Positions 1-34,194 of a stretch of 34,194 nt of DNA are shown here, one piece after another. Where the stretch lies: IMG/VR virus record IMGVR_UViG_2541047826_000010; one strand, 5' to 3'. Under the pieces are notes generated by a model that saw nothing but the letters and a program-made list of their open reading frames with translations, made no database searches and had not been told where the DNA came from. Within the stretch, counting starts at the first letter, position 1, and each line of letters begins with the position of its first letter. Origin of the DNA: a virus (Duplodnaviria; Heunggongvirae; Uroviricota; Caudoviricetes). Made by a program: the position numbers and the translations under genes.

Positions 1-977
<977 letters not shown>

Positions 978-978
978 T

Positions 979-1035
<57 letters not shown>

Positions 1036-1064
1036 CAGAACTCGCGCCAGCCTGATTGCAGATA

Positions 1065-1454
1065 TTACTCTTTTTTCTCCGTATCTGCATCGGGTTCATC
1101 AGCAAATAGCTTGCCCTGCATCCGATCCAGTTCTTCTTTTCTTACCCGCTTAACCACGCTGTAGACCCACTGAAGCGAAACACCAAATTTGCGGGCCAGT
1201 TCGTGGTGGTTGCGTCCGTTAAACTCCCTGAAGATTTCCCGGTCGCGCTGACTGACCTTCCATACCATGCCCATCGGGAAATAAACGTTTTGCCCGCCCC
1301 AGACCTGCATCATTCGGTTCGCGACGGCCTGACCAATCTGGTCGGCAACTTCGGGCTCAATATCAATAATCTCGCGAACGGTCTCAGAGGTATGCTGTGC
1401 CAGTTCCACCAGGAGTTCCGGCCCCTTACTTCGAAACTGATTCAGGTCGCTCAT
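1065..1454 (-). CDS. mor: Mor/C-family transcriptional activator (Mu middle-operon-regulator type)
   Basis: 129 aa; GGQNVYFPMG and REIFREFNGRNHHELARKFGVSLQWVYSVVKR match the Mor/C family signature (Mu Mor: GGQVYIP, NDFNGRN, C-terminal HTH). SD GGGAG 7 nt upstream of the ATG. Confidence 0.85.
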   Translation of the reverse strand: MSDLNQFRSKGPELLVELAQHTSETVREIIDIEPEVADQIGQAVANRMMQVWGGQNVYFPMGMVWKVSQRDREIFREFNGRNHHELARKFGVSLQWVYSVVKRVRKEELDRMQGKLFADEPDADTEKKE

Positions 1455-1875
1455 GTTTGACTCCCGCAGCTCTGCGCTGCCACTTCTTCAGTTTCTCAAT
1501 AACACTGCTTGCCTGTTCAGTACTGAGCCAGCGCAGGGCGCTGATGCCCGTTTCCCGCTTGATCCACCTCGCTAATGCATTTTCTGAACGGTCACGAACA
1601 ATGCCGGCAGCAGCCATTTCAAGCCATAGCGCACGAATTTTCCTGGACTGCGGATGGTTATCCAGCGGTAAACCGGAGCTGGCTTTTCTGGCTGGTTTAA
1701 CGCGAAAGCCTTTCTTTTTCATGGATTCCAGCACGCAGTTTAGTTGTGTGGTATCCATTCCTTTGGTTGAGGCTTTACCGGTCAGCCCCTGTAACATCTG
1801 GCGGTAGGTGTCTTCATCCATACCCAGTTCATTACGGGCAATATGGATAAGCTGTATCAGGCGTTTTTTCTGCAT
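1426..1875 (-). CDS. gemA: GemA-like protein (Mu gp16 family)
   Basis: 149 aa; N-terminal LIQLIHIARNELGMDEDTYRQML pattern typical of GemA/DUF1018; lies immediately upstream of mor as in Mu; overlaps the mor start. Confidence 0.75.
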   Translation of the reverse strand: MQKKRLIQLIHIARNELGMDEDTYRQMLQGLTGKASTKGMDTTQLNCVLESMKKKGFRVKPARKASSGLPLDNHPQSRKIRALWLEMAAAGIVRDRSENALARWIKRETGISALRWLSTEQASSVIEKLKKWQRRAAGVKHERPESVSK

Positions 1876-1876
1876 A

Positions 1877-2083
1877 TCATCTCCTTTTTTTCAGTCTGTC
1901 GGCAACAATGTCGGTTGCAGCTGGCAGGGTGACTGGCCAGAACAACATGACGGCGGTCATGTACAGGATGTAATGCGCGGTGTCGTAGTGCCTGCCATAG
2001 CCCAGGGAACGATGAAGTCTTGCGCTGCATGATCCTGCGTACATATACCAGAAAAGAAAACAGACAATGGTTTCAGTAGTCAT
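1877..2083 (-). CDS. small hydrophobic protein, unknown function
   Basis: Internal ATG at 2083 preceded by GGAGG; 68 aa, two hydrophobic segments; the upstream ORF stop lies a few nt inside it. The ORF-track 120-aa version is an extension. Confidence 0.5.
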   Translation of the reverse strand: MTTETIVCFLFWYMYAGSCSARLHRSLGYGRHYDTAHYILYMTAVMLFWPVTLPAATDIVADRLKKRR

Positions 2084-2303
2084 TCTGAATACCTCCCCAT
2101 TCGATATGAATATTACGGGCAGCAATGACAGGGTCGTTATTCCACCATGCACCTGACATGTATTTTTCAACCTGTTCGCGTCCGGCAATAACACCAATTG
2201 TGATCCCCGGCCTGACGTTCTTAAAAAAGGCGCGGGCAAAAAGGTATCTGGCAGATATTCGGCAGGCTTTTAATTTCCGGCTGTTACCTGATAGCGTAAT
2301 CAT
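2073..2303 (-). CDS. hypothetical protein
   Basis: 76-aa ORF; its ATG overlaps the stop of the upstream gene (TCAT on plus strand = ATGA), i.e. translationally coupled in the early operon. Confidence 0.45.
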   Translation of the reverse strand: MITLSGNSRKLKACRISARYLFARAFFKNVRPGITIGVIAGREQVEKYMSGAWWNNDPVIAARNIHIEWGGIQNDY

Positions 2304-2983
2304 CTGGCCTCCAGTTTCTGTTGTTCCTGCCCACTGACCGGGCGGTGCAGTCTGACGTTCTGCCCTTCACGAAACCCCGCATAGCGCGAGGCGTCGCCAT
2401 TGCGGCTTCTTCCCGGTTTACGCGCCCTGGTGGTTTGCGTTTGCGGGTATTTATGTTCCAGCCACTGTTGCATCAGTTCACGCTCATCATCGGTCAGGGC
2501 AAAGGACTGTATTTCACTGATAACGGCCAGTACCCAGCCTTCAGCAAACTGGTTTCCACGGCTGGTACGGGTGGCGTTTTTTATTCTTTTGTTCTGTGCG
2601 CTGATATACTGCTGACGCGCCTTTTTCAGTTGGCGGACCAGCACTTCCCAGGTGTATGCAGCCAGTGCCGCTCGTTCCCGGTTACCGTAGAACCCCACAG
2701 ACGGATGCGTGCCGGGGTGAATGATGGAGTTAACACCAAATGCCTCGCGGATGATGTTCATCAGGCCCAGCATGTAGCGCGGTGGACGGAGACTGCCTGT
2801 CGGCCAGTAATGACTGATGGTTTCATCAATATCACTCATAGCAATGTCGGAATGTGTGATGCCGTGAACATCCATCAGTTTACGGGCTCGGCGCAGTGCC
2901 AGAGCGGCCTCGTGCGGGTTGCCGGATGCGGCCAGCGCCAGCAACTTTTTCAGTTTCTCAATGTGTTTATTCTGGTCTGTCAT
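2300..2983 (-). CDS. DUF2786-like early protein, unknown function
   Basis: N-terminal KHIEKLKKLLALAASGNPHEAALALRRARKLM motif resembles the DUF2786 signature (from memory); start moved to ATG 2983, which overlaps the upstream stop (ATGA) and has SD GGAGA. Confidence 0.55.
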   Translation of the reverse strand: MTDQNKHIEKLKKLLALAASGNPHEAALALRRARKLMDVHGITHSDIAMSDIDETISHYWPTGSLRPPRYMLGLMNIIREAFGVNSIIHPGTHPSVGFYGNRERAALAAYTWEVLVRQLKKARQQYISAQNKRIKNATRTSRGNQFAEGWVLAVISEIQSFALTDDERELMQQWLEHKYPQTQTTRARKPGRSRNGDASRYAGFREGQNVRLHRPVSGQEQQKLEAR

Positions 2984-3195
2984 TGTTCTGTATCTCCGGT
3001 ATTTTTCTGCCGTTTCCATGCCCGGACAGCGTCGGACAGCTCTTTCAGGCTGTATGCTGCTTTAAGCTTTTCCCATAACCACTGTGTTGTTATGTGCATC
3101 AGCAGGGCAGCCAGGGCTGCCCCCGCACTGAGGCATGTCGCCAGGCCAGTAAGAATCAGTGTCCATGCGGTGATTTCCCTGAGTATGTCAGCCAT
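2980..3195 (-). CDS. small membrane protein
   Basis: 71 aa, one clear TM segment (WTLILTGLATCLSAGAALAALLM); SD GGGAGG 8 nt upstream. Confidence 0.5.
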   Translation of the reverse strand: MADILREITAWTLILTGLATCLSAGAALAALLMHITTQWLWEKLKAAYSLKELSDAVRAWKRQKNTGDTEQ

Positions 3196-3209
3196 TGAAT
3201 GCCTCCCGG

Positions 3210-3506
3210 TTACTCGTTCGTGTAAATCACGCCCAGTCGTGCAGCCAGACGTTCCAGTTTTTTCTGTTTGTGGAAGTCAATCAGCCGGTCCATCCCCTGA
3301 AGGCGCAATTGCTCTGTCATGATTTCCACGTCTGCCAGCTCTGCCGCGAGGTCACTTTCGCTGCCCTGTCCGTTCAGATTGCGGGCAGCACTGGCCGCCA
3401 GTTCAGCGGCCTCTTCTGTCAGTTTCAGGGCCTGTGCGTCCGGCCCGAAACGCTGCAGGGCCAGACGGTAGAGGGCGGTGCGGGTGAGTATGGTGTTCCG
3501 TGTCAT
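3210..3506 (-). CDS. MazG-like nucleotide pyrophosphohydrolase (all-alpha NTP-PPase fold), putative
   Basis: 98 aa with ExxE (EEAAE) followed about 20 residues later by ExxD (ELAD), the metal-binding signature of small MazG/HisE-type NTP pyrophosphatases; SD GAGGG upstream. Confidence 0.45.
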   Translation of the reverse strand: MTRNTILTRTALYRLALQRFGPDAQALKLTEEAAELAASAARNLNGQGSESDLAAELADVEIMTEQLRLQGMDRLIDFHKQKKLERLAARLGVIYTNE

Positions 3507-3515
3507 GCCGCGCCC

Positions 3516-3788
3516 TCAGTGCTTCCGGCTGACGGTGATGTGCAGGCCGCCTTCTGCAGTGGTTTCCATCCGGTACGGCACCTCATGCTCTGCCGTGTGG
3601 GTGAGTGTGTTCACCAGTACCTGCAGGGCAGCCGCCTTTCCGTTGGTCGCCACAATGGCCTGAGCGGCCATACTGATTAGTGCCGTCAGGACGTGCTTCA
3701 CATCGGTGAGGTTGCGGCATTCACACTCGTTGACATAGTGTTCAACAAGGGTTCGGGTGCGCTGTCGTGCTTCCTGTGGGGTAATCAT
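3516..3788 (-). CDS. hypothetical protein
   Basis: 90-aa ORF, ATGA overlap with the upstream zinc-ribbon gene; no recognisable motif. Confidence 0.45.
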   Translation of the reverse strand: MITPQEARQRTRTLVEHYVNECECRNLTDVKHVLTALISMAAQAIVATNGKAAALQVLVNTLTHTAEHEVPYRMETTAEGGLHITVSRKH

Positions 3789-3979
3789 TGCGCGTCCTCC
3801 CTGTCAGGGCGGGAGAATTCCATGACGGGCACGTCCGCCGAAAAATGCTGGCTGCAGTACGGGCAGACCAGGGTGACGCGTACCGCAGGGATGTGGTATT
3901 TACCGGACATCACGGCGATGGCGCTGTGAAAACGCAGGGCTGTTATATCCCTCTCGCACTGAATACATTTAAATATCAT
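3785..3979 (-). CDS. zinc-ribbon protein (CxxC...CxxC), unknown function
   Basis: 64 aa with C5-x2-C8 and C39-x2-C42; SD GAGGAG 8-9 nt upstream of the ATG. Confidence 0.5.
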   Translation of the reverse strand: MIFKCIQCERDITALRFHSAIAVMSGKYHIPAVRVTLVCPYCSQHFSADVPVMEFSRPDREDAQ

Positions 3980-4076
3980 AATTTAATTCTCCTCTGTTTC
4001 CGGCGTGCAGAAGCCCACGGCGCTGACGCTGGAATAAAAAAGAAAATGTTTTTATTAAATAATTAACGTGGTGTGT

Positions 4077-4607
4077 TTACTGCACATCCTGCTCAAAAGG
4101 AATTATTGAAAAATCCTCAATGTCGCTTTTAATGGAAATACCGGGAATATTTTTCACGGCCTCTTTTTCATTCAGGATAGCGTCTTTATTTATTTCCTCT
4201 TTTACACGAATAAAGCGCTCAAGCCCCAGACGTCTCAGTAATTCAATAACATTATCCGCCCCACGGATACTGACTGATGGCGGACGGTTTCGCCACTGCA
4301 CCTCGCCGGTGGTGAGGTTAGCGAACTTCACCTTCCCGTTGCCGGTCAGTTCATCACGGTGTGCCTCACACCATGTCTGAATACCGGACTGCAGTTCGGC
4401 CATGCGTTTTTTCAGGCTCTCGGTGAGCGGGGCATAACGTGCGGTGATATCGCCAATGGCGTCATTCATTTCTGTTTCAGCCCTGACCAGTTCACGTTGT
4501 GCGTCACCGAGCAGTCTGATGCCCTCAATGACCTCTTCGCGTGTCCCCGGTACCCAGAGTGCCGCTGCGGACTTGATACGTTTTGCCCCTTTTGTACTTT
4601 TTGCCAT
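4077..4607 (-). CDS. gam: host-nuclease inhibitor Gam (Mu Gam family, DNA-end binding)
   Basis: 176 aa; MAK...KRIKSAAA..., ...ETEMNDAI..., ...WCEA.RDELT..., ...RPPSVSIRG..., ...ERLGL.RFIR.K.EINK.AIL..., ...GI.IKS.IEDFSIIPFEQ... track Mu Gam along its whole length. Confidence 0.85.
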   Translation of the reverse strand: MAKSTKGAKRIKSAAALWVPGTREEVIEGIRLLGDAQRELVRAETEMNDAIGDITARYAPLTESLKKRMAELQSGIQTWCEAHRDELTGNGKVKFANLTTGEVQWRNRPPSVSIRGADNVIELLRRLGLERFIRVKEEINKDAILNEKEAVKNIPGISIKSDIEDFSIIPFEQDVQ

Positions 4608-4634
4608 ATTTTATGATTTCTCCGGTTGTGCTGA

Positions 4635-4904
4635 TTACCACAAAGATTCCGGCCACACGACGCGACAGCCGTGCAGTTCGAAAACGCCCTGACGGAAATG
4701 ACCCCTGTGGTCATGACCGGTATACAGATAACTGGCTTTCCCCTGTTCAAGCATGTGTATGCAATGCGCACTCCGGGAAACTCGGATGACAGGTTTATGG
4801 CCCCTGATGGTGATGCTCTGTATATCCGTATTCGTCGCCTTAAGTGCCATAATGGCTGACTGCACTTTGTTAATCTGCTGGCTGATAACTGTGGTGGATT
4901 TCAT
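4635..4904 (-). CDS. hypothetical early protein
   Basis: 89-aa ORF starting 2 nt after the ATPase stop (TAATAATG); position corresponds to the kil/semi-essential region of Mu-like phages; no motif recognised. Confidence 0.45.
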   Translation of the reverse strand: MKSTTVISQQINKVQSAIMALKATNTDIQSITIRGHKPVIRVSRSAHCIHMLEQGKASYLYTGHDHRGHFRQGVFELHGCRVVWPESLW

Positions 4905-4906
4905 TA

Positions 4907-6073
4907 TTAAACCCCTTTGACAACGTCAGCATTGACCTGTGGAACCCCGATTTCAGCGGCCAGATTCATGGCGGCTATCACCAGGTTACTGACGGCCAGC
5001 GGATACAGCAGGCTGACCATATTTTTACGATGACTTCCCGGATTGCTCAGGCGGGCACGTATGGCATCCACTGCGCTGGCGTCCATAATGTCCGTCAGTT
5101 GTTTACCGGCCCGTTGCAGTTTGAACGTCAGAAATTCTTCAAGGTTATTGTCCAGAGGCAGAAGTTCGACCACCTCACAGCGCTGAACGACTTCACGGAC
5201 TTCCATATTGCGTTCAGACAGTTTTGTCGCCAGTTCCGGCTGGCCAATCAGCACGATGGACAGCAGTTTTTTGAAACCGGACTCCAGCTCAAAAAAGCGT
5301 TTGAGGTGTTTCAGTGTCGGAATGGGCAGACTGTGGGCCTCCTCAATCACCAGAACGTGGCTGAACCCCGCCTGGCTGCTGTCTTTCAGGACGCGATGCA
5401 ACTGGCGAAAGCGGGCGTCCTGACTGCGTCTGATGCTTTCCAGTGGTGCGATGGTACTGATAATGGCTTCGGCAATCGCTGCTGCCTTCAGGGTTTTCCC
5501 TTTCACATCGTTGTCTTCCATAGCGATGATGTATGGCTCGATAACAATTACCGGCGCATTCTCGCGGTTGATACGTTCAGTCAGGTCGCGGCGCAGCGTG
5601 GATTTACCCGCACCGGACTCACCGATGACGGCCATAAACCCACCATGACGGGCTGTCTGGTACAACGCCTCACGCACGTAGCGAATGTCCGGGGTGGTGA
5701 ACACATCATCAGAACCCTGCATGGCTTCGTCGGCGAACGGGTCACGGAAAAGACCAAACGCTTTTTTGGTTGCTGGAAATAACACCTGTTTTTTGAGTAA
5801 CATATTCTCTTCCTCACTGAGGCTCGTTTTATCTGTGGTACCCGCTGTACGGGGCGTGGCCGCGCCCTGTACAGCATCAAAACTCTTCGTTGTATCAATC
5901 CCCTGACTTTCCAGCCAGGACGCAAGACGCCGGCGCACTTCTCCGGGGCTGGTGCGGGGCCACGCGTTATGATTCACAATCTGGGCCAGCGTGGCCTCAG
6001 AAACATCGACAGCTCTCGCCACCACCGCCTGTGGAATACGGGCCTCTTTCAGTTGCTGCTTCAGTACCAGCAT
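4907..6073 (-). CDS. transposition ATPase (AAA+ family; MuB/TniB-like functional analogue)
   Basis: Walker A GESGAGKST and Walker B HVLVIEEAH; N-terminal HTH-like region; start moved to ATG 6073 (SD GAGGAGGG) 10 nt after the transposase stop. Confidence 0.8.
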   Translation of the reverse strand: MLVLKQQLKEARIPQAVVARAVDVSEATLAQIVNHNAWPRTSPGEVRRRLASWLESQGIDTTKSFDAVQGAATPRTAGTTDKTSLSEEENMLLKKQVLFPATKKAFGLFRDPFADEAMQGSDDVFTTPDIRYVREALYQTARHGGFMAVIGESGAGKSTLRRDLTERINRENAPVIVIEPYIIAMEDNDVKGKTLKAAAIAEAIISTIAPLESIRRSQDARFRQLHRVLKDSSQAGFSHVLVIEEAHSLPIPTLKHLKRFFELESGFKKLLSIVLIGQPELATKLSERNMEVREVVQRCEVVELLPLDNNLEEFLTFKLQRAGKQLTDIMDASAVDAIRARLSNPGSHRKNMVSLLYPLAVSNLVIAAMNLAAEIGVPQVNADVVKGV

Positions 6074-6083
6074 GTTTCCCTCC

Positions 6084-7853
6084 TCAGTTGCCGTTAACAA
6101 TGCTGATAACACTGCTGCTGGCCGGTGTGGTCAGCGTGGCCATGACTTCATCCAGTGCGGCTTCCGGTACGCCGTCCGGGTACTGTGCCGTTAACTGGCG
6201 GTAATGTTCCGGCGTCCAGGTAAGGCCGTCGGCGCTGAACTTATCGCGCAGGGCTTTCGCGGCCTCCACATGAGTCATGGGACGTTGTTCAGTGCGCGGC
6301 CCGCGTACGTCAGAGGCCTGACCACGCTTCGGCATATAGGCCGGAAGTGTGGTGTCGTCGATATGTTTATACGGGTCAAGCCGCCCGCCGAACGGCAGCG
6401 CCTTCGCCTTGCGTGCGGCGGCTGCATCTGCGGCGTTGTCTGTACCGGTAACCAGCGCTTCGGTTTCTTTTGCCGCCATCTGTGCCGGGGTTTCCGGCAG
6501 GGCTTTGTAACTTTCGCCAAATACCGCCGCGCCTTCAGCAAAGCCAAACTCGTTCTTTCTGACCTCTTCGACCAGGAAGAACGTCTCGTGGCCGTCCTCA
6601 CCGGTCAGAACCACCTGTGCCACATCGCTGCGCCATGGGTTACGGGTAATCATCAGTTTTTCACCAACCAGTACGCCCGGTACCGTTGATACGTCAAATT
6701 CAGTGCCCCGGAACGAGACACGAAGTTTTGGCGTGACTTTGCGGAGTTCTGGTGCCGCCACAGCCAGTTCATGACATACCTCAACGGAAGGCGCTTTTTT
6801 CAGCTGCTCAGCAGTAATCTTCAGCCAGATATCCGTGCGGGTTTTACCGTGGCGGCTGTGAACAGCCGTGGCGTTAAAGTGGCTGCGCCATTTCGCGGCC
6901 AGCGCGTTGAGTTCTTCCAGACTGTGAACCGGCCGGAACTTCAGACCCGGCTCCAGCTTGCGTTCGATAATGTCTCGCGCCTTTTCCACCTGTCCGGTGG
7001 CGCGGGCGTTATGCGGCTTGTGCGCTATCAGGTCGATGCCCAGTGAGCGGCACATGTTTTTCGTCATACCCGCGGTGTTTGCCGAGCCGGGGTCGAGATA
7101 GAGTATTTTTGGCACGCCGTGCAGCACGTCTGCGCCGCCACGCTCCTGCATGGCGTTGATAAGCACAGAACACAGGTTCTCACCTGATTCCGCGCCCGTC
7201 ACATACTCAACGTAAATCCAGCCGCTGGCATGGTCGGTAATCTCGTAACTCCACACGCGGTCACTGGCGATACGGGCAAGGTTAGCGGGCTTGTTCTTGT
7301 AGAACTTCGCGCTGTCCATCACCTGCAGCCCTTTATGTCCATTGCTCAGGTAGTAAAGCGTGCAGAGTGAGGCGTCAATCTGCCAGACATGATTGGGGTG
7401 CAGACTGGCCACTTCGGTATGCGGTGCAGGAGCATCCAGTTGTTCCGGGTGCAGGCCATAGTTACGCAGAGCACGGCTGATGGCATCTTCAGACAACGGG
7501 AAAAACTCACCGGTGGTTTCATCTGTTCTGCCTGCGGTGATAAAGCCGTTAGCCCGCAGGGTTTCCACTGCATCTGCGATGGAATAGAGGCGCTTACCGT
7601 TCTTGCGGGTGGCCTCACGCAGTGTGGCAGATATCAGCGCGGCTTCGTCGCGGGTCAGGGCGCTGCGTCCGGCATCAGCGCGTTTTTTGCGTTTATCAGT
7701 CACAGAGACCTCCTTCAGCCTGCGCAGCAGAGTGGCGCGGGACATGCCAAGTTCAGCACAGGCAGCGTCGTATATTGCACCGCGTTTACCATGCCCCGCG
7801 TCACGTGCCGCGCGGGCGACATAAACCAGTCGTTCAGTCAGGGCAGCATTCAT
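6084..7853 (-). CDS. DDE transposase (integrase-core/rve fold), 589 aa
   Basis: Catalytic-core pattern HVWQIDAS ... ILYLDPGSANTA ... downstream E-containing helix; N-terminal HTH; shorter than MuA. SD GGAGG 8 nt upstream; starts 3 nt after the preceding stop. Confidence 0.85.
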   Translation of the reverse strand: MNAALTERLVYVARAARDAGHGKRGAIYDAACAELGMSRATLLRRLKEVSVTDKRKKRADAGRSALTRDEAALISATLREATRKNGKRLYSIADAVETLRANGFITAGRTDETTGEFFPLSEDAISRALRNYGLHPEQLDAPAPHTEVASLHPNHVWQIDASLCTLYYLSNGHKGLQVMDSAKFYKNKPANLARIASDRVWSYEITDHASGWIYVEYVTGAESGENLCSVLINAMQERGGADVLHGVPKILYLDPGSANTAGMTKNMCRSLGIDLIAHKPHNARATGQVEKARDIIERKLEPGLKFRPVHSLEELNALAAKWRSHFNATAVHSRHGKTRTDIWLKITAEQLKKAPSVEVCHELAVAAPELRKVTPKLRVSFRGTEFDVSTVPGVLVGEKLMITRNPWRSDVAQVVLTGEDGHETFFLVEEVRKNEFGFAEGAAVFGESYKALPETPAQMAAKETEALVTGTDNAADAAAARKAKALPFGGRLDPYKHIDDTTLPAYMPKRGQASDVRGPRTEQRPMTHVEAAKALRDKFSADGLTWTPEHYRQLTAQYPDGVPEAALDEVMATLTTPASSSVISIVNGN

Positions 7854-7856
7854 TGG

Positions 7857-8771
7857 TTATGCCTCCAGCCCGTTAATCTGTGGCGTCGGCTCAGTCAGCC
7901 ATGAAGGCGCGGCATTGCCTGTTGGCTCATCCGGCAGGTCAAATGTGGAGCGCAGGCTACGCGCTGTGCTTTCCAGTTGACAGACCAGGCCTGCCATGAA
8001 GTCTCTGGGGGTATCAATCATGTTTTCAGCACAATATGCGCACAGCGTCTCAAAAGCGCTGGACAGTCGAACGGCGATAGCAGATTCCGCCTCAACCGCT
8101 AATGCTGTCACTTCCGCCCGCAGCTTCTTAACCTCTTCATCAGGCTCAGGCGGCTGAATACGGGATTTCTTCTCCAGTCTGGTGGAGAGTGAGTCTATTT
8201 TTTCATTTTTGTCAGCGAGTACGCGCTGTTGTGCTGCGTTGGTTTCGCGCGCTTCGCGCAGGGCCTGACGCAATTCACGTACTGACATGCGATCAACGTC
8301 GTCAAGCGTCAGGCCGGCAACTGTGCCGCCGTCGGCCAATTCATCAAGTTCTTCATTATCCAGAACCATCAGGTCGTACAGTTTGGCTTTCCCCAAAACG
8401 CTCAACGTTGAGCGTTTTGTTGGCTCATCACCTTCTCCCAAAAACTTCATACTGGCTTGCATCATGCGGCGAGCAACTTGTGGTGCAAGTCCGAGTTCAT
8501 TTTCTAAAATGTTTGTAAAATCACCGTGTGGCTCATTTTCTTTTAAGATGATCAGCCGCTTACCCGCTTCCAGCATAGATTCAGCACTCTGCGCCATATA
8601 AAAACGTGCTTCGTGAACAATGCGATCACGTTCATAAGGCAGTCCATCACCAAACTGCTGCATAATTTCCATGCGATGCTGTGTCATAGCGTTCAAATTG
8701 ACATTGATGTTATCTGACAGCGGAACCTCAACATTCAGTTCAGTGTTAACGGGTGATTTGGTGCGTCCCAT
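7857..8771 (-). CDS. conserved-looking early protein with central coiled coil, unknown function
   Basis: 304 aa, strong SD AAGGAG 7 nt upstream; inserted between the regulatory genes and the transposase. Confidence 0.6.
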   Translation of the reverse strand: MGRTKSPVNTELNVEVPLSDNINVNLNAMTQHRMEIMQQFGDGLPYERDRIVHEARFYMAQSAESMLEAGKRLIILKENEPHGDFTNILENELGLAPQVARRMMQASMKFLGEGDEPTKRSTLSVLGKAKLYDLMVLDNEELDELADGGTVAGLTLDDVDRMSVRELRQALREARETNAAQQRVLADKNEKIDSLSTRLEKKSRIQPPEPDEEVKKLRAEVTALAVEAESAIAVRLSSAFETLCAYCAENMIDTPRDFMAGLVCQLESTARSLRSTFDLPDEPTGNAAPSWLTEPTPQINGLEA

Positions 8772-8781
8772 TGATTACTCC

Positions 8782-9090
8782 TTACAAACGACTACCTGAA
8801 ATAACTCGTTGGTTGATTTCGTTAATACGATCCTGTGCACGCGCCATCTCGTGACTGTGAGCCATGGCGATCTGTAGTAACTGGATTCCCGGTGCGAAAC
8901 GTCCGTTCTCTAATTTCATGGCCAGTCCCTCTTCAATAAGGGTATTAAGTGCTCGATTGATATTCGCCGGGGACTCCCCCAGGGCTGATGCCAGTTCACC
9001 GTTAGAAACACCGTTCAGAGCATGACCGCGTAGAGCTTTGAGTACACGTAGGATGCGGGTCCCAGAACTGGAAATATTTACTTTACTCAT
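8782..9090 (-). CDS. winged-HTH DNA-binding protein (IclR/MarR-like N-terminal domain), putative regulator
   Basis: GTRILRVLKAL...GVSNGELASALGESPANINRALNTLIEEGLA is a typical wHTH; start uncertain (ATG 9090 chosen; the ORF track extends to 9153, overlapping ner). Confidence 0.5.
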   Translation of the reverse strand: MSKVNISSSGTRILRVLKALRGHALNGVSNGELASALGESPANINRALNTLIEEGLAMKLENGRFAPGIQLLQIAMAHSHEMARAQDRINEINQRVISGSRL

Positions 9091-9142
9091 GTCACATTTC
9101 CATTTTTGCAATATGTGATAACCTGTTGCATATGTGGAAAAT

Positions 9143-9331
9143 TTATGCCGCATTTGACGTGGGTTTTAATCCCAGTTTTACGGCAATTTCATGGGCTTTG
9201 CCGTAACGAGCTTTGGTCTGTCCATTGAGAACACGATAGACCTCATTGCGGCTGTAGCCGTGTTCTTCGGCCCAGCGGGTAAACGTGATACCACGCTGAC
9301 GGAAGAGATTTTTAACTTGTTCGGAAGTCAT
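9143..9331 (-). CDS. ner: Ner-like DNA-binding protein (HTH), first gene of the early operon
   Basis: 62 aa; RGITFTRWAEEHGYSRNEVYRVLNG...AHEIAVKLGLKP resembles the Ner/Nlp HTH arrangement; SD AAGGAG; divergent from the repressor, as Mu ner is. Confidence 0.65.
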   Translation of the reverse strand: MTSEQVKNLFRQRGITFTRWAEEHGYSRNEVYRVLNGQTKARYGKAHEIAVKLGLKPTSNAA

Positions 9332-9378
9332 TGTTGTCTCCTTTGTTGATGCAATGATGTTTGTTTTATATGTGATAG

Positions 9379-9408
9379 ATTATGAGAACTATTGTTCTCA
9401 TTGTCAAT
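9379..9408 (-). promoter_or_regulatory. early promoter with embedded operator palindrome
   Basis: On the minus strand TTGACA (plus 9403-9408) and CATAAT (plus 9379-9384) separated by 18 bp; the spacer carries the 20-bp near-palindrome ATGAGAAC-TATT-GTTCTCAT (9382-9401). Confidence 0.5.
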
Positions 9409-9417
9409 GAGGTTTAT

Positions 9418-16641: not shown

Positions 16642-18137
16642 TGGCGAGGGGTATCTGGGTTTCACCCGATGAATTTGTTGCTTTTTCTGAGCCTCAGAAA
16701 TCACTGACCGCGCAGATTGCCTCCCGCAGCCGCGCGATCGACTTTTACGGACTGGGCATGTATCTGCCCAATCCTGATCCCATTCTCAAGGCTCAGGGAC
16801 GGGATATCCGTATCTACCGCGAACTGCGCACCGACCCGCTGGTTGGGGGCTGTATCCGCAGACGTAAAGCAGCGCTCAAATCACTGGAGCGTGGACTGGA
16901 GCGCGGTCACGCTTCTGCCCGGGTCTTCCGTTTCATCCGCGACATGCTCGACGATCTGGATCTGTCCCGCATCATCGGTGAGATGAGTGATGCCGTGCTC
17001 TACGGGTATCAGCCCTGTGAAATCATGTGGGGCCGTTCGGTCAGGGCGTGGGCAGTGACGGATATTGTCGGCAAACCGCCTGAGTGGTTTCAGTTTGATA
17101 CGGACAACTGCCTGCGCTTCCGGGCGCGTGATGCGGGTGTGGAGGGTGAGCTGCTGTCACCGTCAAAATTCGTGGTGCCGGCACAGGATGCCTCGTATGA
17201 CAATCCTTACGGTTTCCCGGACCTGTCCATGTGCTTCTGGCCGGTCGCCTTCAAGAAAGGCGGGATGAAATTCTGGCTCCGCTTTGCCGAAAAGTTTGGC
17301 TCCCCGTGGGTGATCGGTAAGCACCCGAGGGGTGCAAATGATGCAGAGATTGAAAAACTGCTGGACTCCATGGAGCAGATGGTGGAGGACGCGGTGGCCA
17401 CCATCCCCGATGACAGCAGCATCGAACTCAAAGCCGCGGATGGTAAGGCGGACAGCAGCGAGGTATTCCGCGAGCTGATCACACTGTCACGCAGTGAGAT
17501 CTCCATTGCATTACTTGGTCAGAATCAGACCACGGAAGCGAACAGTAACAAGGCCTCTGCACAGGCCGGGCTGGAGGTAACGGCTGATATCCGCGATGCG
17601 GATGCGGACATCATTCAGGCAGCAGTGAATCAGGTTATCAGAACGGTGGTCACCCTGAACTTCGGCGATGTGCCGTGTCCGGTCTGGGCCATGTGGGAAC
17701 AGGAGACCATTGATGACACCCGCGCCACCCGCGACGAAAAACTCACCCGGGCGGGTCTGCGTCTGACCCCGCAATACTTTAAGCGTGAGTACCAACTGCA
17801 GGACGGCGATATTGACGAGACATCACCGTCGGAACGCCAGAATAACATGCTGCCGCTGTCATTTGCCGAGGCGATTGATGCCGATATTCAGGCTCAGCAG
17901 CAGCTTGACGACGCGCTGGACATTCTGATGAACGGAGGTGTGTTAAATGGCACGCTGGAACCCGTCCTGGCACCTCTGTTTAAGCGGGTCGAAAACGGGG
18001 TTAACCCGACTGAGCTGCTGGGCGAACTGGCGGAGCTCTACCCTCAGATGAACACGGACGATCTGCAGGAACGGCTGGCCCGTATTCTCTTTGTGGCAAA
18101 TATCCGGGGACGTCTGCATGAGCGTGACAACGGCTGA
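16641..18137 (+). CDS. portal protein (Mu gp29 / DUF935 type)
   Basis: 498 aa; follows the large terminase with ATGA overlap; size and order match the Mu portal. Confidence 0.8.
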   Translation: MARGIWVSPDEFVAFSEPQKSLTAQIASRSRAIDFYGLGMYLPNPDPILKAQGRDIRIYRELRTDPLVGGCIRRRKAALKSLERGLERGHASARVFRFIRDMLDDLDLSRIIGEMSDAVLYGYQPCEIMWGRSVRAWAVTDIVGKPPEWFQFDTDNCLRFRARDAGVEGELLSPSKFVVPAQDASYDNPYGFPDLSMCFWPVAFKKGGMKFWLRFAEKFGSPWVIGKHPRGANDAEIEKLLDSMEQMVEDAVATIPDDSSIELKAADGKADSSEVFRELITLSRSEISIALLGQNQTTEANSNKASAQAGLEVTADIRDADADIIQAAVNQVIRTVVTLNFGDVPCPVWAMWEQETIDDTRATRDEKLTRAGLRLTPQYFKREYQLQDGDIDETSPSERQNNMLPLSFAEAIDADIQAQQQLDDALDILMNGGVLNGTLEPVLAPLFKRVENGVNPTELLGELAELYPQMNTDDLQERLARILFVANIRGRLHERDNG

Positions 18138-18939
18138 ACTGGCGTACTGCATGACGCTTCCCCCGAAGCGGGCAGTCAGTTACCTGAAGTCCAAAGGGTA
18201 TCAGATTACCTGGGACTGGGAAGAAATGTGGCAGGAGGCCCATGCCCGCGCCTTTACCGTTGCTAAAGTGACCCGCCTGGATATCCTGGAAGATATTCGC
18301 GGGGCACTGCAGCAGGCTGTCGATGAAGGAAAAACCGATCGCTGGTTCCGGCAGGAGCTGGAGCCGGTGCTGAAGCGTAAGGGATGGTGGGGACCACGTG
18401 ACACGACTGACCCGGTAACGGGTAAGCCGGTCACCATTCAGCAGGGCAGTCCGTGGCGGCTCGATACCATCTTTCGCACCAATATGTCCGTACTCTACAG
18501 CGCCGGTCGTTGGGCGGAACAGATGGAAAACGTCGACGACAGGCCGTACTGGATGTATACCGGCATCAACGACAGCCATACCCGCAGGAGCCATCTGGCG
18601 CTGCATGGTCTGGTGCTGCGCTGGGATGACCCGTTCTGGCAGGCATTTTACCCGCCGAACGGCTGGCGCTGCCGCTGTAGTGTGATTGCCCTGAGTGCGG
18701 CGGATGTCCGTGCCCGTGGCCTGAAGGTTATCAGCTCCGGCTCTGCCATGGGCCAGGAACTGAAACTGGTCTCAGAGAAAACCGGCGAAATGCGGAACGT
18801 GGCCACCTTTAATACCGGCACCACGAAGGTGACCACCGACGTCGGCTGGTCTTATGCACCGGGGGCAGCATACCGTCCCGACCTGGCCCGCTATCAGGGT
18901 ACGCTTCAGCCACTGGCACAACAGGAACTGAGAGGATAA
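18118..18939 (+). CDS. head morphogenesis protein (Mu F / gp30-like)
   Basis: YWMYTGINDSHTRRSHLALHGLV... and CRC motif typical of the Mu F family; ATG 18118 overlaps the portal 3' end. Confidence 0.8.
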   Translation: MSVTTAELAYCMTLPPKRAVSYLKSKGYQITWDWEEMWQEAHARAFTVAKVTRLDILEDIRGALQQAVDEGKTDRWFRQELEPVLKRKGWWGPRDTTDPVTGKPVTIQQGSPWRLDTIFRTNMSVLYSAGRWAEQMENVDDRPYWMYTGINDSHTRRSHLALHGLVLRWDDPFWQAFYPPNGWRCRCSVIALSAADVRARGLKVISSGSAMGQELKLVSEKTGEMRNVATFNTGTTKVTTDVGWSYAPGAAYRPDLARYQGTLQPLAQQELRG

Positions 18940-18941
18940 CA

Positions 18942-19400
18942 ATGGCTTCCGATAACCTGGTCAGTATCACCATTAACGATAAATCCCTGCGCCGGAGCCT
19001 CCGTGCGCTGGATCTTGCTGCCACAGACCTGGAGCCCGCGATGCGCAAAATCGCCGGAACCCTGCTGGCGGAAACACAGTTTAACTTTCTTGATGAGGGG
19101 CGTCCGGGGTGGATCCCCTCGCTGGCAGCGGAAGAACGTGACGGGCAGACACTGCAGGATACCGGGCGTCTGATGGGGTCAGTATCAACCGACCATGACG
19201 ACCGGCAGGCTGTTGTGGGGACCAACGTTGTTTACGGTGCCATTCACCAGTTCGGGGGTAAAACGGGGCGTAATGAGTCTGTTGAACTTCCGGCCCGCCC
19301 GTTCCTGCCGGTGACGGGGGATGGAGAACTACAGCCTGAAGTGGTAATCCCCATCCTCGATACCATTGTCCGCCATCTTGAATCAGCGGCCCGTCGCTGA
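18942..19400 (+). CDS. virion morphogenesis protein (Mu G-like)
   Basis: 152 aa; VVYGAIHQFGG motif and position after F match the Mu G family. Confidence 0.7.
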   Translation: MASDNLVSITINDKSLRRSLRALDLAATDLEPAMRKIAGTLLAETQFNFLDEGRPGWIPSLAAEERDGQTLQDTGRLMGSVSTDHDDRQAVVGTNVVYGAIHQFGGKTGRNESVELPARPFLPVTGDGELQPEVVIPILDTIVRHLESAARR

Positions 19401-19446
19401 GTTTTCTCTCTTCAGGCGGGTGATTTATCATTGCCAGCGAATGAGG

Positions 19447-19491
19447 GGCTGTATTACCTTTATAAAGGCTTTACAGCCTCTGTTTTATAAC
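19447..19491 (+). promoter_or_regulatory. nested palindrome plus -10-like element in the G-I spacer (candidate head-operon late promoter or terminator, copy B)
   Basis: GGCTGTA-tta-CCTTTATAAAGG-ctt-TACAGCC (7-bp outer stem around a perfect 12-bp palindrome), then TATAAC at 19486-19491; CCTTTATAAAG resembles the CCTTTAATATC box of copies C and D. Confidence 0.35.
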
Positions 19492-19614
19492 CGCCTCCGG
19501 TTCACCGCATTGCTTTCCCTGTCCTTCTCCCCTGATGTTTTCTAAAGCAGATTAAAATCGCCGGGCCTGCATTTCTCACAAACTGTCTCCGACAACATAA
19601 CGCGGGACAGCAAA

Positions 19615-20730
19615 ATGTCAGCCATTCACATTTTTAAAGCCGGTACTCATACCGATATGCACGGCAAAAAACTGCCGTTCACGCCAGACGATCTTGCCGC
19701 CTGCGTGAAAGCCTATGACCCGTCCGTCCATGAAGCACCACTCGTGATTGGTCATCCCAGAACGGAAGACCCGGCGTGGGGCTGGGTGAAAGCCCTGTCG
19801 CTCAGCGGCGTCGATCTGATGGCAGAGCCTGCCCAGCTGGACCCGCAGTTTGCTGAGATGGTCACCGACGGACGATTCAAAAAAGTGTCCGCCTCTTTCT
19901 ACCTCCCGGATTCACCGTCCAATCCGAAGCCCGGCGTGCTCTACCTTCGCCATGTGGGCTTTCTCGGGGCACAGCCACCTTCCGTCAAGGGGCTGAAACA
20001 GGTGTCCTTCAGTGAGCAGGAAGAAGGTGTGGTGGAGTTCGCCGACTGGCAGGCCATCACGAATGCCTCCCTGTGGGGAAAGCTGCGCGATTTTCTGATC
20101 GCCCGCTTCAGTCTGGACGAGGCAGAAAAAGTCCTGCCGGAATGGCAGCTCAACAGTCTGCGCGAAGAGGCGTACCGCGACACACTGTCGCAGGATGCAG
20201 CAGGTGCACAATTCAGTGAGACAGGCCCGGGGCCGTCTTCCGCAAGTAACGAGGAATCATCGATGACAAAAGAAGAGATTGAAGCCCTTCAGGAGGAGAA
20301 CCGCCGCCTGAAGCAGCAGGCTGCTGATCGCGATGCGCGTGATGCACAGGTCAGACAGGAGCAACTGCATAAGGACAATGTGGCCTTTGCAGAAAAACTG
20401 GTCGCAGAGGGCCGTCTGGCTCCCCGCGCCTCCTCCGTGGTGGTTGCCCTGCTGGATGCCGTCGCCGGTGGCGACAAGCCGGTGGAGTTTGCTGAGGGGG
20501 AAAGCCGCACACCGCTGGCCACCGCCTTTCGTTCATTGCTCTCCGACGGGGAGCCGGTGATGAATTTCGCCGAACAGGCCACAAAAGAGCGTGTCGGCGA
20601 CACGGTGAAGGTGGATGTGGCAGAGTTTGCGGAAGCCGATCCTGAGCGTCTGGCCCTGCATCAGAAAGCAGTGGCCCTGTCCAAAAAAGAAGGCATCAGC
20701 TATGAGGCTGCTGTCGCACGCTGCCTGTAA
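19615..20730 (+). CDS. head protease/scaffold protein (Mu I-like)
   Basis: 371 aa; N-terminal protease-like domain, C-terminal E/A/R-rich coiled coil typical of scaffold; precedes the major head gene. Confidence 0.75.
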   Translation: MSAIHIFKAGTHTDMHGKKLPFTPDDLAACVKAYDPSVHEAPLVIGHPRTEDPAWGWVKALSLSGVDLMAEPAQLDPQFAEMVTDGRFKKVSASFYLPDSPSNPKPGVLYLRHVGFLGAQPPSVKGLKQVSFSEQEEGVVEFADWQAITNASLWGKLRDFLIARFSLDEAEKVLPEWQLNSLREEAYRDTLSQDAAGAQFSETGPGPSSASNEESSMTKEEIEALQEENRRLKQQAADRDARDAQVRQEQLHKDNVAFAEKLVAEGRLAPRASSVVVALLDAVAGGDKPVEFAEGESRTPLATAFRSLLSDGEPVMNFAEQATKERVGDTVKVDVAEFAEADPERLALHQKAVALSKKEGISYEAAVARCL

Positions 20731-20744
20731 TTTAAGGAGAGAGC

Positions 20745-21698
20745 ATGTCTGATTACTTAAAAGGTAAACGTGTCGTTGATCCGGTACTGACCAGTATCGC
20801 CCGTGGCTATAAAAATGCCGCATTCATCGGCGAACGTATTTTCCCCGTCGTGCTGACGGACAAGGAAGGCGTGCGTGTACCGACCTTCGGGAAAACCGCC
20901 TTTGTGGAATATGACACCGAGCGTGCCGTCGGGGCGGACAGCAATGTTCTGGTCCGTGAAAAAACAGGCACGCTGGACCTGGTGCTGGGTGAACACGATC
21001 TGGCTGCGCCGGTGGACTATCGCGAGCAGGCGGAGTCCATGTTTAACGAAGAGAGCAAGGCCATCCGTCGCGCCACGAATGGCGTGAACCTGCGCCGTGA
21101 ACTTATCGCTGCCCGTCTGGCTCAGGATGAAAAGGTCTACCGTACCGGGCACGTCAAAAAACTGACAGCCAGTGATCGCTGGGCCGGTGGTAAGGGGGAC
21201 CCCATCGGGGTGATTGAAGCCGGTATGGAAGCGGTCCGTACGGCCACGGGGCTGCGTCCTAACCTGATGACCATGGGGGCCGGCGTGATGGCGCTGCTGA
21301 AGTTCCACCCGGCGATTCAGGCCGCTATCGGAGCCAACGAACGCAAGCGCATCACCACAGAAATCCTGCAGGACCTCTTTCAGATCGAAGAGATCGTCAT
21401 CGGTGCCCCGGTCTCCCTGCCGTCCATGAAAGCGGCAATGGATAAGAACAGCGTGCCGGCGGATATCTGGGGAGACAATCTGATGCTGCACTATGTCGGC
21501 AAACCGCAGCCGGGGGCGGACAGCGCGGACGAGAACGAGCCGTCCTTCGGCTACACCCTGCGTCGTAAGGGGATGCCTGTTGCCGACAAATACGACGGAG
21601 CCGGTGGCAAGGTGAAGTACTGCCGTTATACCGATATCTACAAAGTCGCCGTGGTTGGTGGCGATGCCGGGTATCTCATTACCGGTATCAGTAAATAA
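20745..21698 (+). CDS. major head subunit (Mu T-like)
   Basis: 317 aa, strong SD AAGGAGAG; composition and position match the Mu-type major capsid protein. Confidence 0.85.
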   Translation: MSDYLKGKRVVDPVLTSIARGYKNAAFIGERIFPVVLTDKEGVRVPTFGKTAFVEYDTERAVGADSNVLVREKTGTLDLVLGEHDLAAPVDYREQAESMFNEESKAIRRATNGVNLRRELIAARLAQDEKVYRTGHVKKLTASDRWAGGKGDPIGVIEAGMEAVRTATGLRPNLMTMGAGVMALLKFHPAIQAAIGANERKRITTEILQDLFQIEEIVIGAPVSLPSMKAAMDKNSVPADIWGDNLMLHYVGKPQPGADSADENEPSFGYTLRRKGMPVADKYDGAGGKVKYCRYTDIYKVAVVGGDAGYLITGISK

Positions 21699-21707
21699 GG
21701 AGGCGTT

Positions 21708-22046
21708 ATGGGAACCACTCAGCAGGTCATTCTGATCACAACCGTAACGGCAGGGGCAGCACTGGCACAGCAGCGTTTTGTCGGGGCAGATAATACCCCC
21801 TGTAAAGCCGGTGCCGCAGCGCTCGGGGTTGCCGAAGTGGATGCTGTTACCGGCGACAGCACGCCGGTGAGCGTTCTGGGCATTATTGCTGTCGAGGCCG
21901 GGGCCGCTGTCAGCCGTGGTGTGGCTGTTCAGTCAGATGCTCAGGCCAGAGCCGTGCCGCAGTCCGGCGACGGTAAATCCTGTGGTATTGCACTTGATGA
22001 AGCCGGGGGTGAAGGCGACGTCATTCGTATCCTGCGCGGGGTGTGA
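21708..22046 (+). CDS. small Gly/Ala/Val-rich head-associated protein (possible decoration/cement protein, DUF2190-like)
   Basis: 112 aa, immediately after the major head gene with SD AGGAGG. Confidence 0.5.
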   Translation: MGTTQQVILITTVTAGAALAQQRFVGADNTPCKAGAAALGVAEVDAVTGDSTPVSVLGIIAVEAGAAVSRGVAVQSDAQARAVPQSGDGKSCGIALDEAGGEGDVIRILRGV

Positions 22047-22047
22047 C

Positions 22048-22494
22048 ATGTACTGCACCCTGGAGGATTTGCTTGCGCAGGTGCCGGAGCGGACGCTTAT
22101 CGAGCTCACCAGTGAAGAGATGGACTTCGACTCGCCTGCAACAGTGAATACCCGTGTGGTGGACAGCTGTATCCGCTATGCCGACGAGCTGATTGATGCC
22201 CATCTGCGCGGACGCTATATCCTGCCACTGGCAGAGATACCGACTGTTCTGCGGGACATTGCCATCACGCTGGTCCGTTACCGGCTCTACGCCCGCCGCC
22301 CGGAAGGTGACCTCCCGGATACGGTGAAGGATGACCACAAAGAAGCGCTGCGGCAACTCAGGGAGTTACGTGATAACAGGCTCACGCTGGGGCTGCCGTC
22401 CACTCAGAAAGATGTGCCTGAGCCTGGCGAGTTTCGTGTACGCAGTCGCCCGGCCACTTTCGGCGGTCGTGACGGTTTACTGGAGAAATACTGA
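22048..22494 (+). CDS. head completion / connector protein (Mu gp36-position)
   Basis: 148 aa from ATG 22048 (2 nt after the previous stop); the ORF-track 202-aa version is an upstream extension. Confidence 0.55.
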   Translation: MYCTLEDLLAQVPERTLIELTSEEMDFDSPATVNTRVVDSCIRYADELIDAHLRGRYILPLAEIPTVLRDIAITLVRYRLYARRPEGDLPDTVKDDHKEALRQLRELRDNRLTLGLPSTQKDVPEPGEFRVRSRPATFGGRDGLLEKY

Positions 22495-22958
22495 TGAACG
22501 TTCTGCCCGTCCTTGATGCGGTACTGGCCCGGTTACGCGAGAAGCTGCCGCAACTGCAGGTGGAGTACTTCCCGGAGAAACCGGCTGAATATCGCCTGAA
22601 CCATCCGGTTGGCGCGTTGCTGTTGAGCTATGCCGGTTCGCGCTTTGACAGGCCGGATGATACCGGTGCGGTGATCCAGTCTCAGACTATCCAGCTCTGC
22701 GTCACGGTGGTCTTCCGCCAGCTCAACGGTAAAAAAGGGGCGATTAATGTCCTGGATGCTGTCCGCCGCATTCTCGGTGGCCACACCCCGCCCGGCTGCC
22801 GCCGCCGTATCTGGCTGACCCGCGAGGTGTTTATCGGTGAAGTCAGGGGGCTGTGGCAGTACGCCCTCGACTTCGCGACTGAAAGCGTCTTTATCGAAGA
22901 CAGCGATTTACCGTCCGGCCCGCTGTTAACCGAAGTGAACTATGAGGAAAGCGAGTGA
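22494..22958 (+). CDS. head-tail connector protein (Mu gp37-position)
   Basis: 154 aa, coupled by ATGA overlaps on both sides. Confidence 0.55.
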   Translation: MNVLPVLDAVLARLREKLPQLQVEYFPEKPAEYRLNHPVGALLLSYAGSRFDRPDDTGAVIQSQTIQLCVTVVFRQLNGKKGAINVLDAVRRILGGHTPPGCRRRIWLTREVFIGEVRGLWQYALDFATESVFIEDSDLPSGPLLTEVNYEESE

Positions 22959-23209
22959 TGAAAGAATACCGCTATTCCGGCCCGGCCAGCGGCGTCACGC
23001 TGTCGGACGGAACCGAAATCCTGCTCTGGCCGGGGAAGACGGTTTCCCTGCCGGAGGAGCATGACTACGTGAAGGTACTGGTGGCGCTGAAACATCTGAC
23101 GCCGGTACCTGAAGAGACTAAACCCGCCGGCACACCGGCTGTGCAGTCACCAAAGCGCAGAAGCAGCAGTGACAGCGAAGTGAAAACGGAGGACACCCAT
23201 GGCAGCTAA
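22955..23209 (+). CDS. small hypothetical structural-module protein
   Basis: 84-aa ORF between the connector genes and the sheath gene. Confidence 0.45.
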   Translation: MMKEYRYSGPASGVTLSDGTEILLWPGKTVSLPEEHDYVKVLVALKHLTPVPEETKPAGTPAVQSPKRRSSSDSEVKTEDTHGS

Positions 23210-24626
23210 CTATCTGCATGGTCCCGAAACCATTGAGGTGGAAAACGGAGCCCGCCCGGTTAAAACGGTGAAATCTGCCGTTATTGGCCTGATTGGTACC
23301 GCCCCGATGGGGGATGTCAATACGCTGGTACAGTGCCTGTCTGAGAAAGACGCAGCGGCATTTGGCAGCCAGTTCACCGGCTTTACCATTCCGCAGGCGC
23401 TGGATGCGATTTATGACCATGGTGCAGGTACCGTTCTGGTCATTAACGTCCTCGACCCGGCGAAACATAAAACGGCGATCGAGGATGAGGTGGTTACCTT
23501 TGACAAATCGACAGGGCAGGCCAGACTGGCGCATCCGGTTGTCGCTAATGTGGTGGTGAAAAACAGTGAAGGCAGCACCACCCACACGGCGAACACGGAC
23601 TACCGTGTTGATGCGCAGGCGGGTGTGCTCACGAACCTGGGCAAGGCTATTGAGGCCGGTGGCAGCGTGAAGGTGAGCTATGAGTACGCGGACCCGTCGA
23701 AGGTGACTGCGGCGGACATCATCGGCGGGGTGAATAGCGCCGGAAACCGAACTGGCATGAAGCTGCTTAACGACAGCTTCAACCTGTACGGCTATTTCGC
23801 CAAAATTCTGATTGCGCCGGTGTTCTGCACCCAGAAGAGTGTCGCAGTTGAGCTTATCGCCATGGCAGAGAAGCTGGGCGCGGTAACCTACATTGATGCG
23901 CCTGTCGGTACCACCTTTGCACAGGCTCTGGCAGGTCGTGGCCCGGAAGGCACCATCAACTTCAATACCAGCTCCGACCGCGTCCGTCTGTGCTATCCGC
24001 ATGTGAAGGTATATGACCCGGTGACAAACACAGAGCGTCTGGAGCCGCTCAGCCAGCGTGCAGCAGGTCTGCGTGCCAGAGTCGATCTGGACAAGGGCTA
24101 CTGGTGGTCATCCTCCAATCAGGAGATTCTGGGGATCACCGGCGTGGAGCGCCAGCTGTCCGCGATGATTGATGACCCGCAGAGTGAGGTGAACCTGCTT
24201 AACGAACAGGGGATCACCACGGTATTCAGCAGTTACGGCAGCGGCCTTCGTCTGTGGGGTAACCGGACGGCAGCATGGCCAACGGTCACCCATATGCGTA
24301 ACTTTGAGAACGTTCGCCGCACCGGTGATGTGATCAACGAGTCCATTCGTTATTTCAGCCAGCAGTACATCGACATGCCGATTACTCAGGCGCTGATTGA
24401 TGCACTGACGGAGTCGGTCAACGCCTACGGTCGCAAAATGACTGGTGATGGTGCGGTACTGGGCTTCCGTTGCTGGTTTGATCCGGCCCGCAATCCGGAG
24501 ACGGAGCTGGCCGCCGGGCACCTGTTGCTGAGCTACAAATATACGCCACCACCGCCGCTGGAGCGACTGACGTTTGAGACTGAGATCACCTCGGAATACC
24601 TGTTAACCCTGAAAGGGGGCAACTGA
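23199..24626 (+). CDS. contractile tail sheath protein
   Basis: 475 aa; SD GGAGG; precedes the tube gene with ATGA overlap. Confidence 0.85.
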   Translation: MAANYLHGPETIEVENGARPVKTVKSAVIGLIGTAPMGDVNTLVQCLSEKDAAAFGSQFTGFTIPQALDAIYDHGAGTVLVINVLDPAKHKTAIEDEVVTFDKSTGQARLAHPVVANVVVKNSEGSTTHTANTDYRVDAQAGVLTNLGKAIEAGGSVKVSYEYADPSKVTAADIIGGVNSAGNRTGMKLLNDSFNLYGYFAKILIAPVFCTQKSVAVELIAMAEKLGAVTYIDAPVGTTFAQALAGRGPEGTINFNTSSDRVRLCYPHVKVYDPVTNTERLEPLSQRAAGLRARVDLDKGYWWSSSNQEILGITGVERQLSAMIDDPQSEVNLLNEQGITTVFSSYGSGLRLWGNRTAAWPTVTHMRNFENVRRTGDVINESIRYFSQQYIDMPITQALIDALTESVNAYGRKMTGDGAVLGFRCWFDPARNPETELAAGHLLLSYKYTPPPPLERLTFETEITSEYLLTLKGGN

Positions 24627-25147
24627 TGTCAAAGATTGAGATAAACCGCATCACGAATGCCAACATCTATCTGGATGGTACTAACCTGCTGGGACGGGCT
24701 GAGGAAGTTAAACTCCCCGATGTCTCCATGATTATGCAGGAACACAAGGCGCTGGGGATGGTGGGTAAGGTGGAACTCCCGGCTGGTTTTGACAAACTGG
24801 AAGGCGAAATCAAATGGAACAGCTTTTACCGCGATGCGATGCTGTCTGCCGCGAACCCGTACAGGTCGCTGGCACTGCAGTGTCGTTCCAGCGTCCAGCG
24901 CTACAGCTCGCAGGGGCTGATTGACGAAATCCCGCTGGTCACCTTCCTGACGATTATGTTCAAGAAGAACCCGCTGGGGACGTTCAAACAGCACGAGAAC
25001 GCCGAGTTCTCCAGTAGCTTCACCTGCACGTATATCAGACAGGTACTGGATGGTGAAGAGCTGCTGCAACTGGACTATCTGGCCAACATCTTCCGGGTCG
25101 GCGGTGTTGATCAACTGACTGACTACCGTATCAATATCGGGGGCTGA
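24626..25147 (+). CDS. tail tube protein
   Basis: 173 aa; size and position after the sheath match Mu M / P2 FII-type tubes. Confidence 0.8.
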   Translation: MSKIEINRITNANIYLDGTNLLGRAEEVKLPDVSMIMQEHKALGMVGKVELPAGFDKLEGEIKWNSFYRDAMLSAANPYRSLALQCRSSVQRYSSQGLIDEIPLVTFLTIMFKKNPLGTFKQHENAEFSSSFTCTYIRQVLDGEELLQLDYLANIFRVGGVDQLTDYRINIGG

Positions 25148-25149
25148 CG

Positions 25150-25431
25150 GTGAGTGTTGAACTGACGGATAAAGGAGGACGATGTGCGGCACTGGGCATG
25201 TCAAATGGTACGTGGTTTACCCTCCTTGATATTCCGGGGGTGGAAACCCTTTTTAATACCCGTAAAACCAATGACCCGATTGACTGCACACGTTCAAAGG
25301 CCCGCAAACTGGCGGATTTGATTGAAGCATGGGAGCCTCCCGACCACTGGTTCTCCGGCATCGGCAAATCTGAGGGAAAGACGCTTCTCATCGCTTTCCT
25401 GCGTAACTGCAAGGGGTTTCGCACTTGCTGA
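25150..25431 (+). CDS. hypothetical protein (start uncertain)
   Basis: 93-aa ORF from GTG 25150 (in-frame ATG at 25198); followed directly by a terminator hairpin; a strong SD AAGGAGG at 25172-25178 serves an out-of-frame 15-codon ORF instead. Confidence 0.35.
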   Translation: MSVELTDKGGRCAALGMSNGTWFTLLDIPGVETLFNTRKTNDPIDCTRSKARKLADLIEAWEPPDHWFSGIGKSEGKTLLIAFLRNCKGFRTC

Positions 25432-25437
25432 CATCAC

Positions 25438-25460
25438 AGGGGCTCCGGCCCCTTCTTCTT
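25438..25460 (+). terminator. candidate intrinsic terminator after the sheath/tube block
   Basis: AGGGGC-TCCG-GCCCCT hairpin (25438-25453) followed by TTCTTCTT. Confidence 0.45.
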
Positions 25461-25505
25461 AATCTCCTTTAATATCCGTCACGCGCTTCTCCCGACATAC
25501 TGCCC
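25457..25505 (+). promoter_or_regulatory. candidate late promoter, tail side (conserved bipartite motif, copy C)
   Basis: TCTTAA-N3-CCTTTAATATC-N20-ATACTGCCC; identical boxes and spacing to copy D; 23 nt upstream of the chaperone ATG with SD CAGGAG in between. Confidence 0.45.
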
Positions 25506-25528
25506 TGAACTTACACAGGAGCACAATC

Positions 25529-25864
25529 ATGTCACAGACCCCATCCGATACTTTTAAATTGTCTTATCCCTTCACCACTGCTGCAGGCACCAGAATTGAG
25601 CTGGTTGAACTGAAACGCCTGACGGTAAAAGACCTGAAGCAGGTGCGCAAAATCAGCAAAAACCCGGCAGACTGGGACGAACCGCTGATTGCCCGCAGTA
25701 CTGGTCTTCTCCCGGAAGATCTCGACAATATGGATCTGGCTGATTACCTGCAGTTACAGAAACGATTTCAGCTCATCACGGGGATGGGTGAGAGCAACCA
25801 GGGCGCTGACGCAGGCGCAGGGGCTGCTGGCGAGATGGTTCCGGTTTCAGCCGGGGGAGATTGA
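25529..25864 (+). CDS. tail assembly chaperone (P2 gpE-like)
   Basis: 111 aa; TFKLSYPF...IELVELKRLTVKDL...LLPEDLDNMDLADYLQL matches the gpE-family pattern; sits between the tube and tape-measure genes. Confidence 0.7.
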   Translation: MSQTPSDTFKLSYPFTTAAGTRIELVELKRLTVKDLKQVRKISKNPADWDEPLIARSTGLLPEDLDNMDLADYLQLQKRFQLITGMGESNQGADAGAGAAGEMVPVSAGGD

Positions 25865-25946
25865 TGCCCTCGATACTGACGATCTGGAGATGTGGCTGGA
25901 GCAGGCTGAAGAGCAAATAAAAAGCGAGTACGGCGACAAATCATAG
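25529..25946 (+). CDS. candidate frameshift-extended chaperone (gpE+E'-like), shift +1 or -2 at the G5 run 25853-25857
   Basis: An overlapping ORF in the +1 frame continues past the gpE stop with a protein-like acidic tail (EIDALDTDDLEMWLEQAEEQIKSEYGDKS) and has no plausible start of its own; G-run three codons before the stop. Confidence 0.4.
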
Positions 25947-25951
25947 TACAG

Positions 25952-25972
25952 ACAGCCGCCAGTAGCGGCTGT
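25952..25972 (+). terminator. stable hairpin immediately after the frameshift-ORF stop (attenuator or terminator candidate)
   Basis: ACAGCCGC-CAGTA-GCGGCTGT, perfect 8-bp stem; only a weak T-tract follows. Confidence 0.3.
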
Positions 25973-26021
25973 TCTGCGTTATCCCCTCACGTCTTTTCAC
26001 CTTCCCCGGAGGTTAACCACT

Positions 26022-28973
26022 ATGTCGGGACAGTTTTCAGTCGGCGTTGTTATCGGCGGGATGATTGGTAGCACATTCCGTTCTGCAATGAGCGGTACCC
26101 GCCGTGCGCTTGATTCCCTGAGCGATACCTCACGCCGCCTGCAGGAACGTCAGAACGCTTTAACCCGTGCAACAGAACGTTATGGTCAACTGGGTTCTTC
26201 CCGGATGCAGCATCTCAACAGCGAGCTGCTGCGGGTAAGCCGCACCATGGAGCAAATTGAGCGCCAGCAGCGCCGTCTGTCAGCGGCATCCGCTACCAGT
26301 GATGCGCTGAAAGCTAACCGCATGGCGCTGTATGGTCAGGGGATTGAAGCGTATGGCATGGCACAGACTGTTTATCATACGGTTTCCCCTGCCGTTCAGC
26401 AGTCCATGTCTTTTCAGGACAAAATGATTGATATGTCGATCACCGCAAAATATGACAATAAAACGCGGGATGCACTTGCCGGACAGATAAAAGGCTGGGC
26501 GCTTAAATACAATCAGTATCAGGATGAGCTGCAGGAGGCGGTGGGTTCACTCATCAGCGACAATATTGATAATGTGTCAGATATCGGTTTTCTGATGCCG
26601 GATATTGCCCGCGCGGCAACGGCAACACGCACGTCTGCTCAGGACTGGGCAAAAGTGGCCGCAGTCTGGCAAAACTCCCTGAAAGGTGCGGCCAGAGATT
26701 TTGGTGCCGTTCAGAATATTATGGCTTATGCCGGTGACCAGGGGTCATTTGAAATCCCGGATCAGGTCAAGTGGATGCAGTCCCTGGCCCCAATGATGGC
26801 GGGTATTGCCAGTGGAAAAGAGGCTGTTGCTGAAATCGGGGCCAGTCTCCAGATAGCAAAAATCGGTGCAGGTTCCACCGACGAAGCAGCCAATAATTTT
26901 AAAAACTTTCTTACCAAAATTTTTGCCCGCGATACTCAGAAACAGTTTGCTGATCTGGGTATTGATTTGCAGGGATCTATTGCGAGTTATAAAGCTGCGG
27001 GGATCTCTCCGATTGAAGGGATGTTGAGTGTTATAGAACGTTACCTCAATGCCAAAAGCCCCGAAGCGCTGGCCGGCTTCAAATCAGCCATGAAAATAAA
27101 GAATGATACGGCAAGAGATGAGGCACTTCAGGCTCTGGCGAAAAACTTTGGTCTGGGCGATATGTTCGCGGATATGCAGGTCATGGCATTTATCCGCCCG
27201 ATGCTGGCCAACATGGACAGATATCGAGAGATCCGTGCCGGTGCTCTCAGGGCTGCGGATAACGATTTGCTTGCCAGTGCTTATGATCAGCGGCTGAAAT
27301 CTCCCCTTGAAGCCACTAAAGCACTTATGGTCAGCAGTCGTGATCTGGCAATTACGCTGGGCGATCAATTAGCTCCATCTTTTATTTCTCTGACTCAGGA
27401 ACTGCTTCCACTCATTCAGGGGGCAAAACACTGGGTAGCGACTCACCCGCAATTTGTCAGTGGGGCTTTTAAGCTCATCAGTGCGCTCCTTGCGATTAAG
27501 ATAGCGACTGTTGGTCTCAAACTGGGGCTGAATCTCCTTATTTCCCCCTTTGTAAGTGTCTGGAAAAATGCTGTTTTACTTCGGGCCAACTGGCTTCGTC
27601 TGTCGCTCGCACTGGGGCAAGGCGGTAAGCTCCGCTGGCTGGTGACCGGATTTAGCGCCGTCGCCAAAGGAGCCAGAACACTGAGTGGCGTGCTCTCCGG
27701 GGGGCTGGTTCGCGGAATTATGCTCGCCGGACGTGCTGTTCTCTGGATTGGACGTGCGCTGATGATGAATCCCATCGGTCTCGTTATCACCGCTGTCGCG
27801 GCAGCAGCTTACCTTATCTACCGCAACTGGGGGGCAGTCAGTGGCTGGTTTAAACAGCGCTGGGCAGACATTCAGGAAGCCTTTAACGGCGGCATTGTGG
27901 GAATTGGTAAGTTGCTGATTAACTGGTCGCCGGCAGGCCTGCTCTATAAAGCCTTTGCGGCTGCGCTGAAATATTTCGGCGTTGCTCTGCCGGCAAAGTT
28001 CACCGACTTCGGTGGCCATCTTATCGACGGTCTGATTAACGGTATCAAAAACAAATGGGGGTCGCTCAAATCCAGTGTAACCGGAATGGGTGACAGCATC
28101 AGTAGCTGGTTTAAACAGTGCTGGGCTGACATTCAGGAAGCCTTTAACGGCGGTATCGCGGGAACTGGTAAGCTGCTGATTAACTGGTCGCCGGCAGGTC
28201 TGCTCTATAAAGCCTTTGCAGCTGCGCTGAAATATCTTGGTGTTGATCTGCCGGCAAAGTTCACCGACTTCGGTGGCCATCTTGTCGACGGTCTGATTAA
28301 CGGTATCAAAAACAAATGGGAGTCGCTCAAATCCAGTGTAACCGGAATGGGTGACAGCATCAGTGGCTGGTTCAGCGAAAAGCTGGGCATTCATTCGCCG
28401 AGCCGCGTGTTTATGGGCTTTGGTGACAATATCGCGCAGGGGGCCGCCATTGGCCTGCAGCGGACCACTCCGCTTGCAGCTCTGGCCGGGCAGCGAATGG
28501 CCAGTGAACTGCTCCCCAAAATGCCCGTGAGCATTCAGGGGCCAGAAATACGGGATAACACTTCAGGTGTTCGCTTCAGTATGCCGTTGCCCGATATCAA
28601 TGGGTTTATGTCGTCTGCTAAAAATGCGATCGGAGCCGTAATCAATAGTTTGTCTTCCATGCCCGCTATTCCGCTCTCCACCCGGGCATCGATTTTACCA
28701 GGGCAACGTCTGGCAAATGAGATGACACCGGATGTTCCCCGTATCCCCTCGCCTGAAATCCTGGCTGCCGGATATTCAGGCCGTGGTGCAGCTGCAACCG
28801 GCGGTGGAACGTCTGGTGGTATCCAGGTCAGCTTTAATCCTCAGTTTTTCCTCAATGGCAGGGAAACCACAGCGCCTGCCGGACTGACTGGCGCCCTGAA
28901 TATGAGCCTGCATGAGCTGGAAAAAATGCTGGAGCGTCTGCTGGCTCAGAAACAACGTAAGGAGTACCGCTGA
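26022..28973 (+). CDS. tail tape measure protein
   Basis: 983 aa, helical N-terminal half, internal hydrophobic segments, position after the gpE-like chaperone; contains an 87-aa tandem duplication. Confidence 0.9.
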   Translation: MSGQFSVGVVIGGMIGSTFRSAMSGTRRALDSLSDTSRRLQERQNALTRATERYGQLGSSRMQHLNSELLRVSRTMEQIERQQRRLSAASATSDALKANRMALYGQGIEAYGMAQTVYHTVSPAVQQSMSFQDKMIDMSITAKYDNKTRDALAGQIKGWALKYNQYQDELQEAVGSLISDNIDNVSDIGFLMPDIARAATATRTSAQDWAKVAAVWQNSLKGAARDFGAVQNIMAYAGDQGSFEIPDQVKWMQSLAPMMAGIASGKEAVAEIGASLQIAKIGAGSTDEAANNFKNFLTKIFARDTQKQFADLGIDLQGSIASYKAAGISPIEGMLSVIERYLNAKSPEALAGFKSAMKIKNDTARDEALQALAKNFGLGDMFADMQVMAFIRPMLANMDRYREIRAGALRAADNDLLASAYDQRLKSPLEATKALMVSSRDLAITLGDQLAPSFISLTQELLPLIQGAKHWVATHPQFVSGAFKLISALLAIKIATVGLKLGLNLLISPFVSVWKNAVLLRANWLRLSLALGQGGKLRWLVTGFSAVAKGARTLSGVLSGGLVRGIMLAGRAVLWIGRALMMNPIGLVITAVAAAAYLIYRNWGAVSGWFKQRWADIQEAFNGGIVGIGKLLINWSPAGLLYKAFAAALKYFGVALPAKFTDFGGHLIDGLINGIKNKWGSLKSSVTGMGDSISSWFKQCWADIQEAFNGGIAGTGKLLINWSPAGLLYKAFAAALKYLGVDLPAKFTDFGGHLVDGLINGIKNKWESLKSSVTGMGDSISGWFSEKLGIHSPSRVFMGFGDNIAQGAAIGLQRTTPLAALAGQRMASELLPKMPVSIQGPEIRDNTSGVRFSMPLPDINGFMSSAKNAIGAVINSLSSMPAIPLSTRASILPGQRLANEMTPDVPRIPSPEILAAGYSGRGAAATGGGTSGGIQVSFNPQFFLNGRETTAPAGLTGALNMSLHELEKMLERLLAQKQRKEYR
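27844..28365. repeat. 261-bp tandem direct duplication (2 copies) inside the tape measure gene
   Basis: GCTGGTTTAAACAG... recurs at 27844 and 28105 (period 261 bp = 87 codons); the two protein copies differ at only a few residues. Confidence 0.85.
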
Positions 28974-29857
28974 TGTTTGCCGTACTGGGTGATATTGAGT
29001 TTGAGCTGATTACCTACTGGGACGGCTTCGAGGCCACGTTCGGCGTCGATTATGCGGAGCATGCCCGCATCGGGGGTAAGCCTGGCCTGCAGTTCGTCGG
29101 CGACAGGCTGGACGAAATCCAGATAACTCTGGTTTTCCATCAGCATTATTGTGTACCCGATGTGGAGCTGGCGAGACTGCGAACAGCCATGAAAGCCCAT
29201 CAGGCACTGGCGCTGGTCTTCGGCAACGGTGACTATCGTGGCTGGTTCGTGATTACCGATGTGACCGCAACCAGCGAGCAGACAGACAGCACCGGTAACG
29301 TGCTGGCTGTCAGTGCCACCGTGTCTCTCCGGGAATACACCGGTGATCCGAAAAATCCTCTGCAACCACCGGCAATACGCACGAAGCTCCCGGGTGTCGG
29401 GGCGGTCTCCGGTGCCATTCCTTCACCTTCAGGGGTGGCGCAGTTCATCCGCAACGGCGTCAACTATGCGAAACAGGCGCAGTCTGTACTCCAGACCACT
29501 ATCAGCGCCGTTCGGGTGACACAGAAAATGAAGGATAACCCCGTTGTCGCACTGACCCGTGTGCCGGGGCTGATGAGCGGACTGGGTAATATCTCCGGGG
29601 CTCTGGGGAAAAGTGTTCCGGCGTTTAACGCACTCTCTGAATCCATGCCCGATGCCATCAGTCTGGCCAGAACAGCCAGCGAAGCAGCCACGTATGTACA
29701 GCAGGCACAGTCTGCGCTGAGTGGTGTGGACAAAAGAAATATTGCAGGTGCTCTGGATACCGTTTCCGGGCAGCTTAACGCCGCCGGCACAGCATTCAAC
29801 CGCATGTCTCCGGGATTAAGTGCAATGGCCGCCAGAATACTGACGAGGAGTGTGTGA
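28973..29857 (+). CDS. tail protein with P2 gpU-like N-terminal domain
   Basis: 294 aa; N-terminal LGDIEFEL...HARIGGKPGLQFVGDRLDEIQITLVF resembles the gpU / tube-terminator family pattern; follows the tape measure. Confidence 0.55.
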   Translation: MFAVLGDIEFELITYWDGFEATFGVDYAEHARIGGKPGLQFVGDRLDEIQITLVFHQHYCVPDVELARLRTAMKAHQALALVFGNGDYRGWFVITDVTATSEQTDSTGNVLAVSATVSLREYTGDPKNPLQPPAIRTKLPGVGAVSGAIPSPSGVAQFIRNGVNYAKQAQSVLQTTISAVRVTQKMKDNPVVALTRVPGLMSGLGNISGALGKSVPAFNALSESMPDAISLARTASEAATYVQQAQSALSGVDKRNIAGALDTVSGQLNAAGTAFNRMSPGLSAMAARILTRSV

Positions 29858-30069
29858 TGTTTCTTGAACATGTTACCCGTGACGGAGAGCGCTGGGATTC
29901 GCTGGCATGGCAGTACTACGGTGACCCGCTGGGCTATCCCCGGATTATTGCCGCCAATCCGCACGTGGCCATCACGCCGGTGCTGCCCTCCGGGCTGTTG
30001 TTACTGATCCCGGTGATTGAGACTGAAGAAGCCCGTACAGAAGAGGATATTGCCCCATGGCTGAGATAA
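29854..30069 (+). CDS. tail protein X (P2 gpX-like)
   Basis: 71 aa; HVTRDGERWDSLAWQYYGDP...IIAANP matches the small gpX family. Confidence 0.65.
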   Translation: MMFLEHVTRDGERWDSLAWQYYGDPLGYPRIIAANPHVAITPVLPSGLLLLIPVIETEEARTEEDIAPWLR

Positions 30070-31211
30070 ACAGCACTGCGCAAGTCACATCAGCGTTAAC
30101 CGGCGTCAGCGATGTGCTGACACCGGTGTTCACTCTGTGGTATCTGCAGAAAAACATCACCTCTGATATCGCGCCTTATGTCACCCGTGTGACCTGGAGC
30201 GATAACATCAAAAATGAGTCCGATACCATTGAGGTGGAGCTGGACGACACCGATGGCCGCTGGCTGGATAAGTGGTATCCGGGCAAGGGTGACACGCTGA
30301 CGCTGAAAATGGGCTATCAGGGCGAGAAGCTGCTGTCCTGCGGTACGTTCTCTATAGACGAGATCGAAGTGAGTTCGCCCGCTTCCGTTGTTTCTATCCG
30401 TGGGGTGGCCACCTCGGTTAACAGTGCTCTGCGGACTAAATCCAGCCGTGGTTTTGAGAACACCACGCTGGCAGCTGTTGCGGGGCGGATTGCCAGAAAG
30501 CACCGGCTGAAACTGGTGGGCAGCATTGAGTCCATCAGAATCGACCGGGTGACCCAGTATGCTGAAACCGACGTGGGTTTTCTGCGCCGGCTGGCCAGCG
30601 AGTATGGTTATGCAGTGAAAGTGGTCAGTGACCAGCTGATTTTTTCTCATCTGGCCACACTGCGCAGTCAGGAGACGGTCAGGCAGTTAAAACCGCAGGA
30701 TGTGGCCCGCTTTTCCCTGCGTGACACCATCAACCGGGTCTATAAATCTGCAAAGGTAAAACACCAGAAAAGCAGCAGTAAAAAACTGATCGTCCACGAA
30801 GCTGATGGTGGTACCCGTGAAAGCGACAAAAAGCTCAAAGGTGGTAAGGTTACCAGCGCTGACTCACTTAAAGTTAACAGCCGCGTCAGCGACCCGGACA
30901 GTGCCCGGATTAAAGCGGATTCAGCACTGGCCAGACATAACGAATACCAGCAGAACGGCTCCCTGACGCTGACGGGAACACCTCAACTGACAGCAGGCAA
31001 CAAAATTGAACTGGTGGGTTTTGGGCAGTTATCCGGGCCATGGCTCATAACCACTGCCCGCCATGCGTTTGACCGTAACAGCGGCTACACCACAGAGCTG
31101 GAAGTGGCACGGGGGCCAGTCACAAGAGGGAAAAAACAAAAAACTCAGAAACTCACGGTTTATCACCCGGATGGCAGTACATCGACGGTGATTAAGGAGA
31201 AGAAAAAATGA
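30057..31211 (+). CDS. late control gene D-like tail/baseplate hub protein
   Basis: 384 aa; size, position and conserved patches consistent with P2 gpD / Mu P. Confidence 0.75.
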   Translation: MAEINSTAQVTSALTGVSDVLTPVFTLWYLQKNITSDIAPYVTRVTWSDNIKNESDTIEVELDDTDGRWLDKWYPGKGDTLTLKMGYQGEKLLSCGTFSIDEIEVSSPASVVSIRGVATSVNSALRTKSSRGFENTTLAAVAGRIARKHRLKLVGSIESIRIDRVTQYAETDVGFLRRLASEYGYAVKVVSDQLIFSHLATLRSQETVRQLKPQDVARFSLRDTINRVYKSAKVKHQKSSSKKLIVHEADGGTRESDKKLKGGKVTSADSLKVNSRVSDPDSARIKADSALARHNEYQQNGSLTLTGTPQLTAGNKIELVGFGQLSGPWLITTARHAFDRNSGYTTELEVARGPVTRGKKQKTQKLTVYHPDGSTSTVIKEKKK

Positions 31212-31804
31212 CTGGTGTCACTCGTCAGGTCGGTACGGTCAGTGCCGTTGATGCCGACAGGGTTCAGGCCCGCGTTCGTCTGCCTGAATGCGATAACCTG
31301 CGCACAAACTGGCTTAACGTGCTGCAGCGTAATACCCAGGATAACAAAGATTACTGGCTCCCTGACGTGGGGGAGCAGGTTGAGGTGCTGCTCGATGCCA
31401 ACGGCGAGGATGGTGTTATTCTGGGCGCGGTGTATTCAGACGTCGATAAACCACCGTTCAGTGACAAAAATATCCGGGGAACCCGGTTTGCTGATGGTGC
31501 AGAGTACAGCTACAACCGGAAGACGCACACTCTGACCATCCGGGGCGGCATTGAGCATATTGTCATTGAGTGTGGTGCTGATGTGGTATTGAAAACACAG
31601 AAAGCCACGATTGACGCACCGGAAACCGAACTTACCGGAGATCTGCGTGTCAGGGGAAAGCTGATTTACGAAGGAGGCATGGCGGGTTCTGGTGGTAAAG
31701 GTGTTACCGCGACCATCCATGGCAATATCGAGATTAAAGGGAATGCCCATGCCACGGGCAGTATGCTGTCTGATGGCGAAAACTCCAGCCACCACTCCCA
31801 CTGA
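31208..31804 (+). CDS. baseplate spike protein (P2 gpV-like)
   Basis: 198 aa; N-terminal OB-fold-like region and C-terminal G-rich tip; precedes gpW, gpJ and gpI in P2 order. Confidence 0.8.
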   Translation: MTGVTRQVGTVSAVDADRVQARVRLPECDNLRTNWLNVLQRNTQDNKDYWLPDVGEQVEVLLDANGEDGVILGAVYSDVDKPPFSDKNIRGTRFADGAEYSYNRKTHTLTIRGGIEHIVIECGADVVLKTQKATIDAPETELTGDLRVRGKLIYEGGMAGSGGKGVTATIHGNIEIKGNAHATGSMLSDGENSSHHSH

Positions 31805-31807
31805 GCT

Positions 31808-31856
31808 TCTTAAACGCCTTTAATATCAGCGTTCCCGCACGGGGGCAATACTGCCC
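31808..31856 (+). promoter_or_regulatory. candidate late promoter, baseplate side (conserved bipartite motif, copy D)
   Basis: TCTTAA-N3-CCTTTAATATC-N20-ATACTGCCC; the downstream box lies inside the hairpin GGGGGCA-ATAC-TGCCCCC that abuts the W start codon. Confidence 0.4.
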
Positions 31857-31858
31857 CC

Positions 31859-32206
31859 ATGAAAACGACCTCAGTATTCTGGCAACCAGCCCTGCAGGCT
31901 CCCGGCGAAATTGTCCGGGGGCTGGATGATATCCGGCAGGCGATTCAAATTATCCTGCGGACTCCCCGCGGCAGCGACCCGCATCGCCCGGAGTTCGGCA
32001 GCAATCTGCATCTTTATATCGACTGGCCTGTAGACCGGGCCATTCCGCATGTGGTGCGCGAATCCGTCGATGCCATCCGGCGCTGGGAGCCCCGCTGCCA
32101 GCTTATGTCAGTTAAACCCGCCGTCGACGGCGAACATCTTACGCTCCGGGTGAGCTGGAAAGGCTCAGACGGACAGACCCGGACTCAGGAGCTGCTATGG
32201 CGCTGA
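31859..32206 (+). CDS. baseplate assembly protein W (gpW / gp25 lysozyme-like fold)
   Basis: 115 aa; LDDIRQAIQIILRTPRGS motif of the GPW/gp25 family; no SD upstream. Confidence 0.8.
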   Translation: MKTTSVFWQPALQAPGEIVRGLDDIRQAIQIILRTPRGSDPHRPEFGSNLHLYIDWPVDRAIPHVVRESVDAIRRWEPRCQLMSVKPAVDGEHLTLRVSWKGSDGQTRTQELLWR

Positions 32207-33300
32207 CAGAACCCGATTTTATTGAACGCGATGCCGACAAAATCACGGCAGAAATGATTGCGAAGTATGAAGCGGATACCGGCAAAACGCTGTACCCGGC
32301 ACAGGCAGAACGTCTGCTGATTGATCTGTGGGCCTATCGCGAAATGCTGGTCAGGGTTGCGGTACAGGAGGCAGCAAAGCAGAATCTGGTCGCCTTTGCC
32401 CGTGAGCCGATGATTGATTACCTCGGTGAACTGGTTGGTGTATACCGTCTTGCCGCGCAGCCTGCCACCACCACGCTCCAGTTCTCCGTAGATGAGGCAC
32501 TGGCCATTGATGTGCTGATCCCGGCAGGCACCCGCGTCAGCGCTTCCGACAGCGTTATTTTTGCCACCGATACAAATGTGGTACTGAAGGCCGGATTGCT
32601 GCTGGTCAATGTCACGTCCACCTGTACCGAACCCGGTACCGCTGGTAACGGCTGGCAACCTGCGCAGGTCAGTCAGTTACTCGATGAGATTGATAACGTC
32701 GACCTGCTGGTGAGCAATCTGACGGCCAGTTCCGGCGGTTCAGAACAGGAAGACGATGACAGGCTCCGGGAGCGTATCAGGCTGGCCCCGGAGTCATTCA
32801 CCAATGCCGGAAGCCGTGGCGCATACCGCTTTCATGCCATGCAGGCCCATCCCAACATTGTCGATGTTGCTGTGCTTTCCCCGGTTCCCGGGACCGTAGA
32901 TCTGTATCCGCTGCTCAGTACCGGTCTGCCGGACGGCGGTGTTCTCACGCTGGTAGAGAGTTTCTGCTCTGATGAGAAAGTCAGGCCACTCACTGATACA
33001 GTGCGGGCTAAAACACCAGTGAAGGTGGATTACACCATTGAAGCCAGGATTACGATCTATCGTGATCAGGATGCCAGGTCTGTAAAAGATGCCGCTAACA
33101 GCGCCATACAGAACTGGGTGGCATCACGTGCCGCCACGCTGGGGCGTGATATTGTCCCCAGCCAGATTATCAGTGCATTGTCCGTTTCCGGGGTGTACCA
33201 GGTTGAACTGGTGACACCGGCACTGAGGGTGGTGGCAGAAAACGAATGGGCAAACTGTACGGCAATCACTCTTAACATGACTGGAGTGTCTGATGACTGA
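32197..33300 (+). CDS. baseplate assembly protein J (gpJ-like wedge)
   Basis: 367 aa; follows gpW with overlap as in P2. Confidence 0.8.
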   Translation: MALTEPDFIERDADKITAEMIAKYEADTGKTLYPAQAERLLIDLWAYREMLVRVAVQEAAKQNLVAFAREPMIDYLGELVGVYRLAAQPATTTLQFSVDEALAIDVLIPAGTRVSASDSVIFATDTNVVLKAGLLLVNVTSTCTEPGTAGNGWQPAQVSQLLDEIDNVDLLVSNLTASSGGSEQEDDDRLRERIRLAPESFTNAGSRGAYRFHAMQAHPNIVDVAVLSPVPGTVDLYPLLSTGLPDGGVLTLVESFCSDEKVRPLTDTVRAKTPVKVDYTIEARITIYRDQDARSVKDAANSAIQNWVASRAATLGRDIVPSQIISALSVSGVYQVELVTPALRVVAENEWANCTAITLNMTGVSDD

Positions 33301-33871
33301 GCCATTACAACTCCCGCCACCGCTTGAGGGTGATATCAGTCTCAGGACGCTGGGAAGACTGGCAGGACGGCTGGATAACATCGACCTGAGCGTACTGATG
33401 GTCTTTCTCGTCGATATCGTCGACAGTTCTGCGCTGCCATGGCTGGGCGAGCAGTTCTCACTGTCTGGCGATGGCTGGGAGCTGGCGGAATCGGACGATG
33501 TTCGCCGCATGCTTATAAAAGCAGCCATCGAACTGCACCGGTATAAAGGGACGCCGTGGTCAATCCGGGAAGTTATCCGCCGTTTTGGCTTTGGTGAAGT
33601 GGATCTGATTGAAGGCACAGGTCGTCTCAGTTACGACGGCAATCGCAGCTATAACGGACTGTTTGTTCATGGAGATGCAGCCGCCTGGGCAGTTTATCGC
33701 GTTATTCTGAAACAGCCCATTACTAACGATCAGGCCGCGATGCTGCGTCAGACGCTGGCTGCATTTGCACCGGCCCGCTGCCATCTGGCCAGCCTGGAGT
33801 ATCAGTCTGTGGCCATTCGCTATAACAATACCGCCATCCATGATGGCAGTTATAACCACGGGAGCAGTTGA
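33293..33871 (+). CDS. tail protein I (P2 gpI-like)
   Basis: 192 aa; position between gpJ and the tail fibre gene. Confidence 0.7.
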   Translation: MTEPLQLPPPLEGDISLRTLGRLAGRLDNIDLSVLMVFLVDIVDSSALPWLGEQFSLSGDGWELAESDDVRRMLIKAAIELHRYKGTPWSIREVIRRFGFGEVDLIEGTGRLSYDGNRSYNGLFVHGDAAAWAVYRVILKQPITNDQAAMLRQTLAAFAPARCHLASLEYQSVAIRYNNTAIHDGSYNHGSS

Positions 33872-33873
33872 TT

Positions 33874-34194
33874 ATGGGAAACCTGAATGAAACAGAAAAG
33901 TGGGAAGAAAATATCTATCAACTGGAGACATCAGATCCGGTTCTGGGTGGTGCAGACGGGATATCAAATCGAGCCCCCCGGCAACTGGCAAACAGGACGA
34001 AATGGCTGAAGAAGAAAACGGAGGAAGCCGCACAGTCACTGGCTGAACACGTACGTTCCCGTAACCACCCGGACGCGACACTGACAGCTAAGGGGTTCAC
34101 CCAACTGAGCAGTGCCACCAACAGCACCTCTGAAACGCTGGCCGCCACACCAAAAGCGGTCAAGGCTGCATACGACCTGGCAGCCGGCAAGGCG
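33874..34194 (+). CDS. tail fibre protein, N-terminal part (runs off the window end)
   Basis: MGNLNETEKW... then ATLTAKGFTQLSSATNSTSETLAATPKAVKAAYDLA, the conserved N-terminal tail-fibre motif; SD GGAG; not in the ORF track because no stop lies inside the window. Confidence 0.75.
   Translation, partial: MGNLNETEKWEENIYQLETSDPVLGGADGISNRAPRQLANRTKWLKKKTEEAAQSLAEHVRSRNHPDATLTAKGFTQLSSATNSTSETLAATPKAVKAAYDLAAGKA

Follow-up and report, generated by a model that had tools for sequence, protein, structure and literature searches.

A palindrome in the early-promoter spacer of a BcepMu/B3-type transposable prophage of Escherichia coli as the probable single operator of its immunity repressor

A perfect 20-bp palindrome, ATGAGAAC-TATT-GTTCTCAT (positions 9382 to 9401), fills the spacer of the early promoter, pE, of the prophage analyzed here. 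We put at roughly 85% the probability that this palindrome serves the immunity repressor as its single operator, through which pE and with it the operon of the ner-like and transposase genes would be silenced. The evidence is comparative: across related elements the spacer sequence covaries with the helix-turn-helix (HTH) of the neighboring repressor, and the half-site seen here adjoins close homologs of this repressor. Both observations support the operator reading put forward in a preliminary description of this DNA.

The window, by which we mean the whole stretch of 34,194 nucleotides that was analyzed, is assigned by its sequence to the BcepMu/B3-type, Mu-like transposable prophages of E. 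coli. Positions 8700 to 10000 are 100% identical to prophages of strains IAI39 and CE10 and of ∼100 further complete genomes, and the early genes are 83% identical to those of Escherichia phage PhiKM (classified as Bcepmuvirus). Of 5426 complete E. coli genomes, ∼600 carry a prophage of this family, among them ST131, ABU 83972, IAI39, and CE10. Transcription from pE on the minus strand would first reach a gene for a 62-aa Ner-like protein (9143 to 9331; TIGR04111, the BcepMu gp16 family, 94 bits) and then, in the same early operon, genes for an IclR-type wHTH protein (8782 to 9090), a DUF3102 protein (7857 to 8771), an rve transposase (6084 to 7853), and an AAA+ B-like protein (4907 to 6112). 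The immunity repressor gene lies divergently on the plus strand (9418 to 9843; 141 aa counted from its GTG) and encodes an N-terminal XRE-type HTH; 86 bp (9332 to 9417) separate it from the Ner-like gene. This layout, in which the repressor and gp16-family genes diverge from a short intergenic region and genes for a DUF3102 protein, an rve transposase, and an AAA+ B protein come next, is that of a B3/BcepMu module. The Ner-like protein is 71% identical to ORF17 of phage B3, matches only HTH_31 in Pfam, below threshold, and gave no match to solved structures at E ≤ 0.1. Its gene is a homolog of BcepMu gp16 and B3 ORF17 that is Ner-like by position, with no demonstrable place in the Mu Ner family. 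No terminator-like site was found in 8700 to 9900 and no known RNA family (Rfam) in 7800 to 9900. Downstream of the repressor gene come two genes of unknown function (9840 to 10826, phrog_10002, and 10908 to 11498); PhiKM-type prophages have a DNA adenine methylase gene on the opposite strand in their place.

A consensus scan of 8700 to 9900 returned one promoter-like site, the minus-strand, sigma-70-like pE, 48 nt upstream of the ATG of the Ner-like gene. Its −35 hexamer TTGACA (9402 to 9407), whose position is kept in relatives, and its −10 hexamer CATAAT (9379 to 9384) are separated by a 17-nt spacer (9401 to 9385) and match the consensus at 11 of 12 positions. The palindrome, with 8-bp arms at 9382 to 9389 (ATGAGAAC) and 9394 to 9401 (GTTCTCAT) around TATT at 9390 to 9393, covers the entire spacer and reaches 3 nt into the −10 hexamer, whose leading CAT is the palindrome's outer end. 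The centers of its core half-sites, GAGAAC (9384 to 9389) and GTTCTC (9394 to 9399), are 10 bp apart, so the site has the two-fold symmetry and the half-site spacing of about one helical turn that are looked for in an operator of an XRE-type repressor. The preliminary description was exact as to the sequence and coordinates of the palindrome, and its placement of the palindrome between TTGACA and CATAAT of an early promoter is borne out both by the promoter's consensus match and by the retention of this position in ∼60 relatives.

We found no second copy of the operator in the 34-kb window at up to 3 mismatches, in agreement with the earlier statement that no second full operator is present. 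At up to 1 mismatch, the 8-mer half-site occurs 26 times in the window against 24 expected. The GAGAAC half-site that had been pointed out inside ner does exist (9225 to 9232), but it carries no meaning because half-site counts match the chance frequency; it falls in codons for a conserved V-L-N, and PhiKM has the same half-site together with a different operator. Perfect palindromes with 8-bp arms are themselves common in 34 kb (12 matches at 7 distinct sites, versus 6.7 ± 3.2 in shuffled sequence), and the argument therefore rests on the placement of this one and on comparison with relatives.

For this comparison, 80 loci from Gamma- and Betaproteobacteria were retrieved using the Ner-like protein as the anchor. 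In most of them, read in the orientation of ner, the spacer of a sigma-70 promoter is 17 nt long and ends ∼47 nt before the ner ATG, and a palindrome has its center on this spacer. Palindrome scores of at least 6 were obtained for the spacers of 34 of 59 distinct promoter regions, compared to 2.9 (maximum 10) with shuffled spacers. Under the scoring used, ∼40% of the related promoter regions have no clear spacer palindrome, and some of these contain imperfect ones, such as GGTGAG..CTGCACC. The pE of phage B3 consists of TTGACA, the spacer GGTGCAATATTTGGCAC, and CACTAT, and a near-palindrome, GGTGCAA-TATT-TGGCACC, lies inside this 17-nt spacer. When the six homologous loci that share the half-sites of the window were aligned as DNA, the GAGAAC/GTTCTC core was invariant, while the center and the arm flanks varied. 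The central 4 bp among homologous operators, read in the sense of ner, are AATA, TATA, TTAA, TAGA, TTTG, and CAAA; such variability fits an operator because uncontacted DNA is expected at its center.

The spacer palindrome follows the repressor. The GAGAAC..GTTCTC loci, one from Serratia (L053) and five from Pseudomonas (L023, L025, L041, L052, and L054), hold exactly the six repressors that are closest to that of the window (identities are 59 to 67% in five, over the N-terminal ∼70 to 100 aa, and 47% in L023, over 139 aa). The next-closest repressors (≤45% identity) have other palindromes in their spacers. In the HTH alignment, recognition helices and half-sites pair throughout the family: GVSRE[MI]WG[KR]YER with GAGAAC, GVKKLAQLKYEQ with GGTATC, GAS[RY]KSQ[IL]RWEK with [GA]TCCCAT, GASKR[ST]QIGWEQ with GTGCCA, and GVARNTIYNWMA with TTGCTCA. 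Single-linkage clustering of the repressors at 50% identity merged most of the family, and the HTH alignment and a Mantel test were used instead, with the promoters of L014 and L052 assigned by position. Operator similarity correlated with repressor HTH similarity (r = 0.63), a value reached in 0 of 5000 permutations, with phylogeny handled by permutation alone. When IMG/VR was searched with the exact palindrome, 34 matches were obtained, and 21 of them have a repressor homolog (47 to 100% identity) within 700 bp. All 21 of these lie in a promoter spacer (TTGAC[AG]/TTGCAA ... CAT[AC][ATC]T), and 6 have no Ner homolog nearby. Because the palindromes adjoin repressor homologs, in some cases without Ner, the operator travels with the repressor.

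Binding of the palindrome by the Ner-like (Cro-like) protein, either instead of the repressor or together with it, could be expected from the position of the Ner-like gene as the first one downstream of pE, and Cro and CI share operators in lambdoid phages. The preliminary description had suggested that the Ner-like protein may bind as well. We consider this very unlikely, however, and the suggestion went unsupported for want of covariation: operator and Ner similarity were correlated at r = 0.10 only (P = 0.057). PhiKM and two further loci (L003 and L004) combine Ner proteins of 85 to 88% identity with unrelated palindromes, while Pseudomonas loci in which Ner is only ∼70% identical have the GAGAAC site, and on six viral contigs the operator and repressor occur with no Ner homolog. 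The conserved motif ATC[AT]TTGCAT downstream of the −10 hexamer makes the stronger candidate for Ner binding.

This motif, in the wider form ATC[AT]TTGCA[TC], is present in 36 of 75 distinct loci from Enterobacterales and Pseudomonas and lies in the window at 9349 to 9358 on the minus strand (ATCATTGCAT). It is located in the 5′ untranslated region of pE transcripts, 26 to 27 nt upstream of the ner ATG and just before the Shine-Dalgarno sequence, at the same offset in loci L003 to L082. Because it tracks the conserved Ner-like gene and not the variable repressor, it is a candidate for a Ner-like operator or for a translational element.

RefSeq/PGAP places the start of the repressor at ATG 9382, inside the palindrome and in frame with the repressor open reading frame, which gives a product of 153 aa with an extension of 12 codons (9382 to 9417, plus strand) upstream of GTG 9418. 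In six of six GAGAAC-type relatives, the alignment begins at the equivalent of GTG 9418, which is ATG in L053, TTG in L041, and GTG in the other four. L053 has a stop codon immediately upstream of this start, and in the other five loci the ATG of the palindrome is out of frame; a 1-nt insertion unique to the window (CAATGAGG versus CAA-GGGG) puts it in frame. A Shine-Dalgarno sequence, GAGG (9409 to 9412, plus strand), precedes GTG 9418 by 5 nt, and relatives have GGGG or GGTG there. Counted from this GTG, the N terminus can be matched residue by residue to P22 C2 (residue 5 to C2 residue 4) and to B3 ORF18, for which a GTG start at the same position is likewise annotated. The starts of the homologs, the L053 stop, the reading frames, and the GAGG thus favor the view, already expressed in the preliminary description, that GTG 9418 is the real start: it is the conserved one, and the extension from ATG 9382 is probably untranslated. 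The comparison corrects the repressor start codon given in RefSeq. RefSeq/PGAP starts are inconsistent across the repressor family: the ABU 83972 homolog (L084, 713 to 1171, 152 aa) is annotated from a TTG within ner, a window-type repressor (L001, 3683 to 4144, 153 aa) from the ATG of the palindrome, and an AR_0085-type repressor (L085, 826 to 1173, 115 aa) from the conserved position.

The reading frames also bear on the proposal that the main role of the palindrome is that of an RNA hairpin, part of a long leader of the repressor transcript that starts at a distal promoter; there it would mask the spurious AUG 9382 or modulate translation or stability. Folded as RNA, 9370 to 9425 reaches −13.9 kcal/mol (z = −2.3), and a long leader would agree with the distal repressor promoter of Fc02 lysogens and with a weak distal site at 9115 to 9143 in the window. 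A hairpin, however, has no need to track the recognition helix of the repressor, variation at the central 4 nt and in the arm flanks is what a protein site would show, and in relatives the AUG is out of frame, so that there is nothing to mask. The proposal seems to us improbable as a main function, and a hairpin role would be a secondary effect at most. Least probable of all is that the palindrome arose by chance, as the near-chance rate of perfect 8-bp-arm palindromes across the window would permit, or serves a host factor, given its placement and the family-wide enrichment of spacer palindromes on the one hand and, on the other, operators that differ between prophages of one host, E. coli, and a sequence that does not look like a LexA box.

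If the palindrome is the operator of the repressor, a repressor dimer would place one HTH on each GAGAAC half-site, both of which should point to the same side of the helix because they are one helical turn apart. The bound dimer would cover all 17 bp of the spacer together with the upstream end of the −10 hexamer and so exclude RNA polymerase from pE, leaving the ner-like/transposase operon silent in the lysogen. In Fc02, a phage of the B3 family, a temperature-sensitive RepC derepresses pE, with transcripts that start at ner according to transcriptome sequencing (PMC9936078). Because transcription toward the repressor must start at or cross the operator, the operator probably also autoregulates the repressor; whether the repressor promoter overlaps pE or is distal, occupancy of the operator would limit repressor synthesis as well. 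Since there is a single operator only, the cooperative multisite logic of lambda or Mu would be absent.

No repressor promoter was found on the plus strand by the consensus scan of 8700 to 9900. When relatives were scanned with looser criteria, the candidates that emerged were all weak, and some did not agree from locus to locus. One plus-strand candidate, ATGATG-16-TGaTAGATT (9351 to 9381), overlaps pE; the other, GTGATA-17-TGgAAAATT (9115 to 9143), is distal, in the ner/IclR intergenic region. Sites like the latter occur at the same place in PhiKM and in Brenneria, Xenorhabdus, and Photorhabdus relatives. The repressor of Fc02 lysogens is transcribed from a distal promoter, pC1 (PMC9936078), to which the site at 9115 to 9143 may correspond. 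By this analogy, the repressor promoter may be either a weak one overlapping pE or a distal one between ner and the IclR-type gene.

Both weak candidates are overlapped by TATGTG[AG] heptamers, four of the window's six copies of which cluster in a 310-bp regulatory region in the same (plus) orientation, at 9112 to 9118, 9131 to 9137, 9369 to 9375, and 9415 to 9421. The first two, which include an exact repeat of 10 nt (ATATGTGATA), are found between the ner stop codon and the IclR-type gene's start, where they form part of an imperfect inverted repeat of 20 nt. The third is at the predicted transcription start of pE, and the fourth overlaps GTG 9418. These heptamers are candidate sites of the Ner-like or the IclR-type regulator.

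The N terminus of the repressor matched the Pfam families HTH_31 (30.5 bits, cutoff of 27) and HTH_3 (23.0 bits, cutoff of 23), the N-terminal domain of P22 C2 (E = 9e−5), and the 434 repressor (E = 0.02), and we regard it on this similarity as homologous to the DNA-binding domains of P22 C2 and 434. Over 97 aa it is 36% identical to B3 ORF18 (E = 1e−15). A Peptidase_S24 domain was absent at E ≤ 0.01 in Pfam and was likewise absent in NCBIfam and PHROGs; induction therefore would not proceed by LexA-like autocleavage.

The closest known arrangement is that of B3 and Fc02 (Beetrevirus), where repc (ORF18), overlapping promoters pC2 and pE, and the ner-like ORF17 have the same gene order and orientation as in the window. 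RepC of Fc02 is a genetically proven immunity repressor that controls pE (PMC9936078). The window differs in operator specificity (GAGAAC versus GGTGC[AC]A in B3), in being a Bcepmuvirus-like element of E. coli, so that both host and virus genus are different, and in the genes between ner and the transposase gene. No operator definition for the repressors of B3, Fc02, BcepMu, or D3112-type phages was found in the literature searched, to which the B3 genome paper did not belong. With P22 C2 and 434 cI the window repressor shares a homologous HTH domain, a two-fold symmetric operator in the range of 14 to 20 bp with a variable, uncontacted center, and presumably repression by occupation of the core promoter. 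In contrast to them, it lacks an S24 autocleavage domain and has one operator instead of tripartite OR/OL sets, and its phage is transposable, not lambdoid. With neither an S24 domain nor adjacent cooperative operators, the repressor is not of the lambda CI/LexA type. The module resembles Mu c/Ner in its logic, in which the early promoter of ner and the transposase genes would be shut off by a repressor encoded divergently from ner. Mu c has a winged-helix DNA-binding domain related to MuA and binds several direct-repeat sites in three operators (O1 to O3) with the help of integration host factor (IHF), whereas the window repressor has an XRE HTH and a single palindrome. Judged by these different DNA-binding folds, the module is not of the Mu c/Ner family.

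The locus holds at least four immunity types within E. coli, which differ in palindrome and repressor alike: the window type (ATGAGAAC-TATT-GTTCTCAT), the PhiKM type (TGCTCATAATTATGAGCA), the ABU 83972 type (GGTGCAG-ATTA-CCTCACC), and the AR_0085 type (TATCCCAATAATGGGATA). Heteroimmune E. coli prophages have their mosaic junction exactly where the −10 hexamer meets the operator: homology to the window ends at 9383/9384 in 468 complete genomes of this species, and a different palindrome and repressor beyond this junction were confirmed in four sequenced examples. Three variant E. coli copies (99.1 to 99.5% identical over 9300 to 9520) have as their sole polymorphism within the 20 bp a T9390C change, in the central spacer. 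We lean toward the view that the spacer operator and the repressor form a swappable specificity cassette, in which, across B3/BcepMu-type prophages, at least 15 palindrome/recognition-helix pairs would have been fitted into one fixed promoter frame.

A second palindrome of the window, more unusual than the operator, lies inside the DUF3102 gene (8394 to 8419; CAAAACGCTCAACGTTGAGCGTTTTG). It is 26 bp long, perfect, and without a spacer, and it sits at a fixed codon position (aa ∼118 to 126). At the homologous position, at least 17 distinct distant relatives from Gamma- and Betaproteobacteria have a palindrome of 24 to 32 bp; these include L002 (at 2695), L005, L006, L016, L017, L024, L027, L046, L051, L060, L061, L071, L080, and others. 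The outer CAAA...TTTG is conserved and a central CG is present in most, yet the inner bases vary and stay self-complementary through compensatory substitutions, as in CAAATGTGCCAGCGCTGGCACATTTG and CAAATTCGTCGACGTCGACGAATTTG. The encoded peptide also varies (KRSTLSVL, KRQALAVL, NVPALAHL, KAKTFSLL, and NSSTSTNL). The window contains this palindrome only once, Rfam gave no match, and the literature searched yielded no function for DUF3102. The pattern strongly suggests that a cis-acting element, either a protein-binding site or a hairpin, is embedded in the coding sequence; by analogy with parS within parB, it is perhaps the DUF3102 protein's own site.

The mechanism proposed for pE is itself textbook promoter occlusion by a phage operator that overlaps the core promoter. 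The finding is thus ordinary in kind, and what may be new in detail is that this operator has been assigned and that operators and recognition helices pair throughout the family. It supplies a concrete, testable candidate operator for a prophage family found in about 600 complete E. coli genomes. Immunity in this family would rest on one palindrome in the early-promoter spacer that is exchanged together with the repressor, and immunity groups would then be predictable from sequence. The family would offer natural orthogonal repressor-operator pairs; if the cassette reading is true, these would amount to a natural panel of such pairs and to a readable recognition code of the HTH.

Follow-up and report, generated by a model that had tools for sequence, protein, structure and literature searches.

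Putative Mor-dependent late promoters with predicted leaderless and fold-back starts in a BcepMu-like prophage of Escherichia coli

In phage Mu, the Mor site of the promoter Pm is 16 bp long and consists of 5-bp inverted repeats around a G/C-rich 6-bp spacer; it spans -51 to -36, with its center at -43.5, in a promoter that has a -10 and no -35 (PMC4390567, PMC4287176). Proteins of the Mor/C family touch two adjacent major grooves, sites A and B, according to a cryo-EM preprint (bioRxiv 10.1101/2025.05.02.651988). The C protein of Mu recognizes TTAT-N5-6-ATAA and carries a clamp-binding motif, QPDLF (PMC12867686).

Phage P2, whose tail genes are like those of the prophage described here, has the late promoters PP, PO, PV, and PF. 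These respond to a zinc-finger activator, Ogr, at another site that lies further upstream, TGT-N12-ACA near -55. The GenBank record of P2 places the start of the V operon at the first base of the V coding sequence, and this serves as a precedent for a leaderless baseplate operon in the phage from which this tail type derives; a literature search on leaderless P2 gene V returned nothing. The cI mRNA of phage lambda is an example of a leaderless mRNA. Fold-back inhibition of read-through transcripts was reportedly described by Davis, Simons and Kleckner in 1985 for the IS10/Tn10 transposase: the ribosome-binding site is paired with bases that lie just 5′ of the native start, and only properly initiated transcripts are translatable.

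Here we describe a 49-bp element in the window, by which we mean the whole stretch of 34,194 nucleotides that was analyzed. We consider it very likely that this element acts as the late promoter of a transposable prophage of the BcepMu type, present in four copies and served by a single Mor-type activator. Mor binding, activator dependence, and the start sites are what we infer from the sequence. On this evidence the element would be a member of a known promoter class, the Mor/C-dependent promoters, with the Pm type used as late promoters in a single-activator cascade. Such a cascade has two tiers (early to Mor to late) in place of the three tiers of Mu.

The prophage and its four copies of the element

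The window corresponds to a BcepMu-like transposable prophage of E. coli. Over its tail half the identity to Escherichia phage PhiKM is 98.6%, and 639 of 5426 complete E. coli genomes (∼12%) carry the region around the 49-bp element; an identical prophage is inserted between ycaL and aroA. The early operon lies on the minus strand, from ∼9331 down to 1065, and encodes a DDE transposase, an ExeA-like ATPase, Gam, GemA, and several uncharacterized small proteins. The late genes, of which the holin at 12143 is the first, follow on the plus strand, and they fall into four blocks, with the order holin/lysis, terminase, portal, F, and G in the first; I/scaffold, capsid, sheath, and tube in the second; gpE/E′, tape measure, U, X, D, and V in the third; and W, J, I, and fibers in the fourth. 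Both the order of the late genes and the four intergenic gaps match those of BcepMu. Between the repressor-like gene and the lysis promoter, 9382-12012 is a variable cargo slot, in which the window differs from both strain 4/1-1 and KP12, where the equivalent slot holds a DNA adenine methylase. In the window it contains two ORFs (328 and 196 aa) without a Pfam match and a terminator at 11500-11517.

The preliminary description had placed the architecture TCTTAA-N3-SCTTTAAWATC-N20-ATRCTGYCY before three late operons. When we searched the window, the pattern was found without a mismatch at 12073-12121, 25457-25505, and 31808-31856, each time on the plus strand, with none expected by chance: 100 dinucleotide shuffles gave 0 matches, and at ≤3 mismatches the window held no further site. 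Copies C and D have the same three boxes, as had been stated, and the TTAA cores of the two upstream boxes are spaced by 10 bp, in agreement with the separation of about one helical turn that had been proposed. The gene contexts named for the three copies, namely lysis, tail chaperone, and baseplate, also held. The number of copies is four, however. The additional one, copy B, emerged at a relaxed mismatch limit; it lies in the G-I spacer, 26 nt 5′ of the gene I ATG, and has the form TTCTAA-AGC-AGATTAAAATC-N20-AAACTGTCT with identical spacing. It departs from the pattern at 6 positions, and first-order Markov simulations gave an expectation of 0.02 such matches per window. All four copies are intergenic, on the gene strand, and directly 5′ of operon-initial genes:

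12073-12121 (+): copy A, candidate promoter of the lysis/head-packaging operon, exact pattern match; dyad CTTAA-CGCGCT-TTAAA at 12074-12089, TGn at 12109-12110, -10 GATGCT at 12112-12117; predicted start ∼12124, holin ATG at 12143
19540-19588 (+): copy B, candidate promoter of the head (protease/scaffold I) operon, 6 mismatches at the same spacing; dyad TCTAA-AGCAGA-TTAAA at 19541-19556, -10 CAAACT at 19579-19584; predicted start ∼19591, gene I ATG at 19615
25457-25505 (+): copy C, candidate promoter of the tail chaperone/tape-measure operon, exact pattern match; dyad CTTAA-TCTCCT-TTAAT at 25458-25473, -10 CATACT at 25496-25501; predicted start ∼25508, gpE ATG at 25529
31808-31856 (+): copy D, candidate promoter of the baseplate (W-J-I-fiber) operon, exact pattern match; dyad CTTAA-ACGCCT-TTAAT at 31809-31824, -10 AATACT at 31847-31852; predicted start 31859, the A of the gpW ATG

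Copy B also replaces an earlier candidate in the same spacer. There, CCTTTATAAAGG plus TATAAC had been described as a rearranged copy of the element; we rejected CCTTTATAAAGG as a promoter variant since it forms the apex of a hairpin. The terminator-like hairpins near the operon ends are as follows:

19383-19400 (+): small hairpin that overlaps the gene G stop codon and has a T-run after it; weakly terminator-like
19444-19481 (+): long imperfect 36-bp palindrome, with CCTTTATAAAGG at its apex, followed by CUGUUUUAU (a U-run)
25438-25453 (+): intrinsic terminator hairpin GGGGCU-CCGG-CCCCU, closing the preceding operon

The hairpin at 19444-19481 folds at -19.6 kcal/mol (z = -3.75), with 0 of 200 shuffles as stable. 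A stable hairpin that contains G+C, with a U-run directly after it, makes this structure terminator-like, and it is most likely the terminator of the first late operon. Its palindrome core, TTTATAAAGGCTTTAC, is conserved in BcepMu (L003, ∼18720-18760) and in other loci. The smaller hairpin upstream of it was not significant (-8.8 kcal/mol, z = -1.5). Before copy C, the hairpin at 25438-25453 reaches -12.8 kcal/mol (z = -3.2), and its T-run extends into box 1 of the copy; the order of terminator and then box is also found in BcepMu. The terminator hairpins ahead of copies B and C would serve to separate the operons. As a side observation, the palindrome at 19444-19481 sits at the center of the prophage, in the G-I spacer, and the strong gyrase site of Mu (L005, 17879) lies in the same spacer; a terminator is nevertheless a simpler reading than an analogue of the gyrase site.

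Promoter anatomy and the candidate activator

Each copy contains an imperfect 5-6-5 dyad, nTTAA-N6-TTAAn (with a CTAA core in copy B), and in all four the dyad center is 30.5 bp 5′ of the first base of the -10 hexamer. The hexamers GATGCT (after TGn), CAAACT, CATACT, and AATACT have an invariant A at position 2 and an invariant T at position 6. At the place where a -35 was sought, 17 bp upstream, we found AATCCT, AATCGC, TATCCG, and TATCAG, which match TTGACA at no more than 2 positions. A scan of the window for consensus -35/-10 promoters called none of the four copies, which is consistent with the absence of a -35. Relative to the predicted +1, the dyad center is near -43, over the missing -35. 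The downstream box had been said to contain a -10-like ATACT in the preliminary description; a -10 hexamer is indeed present, but the trailing G-Y-C-Y is better read as an anti-Shine-Dalgarno segment or discriminator. A further reading, in which a phage sigma factor would recognize the boxes in the manner of a -35, was rejected as the window has no sigma gene.

This anatomy is close to that of Mu Pm. In the Mu genome (L005, 9173-9188), Pm reads AGTAA-AGCCGG-TTAAT with the -10 TATCCT, and the loose pattern T[AT]A-N6-TT[AT]A-N24-A-N3-T, derived from the window, finds it at identical spacing. Both have a -10 and lack a -35, and they share a 16-bp imperfect dyad with the core TAA-N6-TTA, a distance of 30.5 bp from the dyad center to the -10 hexamer, and a Mor-family activator whose gene closes the early operon; the Mu site also adjoins or overlaps a terminator, as copy C does. 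They differ in their half-sites, nTTAA/TTAAn in the window and AGTAA/TTAAT in Mu, and in what they drive. Mu has one Pm, which drives the gene for the second activator C, whereas the window has no C gene, and its four copies would drive the morphogenesis and lysis operons directly.

The C-dependent late promoters of Mu are likewise four in number; among them are one ahead of the lysis genes, one within the G-I spacer ahead of I, and one in the baseplate region, and they too have a dyad that overlaps the -35. In contrast to the C site TTAT-N5-6-ATAA, which we saw at Mu Pmom, the cores in the four copies are TTAA-N6-TTAA (CTAA in B). These cores are closer to the TAA-N6-TTA of Pm than to the C site, hence the window copies combine a Pm-like sequence with what appears to be a late function. 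The tail promoters of Mu also lie elsewhere than those of the window, which precede gpE and gpW, and the window has no mom promoter.

The candidate activator gene is the final gene of the early operon and adjoins the prophage end:

1065-1454 (-): the only Mor/C-family activator gene of the window, 129 aa, candidate for all four promoters; Pfam Mor, E = 1e-43

When we searched the window by tblastn with its own protein, Mu Mor, and Mu C, there was a single Mor/C match, so that the earlier remark that the window has one Mor/C homologue was borne out. The RefSeq annotation of an identical prophage agrees with this assignment. The protein is 30% identical to Mu Mor and 37% identical to Mu C over the C-terminal 79 residues, which places it about equally distant from both. 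BcepMu gp01 is 54% identical to it, and the position of the gene is alike. Residues 113-117, QGKLF, align with the QPDLF motif of MuC, where Mu Mor has QPSLL. With this C-like Q-x-x-L-F motif, the single activator of the window may, by analogy with MuC, couple late transcription to replication.

Taken together, three sequence features of Mor/C-dependent promoters are found here: a -10 without a -35, a 5-6-5 dyad near -43.5 as counted from the predicted start, and a candidate activator encoded by the same prophage. The proposal of a late promoter family with the Mor homologue as candidate activator is in keeping with the computed anatomy, geometry, and conservation. We propose that a single Mor-family protein, produced from the end of the early operon, would bind the dyad via two adjacent major grooves and recruit the RNA polymerase of the host in the way that Mu Mor acts at Pm. 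This would turn on the four operons directly, without C as an intermediate: the operon for lysis and packaging, that for the head, that running from the tail tube to the baseplate hub, and that for the baseplate wedge and the fibers. Four late promoters with a likely single activator would also offer a handle for inducing or silencing particle production.

One further feature of copy A concerns the opposite strand. Read on the minus strand (12042-12090), its dyad has a CAGGAT at the correct distance, directed towards the divergent ORF 11536-12012 (-), which encodes 158 aa and has a GAGGAG Shine-Dalgarno sequence. The dyad could be a shared bidirectional Mor site; the chance of such a -10-like match is ∼1 in 16, and KP12 has no such arrangement.

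Conservation in related prophages

To collect relatives, we used a sheath-protein search, which yielded 80 loci from Enterobacterales, Burkholderiales, Chromobacterium, and one Pseudomonas MAG (1.65 Mb in total). The motif search across the prophage and these 80 related loci showed that the architecture is kept at syntenic positions. In the 1.65 Mb, the loose pattern had 200 gene-strand matches and 30 on the opposite strand, counts for which the pattern was derived from the window, some positions were fixed by construction, and the related sequences were not independent. In the loci analyzed, 172 of the gene-strand matches lay just 5′ of an orthologue: 18 before holin, 46 before I, 56 before E, and 52 before W. 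Across 138 non-redundant instances, information was high at both arms, at an A two bases past arm 2, and at the -10 (A-11/T-7), and was near zero across the 20-bp spacer. Because this set had been selected with the pattern, we also aligned 56 non-redundant upstream regions of W by their ATG, with no use of the motif. The same positions stood out, with A-47 in 54 of 56, T-40 in 50 of 56, and A-11 in 49 of 56. Box 2 is class-specific across hosts, with GATTAAAAG at I and CTTTAA(A/T)AT at holin, E, and W. Among ∼50 further variants of the holin promoter from viral contigs, the boxes are fixed and the spacer drifts.

BcepMu itself carries the following copies, and a fourth, after the terminator before gpE, is degenerate:

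BcepMu, before the holin: box GCTAAAGCCGATTAAAAGACC
BcepMu, G-I spacer: box CGTAAAGCCGATTAAAAGACC
BcepMu, between V and W: box TTTTAGCCGGCTTTAATATCC

Our searches of the literature for BcepMu late promoters, the motif strings, and phage PhiKM found no description of such promoters. In the start-site table of uninduced B. cenocepacia J2315, a BcepMu lysogen (PMC4603805, Table S3), no start falls at the predicted late-promoter positions, a purely negative result that fits silent, activator-dependent promoters in these uninduced cells. The same table lists gp20 starts just 5′ of the lysis promoter on the same strand (PMC4603805), which makes read-through toward the holin a real possibility.

A subset of the relatives has lost the head genes. 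Loci L017, L019-L031, L037, L046, and L052-L057 (Brenneria, Pectobacterium, Samsonia, and Lonsdalea) gave no match to head genes G and I and retain the holin, the sheath-to-fiber genes, and this promoter family; L017 still has its transposase and Mor. These clusters look like tailocin-like derivatives. In Pectobacterium, Brenneria, and Lonsdalea, the head-less derivatives still have promoters of the holin, E, and W types, along with a P_I-type promoter ∼750 bp before the sheath gene. The relatives range across Enterobacterales, Burkholderia, and Chromobacterium, and they include such tail-only clusters. We also noted an 8.2-kb contig titled Arthrobacter sp. GMC3 (L082), with 97-100% protein identity to the tail region of the E. 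coli prophage; its place in an actinobacterial assembly is probably due to contamination.

These comparisons bear on the idea that the repeats are module-boundary sequences with no regulatory role, kept by recombination among mosaic phages. The copies do lie at the lysis, head, tail, and baseplate junctions, and the head-less derivatives are joined near the P_I-type copy. We nevertheless find this idea scarcely credible, as the spacing to the -10 is fixed and the 20-bp spacer drifts freely, the spacing of the W copy to the start codon is constant from E. coli to Burkholderia, and the matches favor the gene strand by 200 to 30.

A late promoter could also be activated by another early protein or by a host factor such as IHF or Fis, and the A/T-rich boxes and the uncharacterized small proteins of the early operon would allow for this. 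Against such an activator, the 5-6-5 dyad has the same build, and lies at the same distance from the -10, as the Mor site that experiments have defined at Mu Pm. Moreover, the BcepMu boxes, GTAAAGCCGATTAA, nearly repeat the Mu Pm sequence, GTAAAGCCGGTTAA, which argues for Mor, and Mor adjoins several of the head-less clusters. Pseudomonas phage JBD25 (L088, B3-like) provides an additional comparison. Its Mor is more divergent, with 41% identity to that of the window, and its copies share another box, CTTCCAAAAGAC, at 13337, 21757, and 27255, in the pre-lysis, G-I, and pre-tape-measure gaps, 19 nt 5′ of -10-like hexamers and thus at the same distance as in the window. A change of box alongside a divergent Mor is what co-evolution of activator and site would produce. 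With these points in hand, we regard an activator other than the Mor homologue as very unlikely and retain Mor as the candidate. As a point against the proposal, in Chromobacterium sp. CV08 (L073) Mor is divergent to the tail gene cluster, and in the 235 bp between them (9114-9348) we saw no TAA-N6-TTAA motif; either the site has diverged or the arrangement is different.

Predicted start sites, leaderless gpW, and fold-back hairpins

We predicted the starts at ∼7 nt after the T of the -10, near 12124, 19591, 25508, and 31859. This map includes two predicted features, the leaderless start of gpW and the anti-Shine-Dalgarno discriminators. At gpW, the T of the -10 is 6 nt before the ATG, and there is no Shine-Dalgarno sequence. 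Since the predicted +1 is the A of the gpW ATG, this suggests that the gpW mRNA is leaderless, and the W promoters of 43 non-redundant relatives imply leaders of 0 to 2 nt. The baseplate operon of P2 is leaderless as annotated; there the leaderless gene is V and in the window it would be W. In Burkholderia-type phages and in JBD25, gene I is arranged like gpW, with its ATG directly after the -10.

When we folded RNA across the four copies, we found a hairpin over the 3′ part of each:

12117-12139 (+): UGUCUCC / GGAGACA, pairing 7 bases before the copy A start with the holin Shine-Dalgarno sequence
19583-19610 (+): copy B bases -8 to -1 paired with the Shine-Dalgarno region (GGGA) of gene I
25494-25533 (+): pairing of the copy C -10/discriminator with the gpE Shine-Dalgarno sequence and AUG
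31841-31858 (+): GGGGGCA-AUAC-UGCCCCC around the copy D -10, ending at -1 before the gpW AUG

For copy A, the RNA that includes the -10 and discriminator folds at -12.2 kcal/mol (z = -2.9), and from the predicted start this falls to -0.5. The corresponding values are -10.7 kcal/mol (z = -2.85) versus -3.9 for copy B, and -12.3 kcal/mol (z = -3.6) versus -1.4 for copy C. Because the pairing bases lie 5′ of the predicted starts, these three hairpins would form only in read-through RNA, and RNA begun at the promoter would be largely unfolded, with its ribosome-binding site free. The arms of the copy A hairpin are conserved, with compensatory outer pairs in relatives, and RNAalifold returned a consensus of 8 pairs for the I hairpin, 4 of them with compensatory changes. 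RNAalifold gave no consensus structure for the E-promoter leaders of relatives, since the pairing register differs between clades. Across relatives, the mean probability that the ribosome-binding site is unpaired was 0.32-0.44 in read-through RNA and 0.56-0.66 in RNA from the predicted start; with the upstream 25 nt shuffled, it was 0.41-0.55. Fold-back inhibition would be a plausible second layer on the A, B, and C promoters. The likeness to IS10 is that bases just 5′ of the proper start pair with the ribosome-binding site; IS10 protects an insertion-sequence transposase, whereas the window would protect three phage late operons, a case that rests on predicted starts.

The hairpin of copy D is of another kind, as it surrounds the -10 and ends at the start codon. 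It folds at -15.1 kcal/mol (z = -3.0), and among 43 relatives the W-promoter hairpins have a mean z of -2.7, with p ≤ 0.05 in 70%. Its stem takes different forms by clade (GGGGGC/GCCCCC, GCGGC/GCCGC, GAGGGC/GCCCTC, and GGCGA/TCGCC). Because the stem positions shift by 2 nt between clades, we dropped a count of covariation in a fixed register and replaced it with folding of each sequence against shuffles.

Significant hairpins over the 3′ part of every copy, and compensatory changes across relatives in those of I and W, raise the question of whether the element is chiefly an RNA signal, for processing, antitermination, or translation, within long polycistronic late transcripts. However, the conserved positions are those of a strand-symmetric DNA dyad and a -10 signature (-11A/-7T), the boxes lie outside any conserved pairing, and the register and partner of the hairpins vary between copies. 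In addition, an Rfam scan of the whole window found no family at threshold, copy C follows a terminator, and in the head-less clusters the element is kept as the sole signal before the tail genes. An RNA-level role as the main function therefore seems highly improbable to us, and we prefer to see the hairpins as a layer that has been added to a promoter.

A more speculative proposal, which we consider possible though rather doubtful, is that late promoters of the BcepMu/B3 type and the tail-only clusters derived from them carry a built-in translational license. The 6 to 8 bases between the -10 and the start would act as an anti-Shine-Dalgarno segment (copies A, B, and C), or alternatively a hairpin arm around the -10 would abut a start codon at +1 (gpW, and gene I of Burkholderia and Pseudomonas phages). 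Read-through RNA, whether from the preceding operon or from outside, could then not be translated at the first gene, and Mor-started RNA would be open or leaderless. If true, this license would shield a randomly inserting prophage from lethal expression of its holin and structural genes by host transcription. If confirmed, the leaderless gpW and the anti-Shine-Dalgarno discriminators would mean that fold-back protection, described for insertion sequences, is found in transposable phages as well.

Lastly, the promoter map would correct start-codon calls. For instance, the annotated start of BcepMu gp32 (L003, 18850) lies inside the predicted -10 GATGAT, and the third in-frame ATG, at 18862, fits both the N-termini of homologues and the predicted +1. 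This indicates that gp32 is probably mis-started and leaderless, with its true start at 18862. In JBD25, the gene I ATG at 21792 directly follows the -10 CAGAGT, which is itself embedded in a hairpin.

Follow-up and report, generated by a model that had tools for sequence, protein, structure and literature searches.

The window analysed here (the whole stretch of 34,194 nt) is an E. coli prophage of the BcepMu-like (Bcepmuvirus) type. Its contractile-tail module is of the P2 type, with genes in the order sheath, tube, small ORF, chaperone, tape measure, gpU and gpX. The same prophage family is present in 641 of 5426 complete E. coli genomes and also in Burkholderia, Pseudomonas and Ralstonia phages. 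Downstream of the sheath (23199–24626) and tube (24626–25147) genes, the tail assembly chaperone gene (gpE/Mu gp41 family; 25529–25864, plus strand) occupies the position between tube and tape measure that is familiar from the lambda G/GT-type arrangement; the tape measure protein (983 aa; 26022–28973, plus strand, from the ORF list and a PF10145 match at E = 2e-20) is the presumed binding partner of the chaperone. The zero-frame chaperone ORF encodes 111 aa and ends ...GTT TCA GCC GGG GGA GAT TGA (stop at 25862–25864), an ending on which direct reading of 25529–25864 confirmed an earlier sequence-only reading of this DNA. Its Pfam, PHROG and RefSeq assignments agree: residues 8–81 match PF10109 (Phage_TAC_7) at E = 5.5e-21 and 74.8 bits (cutoff 25), the protein falls in PHROG 166 (“tail protein”), and its RefSeq name is “phage tail assembly protein”. 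The chaperone identity suggested by the sequence-only reading is thus borne out by the PF10109 match and by the tube and tape-measure neighbours. PF23746 (Gp41_Mu), which detects Mu gp41 at 9.1e-35, did not match the window chaperone. This 111-aa zero-frame protein would be the short, major product of the locus.

Overlapping the chaperone ORF, an open +1 frame extends from 25689 to a stop at 25944–25946 and reads ...FQPGEIDALDTDDLEMWLEQAEEQIKSEYGDKS, whereas the −1 frame already ends at 25918–25920 in a basic sequence (...SRGRLMPSILTIWRCGWSRLKSK) that is short and unconserved. The region of the +1 frame considered below as the post-shift segment (25770–25946, plus strand) comprises 58 codons (SSSRGWVRATRALTQAQGLLARWFRFQPGEIDALDTDDLEMWLEQAEEQIKSEYGDKS) followed by TAG and matches PHROG 8286 at E = 2.7e-34. 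Within it lies a conserved E′-like core (25824–25925, plus strand; LLARWFRFQPGEIDALDTDDLEMWLEQAEEQIK), a counterpart of the P2 E′ (T-like) domain that PF06528 (Phage_P2_GpE) hits below threshold, with E = 0.01 and a score of 15.8 bits where 23 are required. The E′ stop is separated from the tape measure gene by 75 nt, which contain a hairpin (25952–25972, plus strand) with arms ACAGCCGC (25952–25959) and GCGGCTGT (25965–25972) forming a perfect 8-bp stem around the 5-nt loop CAGTA. Enterobacterial relatives keep a hairpin at the same place with differing stem and loop sequences, in some cases followed by T-tracts; the window copy was not called by a simple terminator scan because its T-tract is weak. 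The hairpin is terminator- or attenuator-like and has no part in the frameshift. The overlapping +1 ORF reaching 25946, the hairpin behind it and the short, basic character of the −1 frame had all been described in the sequence-only reading, and each was found as described.

A profile scan with alignment A2 yielded mostly close relatives, and three divergent single queries took its place in gathering distant ones; the comparison set comprised 110 distinct +1-type relatives from Enterobacterales and from Burkholderia BcepMu, Pseudomonas and Ralstonia phages. An E′ domain was found in the +1 frame in 110 of 115 distinct sequences, and conservation of the +1 peptide across more than 100 relatives exceeds chance and begins well upstream of 25848–25866, the stretch to which the sequence-only reading had assigned the shift. 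The frame under constraint changes along the overlap. For 60 distinct relatives, mean entropies at zero-frame codon positions 1/2/3 were 0.39/0.27/0.89 over codons 1–78 and 0.52/0.11/0.03 over codons 95–111, a change showing that variation is concentrated at the +1-frame wobble position already upstream of the G-run near the zero-frame end; substitutions at that wobble position are seen from ~25811 onward. Furthermore, a +1-frame Trp at 25785–25787 (xTGG invariant, x free) is present in all clades, in every one of them 1–6 codons downstream of a TTT codon that lies at 25766–25768 in the window. An HMM built from +1-type peptides picked up the E′ that Pasteurella phage AFS-2018a (2e-10) and L223 (1e-8) encode in the −1 frame and, more weakly, residues 108–134 of P2 E+E′ (0.008). 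Judged by these comparisons, the +1-frame ORF is a real, conserved coding extension; profile similarity makes it a homologue of the extensions read in the −1 frame by these two P2-type relatives, with a weaker match to P2 E′.

As to how ribosomes would enter this extension, the sequence-only reading had proposed a candidate programmed shift by +1 (or −2) that tRNA-Gly re-pairing on the G5 run (25853–25857, plus strand) could support. The direction it chose is the most plausible one and the extension is conserved, as its suggested comparison of the overlap in homologous phages confirmed for the +1 ORF in more than 100 relatives; the same comparison showed the G5 run to vary, and the G5 as the place of the shift did not survive. 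A slip of tRNA-Gly by −2 or +1 on GGG_GGA (25853–25858), in the style of Mu and yielding ...VSAG(G)EIDALD..., has in its favour that the G5 stands in the zero frame right before the stop, that an ORF in a fitting frame lies downstream, and that the verified −2 site of Mu, CGG_GGG_CGA, is likewise a G5. Once relatives were aligned, a Mu-like −2 slip at the G5 was nevertheless rejected. In at least 33 of 62 distinct close relatives, a TAG (window-equivalent 25841–25843) closes the zero frame ahead of the G-run, which itself appears as CCTGGGG, CCAGGGG, CCTGTGG or CCGAGTG, changes that are synonymous or conservative for the +1-frame Pro-Gly. In the window the run takes in the third position of a Pro codon, all of a Gly codon and the opening base of a Glu codon (Q-P-G-E) in the +1 frame. 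These codons belong to a conserved motif of that frame (LLARWFRFQPGEID), the start of which lies 30 nt upstream of the run; since the E′ core (LLARWFRFQP...) also starts there, at 25824, a slip at the G5 would lose it. Constraint on the +1 frame from ~25811 likewise precedes the run, and G5 runs are frequent in the window, with 49 observed on both strands (88 ± 11 expected from shuffles). The likeness to the Mu site is superficial, and we consider a slip on the G5 very improbable.

A different candidate emerges from motif conservation ~87 bases upstream of the G5, where CGA_UUU_CAG (25763–25771, plus strand) has zero entropy at eight positions and 0.24 at the ninth among 60 relatives. In 109 of 110 sequences, the stop-bounded interval at the end of the PF10109 domain contains exactly one zero-frame TTT followed by C; the +1 frame opens as little as 8 nt upstream of this TTT in 22 distinct sequences. 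The Phe codon at the site is TTT in 109/109 sequences, a count that does not amount to 109 independent observations, the relatives being phylogenetically linked in ~4–5 deep clades. Control Phe columns showed TTT/TTC ratios of 52/15 and 20/66, and the background TTT fraction was 0.24–0.54, the value of 0.24 being that of loci with GC of at least 0.62. The amino acid after TTT varies (Q/H/L/R), its first base being C throughout. Where the codon before TTT encodes Arg it is CGA in 86 of 86 cases, compared with mostly CGC, CGT or AGA in control Arg columns, and this CGA is conserved in the enterobacterial and Ralstonia-like clades. Across the set, the site contexts were CGA TTT CAG/CAA/CAT/CTG/CTT, GTG TTT CGG, TCC/GCC/TCT TTT CGC/CGT and ACG TTT CAA, with UCC_UUU_CGC in BcepMu and GUG_UUU_CGG in the Pseudomonas clade. 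We consider CGA_UUU_C (UCC/GCC/GUG_UUU_CGN in GC-rich hosts) likely to be a conserved, stimulator-poor +1 programmed frameshift cassette across a whole clade of P2/Mu-type tail chaperones.

Searches turned up no conserved stimulator. Folding of 25763–25880 indicated no significant downstream RNA stimulator (z = −0.71), and ten representatives, with downstream fold z-scores from −3.5 to +1.2, shared no common structure; an upstream SD-like motif was absent from 58 of 109 sequences and inconsistently spaced in the rest. The features of a prfB-type site, an SD-like stimulator combined with a stop codon in the A site, do not apply, the zero-frame A-site codon being sense: CAG in the window and CTG, CGG, CGC or CAA elsewhere. 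We take none of these codons to be rare in their hosts, and because the A-site codon is not rare the efficiency of the shift is probably low.

Together with the stop-codon bounds, the conservation of TTT_C and CGA leads us to propose, with a probability of roughly 0.8, that a +1 slip of tRNA-Phe from UUU to UUC (25766–25769) yields a 138-aa E+E′-like protein beside the 111-aa chaperone; most plausibly, then, the chaperone extension is reached by a programmed shift into +1 rather than the usual −1. Briefly, most ribosomes would read the zero frame to 25864 and make the 111-aa gpE-like chaperone, and a minority would shift by +1 at CGA_UUU_C (25763–25769). There, peptidyl-tRNA-Phe (anticodon GAA), held on UUU (25766–25768) by a G-U wobble, would re-pair one base on with UUC (25767–25769) in a full Watson-Crick match, with CGA as a presumably weakly paired codon in the E site and AGC (25770) as the next codon to be read. 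The part given to CGA draws on the literature on the E site and on A:I wobble. The predicted fusion (80 + 58 = 138 aa, 15.7 kDa) would carry the PF10109 domain up to Phe80, a short linker with the conserved Trp, and the E′-like domain (LLARWFRFQPGEIDALD...). If lambda G/GT and P2 E/E+E′ are a guide, both chaperone forms may coat the tape measure protein, with the extension recruiting the tube protein, and the infrequency of the shift would fix how much of each form is made.

From the TTT to ~25790 the zero frame still dominates substitutions (e.g., ACN at codon 84), and since the constraint does not switch sharply, the exact shift codon is placed by motif conservation and stop-codon bounds. 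A shift of +1 or −2 at some lineage-specific site between 25772 and ~25810 instead of UUU_C (e.g., ACG_GGG_A, 25778–25784) would accord with this gradual switch, with the mixed signal of codons 82–94, where entropy alone does not exclude the interval, and with the G4 at 25780–25783 of the window. We nonetheless judge it unlikely: only CGA_TTT_C is conserved in the interval, the ACG GGG ATG of the window becoming ACT GGG CTG in most relatives, and ACG_GGG_A was rejected as a shift site on that ground; the conserved +1-frame Trp at 25785–25787 implies that +1 reading has begun by there; and the strict conservation of TTT and C would be left unexplained. The GGG_G at 25820–25823 was also tried as a +1 site and rejected, as it varies among GGGC, GGGT and GGGA, all synonymous in the +1 frame.

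Two further explanations dispense with frameshifting or with expression of the extension. The +1 ORF might be translated independently from an internal start, as gene callers imply when they list it as a separate small gene (BcepMu gp42; PHROG 8286), and an ATG, GTG or TTG does occur in the +1 frame upstream of the core in 84 of 109 sequences. Yet a start codon is missing altogether from 10 distinct sequences and a start combined with an SD-like motif is found in only 15 of 109, so that independent initiation was rejected for want of a conserved start; moreover, the homologous P2 E′ is made solely as the E+E′ fusion (P2 record; established knowledge), and neither the TTT_C and CGA conservation nor the tight stop bounds would be accounted for. 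An internal start is accordingly quite improbable. Scarcely credible is the notion that the 111-aa chaperone suffices and that the +1 ORF is an unexpressed remnant, or else a side effect of dual constraints acting on the RNA or DNA: indels do break the arrangement in some genomes (L011, L087 and L092), but purifying selection on the +1 frame is strong in hosts from E. coli to Burkholderia, with abundant synonymous changes, and the peptide is a homologue of the extension that P2-type relatives read in the −1 frame, with a weaker resemblance to P2 E′.

The proposed +1 slip on UUU_C can be set against several known systems. P2 E and E+E′ (PF10109 + PF06528) arise by a −1 frameshift at T_TTT_TTG. 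As in the window, the PF10109 chaperone of P2 is encoded between tube (FII) and tape measure (T) genes, the two extensions are weakly similar, and the shift site occupies a Phe codon at the C-terminal boundary of PF10109 (HMM position ~74 in the window and 76–78 in P2, ~3 positions apart). In contrast, P2 shifts by −1 on a U-rich heptamer that is absent from the window, where a +1 extension follows UUU_C; the zero-frame tail past the site measures 6 codons in P2 and 31 in the window; and P2 E′ runs into the T gene, the corresponding genes of the window being set apart by 75 nt and a hairpin. For Mu gp41, Xu, Hendrix and Duda are said to have described in 2004 a −2 frameshift at CGG_GGG_CGA. 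Mu resembles the window in having its extension in the +1/−2 frame relative to the chaperone, a PF10109 match (weak in Mu), a G5 near the zero-frame end and membership among transposable-phage relatives with contractile tails. It differs in that its G5 is an experimentally verified site, the window G5 being unconserved and inside the extension domain; in that its chaperone carries PF23746, absent from the window; in that its site lies ~19 residues beyond the PF10109 match; and in that its extension has no similarity to the window E′ (E = 9.4). Lambda G/GT shares with the arrangement proposed for the window two nested products, encoded immediately ahead of the tape measure gene, but lambda shifts by −1 at G_GGA_AAG and shows no G/T sequence similarity to the window.

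To our knowledge, programmed frameshifts of tail chaperones are textbook material, nearly all of those characterised being −1, and the few natural bacterial +1 sites we know of are hard to recognise. In bacteria the tetranucleotide UUU_Ynn is recognised as prone to +1 shifts; the proposed Yersinia YopN-TyeA site is UUU_UGG, and the influenza A PA-X site is UCC_UUU_CGU (PMC5009743). Both share with the window a zero-frame UUU followed by a pyrimidine, on which tRNA-Phe can re-pair with UUY, and the dispensability of a stop codon; their genes and biology are unrelated to it, and PA-X further depends on a host-rare A-site CGU, unlike the A-site CAG of the window, which is common in E. coli. The low-frequency long form of tail chaperones is thought to link the tape measure with the tube or major tail protein (PMC5009743). 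Forward (+1) chaperone cases have been annotated in SEA-PHAGES genomes, and the +1 motifs for which PRFect searches consist of three or four identical bases in a row (PMC10885494); these actinobacteriophage cases belong to other chaperone families than the window.

Frameshifting as such is thus of an already known kind in these chaperones, and the +1 direction at UUU_C would be a new variation on the −1 of P2 and the −2 of Mu. If the proposal is true, the PF10109 family reaches its extension by −1 (P2), −2 (Mu) or +1 (BcepMu-like), a case of one chaperone family changing shift direction in evolution, and CGA_UUU_C and its variants form a natural bacterial counterpart of the influenza PA-X cassette UCC_UUU_CGU. 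For recoding research, the candidate site offers a testable cassette that is comparatively well bounded, has an unusual conserved CGA as its 5′ codon and lacks an obvious stimulator. The fate of the G5 also illustrates that a stop-adjacent homopolymer is unreliable as a marker of a shift site when relatives have not been compared.

Were the proposal correct, current annotation would be wrong or incomplete for BcepMu (gp42/gp43), for PHROG 8286 and for the prophages of hundreds of E. coli genomes. The BcepMu +1 ORF is annotated as gp42, PHROG 8286 is labelled “unknown function”, and no slippage or fusion product is annotated in the PhiKM, KP12, BcepMu, vB_E274 or Bise records or in RefSeq E. 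coli. The literature searched contained no description of a +1 site in BcepMu-like chaperones, although the 2004 papers of Xu et al. and Summer et al. may mention one. The predicted fusion matched none of the solved structures, and NCBIfam returned no matches. Protein-database entries that look like 138-aa fusions from a single ORF do exist; they represent indel variants joined at various points and not annotated slippage products. Several of them are G5-to-G4 deletions (e.g., ERR10498991 and SRR24308101), one on a contig with a second homopolymer deletion, and such deletions make read errors likely. Tryptic peptides predicted for the +1-frame segment include ALTQAQGLLAR, GWVR and FQPGEIDALDTDDLEMWLEQAEEQIK.

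The gpE-like chaperone gene (25529-25864; PF10109 'E, or 41 or 14', E = 5.5e-21) lies in a run of plus-strand tail genes, following those for the sheath (23199-24626; PF04984/PF17482) and the tube protein FII (24626-25147; PF04985) and a small ORF with a weak DUF7739 match (25150-25431), and preceding those for the tape measure (26022-28973; PF10145), gpU (28973-29857) and gpX (29854-30069). This is the canonical location for a tail-assembly-chaperone frameshift. Over the chaperone region, Escherichia phage PhiKM, classified as Bcepmuvirus, is 99.7% identical to the window, and the same DNA is found in 641 of 5426 complete E. coli genomes.

A sequence-only reading had proposed that the chaperone shifts into the +1 (or -2) frame at a run of five G. 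Reading the sequence again bears out its description: the chaperone ORF ends ...GTT TCA GCC GGG GGA GAT TGA, with its GGGGG spanning 25853-57; the +1 frame, which reads ...FQPGEIDALDTDDLEMWLEQAEEQIKSEYGDKS, stays open from 25689 until a TAG at 25944-46; the -1 frame ends at 25918-20 and encodes a basic, low-complexity peptide; and an exact 8-bp hairpin (25952-59/25965-72) follows the +1 ORF. Comparison with relatives upheld the proposed frame and kind of event, and placed the site elsewhere. By itself the run is unremarkable (49 G5 runs in the window on both strands, compared with 88 ± 11 in shuffles).

Collections of genomes and of viruses yielded 88 related loci, comprising 62 distinct sequences. 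In the first relatives compared, KP12 and Phi06_2974 B (~83% identity), the equivalent stretch reads GTT TAG ATT TCA GCC GGG GGA, placing the zero-frame stop 9 nt ahead of the G-run, and none of the changes there relative to the window (AGA/AGG, TTC/TTT, CGG/AGA) alters the +1-frame peptide (RWFRFQPGE). This early TAG is carried by at least 33 of the 62 distinct sequences, and the run itself varies (CCTGGGG, CCAGGGG, CCTGTGG, CCGAGTG), with a +1-frame reading of Q-P-G/V/S-E. We rejected G5 as the shift site: it varies, lies beyond the zero-frame stop in many relatives and falls inside the core of the +1-frame extension (E'), where these alignments indicate that it is simply the Pro-Gly-Glu codons. 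GGGG at 25820-23 was likewise rejected, varying to GGGC, GGGT and GGGA without changing the +1-frame reading (QGLL). The position of the zero-frame stop differs among family members (TAG at the equivalent of 25841-43, TGA at 25862-64, or elsewhere), so the short chaperone appears to be under no constraint in its C-terminal tail; the seeming conservation of that tail (AAGEVVPVSA) comes from the +1 frame that overlaps it.

The change in constraint was located from per-position entropy over 60 distinct relatives, zero-frame codon position 1 being the wobble position of the +1 frame. Mean entropies at zero-frame positions 1/2/3 were 0.39/0.27/0.89 in codons 1-78 (25529-25762) and 0.52/0.11/0.03 in codons 95-111 (25811-25861). 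This movement of variation to the +1-frame wobble position indicates that the frame under selection is +1 from 25811 at the latest, 42 nt ahead of G5. The conserved extension core, LLARWFRFQPGEID..., begins at 25824. Its most conserved stretch (LLARWFRFQP) corresponds to a 42-nt island (25823-25864) with 90.5% identity between the E. coli phage and Ralstonia phage YO107_2 (hit H7, locus L093), phages whose chaperones share just 43% protein identity. In the Ralstonia locus a separate G5 (GGC GGG GGA) lies just ahead of the core; this run is not conserved across that clade.

Divergent relatives (a Salmonella prophage; Ralstonia YO107_2, Pseudomonas Komp_PAO1_1 and their relatives; and the Burkholderia BcepMu clade) enlarged the set to 225 loci and 115 distinct chaperone-plus-extension sequences, in which the extension frame was assigned with two domain HMMs. 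The extension lies in the +1 frame in 110, in the -1 frame in two (both P2/lambda-type, one with G_GGA_AAG) and in frame 0 in three, all with a 1-nt deletion in or beside the G-run. Within the allowed interval, from the upstream +1-frame stop to the E' core start or the zero-frame stop, 109 of the 110 +1-type sequences contain exactly one zero-frame TTT followed by C, always in the alignment column of Phe80 of the window protein (25766-68). The site reads CGA TTT CAG/CAA/CAT in Enterobacterales, CGA TTT CTG/CTT in Ralstonia-like phages, GTG TTT CGG in Pseudomonas and TCC/GCC/TCT TTT CGC/CGT in Burkholderia; the residue after the Phe thus varies (Q, H, L, R) and the first base of its codon is always C. 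The Phe codon is TTT in 109/109 sequences, versus TTT/TTC counts of 52/15 and 20/66 at two control Phe columns from the same 109 genes and background TTT fractions of 0.54, 0.39 and 0.24 in low-, mid- and high-GC loci. The preceding Arg codon is CGA in 86/86 cases; three control conserved Arg columns from these genes are mainly CGC, CGT and AGA. Within the clade that includes the window, entropy is zero at 8 of the 9 positions of CGA TTT CAG.

Upstream, the +1 frame opens just 8 nt before the TTT in 22 distinct sequences. Downstream, every clade has a +1-frame Trp 1-6 codons after the Phe, encoded within xTGG (25785-87 in the window) with TGG invariant and x fully variable; the +1 frame is therefore under selection by that point. 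Together, the opening and the Trp would confine the shift to roughly 25758-25785, an interval in which CGA_TTT_C is the sole conserved element. We consider a +1 programmed frameshift at CGA_UUU_C probable, and assign UUU_C a probability of about 0.8 as the shift site. A lineage-specific site between 25772 and 25810 would be compatible with the entropy profile taken alone, but is unlikely, leaving the conservation of TTT_C and CGA and the conserved Trp unexplained. Independent translation of the +1 ORF is most unlikely, as its start is not conserved, and transcriptional slippage is implausible because a long homopolymer is absent.

In the proposed +1 event, tRNA-Phe (anticodon GAA) would re-pair forward from UUU to UUC, exchanging a G-U wobble for Watson-Crick pairing, which would make the movement favourable. 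Slipping by -2 from UUU would instead place the tRNA on GAU, CCU or UGU, none of which pairs, and the event is therefore taken as +1. During the slip, the E site would hold the invariant CGA; CGA is decoded via an inefficient I-A wobble, weak E-site pairing has been reported to favour +1 shifting at prfB, and we infer a comparable role here. No conserved SD-like element was found upstream of the site among +1-type relatives, nor any conserved or significant downstream RNA structure in the window and relatives; as the zero-frame A-site codon is also not rare, low efficiency is expected. By analogy, this would suit a chaperone long form, lambda GT being made at ~1/30 of G (PMC5009743). UUU plus pyrimidine is a recognised bacterial +1 shift-prone sequence for which a stop codon is not needed, is the proposed site in the Yersinia YopN-TyeA fusion, and occurs in influenza PA-X (UCC_UUU_CGU), where the 5' UCC contributes (PMC5009743); BcepMu reads UCC_UUU_CGC. 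The predicted fusion is 138 aa, comprising chaperone residues 1-80 followed by SSSRGWVRATRALTQAQGLLARWFRFQPGEIDALDTDDLEMWLEQAEEQIKSEYGDKS. By analogy with lambda G/GT and P2, the tape measure would be bound by the short and long forms alike, and tube subunits would be recruited by the extension.

The extension has a sub-threshold Pfam match to PF06528 (Phage_P2_GpE; E = 0.01). An HMM built solely from the 77 distinct +1-type peptides matched the -1-frame extensions of two P2-type relatives, Pasteurella phage AFS-2018a (2e-10) and locus L223 (1e-8), and residues 108-134 of P2 E+E' (0.008), with no match to the Mu extension (E = 9.4). On the PF10109 profile, the window Phe falls at about position 74 and the P2 -1 site (Gly83-Phe84-Leu85, T_TTT_TTG) at 76-78, which suggests that the two families shift at essentially one place, on Phe codons, in opposite directions. 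The verified Mu -2 site, CGG_GGG_CGA, lies ~19 residues beyond Mu's PF10109 match.

No record examined annotates a second chaperone product: the PhiKM, KP12, RefSeq, Burkholderia phage vB_E274 and Pseudomonas phage Bise entries carry the short protein alone. In the BcepMu entry (L097, AY539836; region 4603-5364) the +1 ORF is gp42, named 'probable lambda G', and the slippage product is given as gp43, another ORF, which is in the gp41 frame and extends into the start of the tape-measure gene. By homology, the PF10109 chaperone is gp41 and the E'-like domain is the C-terminal portion of gp42; gp43, for which Pfam gives no hit, has the look of a spurious high-GC ORF. In PHROGs, the +1 ORF and gp42 belong to one group, phrog_8286, 'unknown function'. 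Searching databases with the predicted fusion returned several 138-aa single-ORF proteins joined after GESNQ, after KSDK or as VSAG|EIDALD; none has the junction KRF|SSSRGW, so they are indel variants and not annotated slippage. The VSAG|EIDALD class, from several read-set assemblies, reflects a G5-to-G4 deletion at the 25853-57 equivalent (loci L011, L092 and L228-L233; database proteins P0003-P0005 and P0007-P0009), which joins the zero frame to C-terminal E' and so yields at the DNA level the +1 product of the sequence-only reading; a further locus, L087, has a C deleted just ahead of the run. Locus L228 has a second homopolymer deletion nearby, which makes read errors the likely source; otherwise these would be decaying prophages. 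We found no description of a +1 shift at CGA_UUU_C in the searched literature, two key older papers lying outside the search.

The hairpin at 25952-25972 keeps its position across enterobacterial relatives (L005-L092), with differing stems (AGCCGC/GCGGCT, GCAGCCGG/TGGCTGC, CAGTAGCC/GGCTGCTG) and loops and, in some, a following T-tract. Sitting between the genes for the chaperone and the tape measure, it may act as an internal terminator/attenuator or as an mRNA-stabilising element. Another terminator-like hairpin (25438-25453; AGGGGCTCCGGCCCCT plus a T-rich tail) follows the small ORF, just upstream of the chaperone gene. That 93-aa ORF, which separates the tube gene from the chaperone gene, also occurs in PhiKM and KP12 but is missing from the parts examined of the records for BcepMu, P2 and Salmonella (L094). 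Finally, a 261-nt stretch of the tape measure gene is tandemly duplicated (27838-28372; 2.0 copies, 93% identical), so that an 87-aa segment is encoded twice (WFKQ.WADIQEAFNGGI...SLKSSVTGMGDSIS). Tape-measure sizes differ among close relatives (983 aa in the window; E. coli 510016 and KP12 have genes of 3213 nt and 2466 nt, respectively), which could give different tail lengths.

Follow-up and report, generated by a model that had tools for sequence, protein, structure and literature searches.

Length changes in tape measure proteins

Internal in-frame changes of length have reportedly been engineered in the tape measure proteins of phages lambda (gpH; Katsura & Hendrix 1984), T4 (gp29; Abuladze et al. 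1994) and TP901-1 (Pedersen et al. 2000). To our knowledge, tail length changed in these three phages with each viable internal deletion or duplication that was tried. This ruler rule is drawn mostly from siphophages and T4, not from Mu-like or BcepMu-like tails. Tape measure proteins with variable numbers of 11/18-aa repeats marked by tryptophan or phenylalanine (W/F) reportedly appear in more than one published account, among them Siponen et al. 2009. For TP901-1, engineered in-frame length changes are documented (Mahony et al. 2016, PMC5099701), and deletions in repeat and in hydrophobic regions shorten the tail in proportion to the residues removed, each residue accounting for about 0.15 nm of ruler (PMC5099701). 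Ruler precedents in lambda and T4 are cited in passages of PMC13585406 and PMC3271669. The 11/18-aa W/F repeats stand in tandem, and their number varies by duplication and loss (Belcaid, Bergeron & Poisson 2011, PMC3271669).

The gene studied here lies in a window of 34,194 nucleotides, which is the whole stretch of viral DNA analysed, and carries a tandem repeat of 261 bp. Like the lambda, T4 and TP901-1 constructs, this repeat changes the length of a tape measure protein internally and in frame, and a proportional change of the tail would be expected. Unlike those laboratory constructs with their measured tails, its variants are natural alleles of Escherichia coli prophages known from sequence alone. 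The units also resemble the 11/18-aa repeats in being arranged in tandem, varying in count and adding to protein length. However, each unit is 87 aa long and has no [FW]-x10 pattern, and there are one to three nearly identical copies with readable recombination junctions, as opposed to tens of degenerate repeats. Hybrid junction units, gene-conversion tracts and gain or loss of whole units are shared with the repeat arrays of bacterial surface proteins, from which this array differs in being minimal (two units) and in residing in a virion ruler protein, where the expected phenotype is a particle dimension. The repeat is an ordinary kind of feature, yet a clean natural example.

The tape measure gene and its repeat

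The features of the gene that are referred to below are the following.

26022-28973, plus strand: tape measure protein gene, 983 aa, carrying the repeat (ORF listing, PF10145, RefSeq)
27453-27545, plus strand: first hydrophobic segment, aa 478-508 (Kyte-Doolittle, 19-aa window mean of at least 1.6)
27756-27821, plus strand: second hydrophobic segment, aa 579-600, ending 6 residues upstream of the repeat (Kyte-Doolittle)
27838-27850, plus strand: 13-bp motif TCAGTGGCTGGTT, opening the array (read directly in the sequence)
27840-28100, plus strand: repeat unit 1 (u1), aa 607-693, SGWFKQRWADIQEAF...GMGDSI, diagnostic pattern 1^16
28101-28361, plus strand: repeat unit 2 (u2), aa 694-780, diagnostic pattern 2^16
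28360-28372, plus strand: copy of the 13-bp motif TCAGTGGCTGGTT directly 3' of u2 (sequence, identity plot)
28488-28712, plus strand: C-terminal insertion of about 75 aa, bounded by GQRxAxE motifs (alignment with the phage KP12 protein)

The 983-aa ORF is the longest in the window, has central hydrophobic segments, and lies downstream of the sheath, tube and tail assembly genes and upstream of the baseplate genes, as is characteristic of tape measure genes. Its protein matches PF10145 (PhageMin_Tail, TP901-type TMP) at aa 159-340 (E=2e-20, 74 bits against a cut-off of 33.2), a family present in all tape measure homologues retrieved. A 100%-identical gene in strain AVS0225 carries the RefSeq label 'phage tail tape measure protein', and the RefSeq locus order there is sheath, tube, tail assembly protein, TMP, tail protein, X, D, V, W, J, I. 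PhiKM, which is 96.6% identical, classed as Bcepmuvirus and deposited as an isolated phage, has the same gene order as this tail module; a literature search on PhiKM returned nothing relevant. Annotation of the identical AVS0225 prophage further includes an integrase-catalytic-domain protein, an ExeA family protein, DUF935 and a head morphogenesis protein in addition to sheath and tube. By these similarities, which extend to the contractile tail module, Mu-type head genes, DDE transposase and MuB/ExeA-like ATPase of such phages, the window carries a Bcepmuvirus-like E. coli prophage, that is, Mu-like, contractile-tailed and, judging from annotation, transposable.

Tandem Repeats Finder reports a single array at 27838-28372 (period 261, 2.0 copies, 93% matches, 0 indels, score 958), and the next best array in the window scores 39. 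A plot of identity at an offset of 261 likewise has a sharp onset of similarity near 27838 and an end near 28372. The two units differ at 16 of 261 nucleotides (93.9% identity). Of the codons affected, 7 are synonymous and 8 non-synonymous, and 8 amino acids change. Together with the PF10145 match, the array and the unit alignment confirm the claim of the first-pass annotation that 87 codons are duplicated in tandem and in frame within a tape measure gene; its coordinates (27844-28365, 522 nt) refer to that array with a small shift of phase. The motif TCAGTGGCTGGTT recurs with 12 of 13 bases at the u1/u2 junction (28099-28111), and single-copy relatives have an imperfect version at each end of the 261-bp segment. 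The module is rich in glycine (14 of 87 residues) and sits just downstream of the second hydrophobic segment. The published [FW]-x10-[FW] runs and 11-11-18 pattern are absent from the 983-aa protein, which has no three consecutive F/W residues spaced by 11. An AlphaFold2 model of aa 560-830, made from the single sequence, is of low confidence (mean pLDDT 44) and is no reliable guide to how far the module extends.

Copy number in E. coli and other hosts

The gene is matched in 636 of 5,426 complete E. coli genomes, in many of them at full length, in a single piece and with 99.5-100% identity. In many genomes there are 2-12 matching places, representing several related prophages. A single-copy construct is matched at 80% coverage or more in 67 genomes and the native two-copy stretch in 508. 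Because the latter number takes in the 67 single-copy genomes, about 441 genomes have two copies, and in two complete genomes the two-copy allele is 100% identical to the window. The signature of three copies, 77% coverage of the two-copy query, is found in about 120 genomes, a number that is an estimate from this coverage class. At least 40 genomes align over 1283 of 1283 nt at 99.8% to a synthetic array of u1, a u2/u1 hybrid and u2; this query reaches 80% coverage in 628 of 634 genomes through the joining of pieces, and only single-piece 99.8% matches were counted. All of these counts score the best place in each genome and are not independent events, many genomes being clonal (for example, ST131).

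Close relatives form an exact 87-aa ladder of proteins, with 896 aa for one unit, 983 aa for two and 1070 aa for three, as detected by HMM among the 120 best, nearly identical, homologous proteins. The corresponding gene lengths in complete genomes are 2691, 2952 and 3213 nt, and frame and full length are retained in every copy-number class. Relatives in other genera have one copy in every one sampled. Single-copy relatives, which the first-pass annotation had presupposed, exist as 896-aa and 821-aa proteins. The 821-aa form occurs in Escherichia phage Phi06_2974 B, Klebsiella phage KP12 and many E. coli strains. These genes are orthologous to that of the window, with the same synteny and 86-90% nucleotide identity over the module. 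However, their proteins have one unit, lack the 75-aa insert and are 162 aa shorter.

The insertion of about 75 aa, absent from the 821-aa lineage, represents another and older change of length in this gene. Strain AF22 combines an ancestral-like single copy with this insert. Independent in-frame duplications over the same module are found in two other lineages, L075 and L094, with lengths of 564 bp (188 aa) and 705 bp (235 aa), respectively. Their periods exceed 500 nt and were missed by Tandem Repeats Finder; they were recovered by a repeat search and offset identity. The L075 duplication takes in a hydrophobic segment as well.

Recombination between the units

Copies can be told apart by the 16 diagnostic u1/u2 sites. 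The single copies of UPEC129 and DLI.5a read 1^9 2^7, that of F1140 reads 1^16, and those of TUM14759 and AVS0947 read 11 2^14. Among three-copy genes, the middle unit reads 2^7 1^9 in AR_0015 and 2121^13 in G749 and SF-173. The two-copy strain EC958 has a gene-conversion tract (1122222211111111). There are at least three one-copy and at least two three-copy junction classes at the DNA level, with more at the protein level, and the hybrids are of reciprocal types, u1/u2 in deletions and u2/u1 in expansions. Because the crossover points vary among alleles, unequal homologous recombination has acted repeatedly. As read from these junctions, the array evolves by this process, with alleles that differ by whole units. 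By these sequence patterns, the 94%-identical copies are substrates for both unequal homologous recombination and gene conversion, which repeatedly yield deletions to one copy (896 aa, with a u1/u2 hybrid) and expansions to three (1070 aa, with u1, a u2/u1 hybrid and u2). The recombinants with one and three copies in many genomes support the earlier suggestion of an unstable repeat that gives rise to variants.

The 896-aa single copies were considered as the ancestral form and rejected, since they consist of clean u1/u2 blocks, unlike the mixed outgroup pattern 2122211221212212. States of u1 and u2 are mixed in outgroup units, and the ancestral-like single copies (AF22 and the 821-aa lineage) have 19-27 private substitutions.

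Origin and age of the duplication

Between u1 and u2, dS is 0.148, dN is 0.041 and omega is 0.28, and orthologous comparisons give an omega of about 0.1. Either unit is separated from the sampled single-copy lineages by a dS of 0.37-0.56. The same diagnostic differences between u1 and u2 are found in prophages with different flanks, for example, in the ST131 strain EC958, and because they are common to such diverged backgrounds, the duplication arose before this group of prophages spread in E. coli. The first-pass annotation had called the duplication recent, which does not hold for copies that are 6.1% diverged and share their differences across diverged flanks. Only the one- and three-copy derivatives look recent.

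The ancestral gene would have had one copy together with the 75-aa C-terminal insert, and the 261-bp segment would then have been duplicated in tandem. A likely route is slippage or illegitimate recombination at the flanking direct repeat of about 13 bp, TCAGTrGCTGGTT, which encodes S-x-W-F; from the position of these motifs, the microhomology probably mediated the original duplication. The copies then diverged to 6% under purifying selection, with the two-copy allele spreading through E. coli. A literature search found no earlier reports of this duplication. Taken as a whole, the account of a copy-number-variable module, with this origin and spread, ongoing recombination and the predicted consequence for the ruler, is likely to be correct.

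As the first-pass annotation had warned, assemblies of this gene do fail at a repeat of such a size. In PhiKM the tape measure CDS is flagged at the repeat as 'disrupted by sequencing gap', contig L042 is scrambled into 3.4 plus 4 copies with a poly-G junction between them, and intact 1070-aa three-copy ORFs are annotated as pseudogene fragments. Such trouble might suggest that the true sequence has a single copy that was expanded by the assembler. However, the 16 differences between the copies are not those of a collapsed or expanded pile of identical reads, and about 440 complete genomes from independent projects have the same two-copy structure and copy-specific differences, so that the chance of an artefact, the outcome that would have overturned the earlier claim, is negligible. 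The pseudogene flags that several three-copy genes carry in RefSeq could also be taken to mean that the prophage is defective and that its copy-number changes are neutral decay of a dead gene. This is very improbable, as the flagged genes are intact ORFs, all copy-number classes are in frame and of full length, omega is below 1, the 96.6%-identical PhiKM was deposited as an isolated phage, and both the window and AVS0225 have the entire late-gene module in intact form. A different history for the two units is that they came from two phage alleles that had already diverged and were joined in tandem when co-resident relatives underwent a single unequal or illegitimate recombination. The 2-12 matching places in many E. 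coli genomes would provide such relatives, and the hybrid units are clear cases of recombination between such copies. Nevertheless, this origin is unlikely: the dS of 0.15 between u1 and u2 is lower than that to any sampled single-copy lineage, no natural single-copy lineage was found that is a diverged pure u1 or u2 with private changes, and the pure-u1 copy of F1140 matches u1 at 261 of 261 nt, which fits a terminal crossover. Duplication within one gene, followed by divergence, is thus the preferred history.

The repeat is also a practical trap. It breaks short-read assemblies, and PGAP (NCBI, RefSeq) calls intact three-copy genes pseudogenes; such assembly and annotation errors can give an intact prophage a defective look.

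Expected effects on tail length

At about 0.15 nm of ruler per residue, each copy of the 87-aa module would add about 13 nm, the equivalent of some three tube/sheath rings or around 9% of the tail. Multiplying residues by 0.15 nm gives predicted ruler lengths of about 134, 147 and 160 nm for one, two and three copies, values that set an upper limit on the tail. If the ruler rule applies, copy number should set stepwise tail lengths and form a natural ladder. The region has expanded independently at least three times in this family, which may mark it as a dedicated section where the ruler is 'adjustable'. We tentatively propose that a widespread group of E. coli prophages, ST131 copies included, maintains a natural three-step polymorphism in tail length that is continuously made by unequal crossing-over in such a section and is open to selection, for example, by capsule or O-antigen thickness. 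This broader proposal is possible rather than probable.

The duplication could instead be real and the module lie outside the length-determining ruler, where it may fold back, serve in inserting into the membrane or ejecting DNA, or undergo processing, so that copy number alters ejection, assembly or nothing. Its position directly after a hydrophobic segment would suit a membrane or ejection function better than a straight helical ruler, as would the inclusion of such a segment in the L075 duplication, and the glycine-rich module lacks the 11/18-aa W/F periodicity of classical ruler repeats. The omega of 0.28 between copies, compared to about 0.1 for orthologues, suggests relaxed constraint between them. 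On the other hand, all viable internal changes tested in lambda, T4 and TP901-1 altered tail length, as far as we know. Three independent in-frame expansions and a ladder of intact ORFs with one, two or three copies also fit a tolerant spacer or ruler. Even deletion of a hydrophobic region shortened the TP901-1 tail in proportion (PMC5099701). A module without a role in length is therefore somewhat unlikely, and the ruler reading is preferred. If tail length tracks copy number, the one-, two- and three-copy genes, otherwise about 99% identical and present in sequenced strains, are a ready natural allelic series. With it, the ruler model could be put to the test in the contractile tail of a Mu-like phage, as could the importance of tail length for infecting hosts with different surface layers.

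Antisense reading frames over the repeat

Three minus-strand ORFs overlap the repeat.

27576-28394, minus strand: 272-aa antisense ORF, spanning both units in another frame (ORF listing)
27944-28132, minus strand: 62-aa antisense ORF, an image of the repeat (ORF listing; no Pfam match)
28205-28390, minus strand: 61-aa antisense ORF, a twin of the preceding one at an offset of 261 nt (ORF listing; no Pfam match)

A Pfam scan of the three ORFs gave nothing above threshold, and all matches of the 272-aa ORF fall below the curated cut-offs; this ORF is probably spurious. It was not among the ORFs pointed out in the first-pass annotation. The twin ORFs had been interpreted there as artefacts of the repeat, and this interpretation stands: they have no family matches, they lie inside a conserved plus-strand gene, and a distance of exactly 261 nt separates their low ends.

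A tandem repeat in the tape measure gene of a Mu-like prophage

The ORF at 26022-28973 matches the phage minor tail/tape measure family PF10145 (Pfam, E=2e-20). A 100% identical gene on the chromosome of E. coli AVS0225 bears the annotation 'phage tail tape measure protein' and lies between genes for sheath, tube and a tail assembly protein and a set of baseplate genes. Among the early genes, which lie on the opposite strand, are those for a DDE transposase with an integrase catalytic domain and for an ExeA/MuB-like protein. Of the deposited phages, Escherichia phage PhiKM comes closest (96.6% identity), and it is assigned to Bcepmuvirus. Given this annotation, gene order, early gene content and closest relative, the window is a Mu-like, contractile-tailed, transposable E. 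coli prophage.

Tandem Repeats Finder detects just one high-scoring array in the window. It covers 27838-28372 with a period of 261, 2.0 copies, 93% matches, 0 indels and a score of 958, and a trace of identity at an offset of 261 gives it sharp edges.

Tape measure gene, repeat units and hydrophobic segments
26022-28973, plus strand: tape measure ORF hosting the array, 983 aa
27840-28100, plus strand: repeat unit u1, aa 607-693
28101-28361, plus strand: repeat unit u2, aa 694-780
aa 478-508 of the tape measure protein: hydrophobic segment 1
aa 579-600: hydrophobic segment 2; the repeat starts 6 residues after it

The two units differ at 16 of 261 nt; among the codons affected, 7 differ synonymously and 8 non-synonymously. 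The repeat is genuine and keeps the reading frame. The first-pass annotation had described a 261-bp in-frame tandem duplication in a tape measure gene, and this description is accurate because the array, its frame, both units and their differences were all recovered in an ORF that matches PF10145. The interval it gave, 27844-28365, is arbitrarily shifted in phase relative to the in-frame units.

Three ORFs lie antisense to the repeat.

Antisense ORFs
27944-28132, minus strand: 261-nt-offset image of 28205-28390
28205-28390, minus strand: 261-nt-offset image of 27944-28132
27576-28394, minus strand: 272 aa, spanning both units in a frame that differs from that of the twin ORFs

None of the three has a Pfam family match above threshold. 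The twins had been dismissed as artefacts of the repeat, a sound judgment: they are offset images inside a plus-strand gene conserved across genera. The 272-aa ORF, which has only sub-threshold Pfam matches, is probably spurious as well.

Immediately before the tape measure gene lies the ORF for the tail assembly protein (25529-25864), which overlaps an ORF in another frame (25689-25946). Two overlapping ORFs at this place are the usual layout of a programmed-frameshift chaperone pair (lambda G/GT, P2 E/E+E'). Past the window's right end, the AVS0225 locus (L004 31673-37793) has a Gin-like recombinase together with tail-fibre fragments in inverted orientation, an arrangement like that of the Mu G segment, and the prophage end adjoins a truncated irp2 gene (yersiniabactin HMWP2). 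In AVS0225 the phage apparently integrated within the high-pathogenicity island.

Copy-number classes in complete genomes

Out of 5,426 complete E. coli genomes, 636 have the tape measure gene, and in many of these a single match at 99.5-100% identity spans the full 2952 nt. These matches effectively rule out an assembly artefact. Counts refer to the best place per genome and, since many genomes are clonal (for example, ST131), measure prevalence rather than independent events.

Genomes were assigned to copy-number classes with three purpose-built queries. A synthetic construct holding one copy reaches at least 80% coverage in 67 complete E. coli genomes. For the native two-copy stretch plus 250-nt flanks the figure is 508, among them the one-copy genomes, whose two matching pieces join (for example, genome matches H131 and H168); subtracting these leaves ~441 two-copy genomes. 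In most of the remaining ~126, coverage is 77%, as is characteristic of three copies (H171-H182). Proteins fall into the same classes. Among the best 120 protein clusters, three lengths stand out: 26 clusters have 896 aa, 44 have 983 aa and 17 have 1070 aa. A unit HMM finds one, two and three copies in them, respectively. Corresponding genes in complete genomes measure 2691 nt (UPEC129), 2952 nt (EC958) and 3213 nt (G749, SF-173), and all classes are intact ORFs.

Recombination junctions

The 16 sites that separate u1 from u2 yield very clean patterns when each is scored as u1-like (1) or u2-like (2).

Unit patterns of representative alleles (superscript counts follow ^)
Two copies, window: 1^16, 2^16
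Two copies, ST131 strain EC958 and others: 1122222211111111, 2^16
Three copies, AR_0015 and locus L049: 1^16, 2^7 1^9, 2^16
Three copies, G749, SF-173 and locus L041 (sub-variant in CU568-3 and SK1144): 1121^13, 2121^13, 2^16
One copy, UPEC129, DLI.5a and loci L046 and L047: 1^9 2^7
One copy, F1140: 1^16
One copy, TUM14759 and AVS0947, on an EC958-type flank background: 11 2^14

Three-copy alleles have a u2/u1 hybrid as their middle unit, whose crossover point takes at least two positions; one-copy alleles consist of u1/u2 hybrid units, among which at least three junctions can be told apart. Further junction classes are visible in protein-level patterns. A synthetic construct of u1, a hybrid of the u2 5' half and u1 3' half, and u2 aligns along its whole length (1283/1283 nt at 99.8%) with no fewer than 40 natural genomes. 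Judged by these junctions, the one- and three-copy variants are what unequal homologous recombination between copies of 94% identity is expected to yield as reciprocal products, and such variants arose more than once. The EC958-type pattern is a gene-conversion tract in u1. An IMG/VR contig (L042, IMGVR_UViG_2740892433_000005, 2483-4432) holds 3.4 + 4 copies, with a frame change at a poly-G junction containing GGCAGGGGGGGGCTG; it is probably misassembled, and a real four-copy allele may lie behind it.

Age and origin of the duplication

The first-pass annotation had proposed comparison with homologous tape measure genes, and single-copy relatives were found both in other genera and in the E. 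coli/Klebsiella lineage whose protein measures 821 aa (Phi06_2974 B, KP12, MS20655). In every relative recovered from another genus the unit is present once; these genera include Pseudocitrobacter, Buttiauxella, Mixta, Trabulsiella, Intestinirhabdus, Pantoea, Limnobaculum, Apirhabdus, Erwinia, Xenorhabdus, Brenneria and Dickeya. Units of the outgroups show a mixture of u1 and u2 states (2122211221212212) along with 19-27 differences of their own; this mixture implies that both copies gained changes of their own after duplication. By the Nei-Gojobori method, u1 and u2 are separated by a dS of 0.148 and dN of 0.041 (omega 0.28), compared with a dS of 0.37-0.56 and omega of ~0.1 to single-copy orthologues. 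Both copies are under purifying selection. Because the copies are less divergent at synonymous sites than either is from the orthologues, the duplication is younger than the split from single-copy lineages. It also predates the diversification of the two-copy group, in which members have the same copy-specific differences in common despite differing upstream flanks. The duplication had been called recent, which sits poorly with this dS and with these common differences; the term fits the one- and three-copy derivatives, not the duplication itself.

A ~75-aa C-terminal segment (window ~28488-28712) with GQRxAxE motifs at both bounds is present in the window protein and its 892-896-aa relatives and absent from the 821-aa lineage. 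Strain AF22 combines an ancestral-like single copy with this insert, which suggests that an 821-aa form gained the 75-aa insert, then the 87-aa duplication, and afterwards underwent recurrent 87-aa gains and losses.

The array begins with TCAGTGGCTGGTT; the identical 13 bases directly follow the array, and 12 of 13 occur at the unit junction. In single-copy relatives, an imperfect TCAGTGGCTGGTT motif (encoding S-x-W-F) occurs at either end of the 261-bp segment. The simplest origin of the duplication would be slippage, or else illegitimate recombination, between such short direct repeats. Two already diverged alleles could conceivably have been joined in tandem instead, but u1 and u2 are mutual closest relatives among everything sampled. 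Two members of the otherwise single-copy 821-aa lineage have in-frame tandem duplications that include the 87-aa module with different boundaries. One (locus L075, 3079-4234) spans 564 bp (188 aa) in essentially identical copies and includes the second hydrophobic segment; the other (L094, ~3016-4364) spans 705 bp (235 aa) at ~91% identity. These are independent duplications, and the region is expandable.

Predicted consequences for tail length

Engineered tape measure duplications that change tail length are already known, and the 87-aa array will not surprise a phage biologist, yet it is a convenient natural allelic series. Like known tape measure repeats, it belongs to proteins whose length varies through internal repeats (PMC3271669). 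Particular to the E. coli array are a large 87-aa unit, few copies, directly readable junctions and measurable prevalence in complete genomes. An earlier description of this duplication was not found in the literature searched, whose coverage was limited.

Tape measure proteins set tail length at ~0.15 nm per residue, and in TP901-1 deletions in repeat and hydrophobic regions both shorten tails proportionally (PMC5099701). Passages of PMC13585406 and PMC3271669 cite lambda gpH and T4 gp29 as precedents, the latter for a contractile tail. At this ratio, each 87-aa unit would add ~13 nm of tail, or about three tube/sheath rings. The three-ring figure takes ring rise to be ~4 nm. The main rival reading, that the module does not form an extended stretch of the ruler, draws on its Gly-rich composition and its position next to the hydrophobic segments. 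No 11- or 18-aa W/F periodicity occurs in the module, and the sole structure prediction of this region (pLDDT 44) is too low to use.

Effects on assembly and annotation

The first-pass annotation had expected the repeat to trouble assemblies. In PhiKM (L001 4914-5240, PQ738613.1), a 100-N gap falls exactly at the repeat, and the tape measure CDS is split in two as 'disrupted by sequencing gap'. RefSeq/PGAP renders the three-copy genes of AR_0015 (L112 296-3508, NZ_CP024862.1) and SK1144 (L120) as two partial pseudogene fragments. The complete 1070-aa ORF of AR_0015 is intact, and the fetched part of the SK1144 ORF runs uninterrupted to the stop codon; the pseudogene calls look like an annotation artefact of the extra repeat. 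Many three-copy genomes that match the synthetic three-copy query have the same split ('phage tail protein | tape measure protein'). Short, low-coverage contigs of 'Arthrobacter sp.' GMC3 and Y81 (L009, L012, L031) are 94-99% identical to the E. coli prophage tape measure gene and are almost certainly E. coli DNA contamination.
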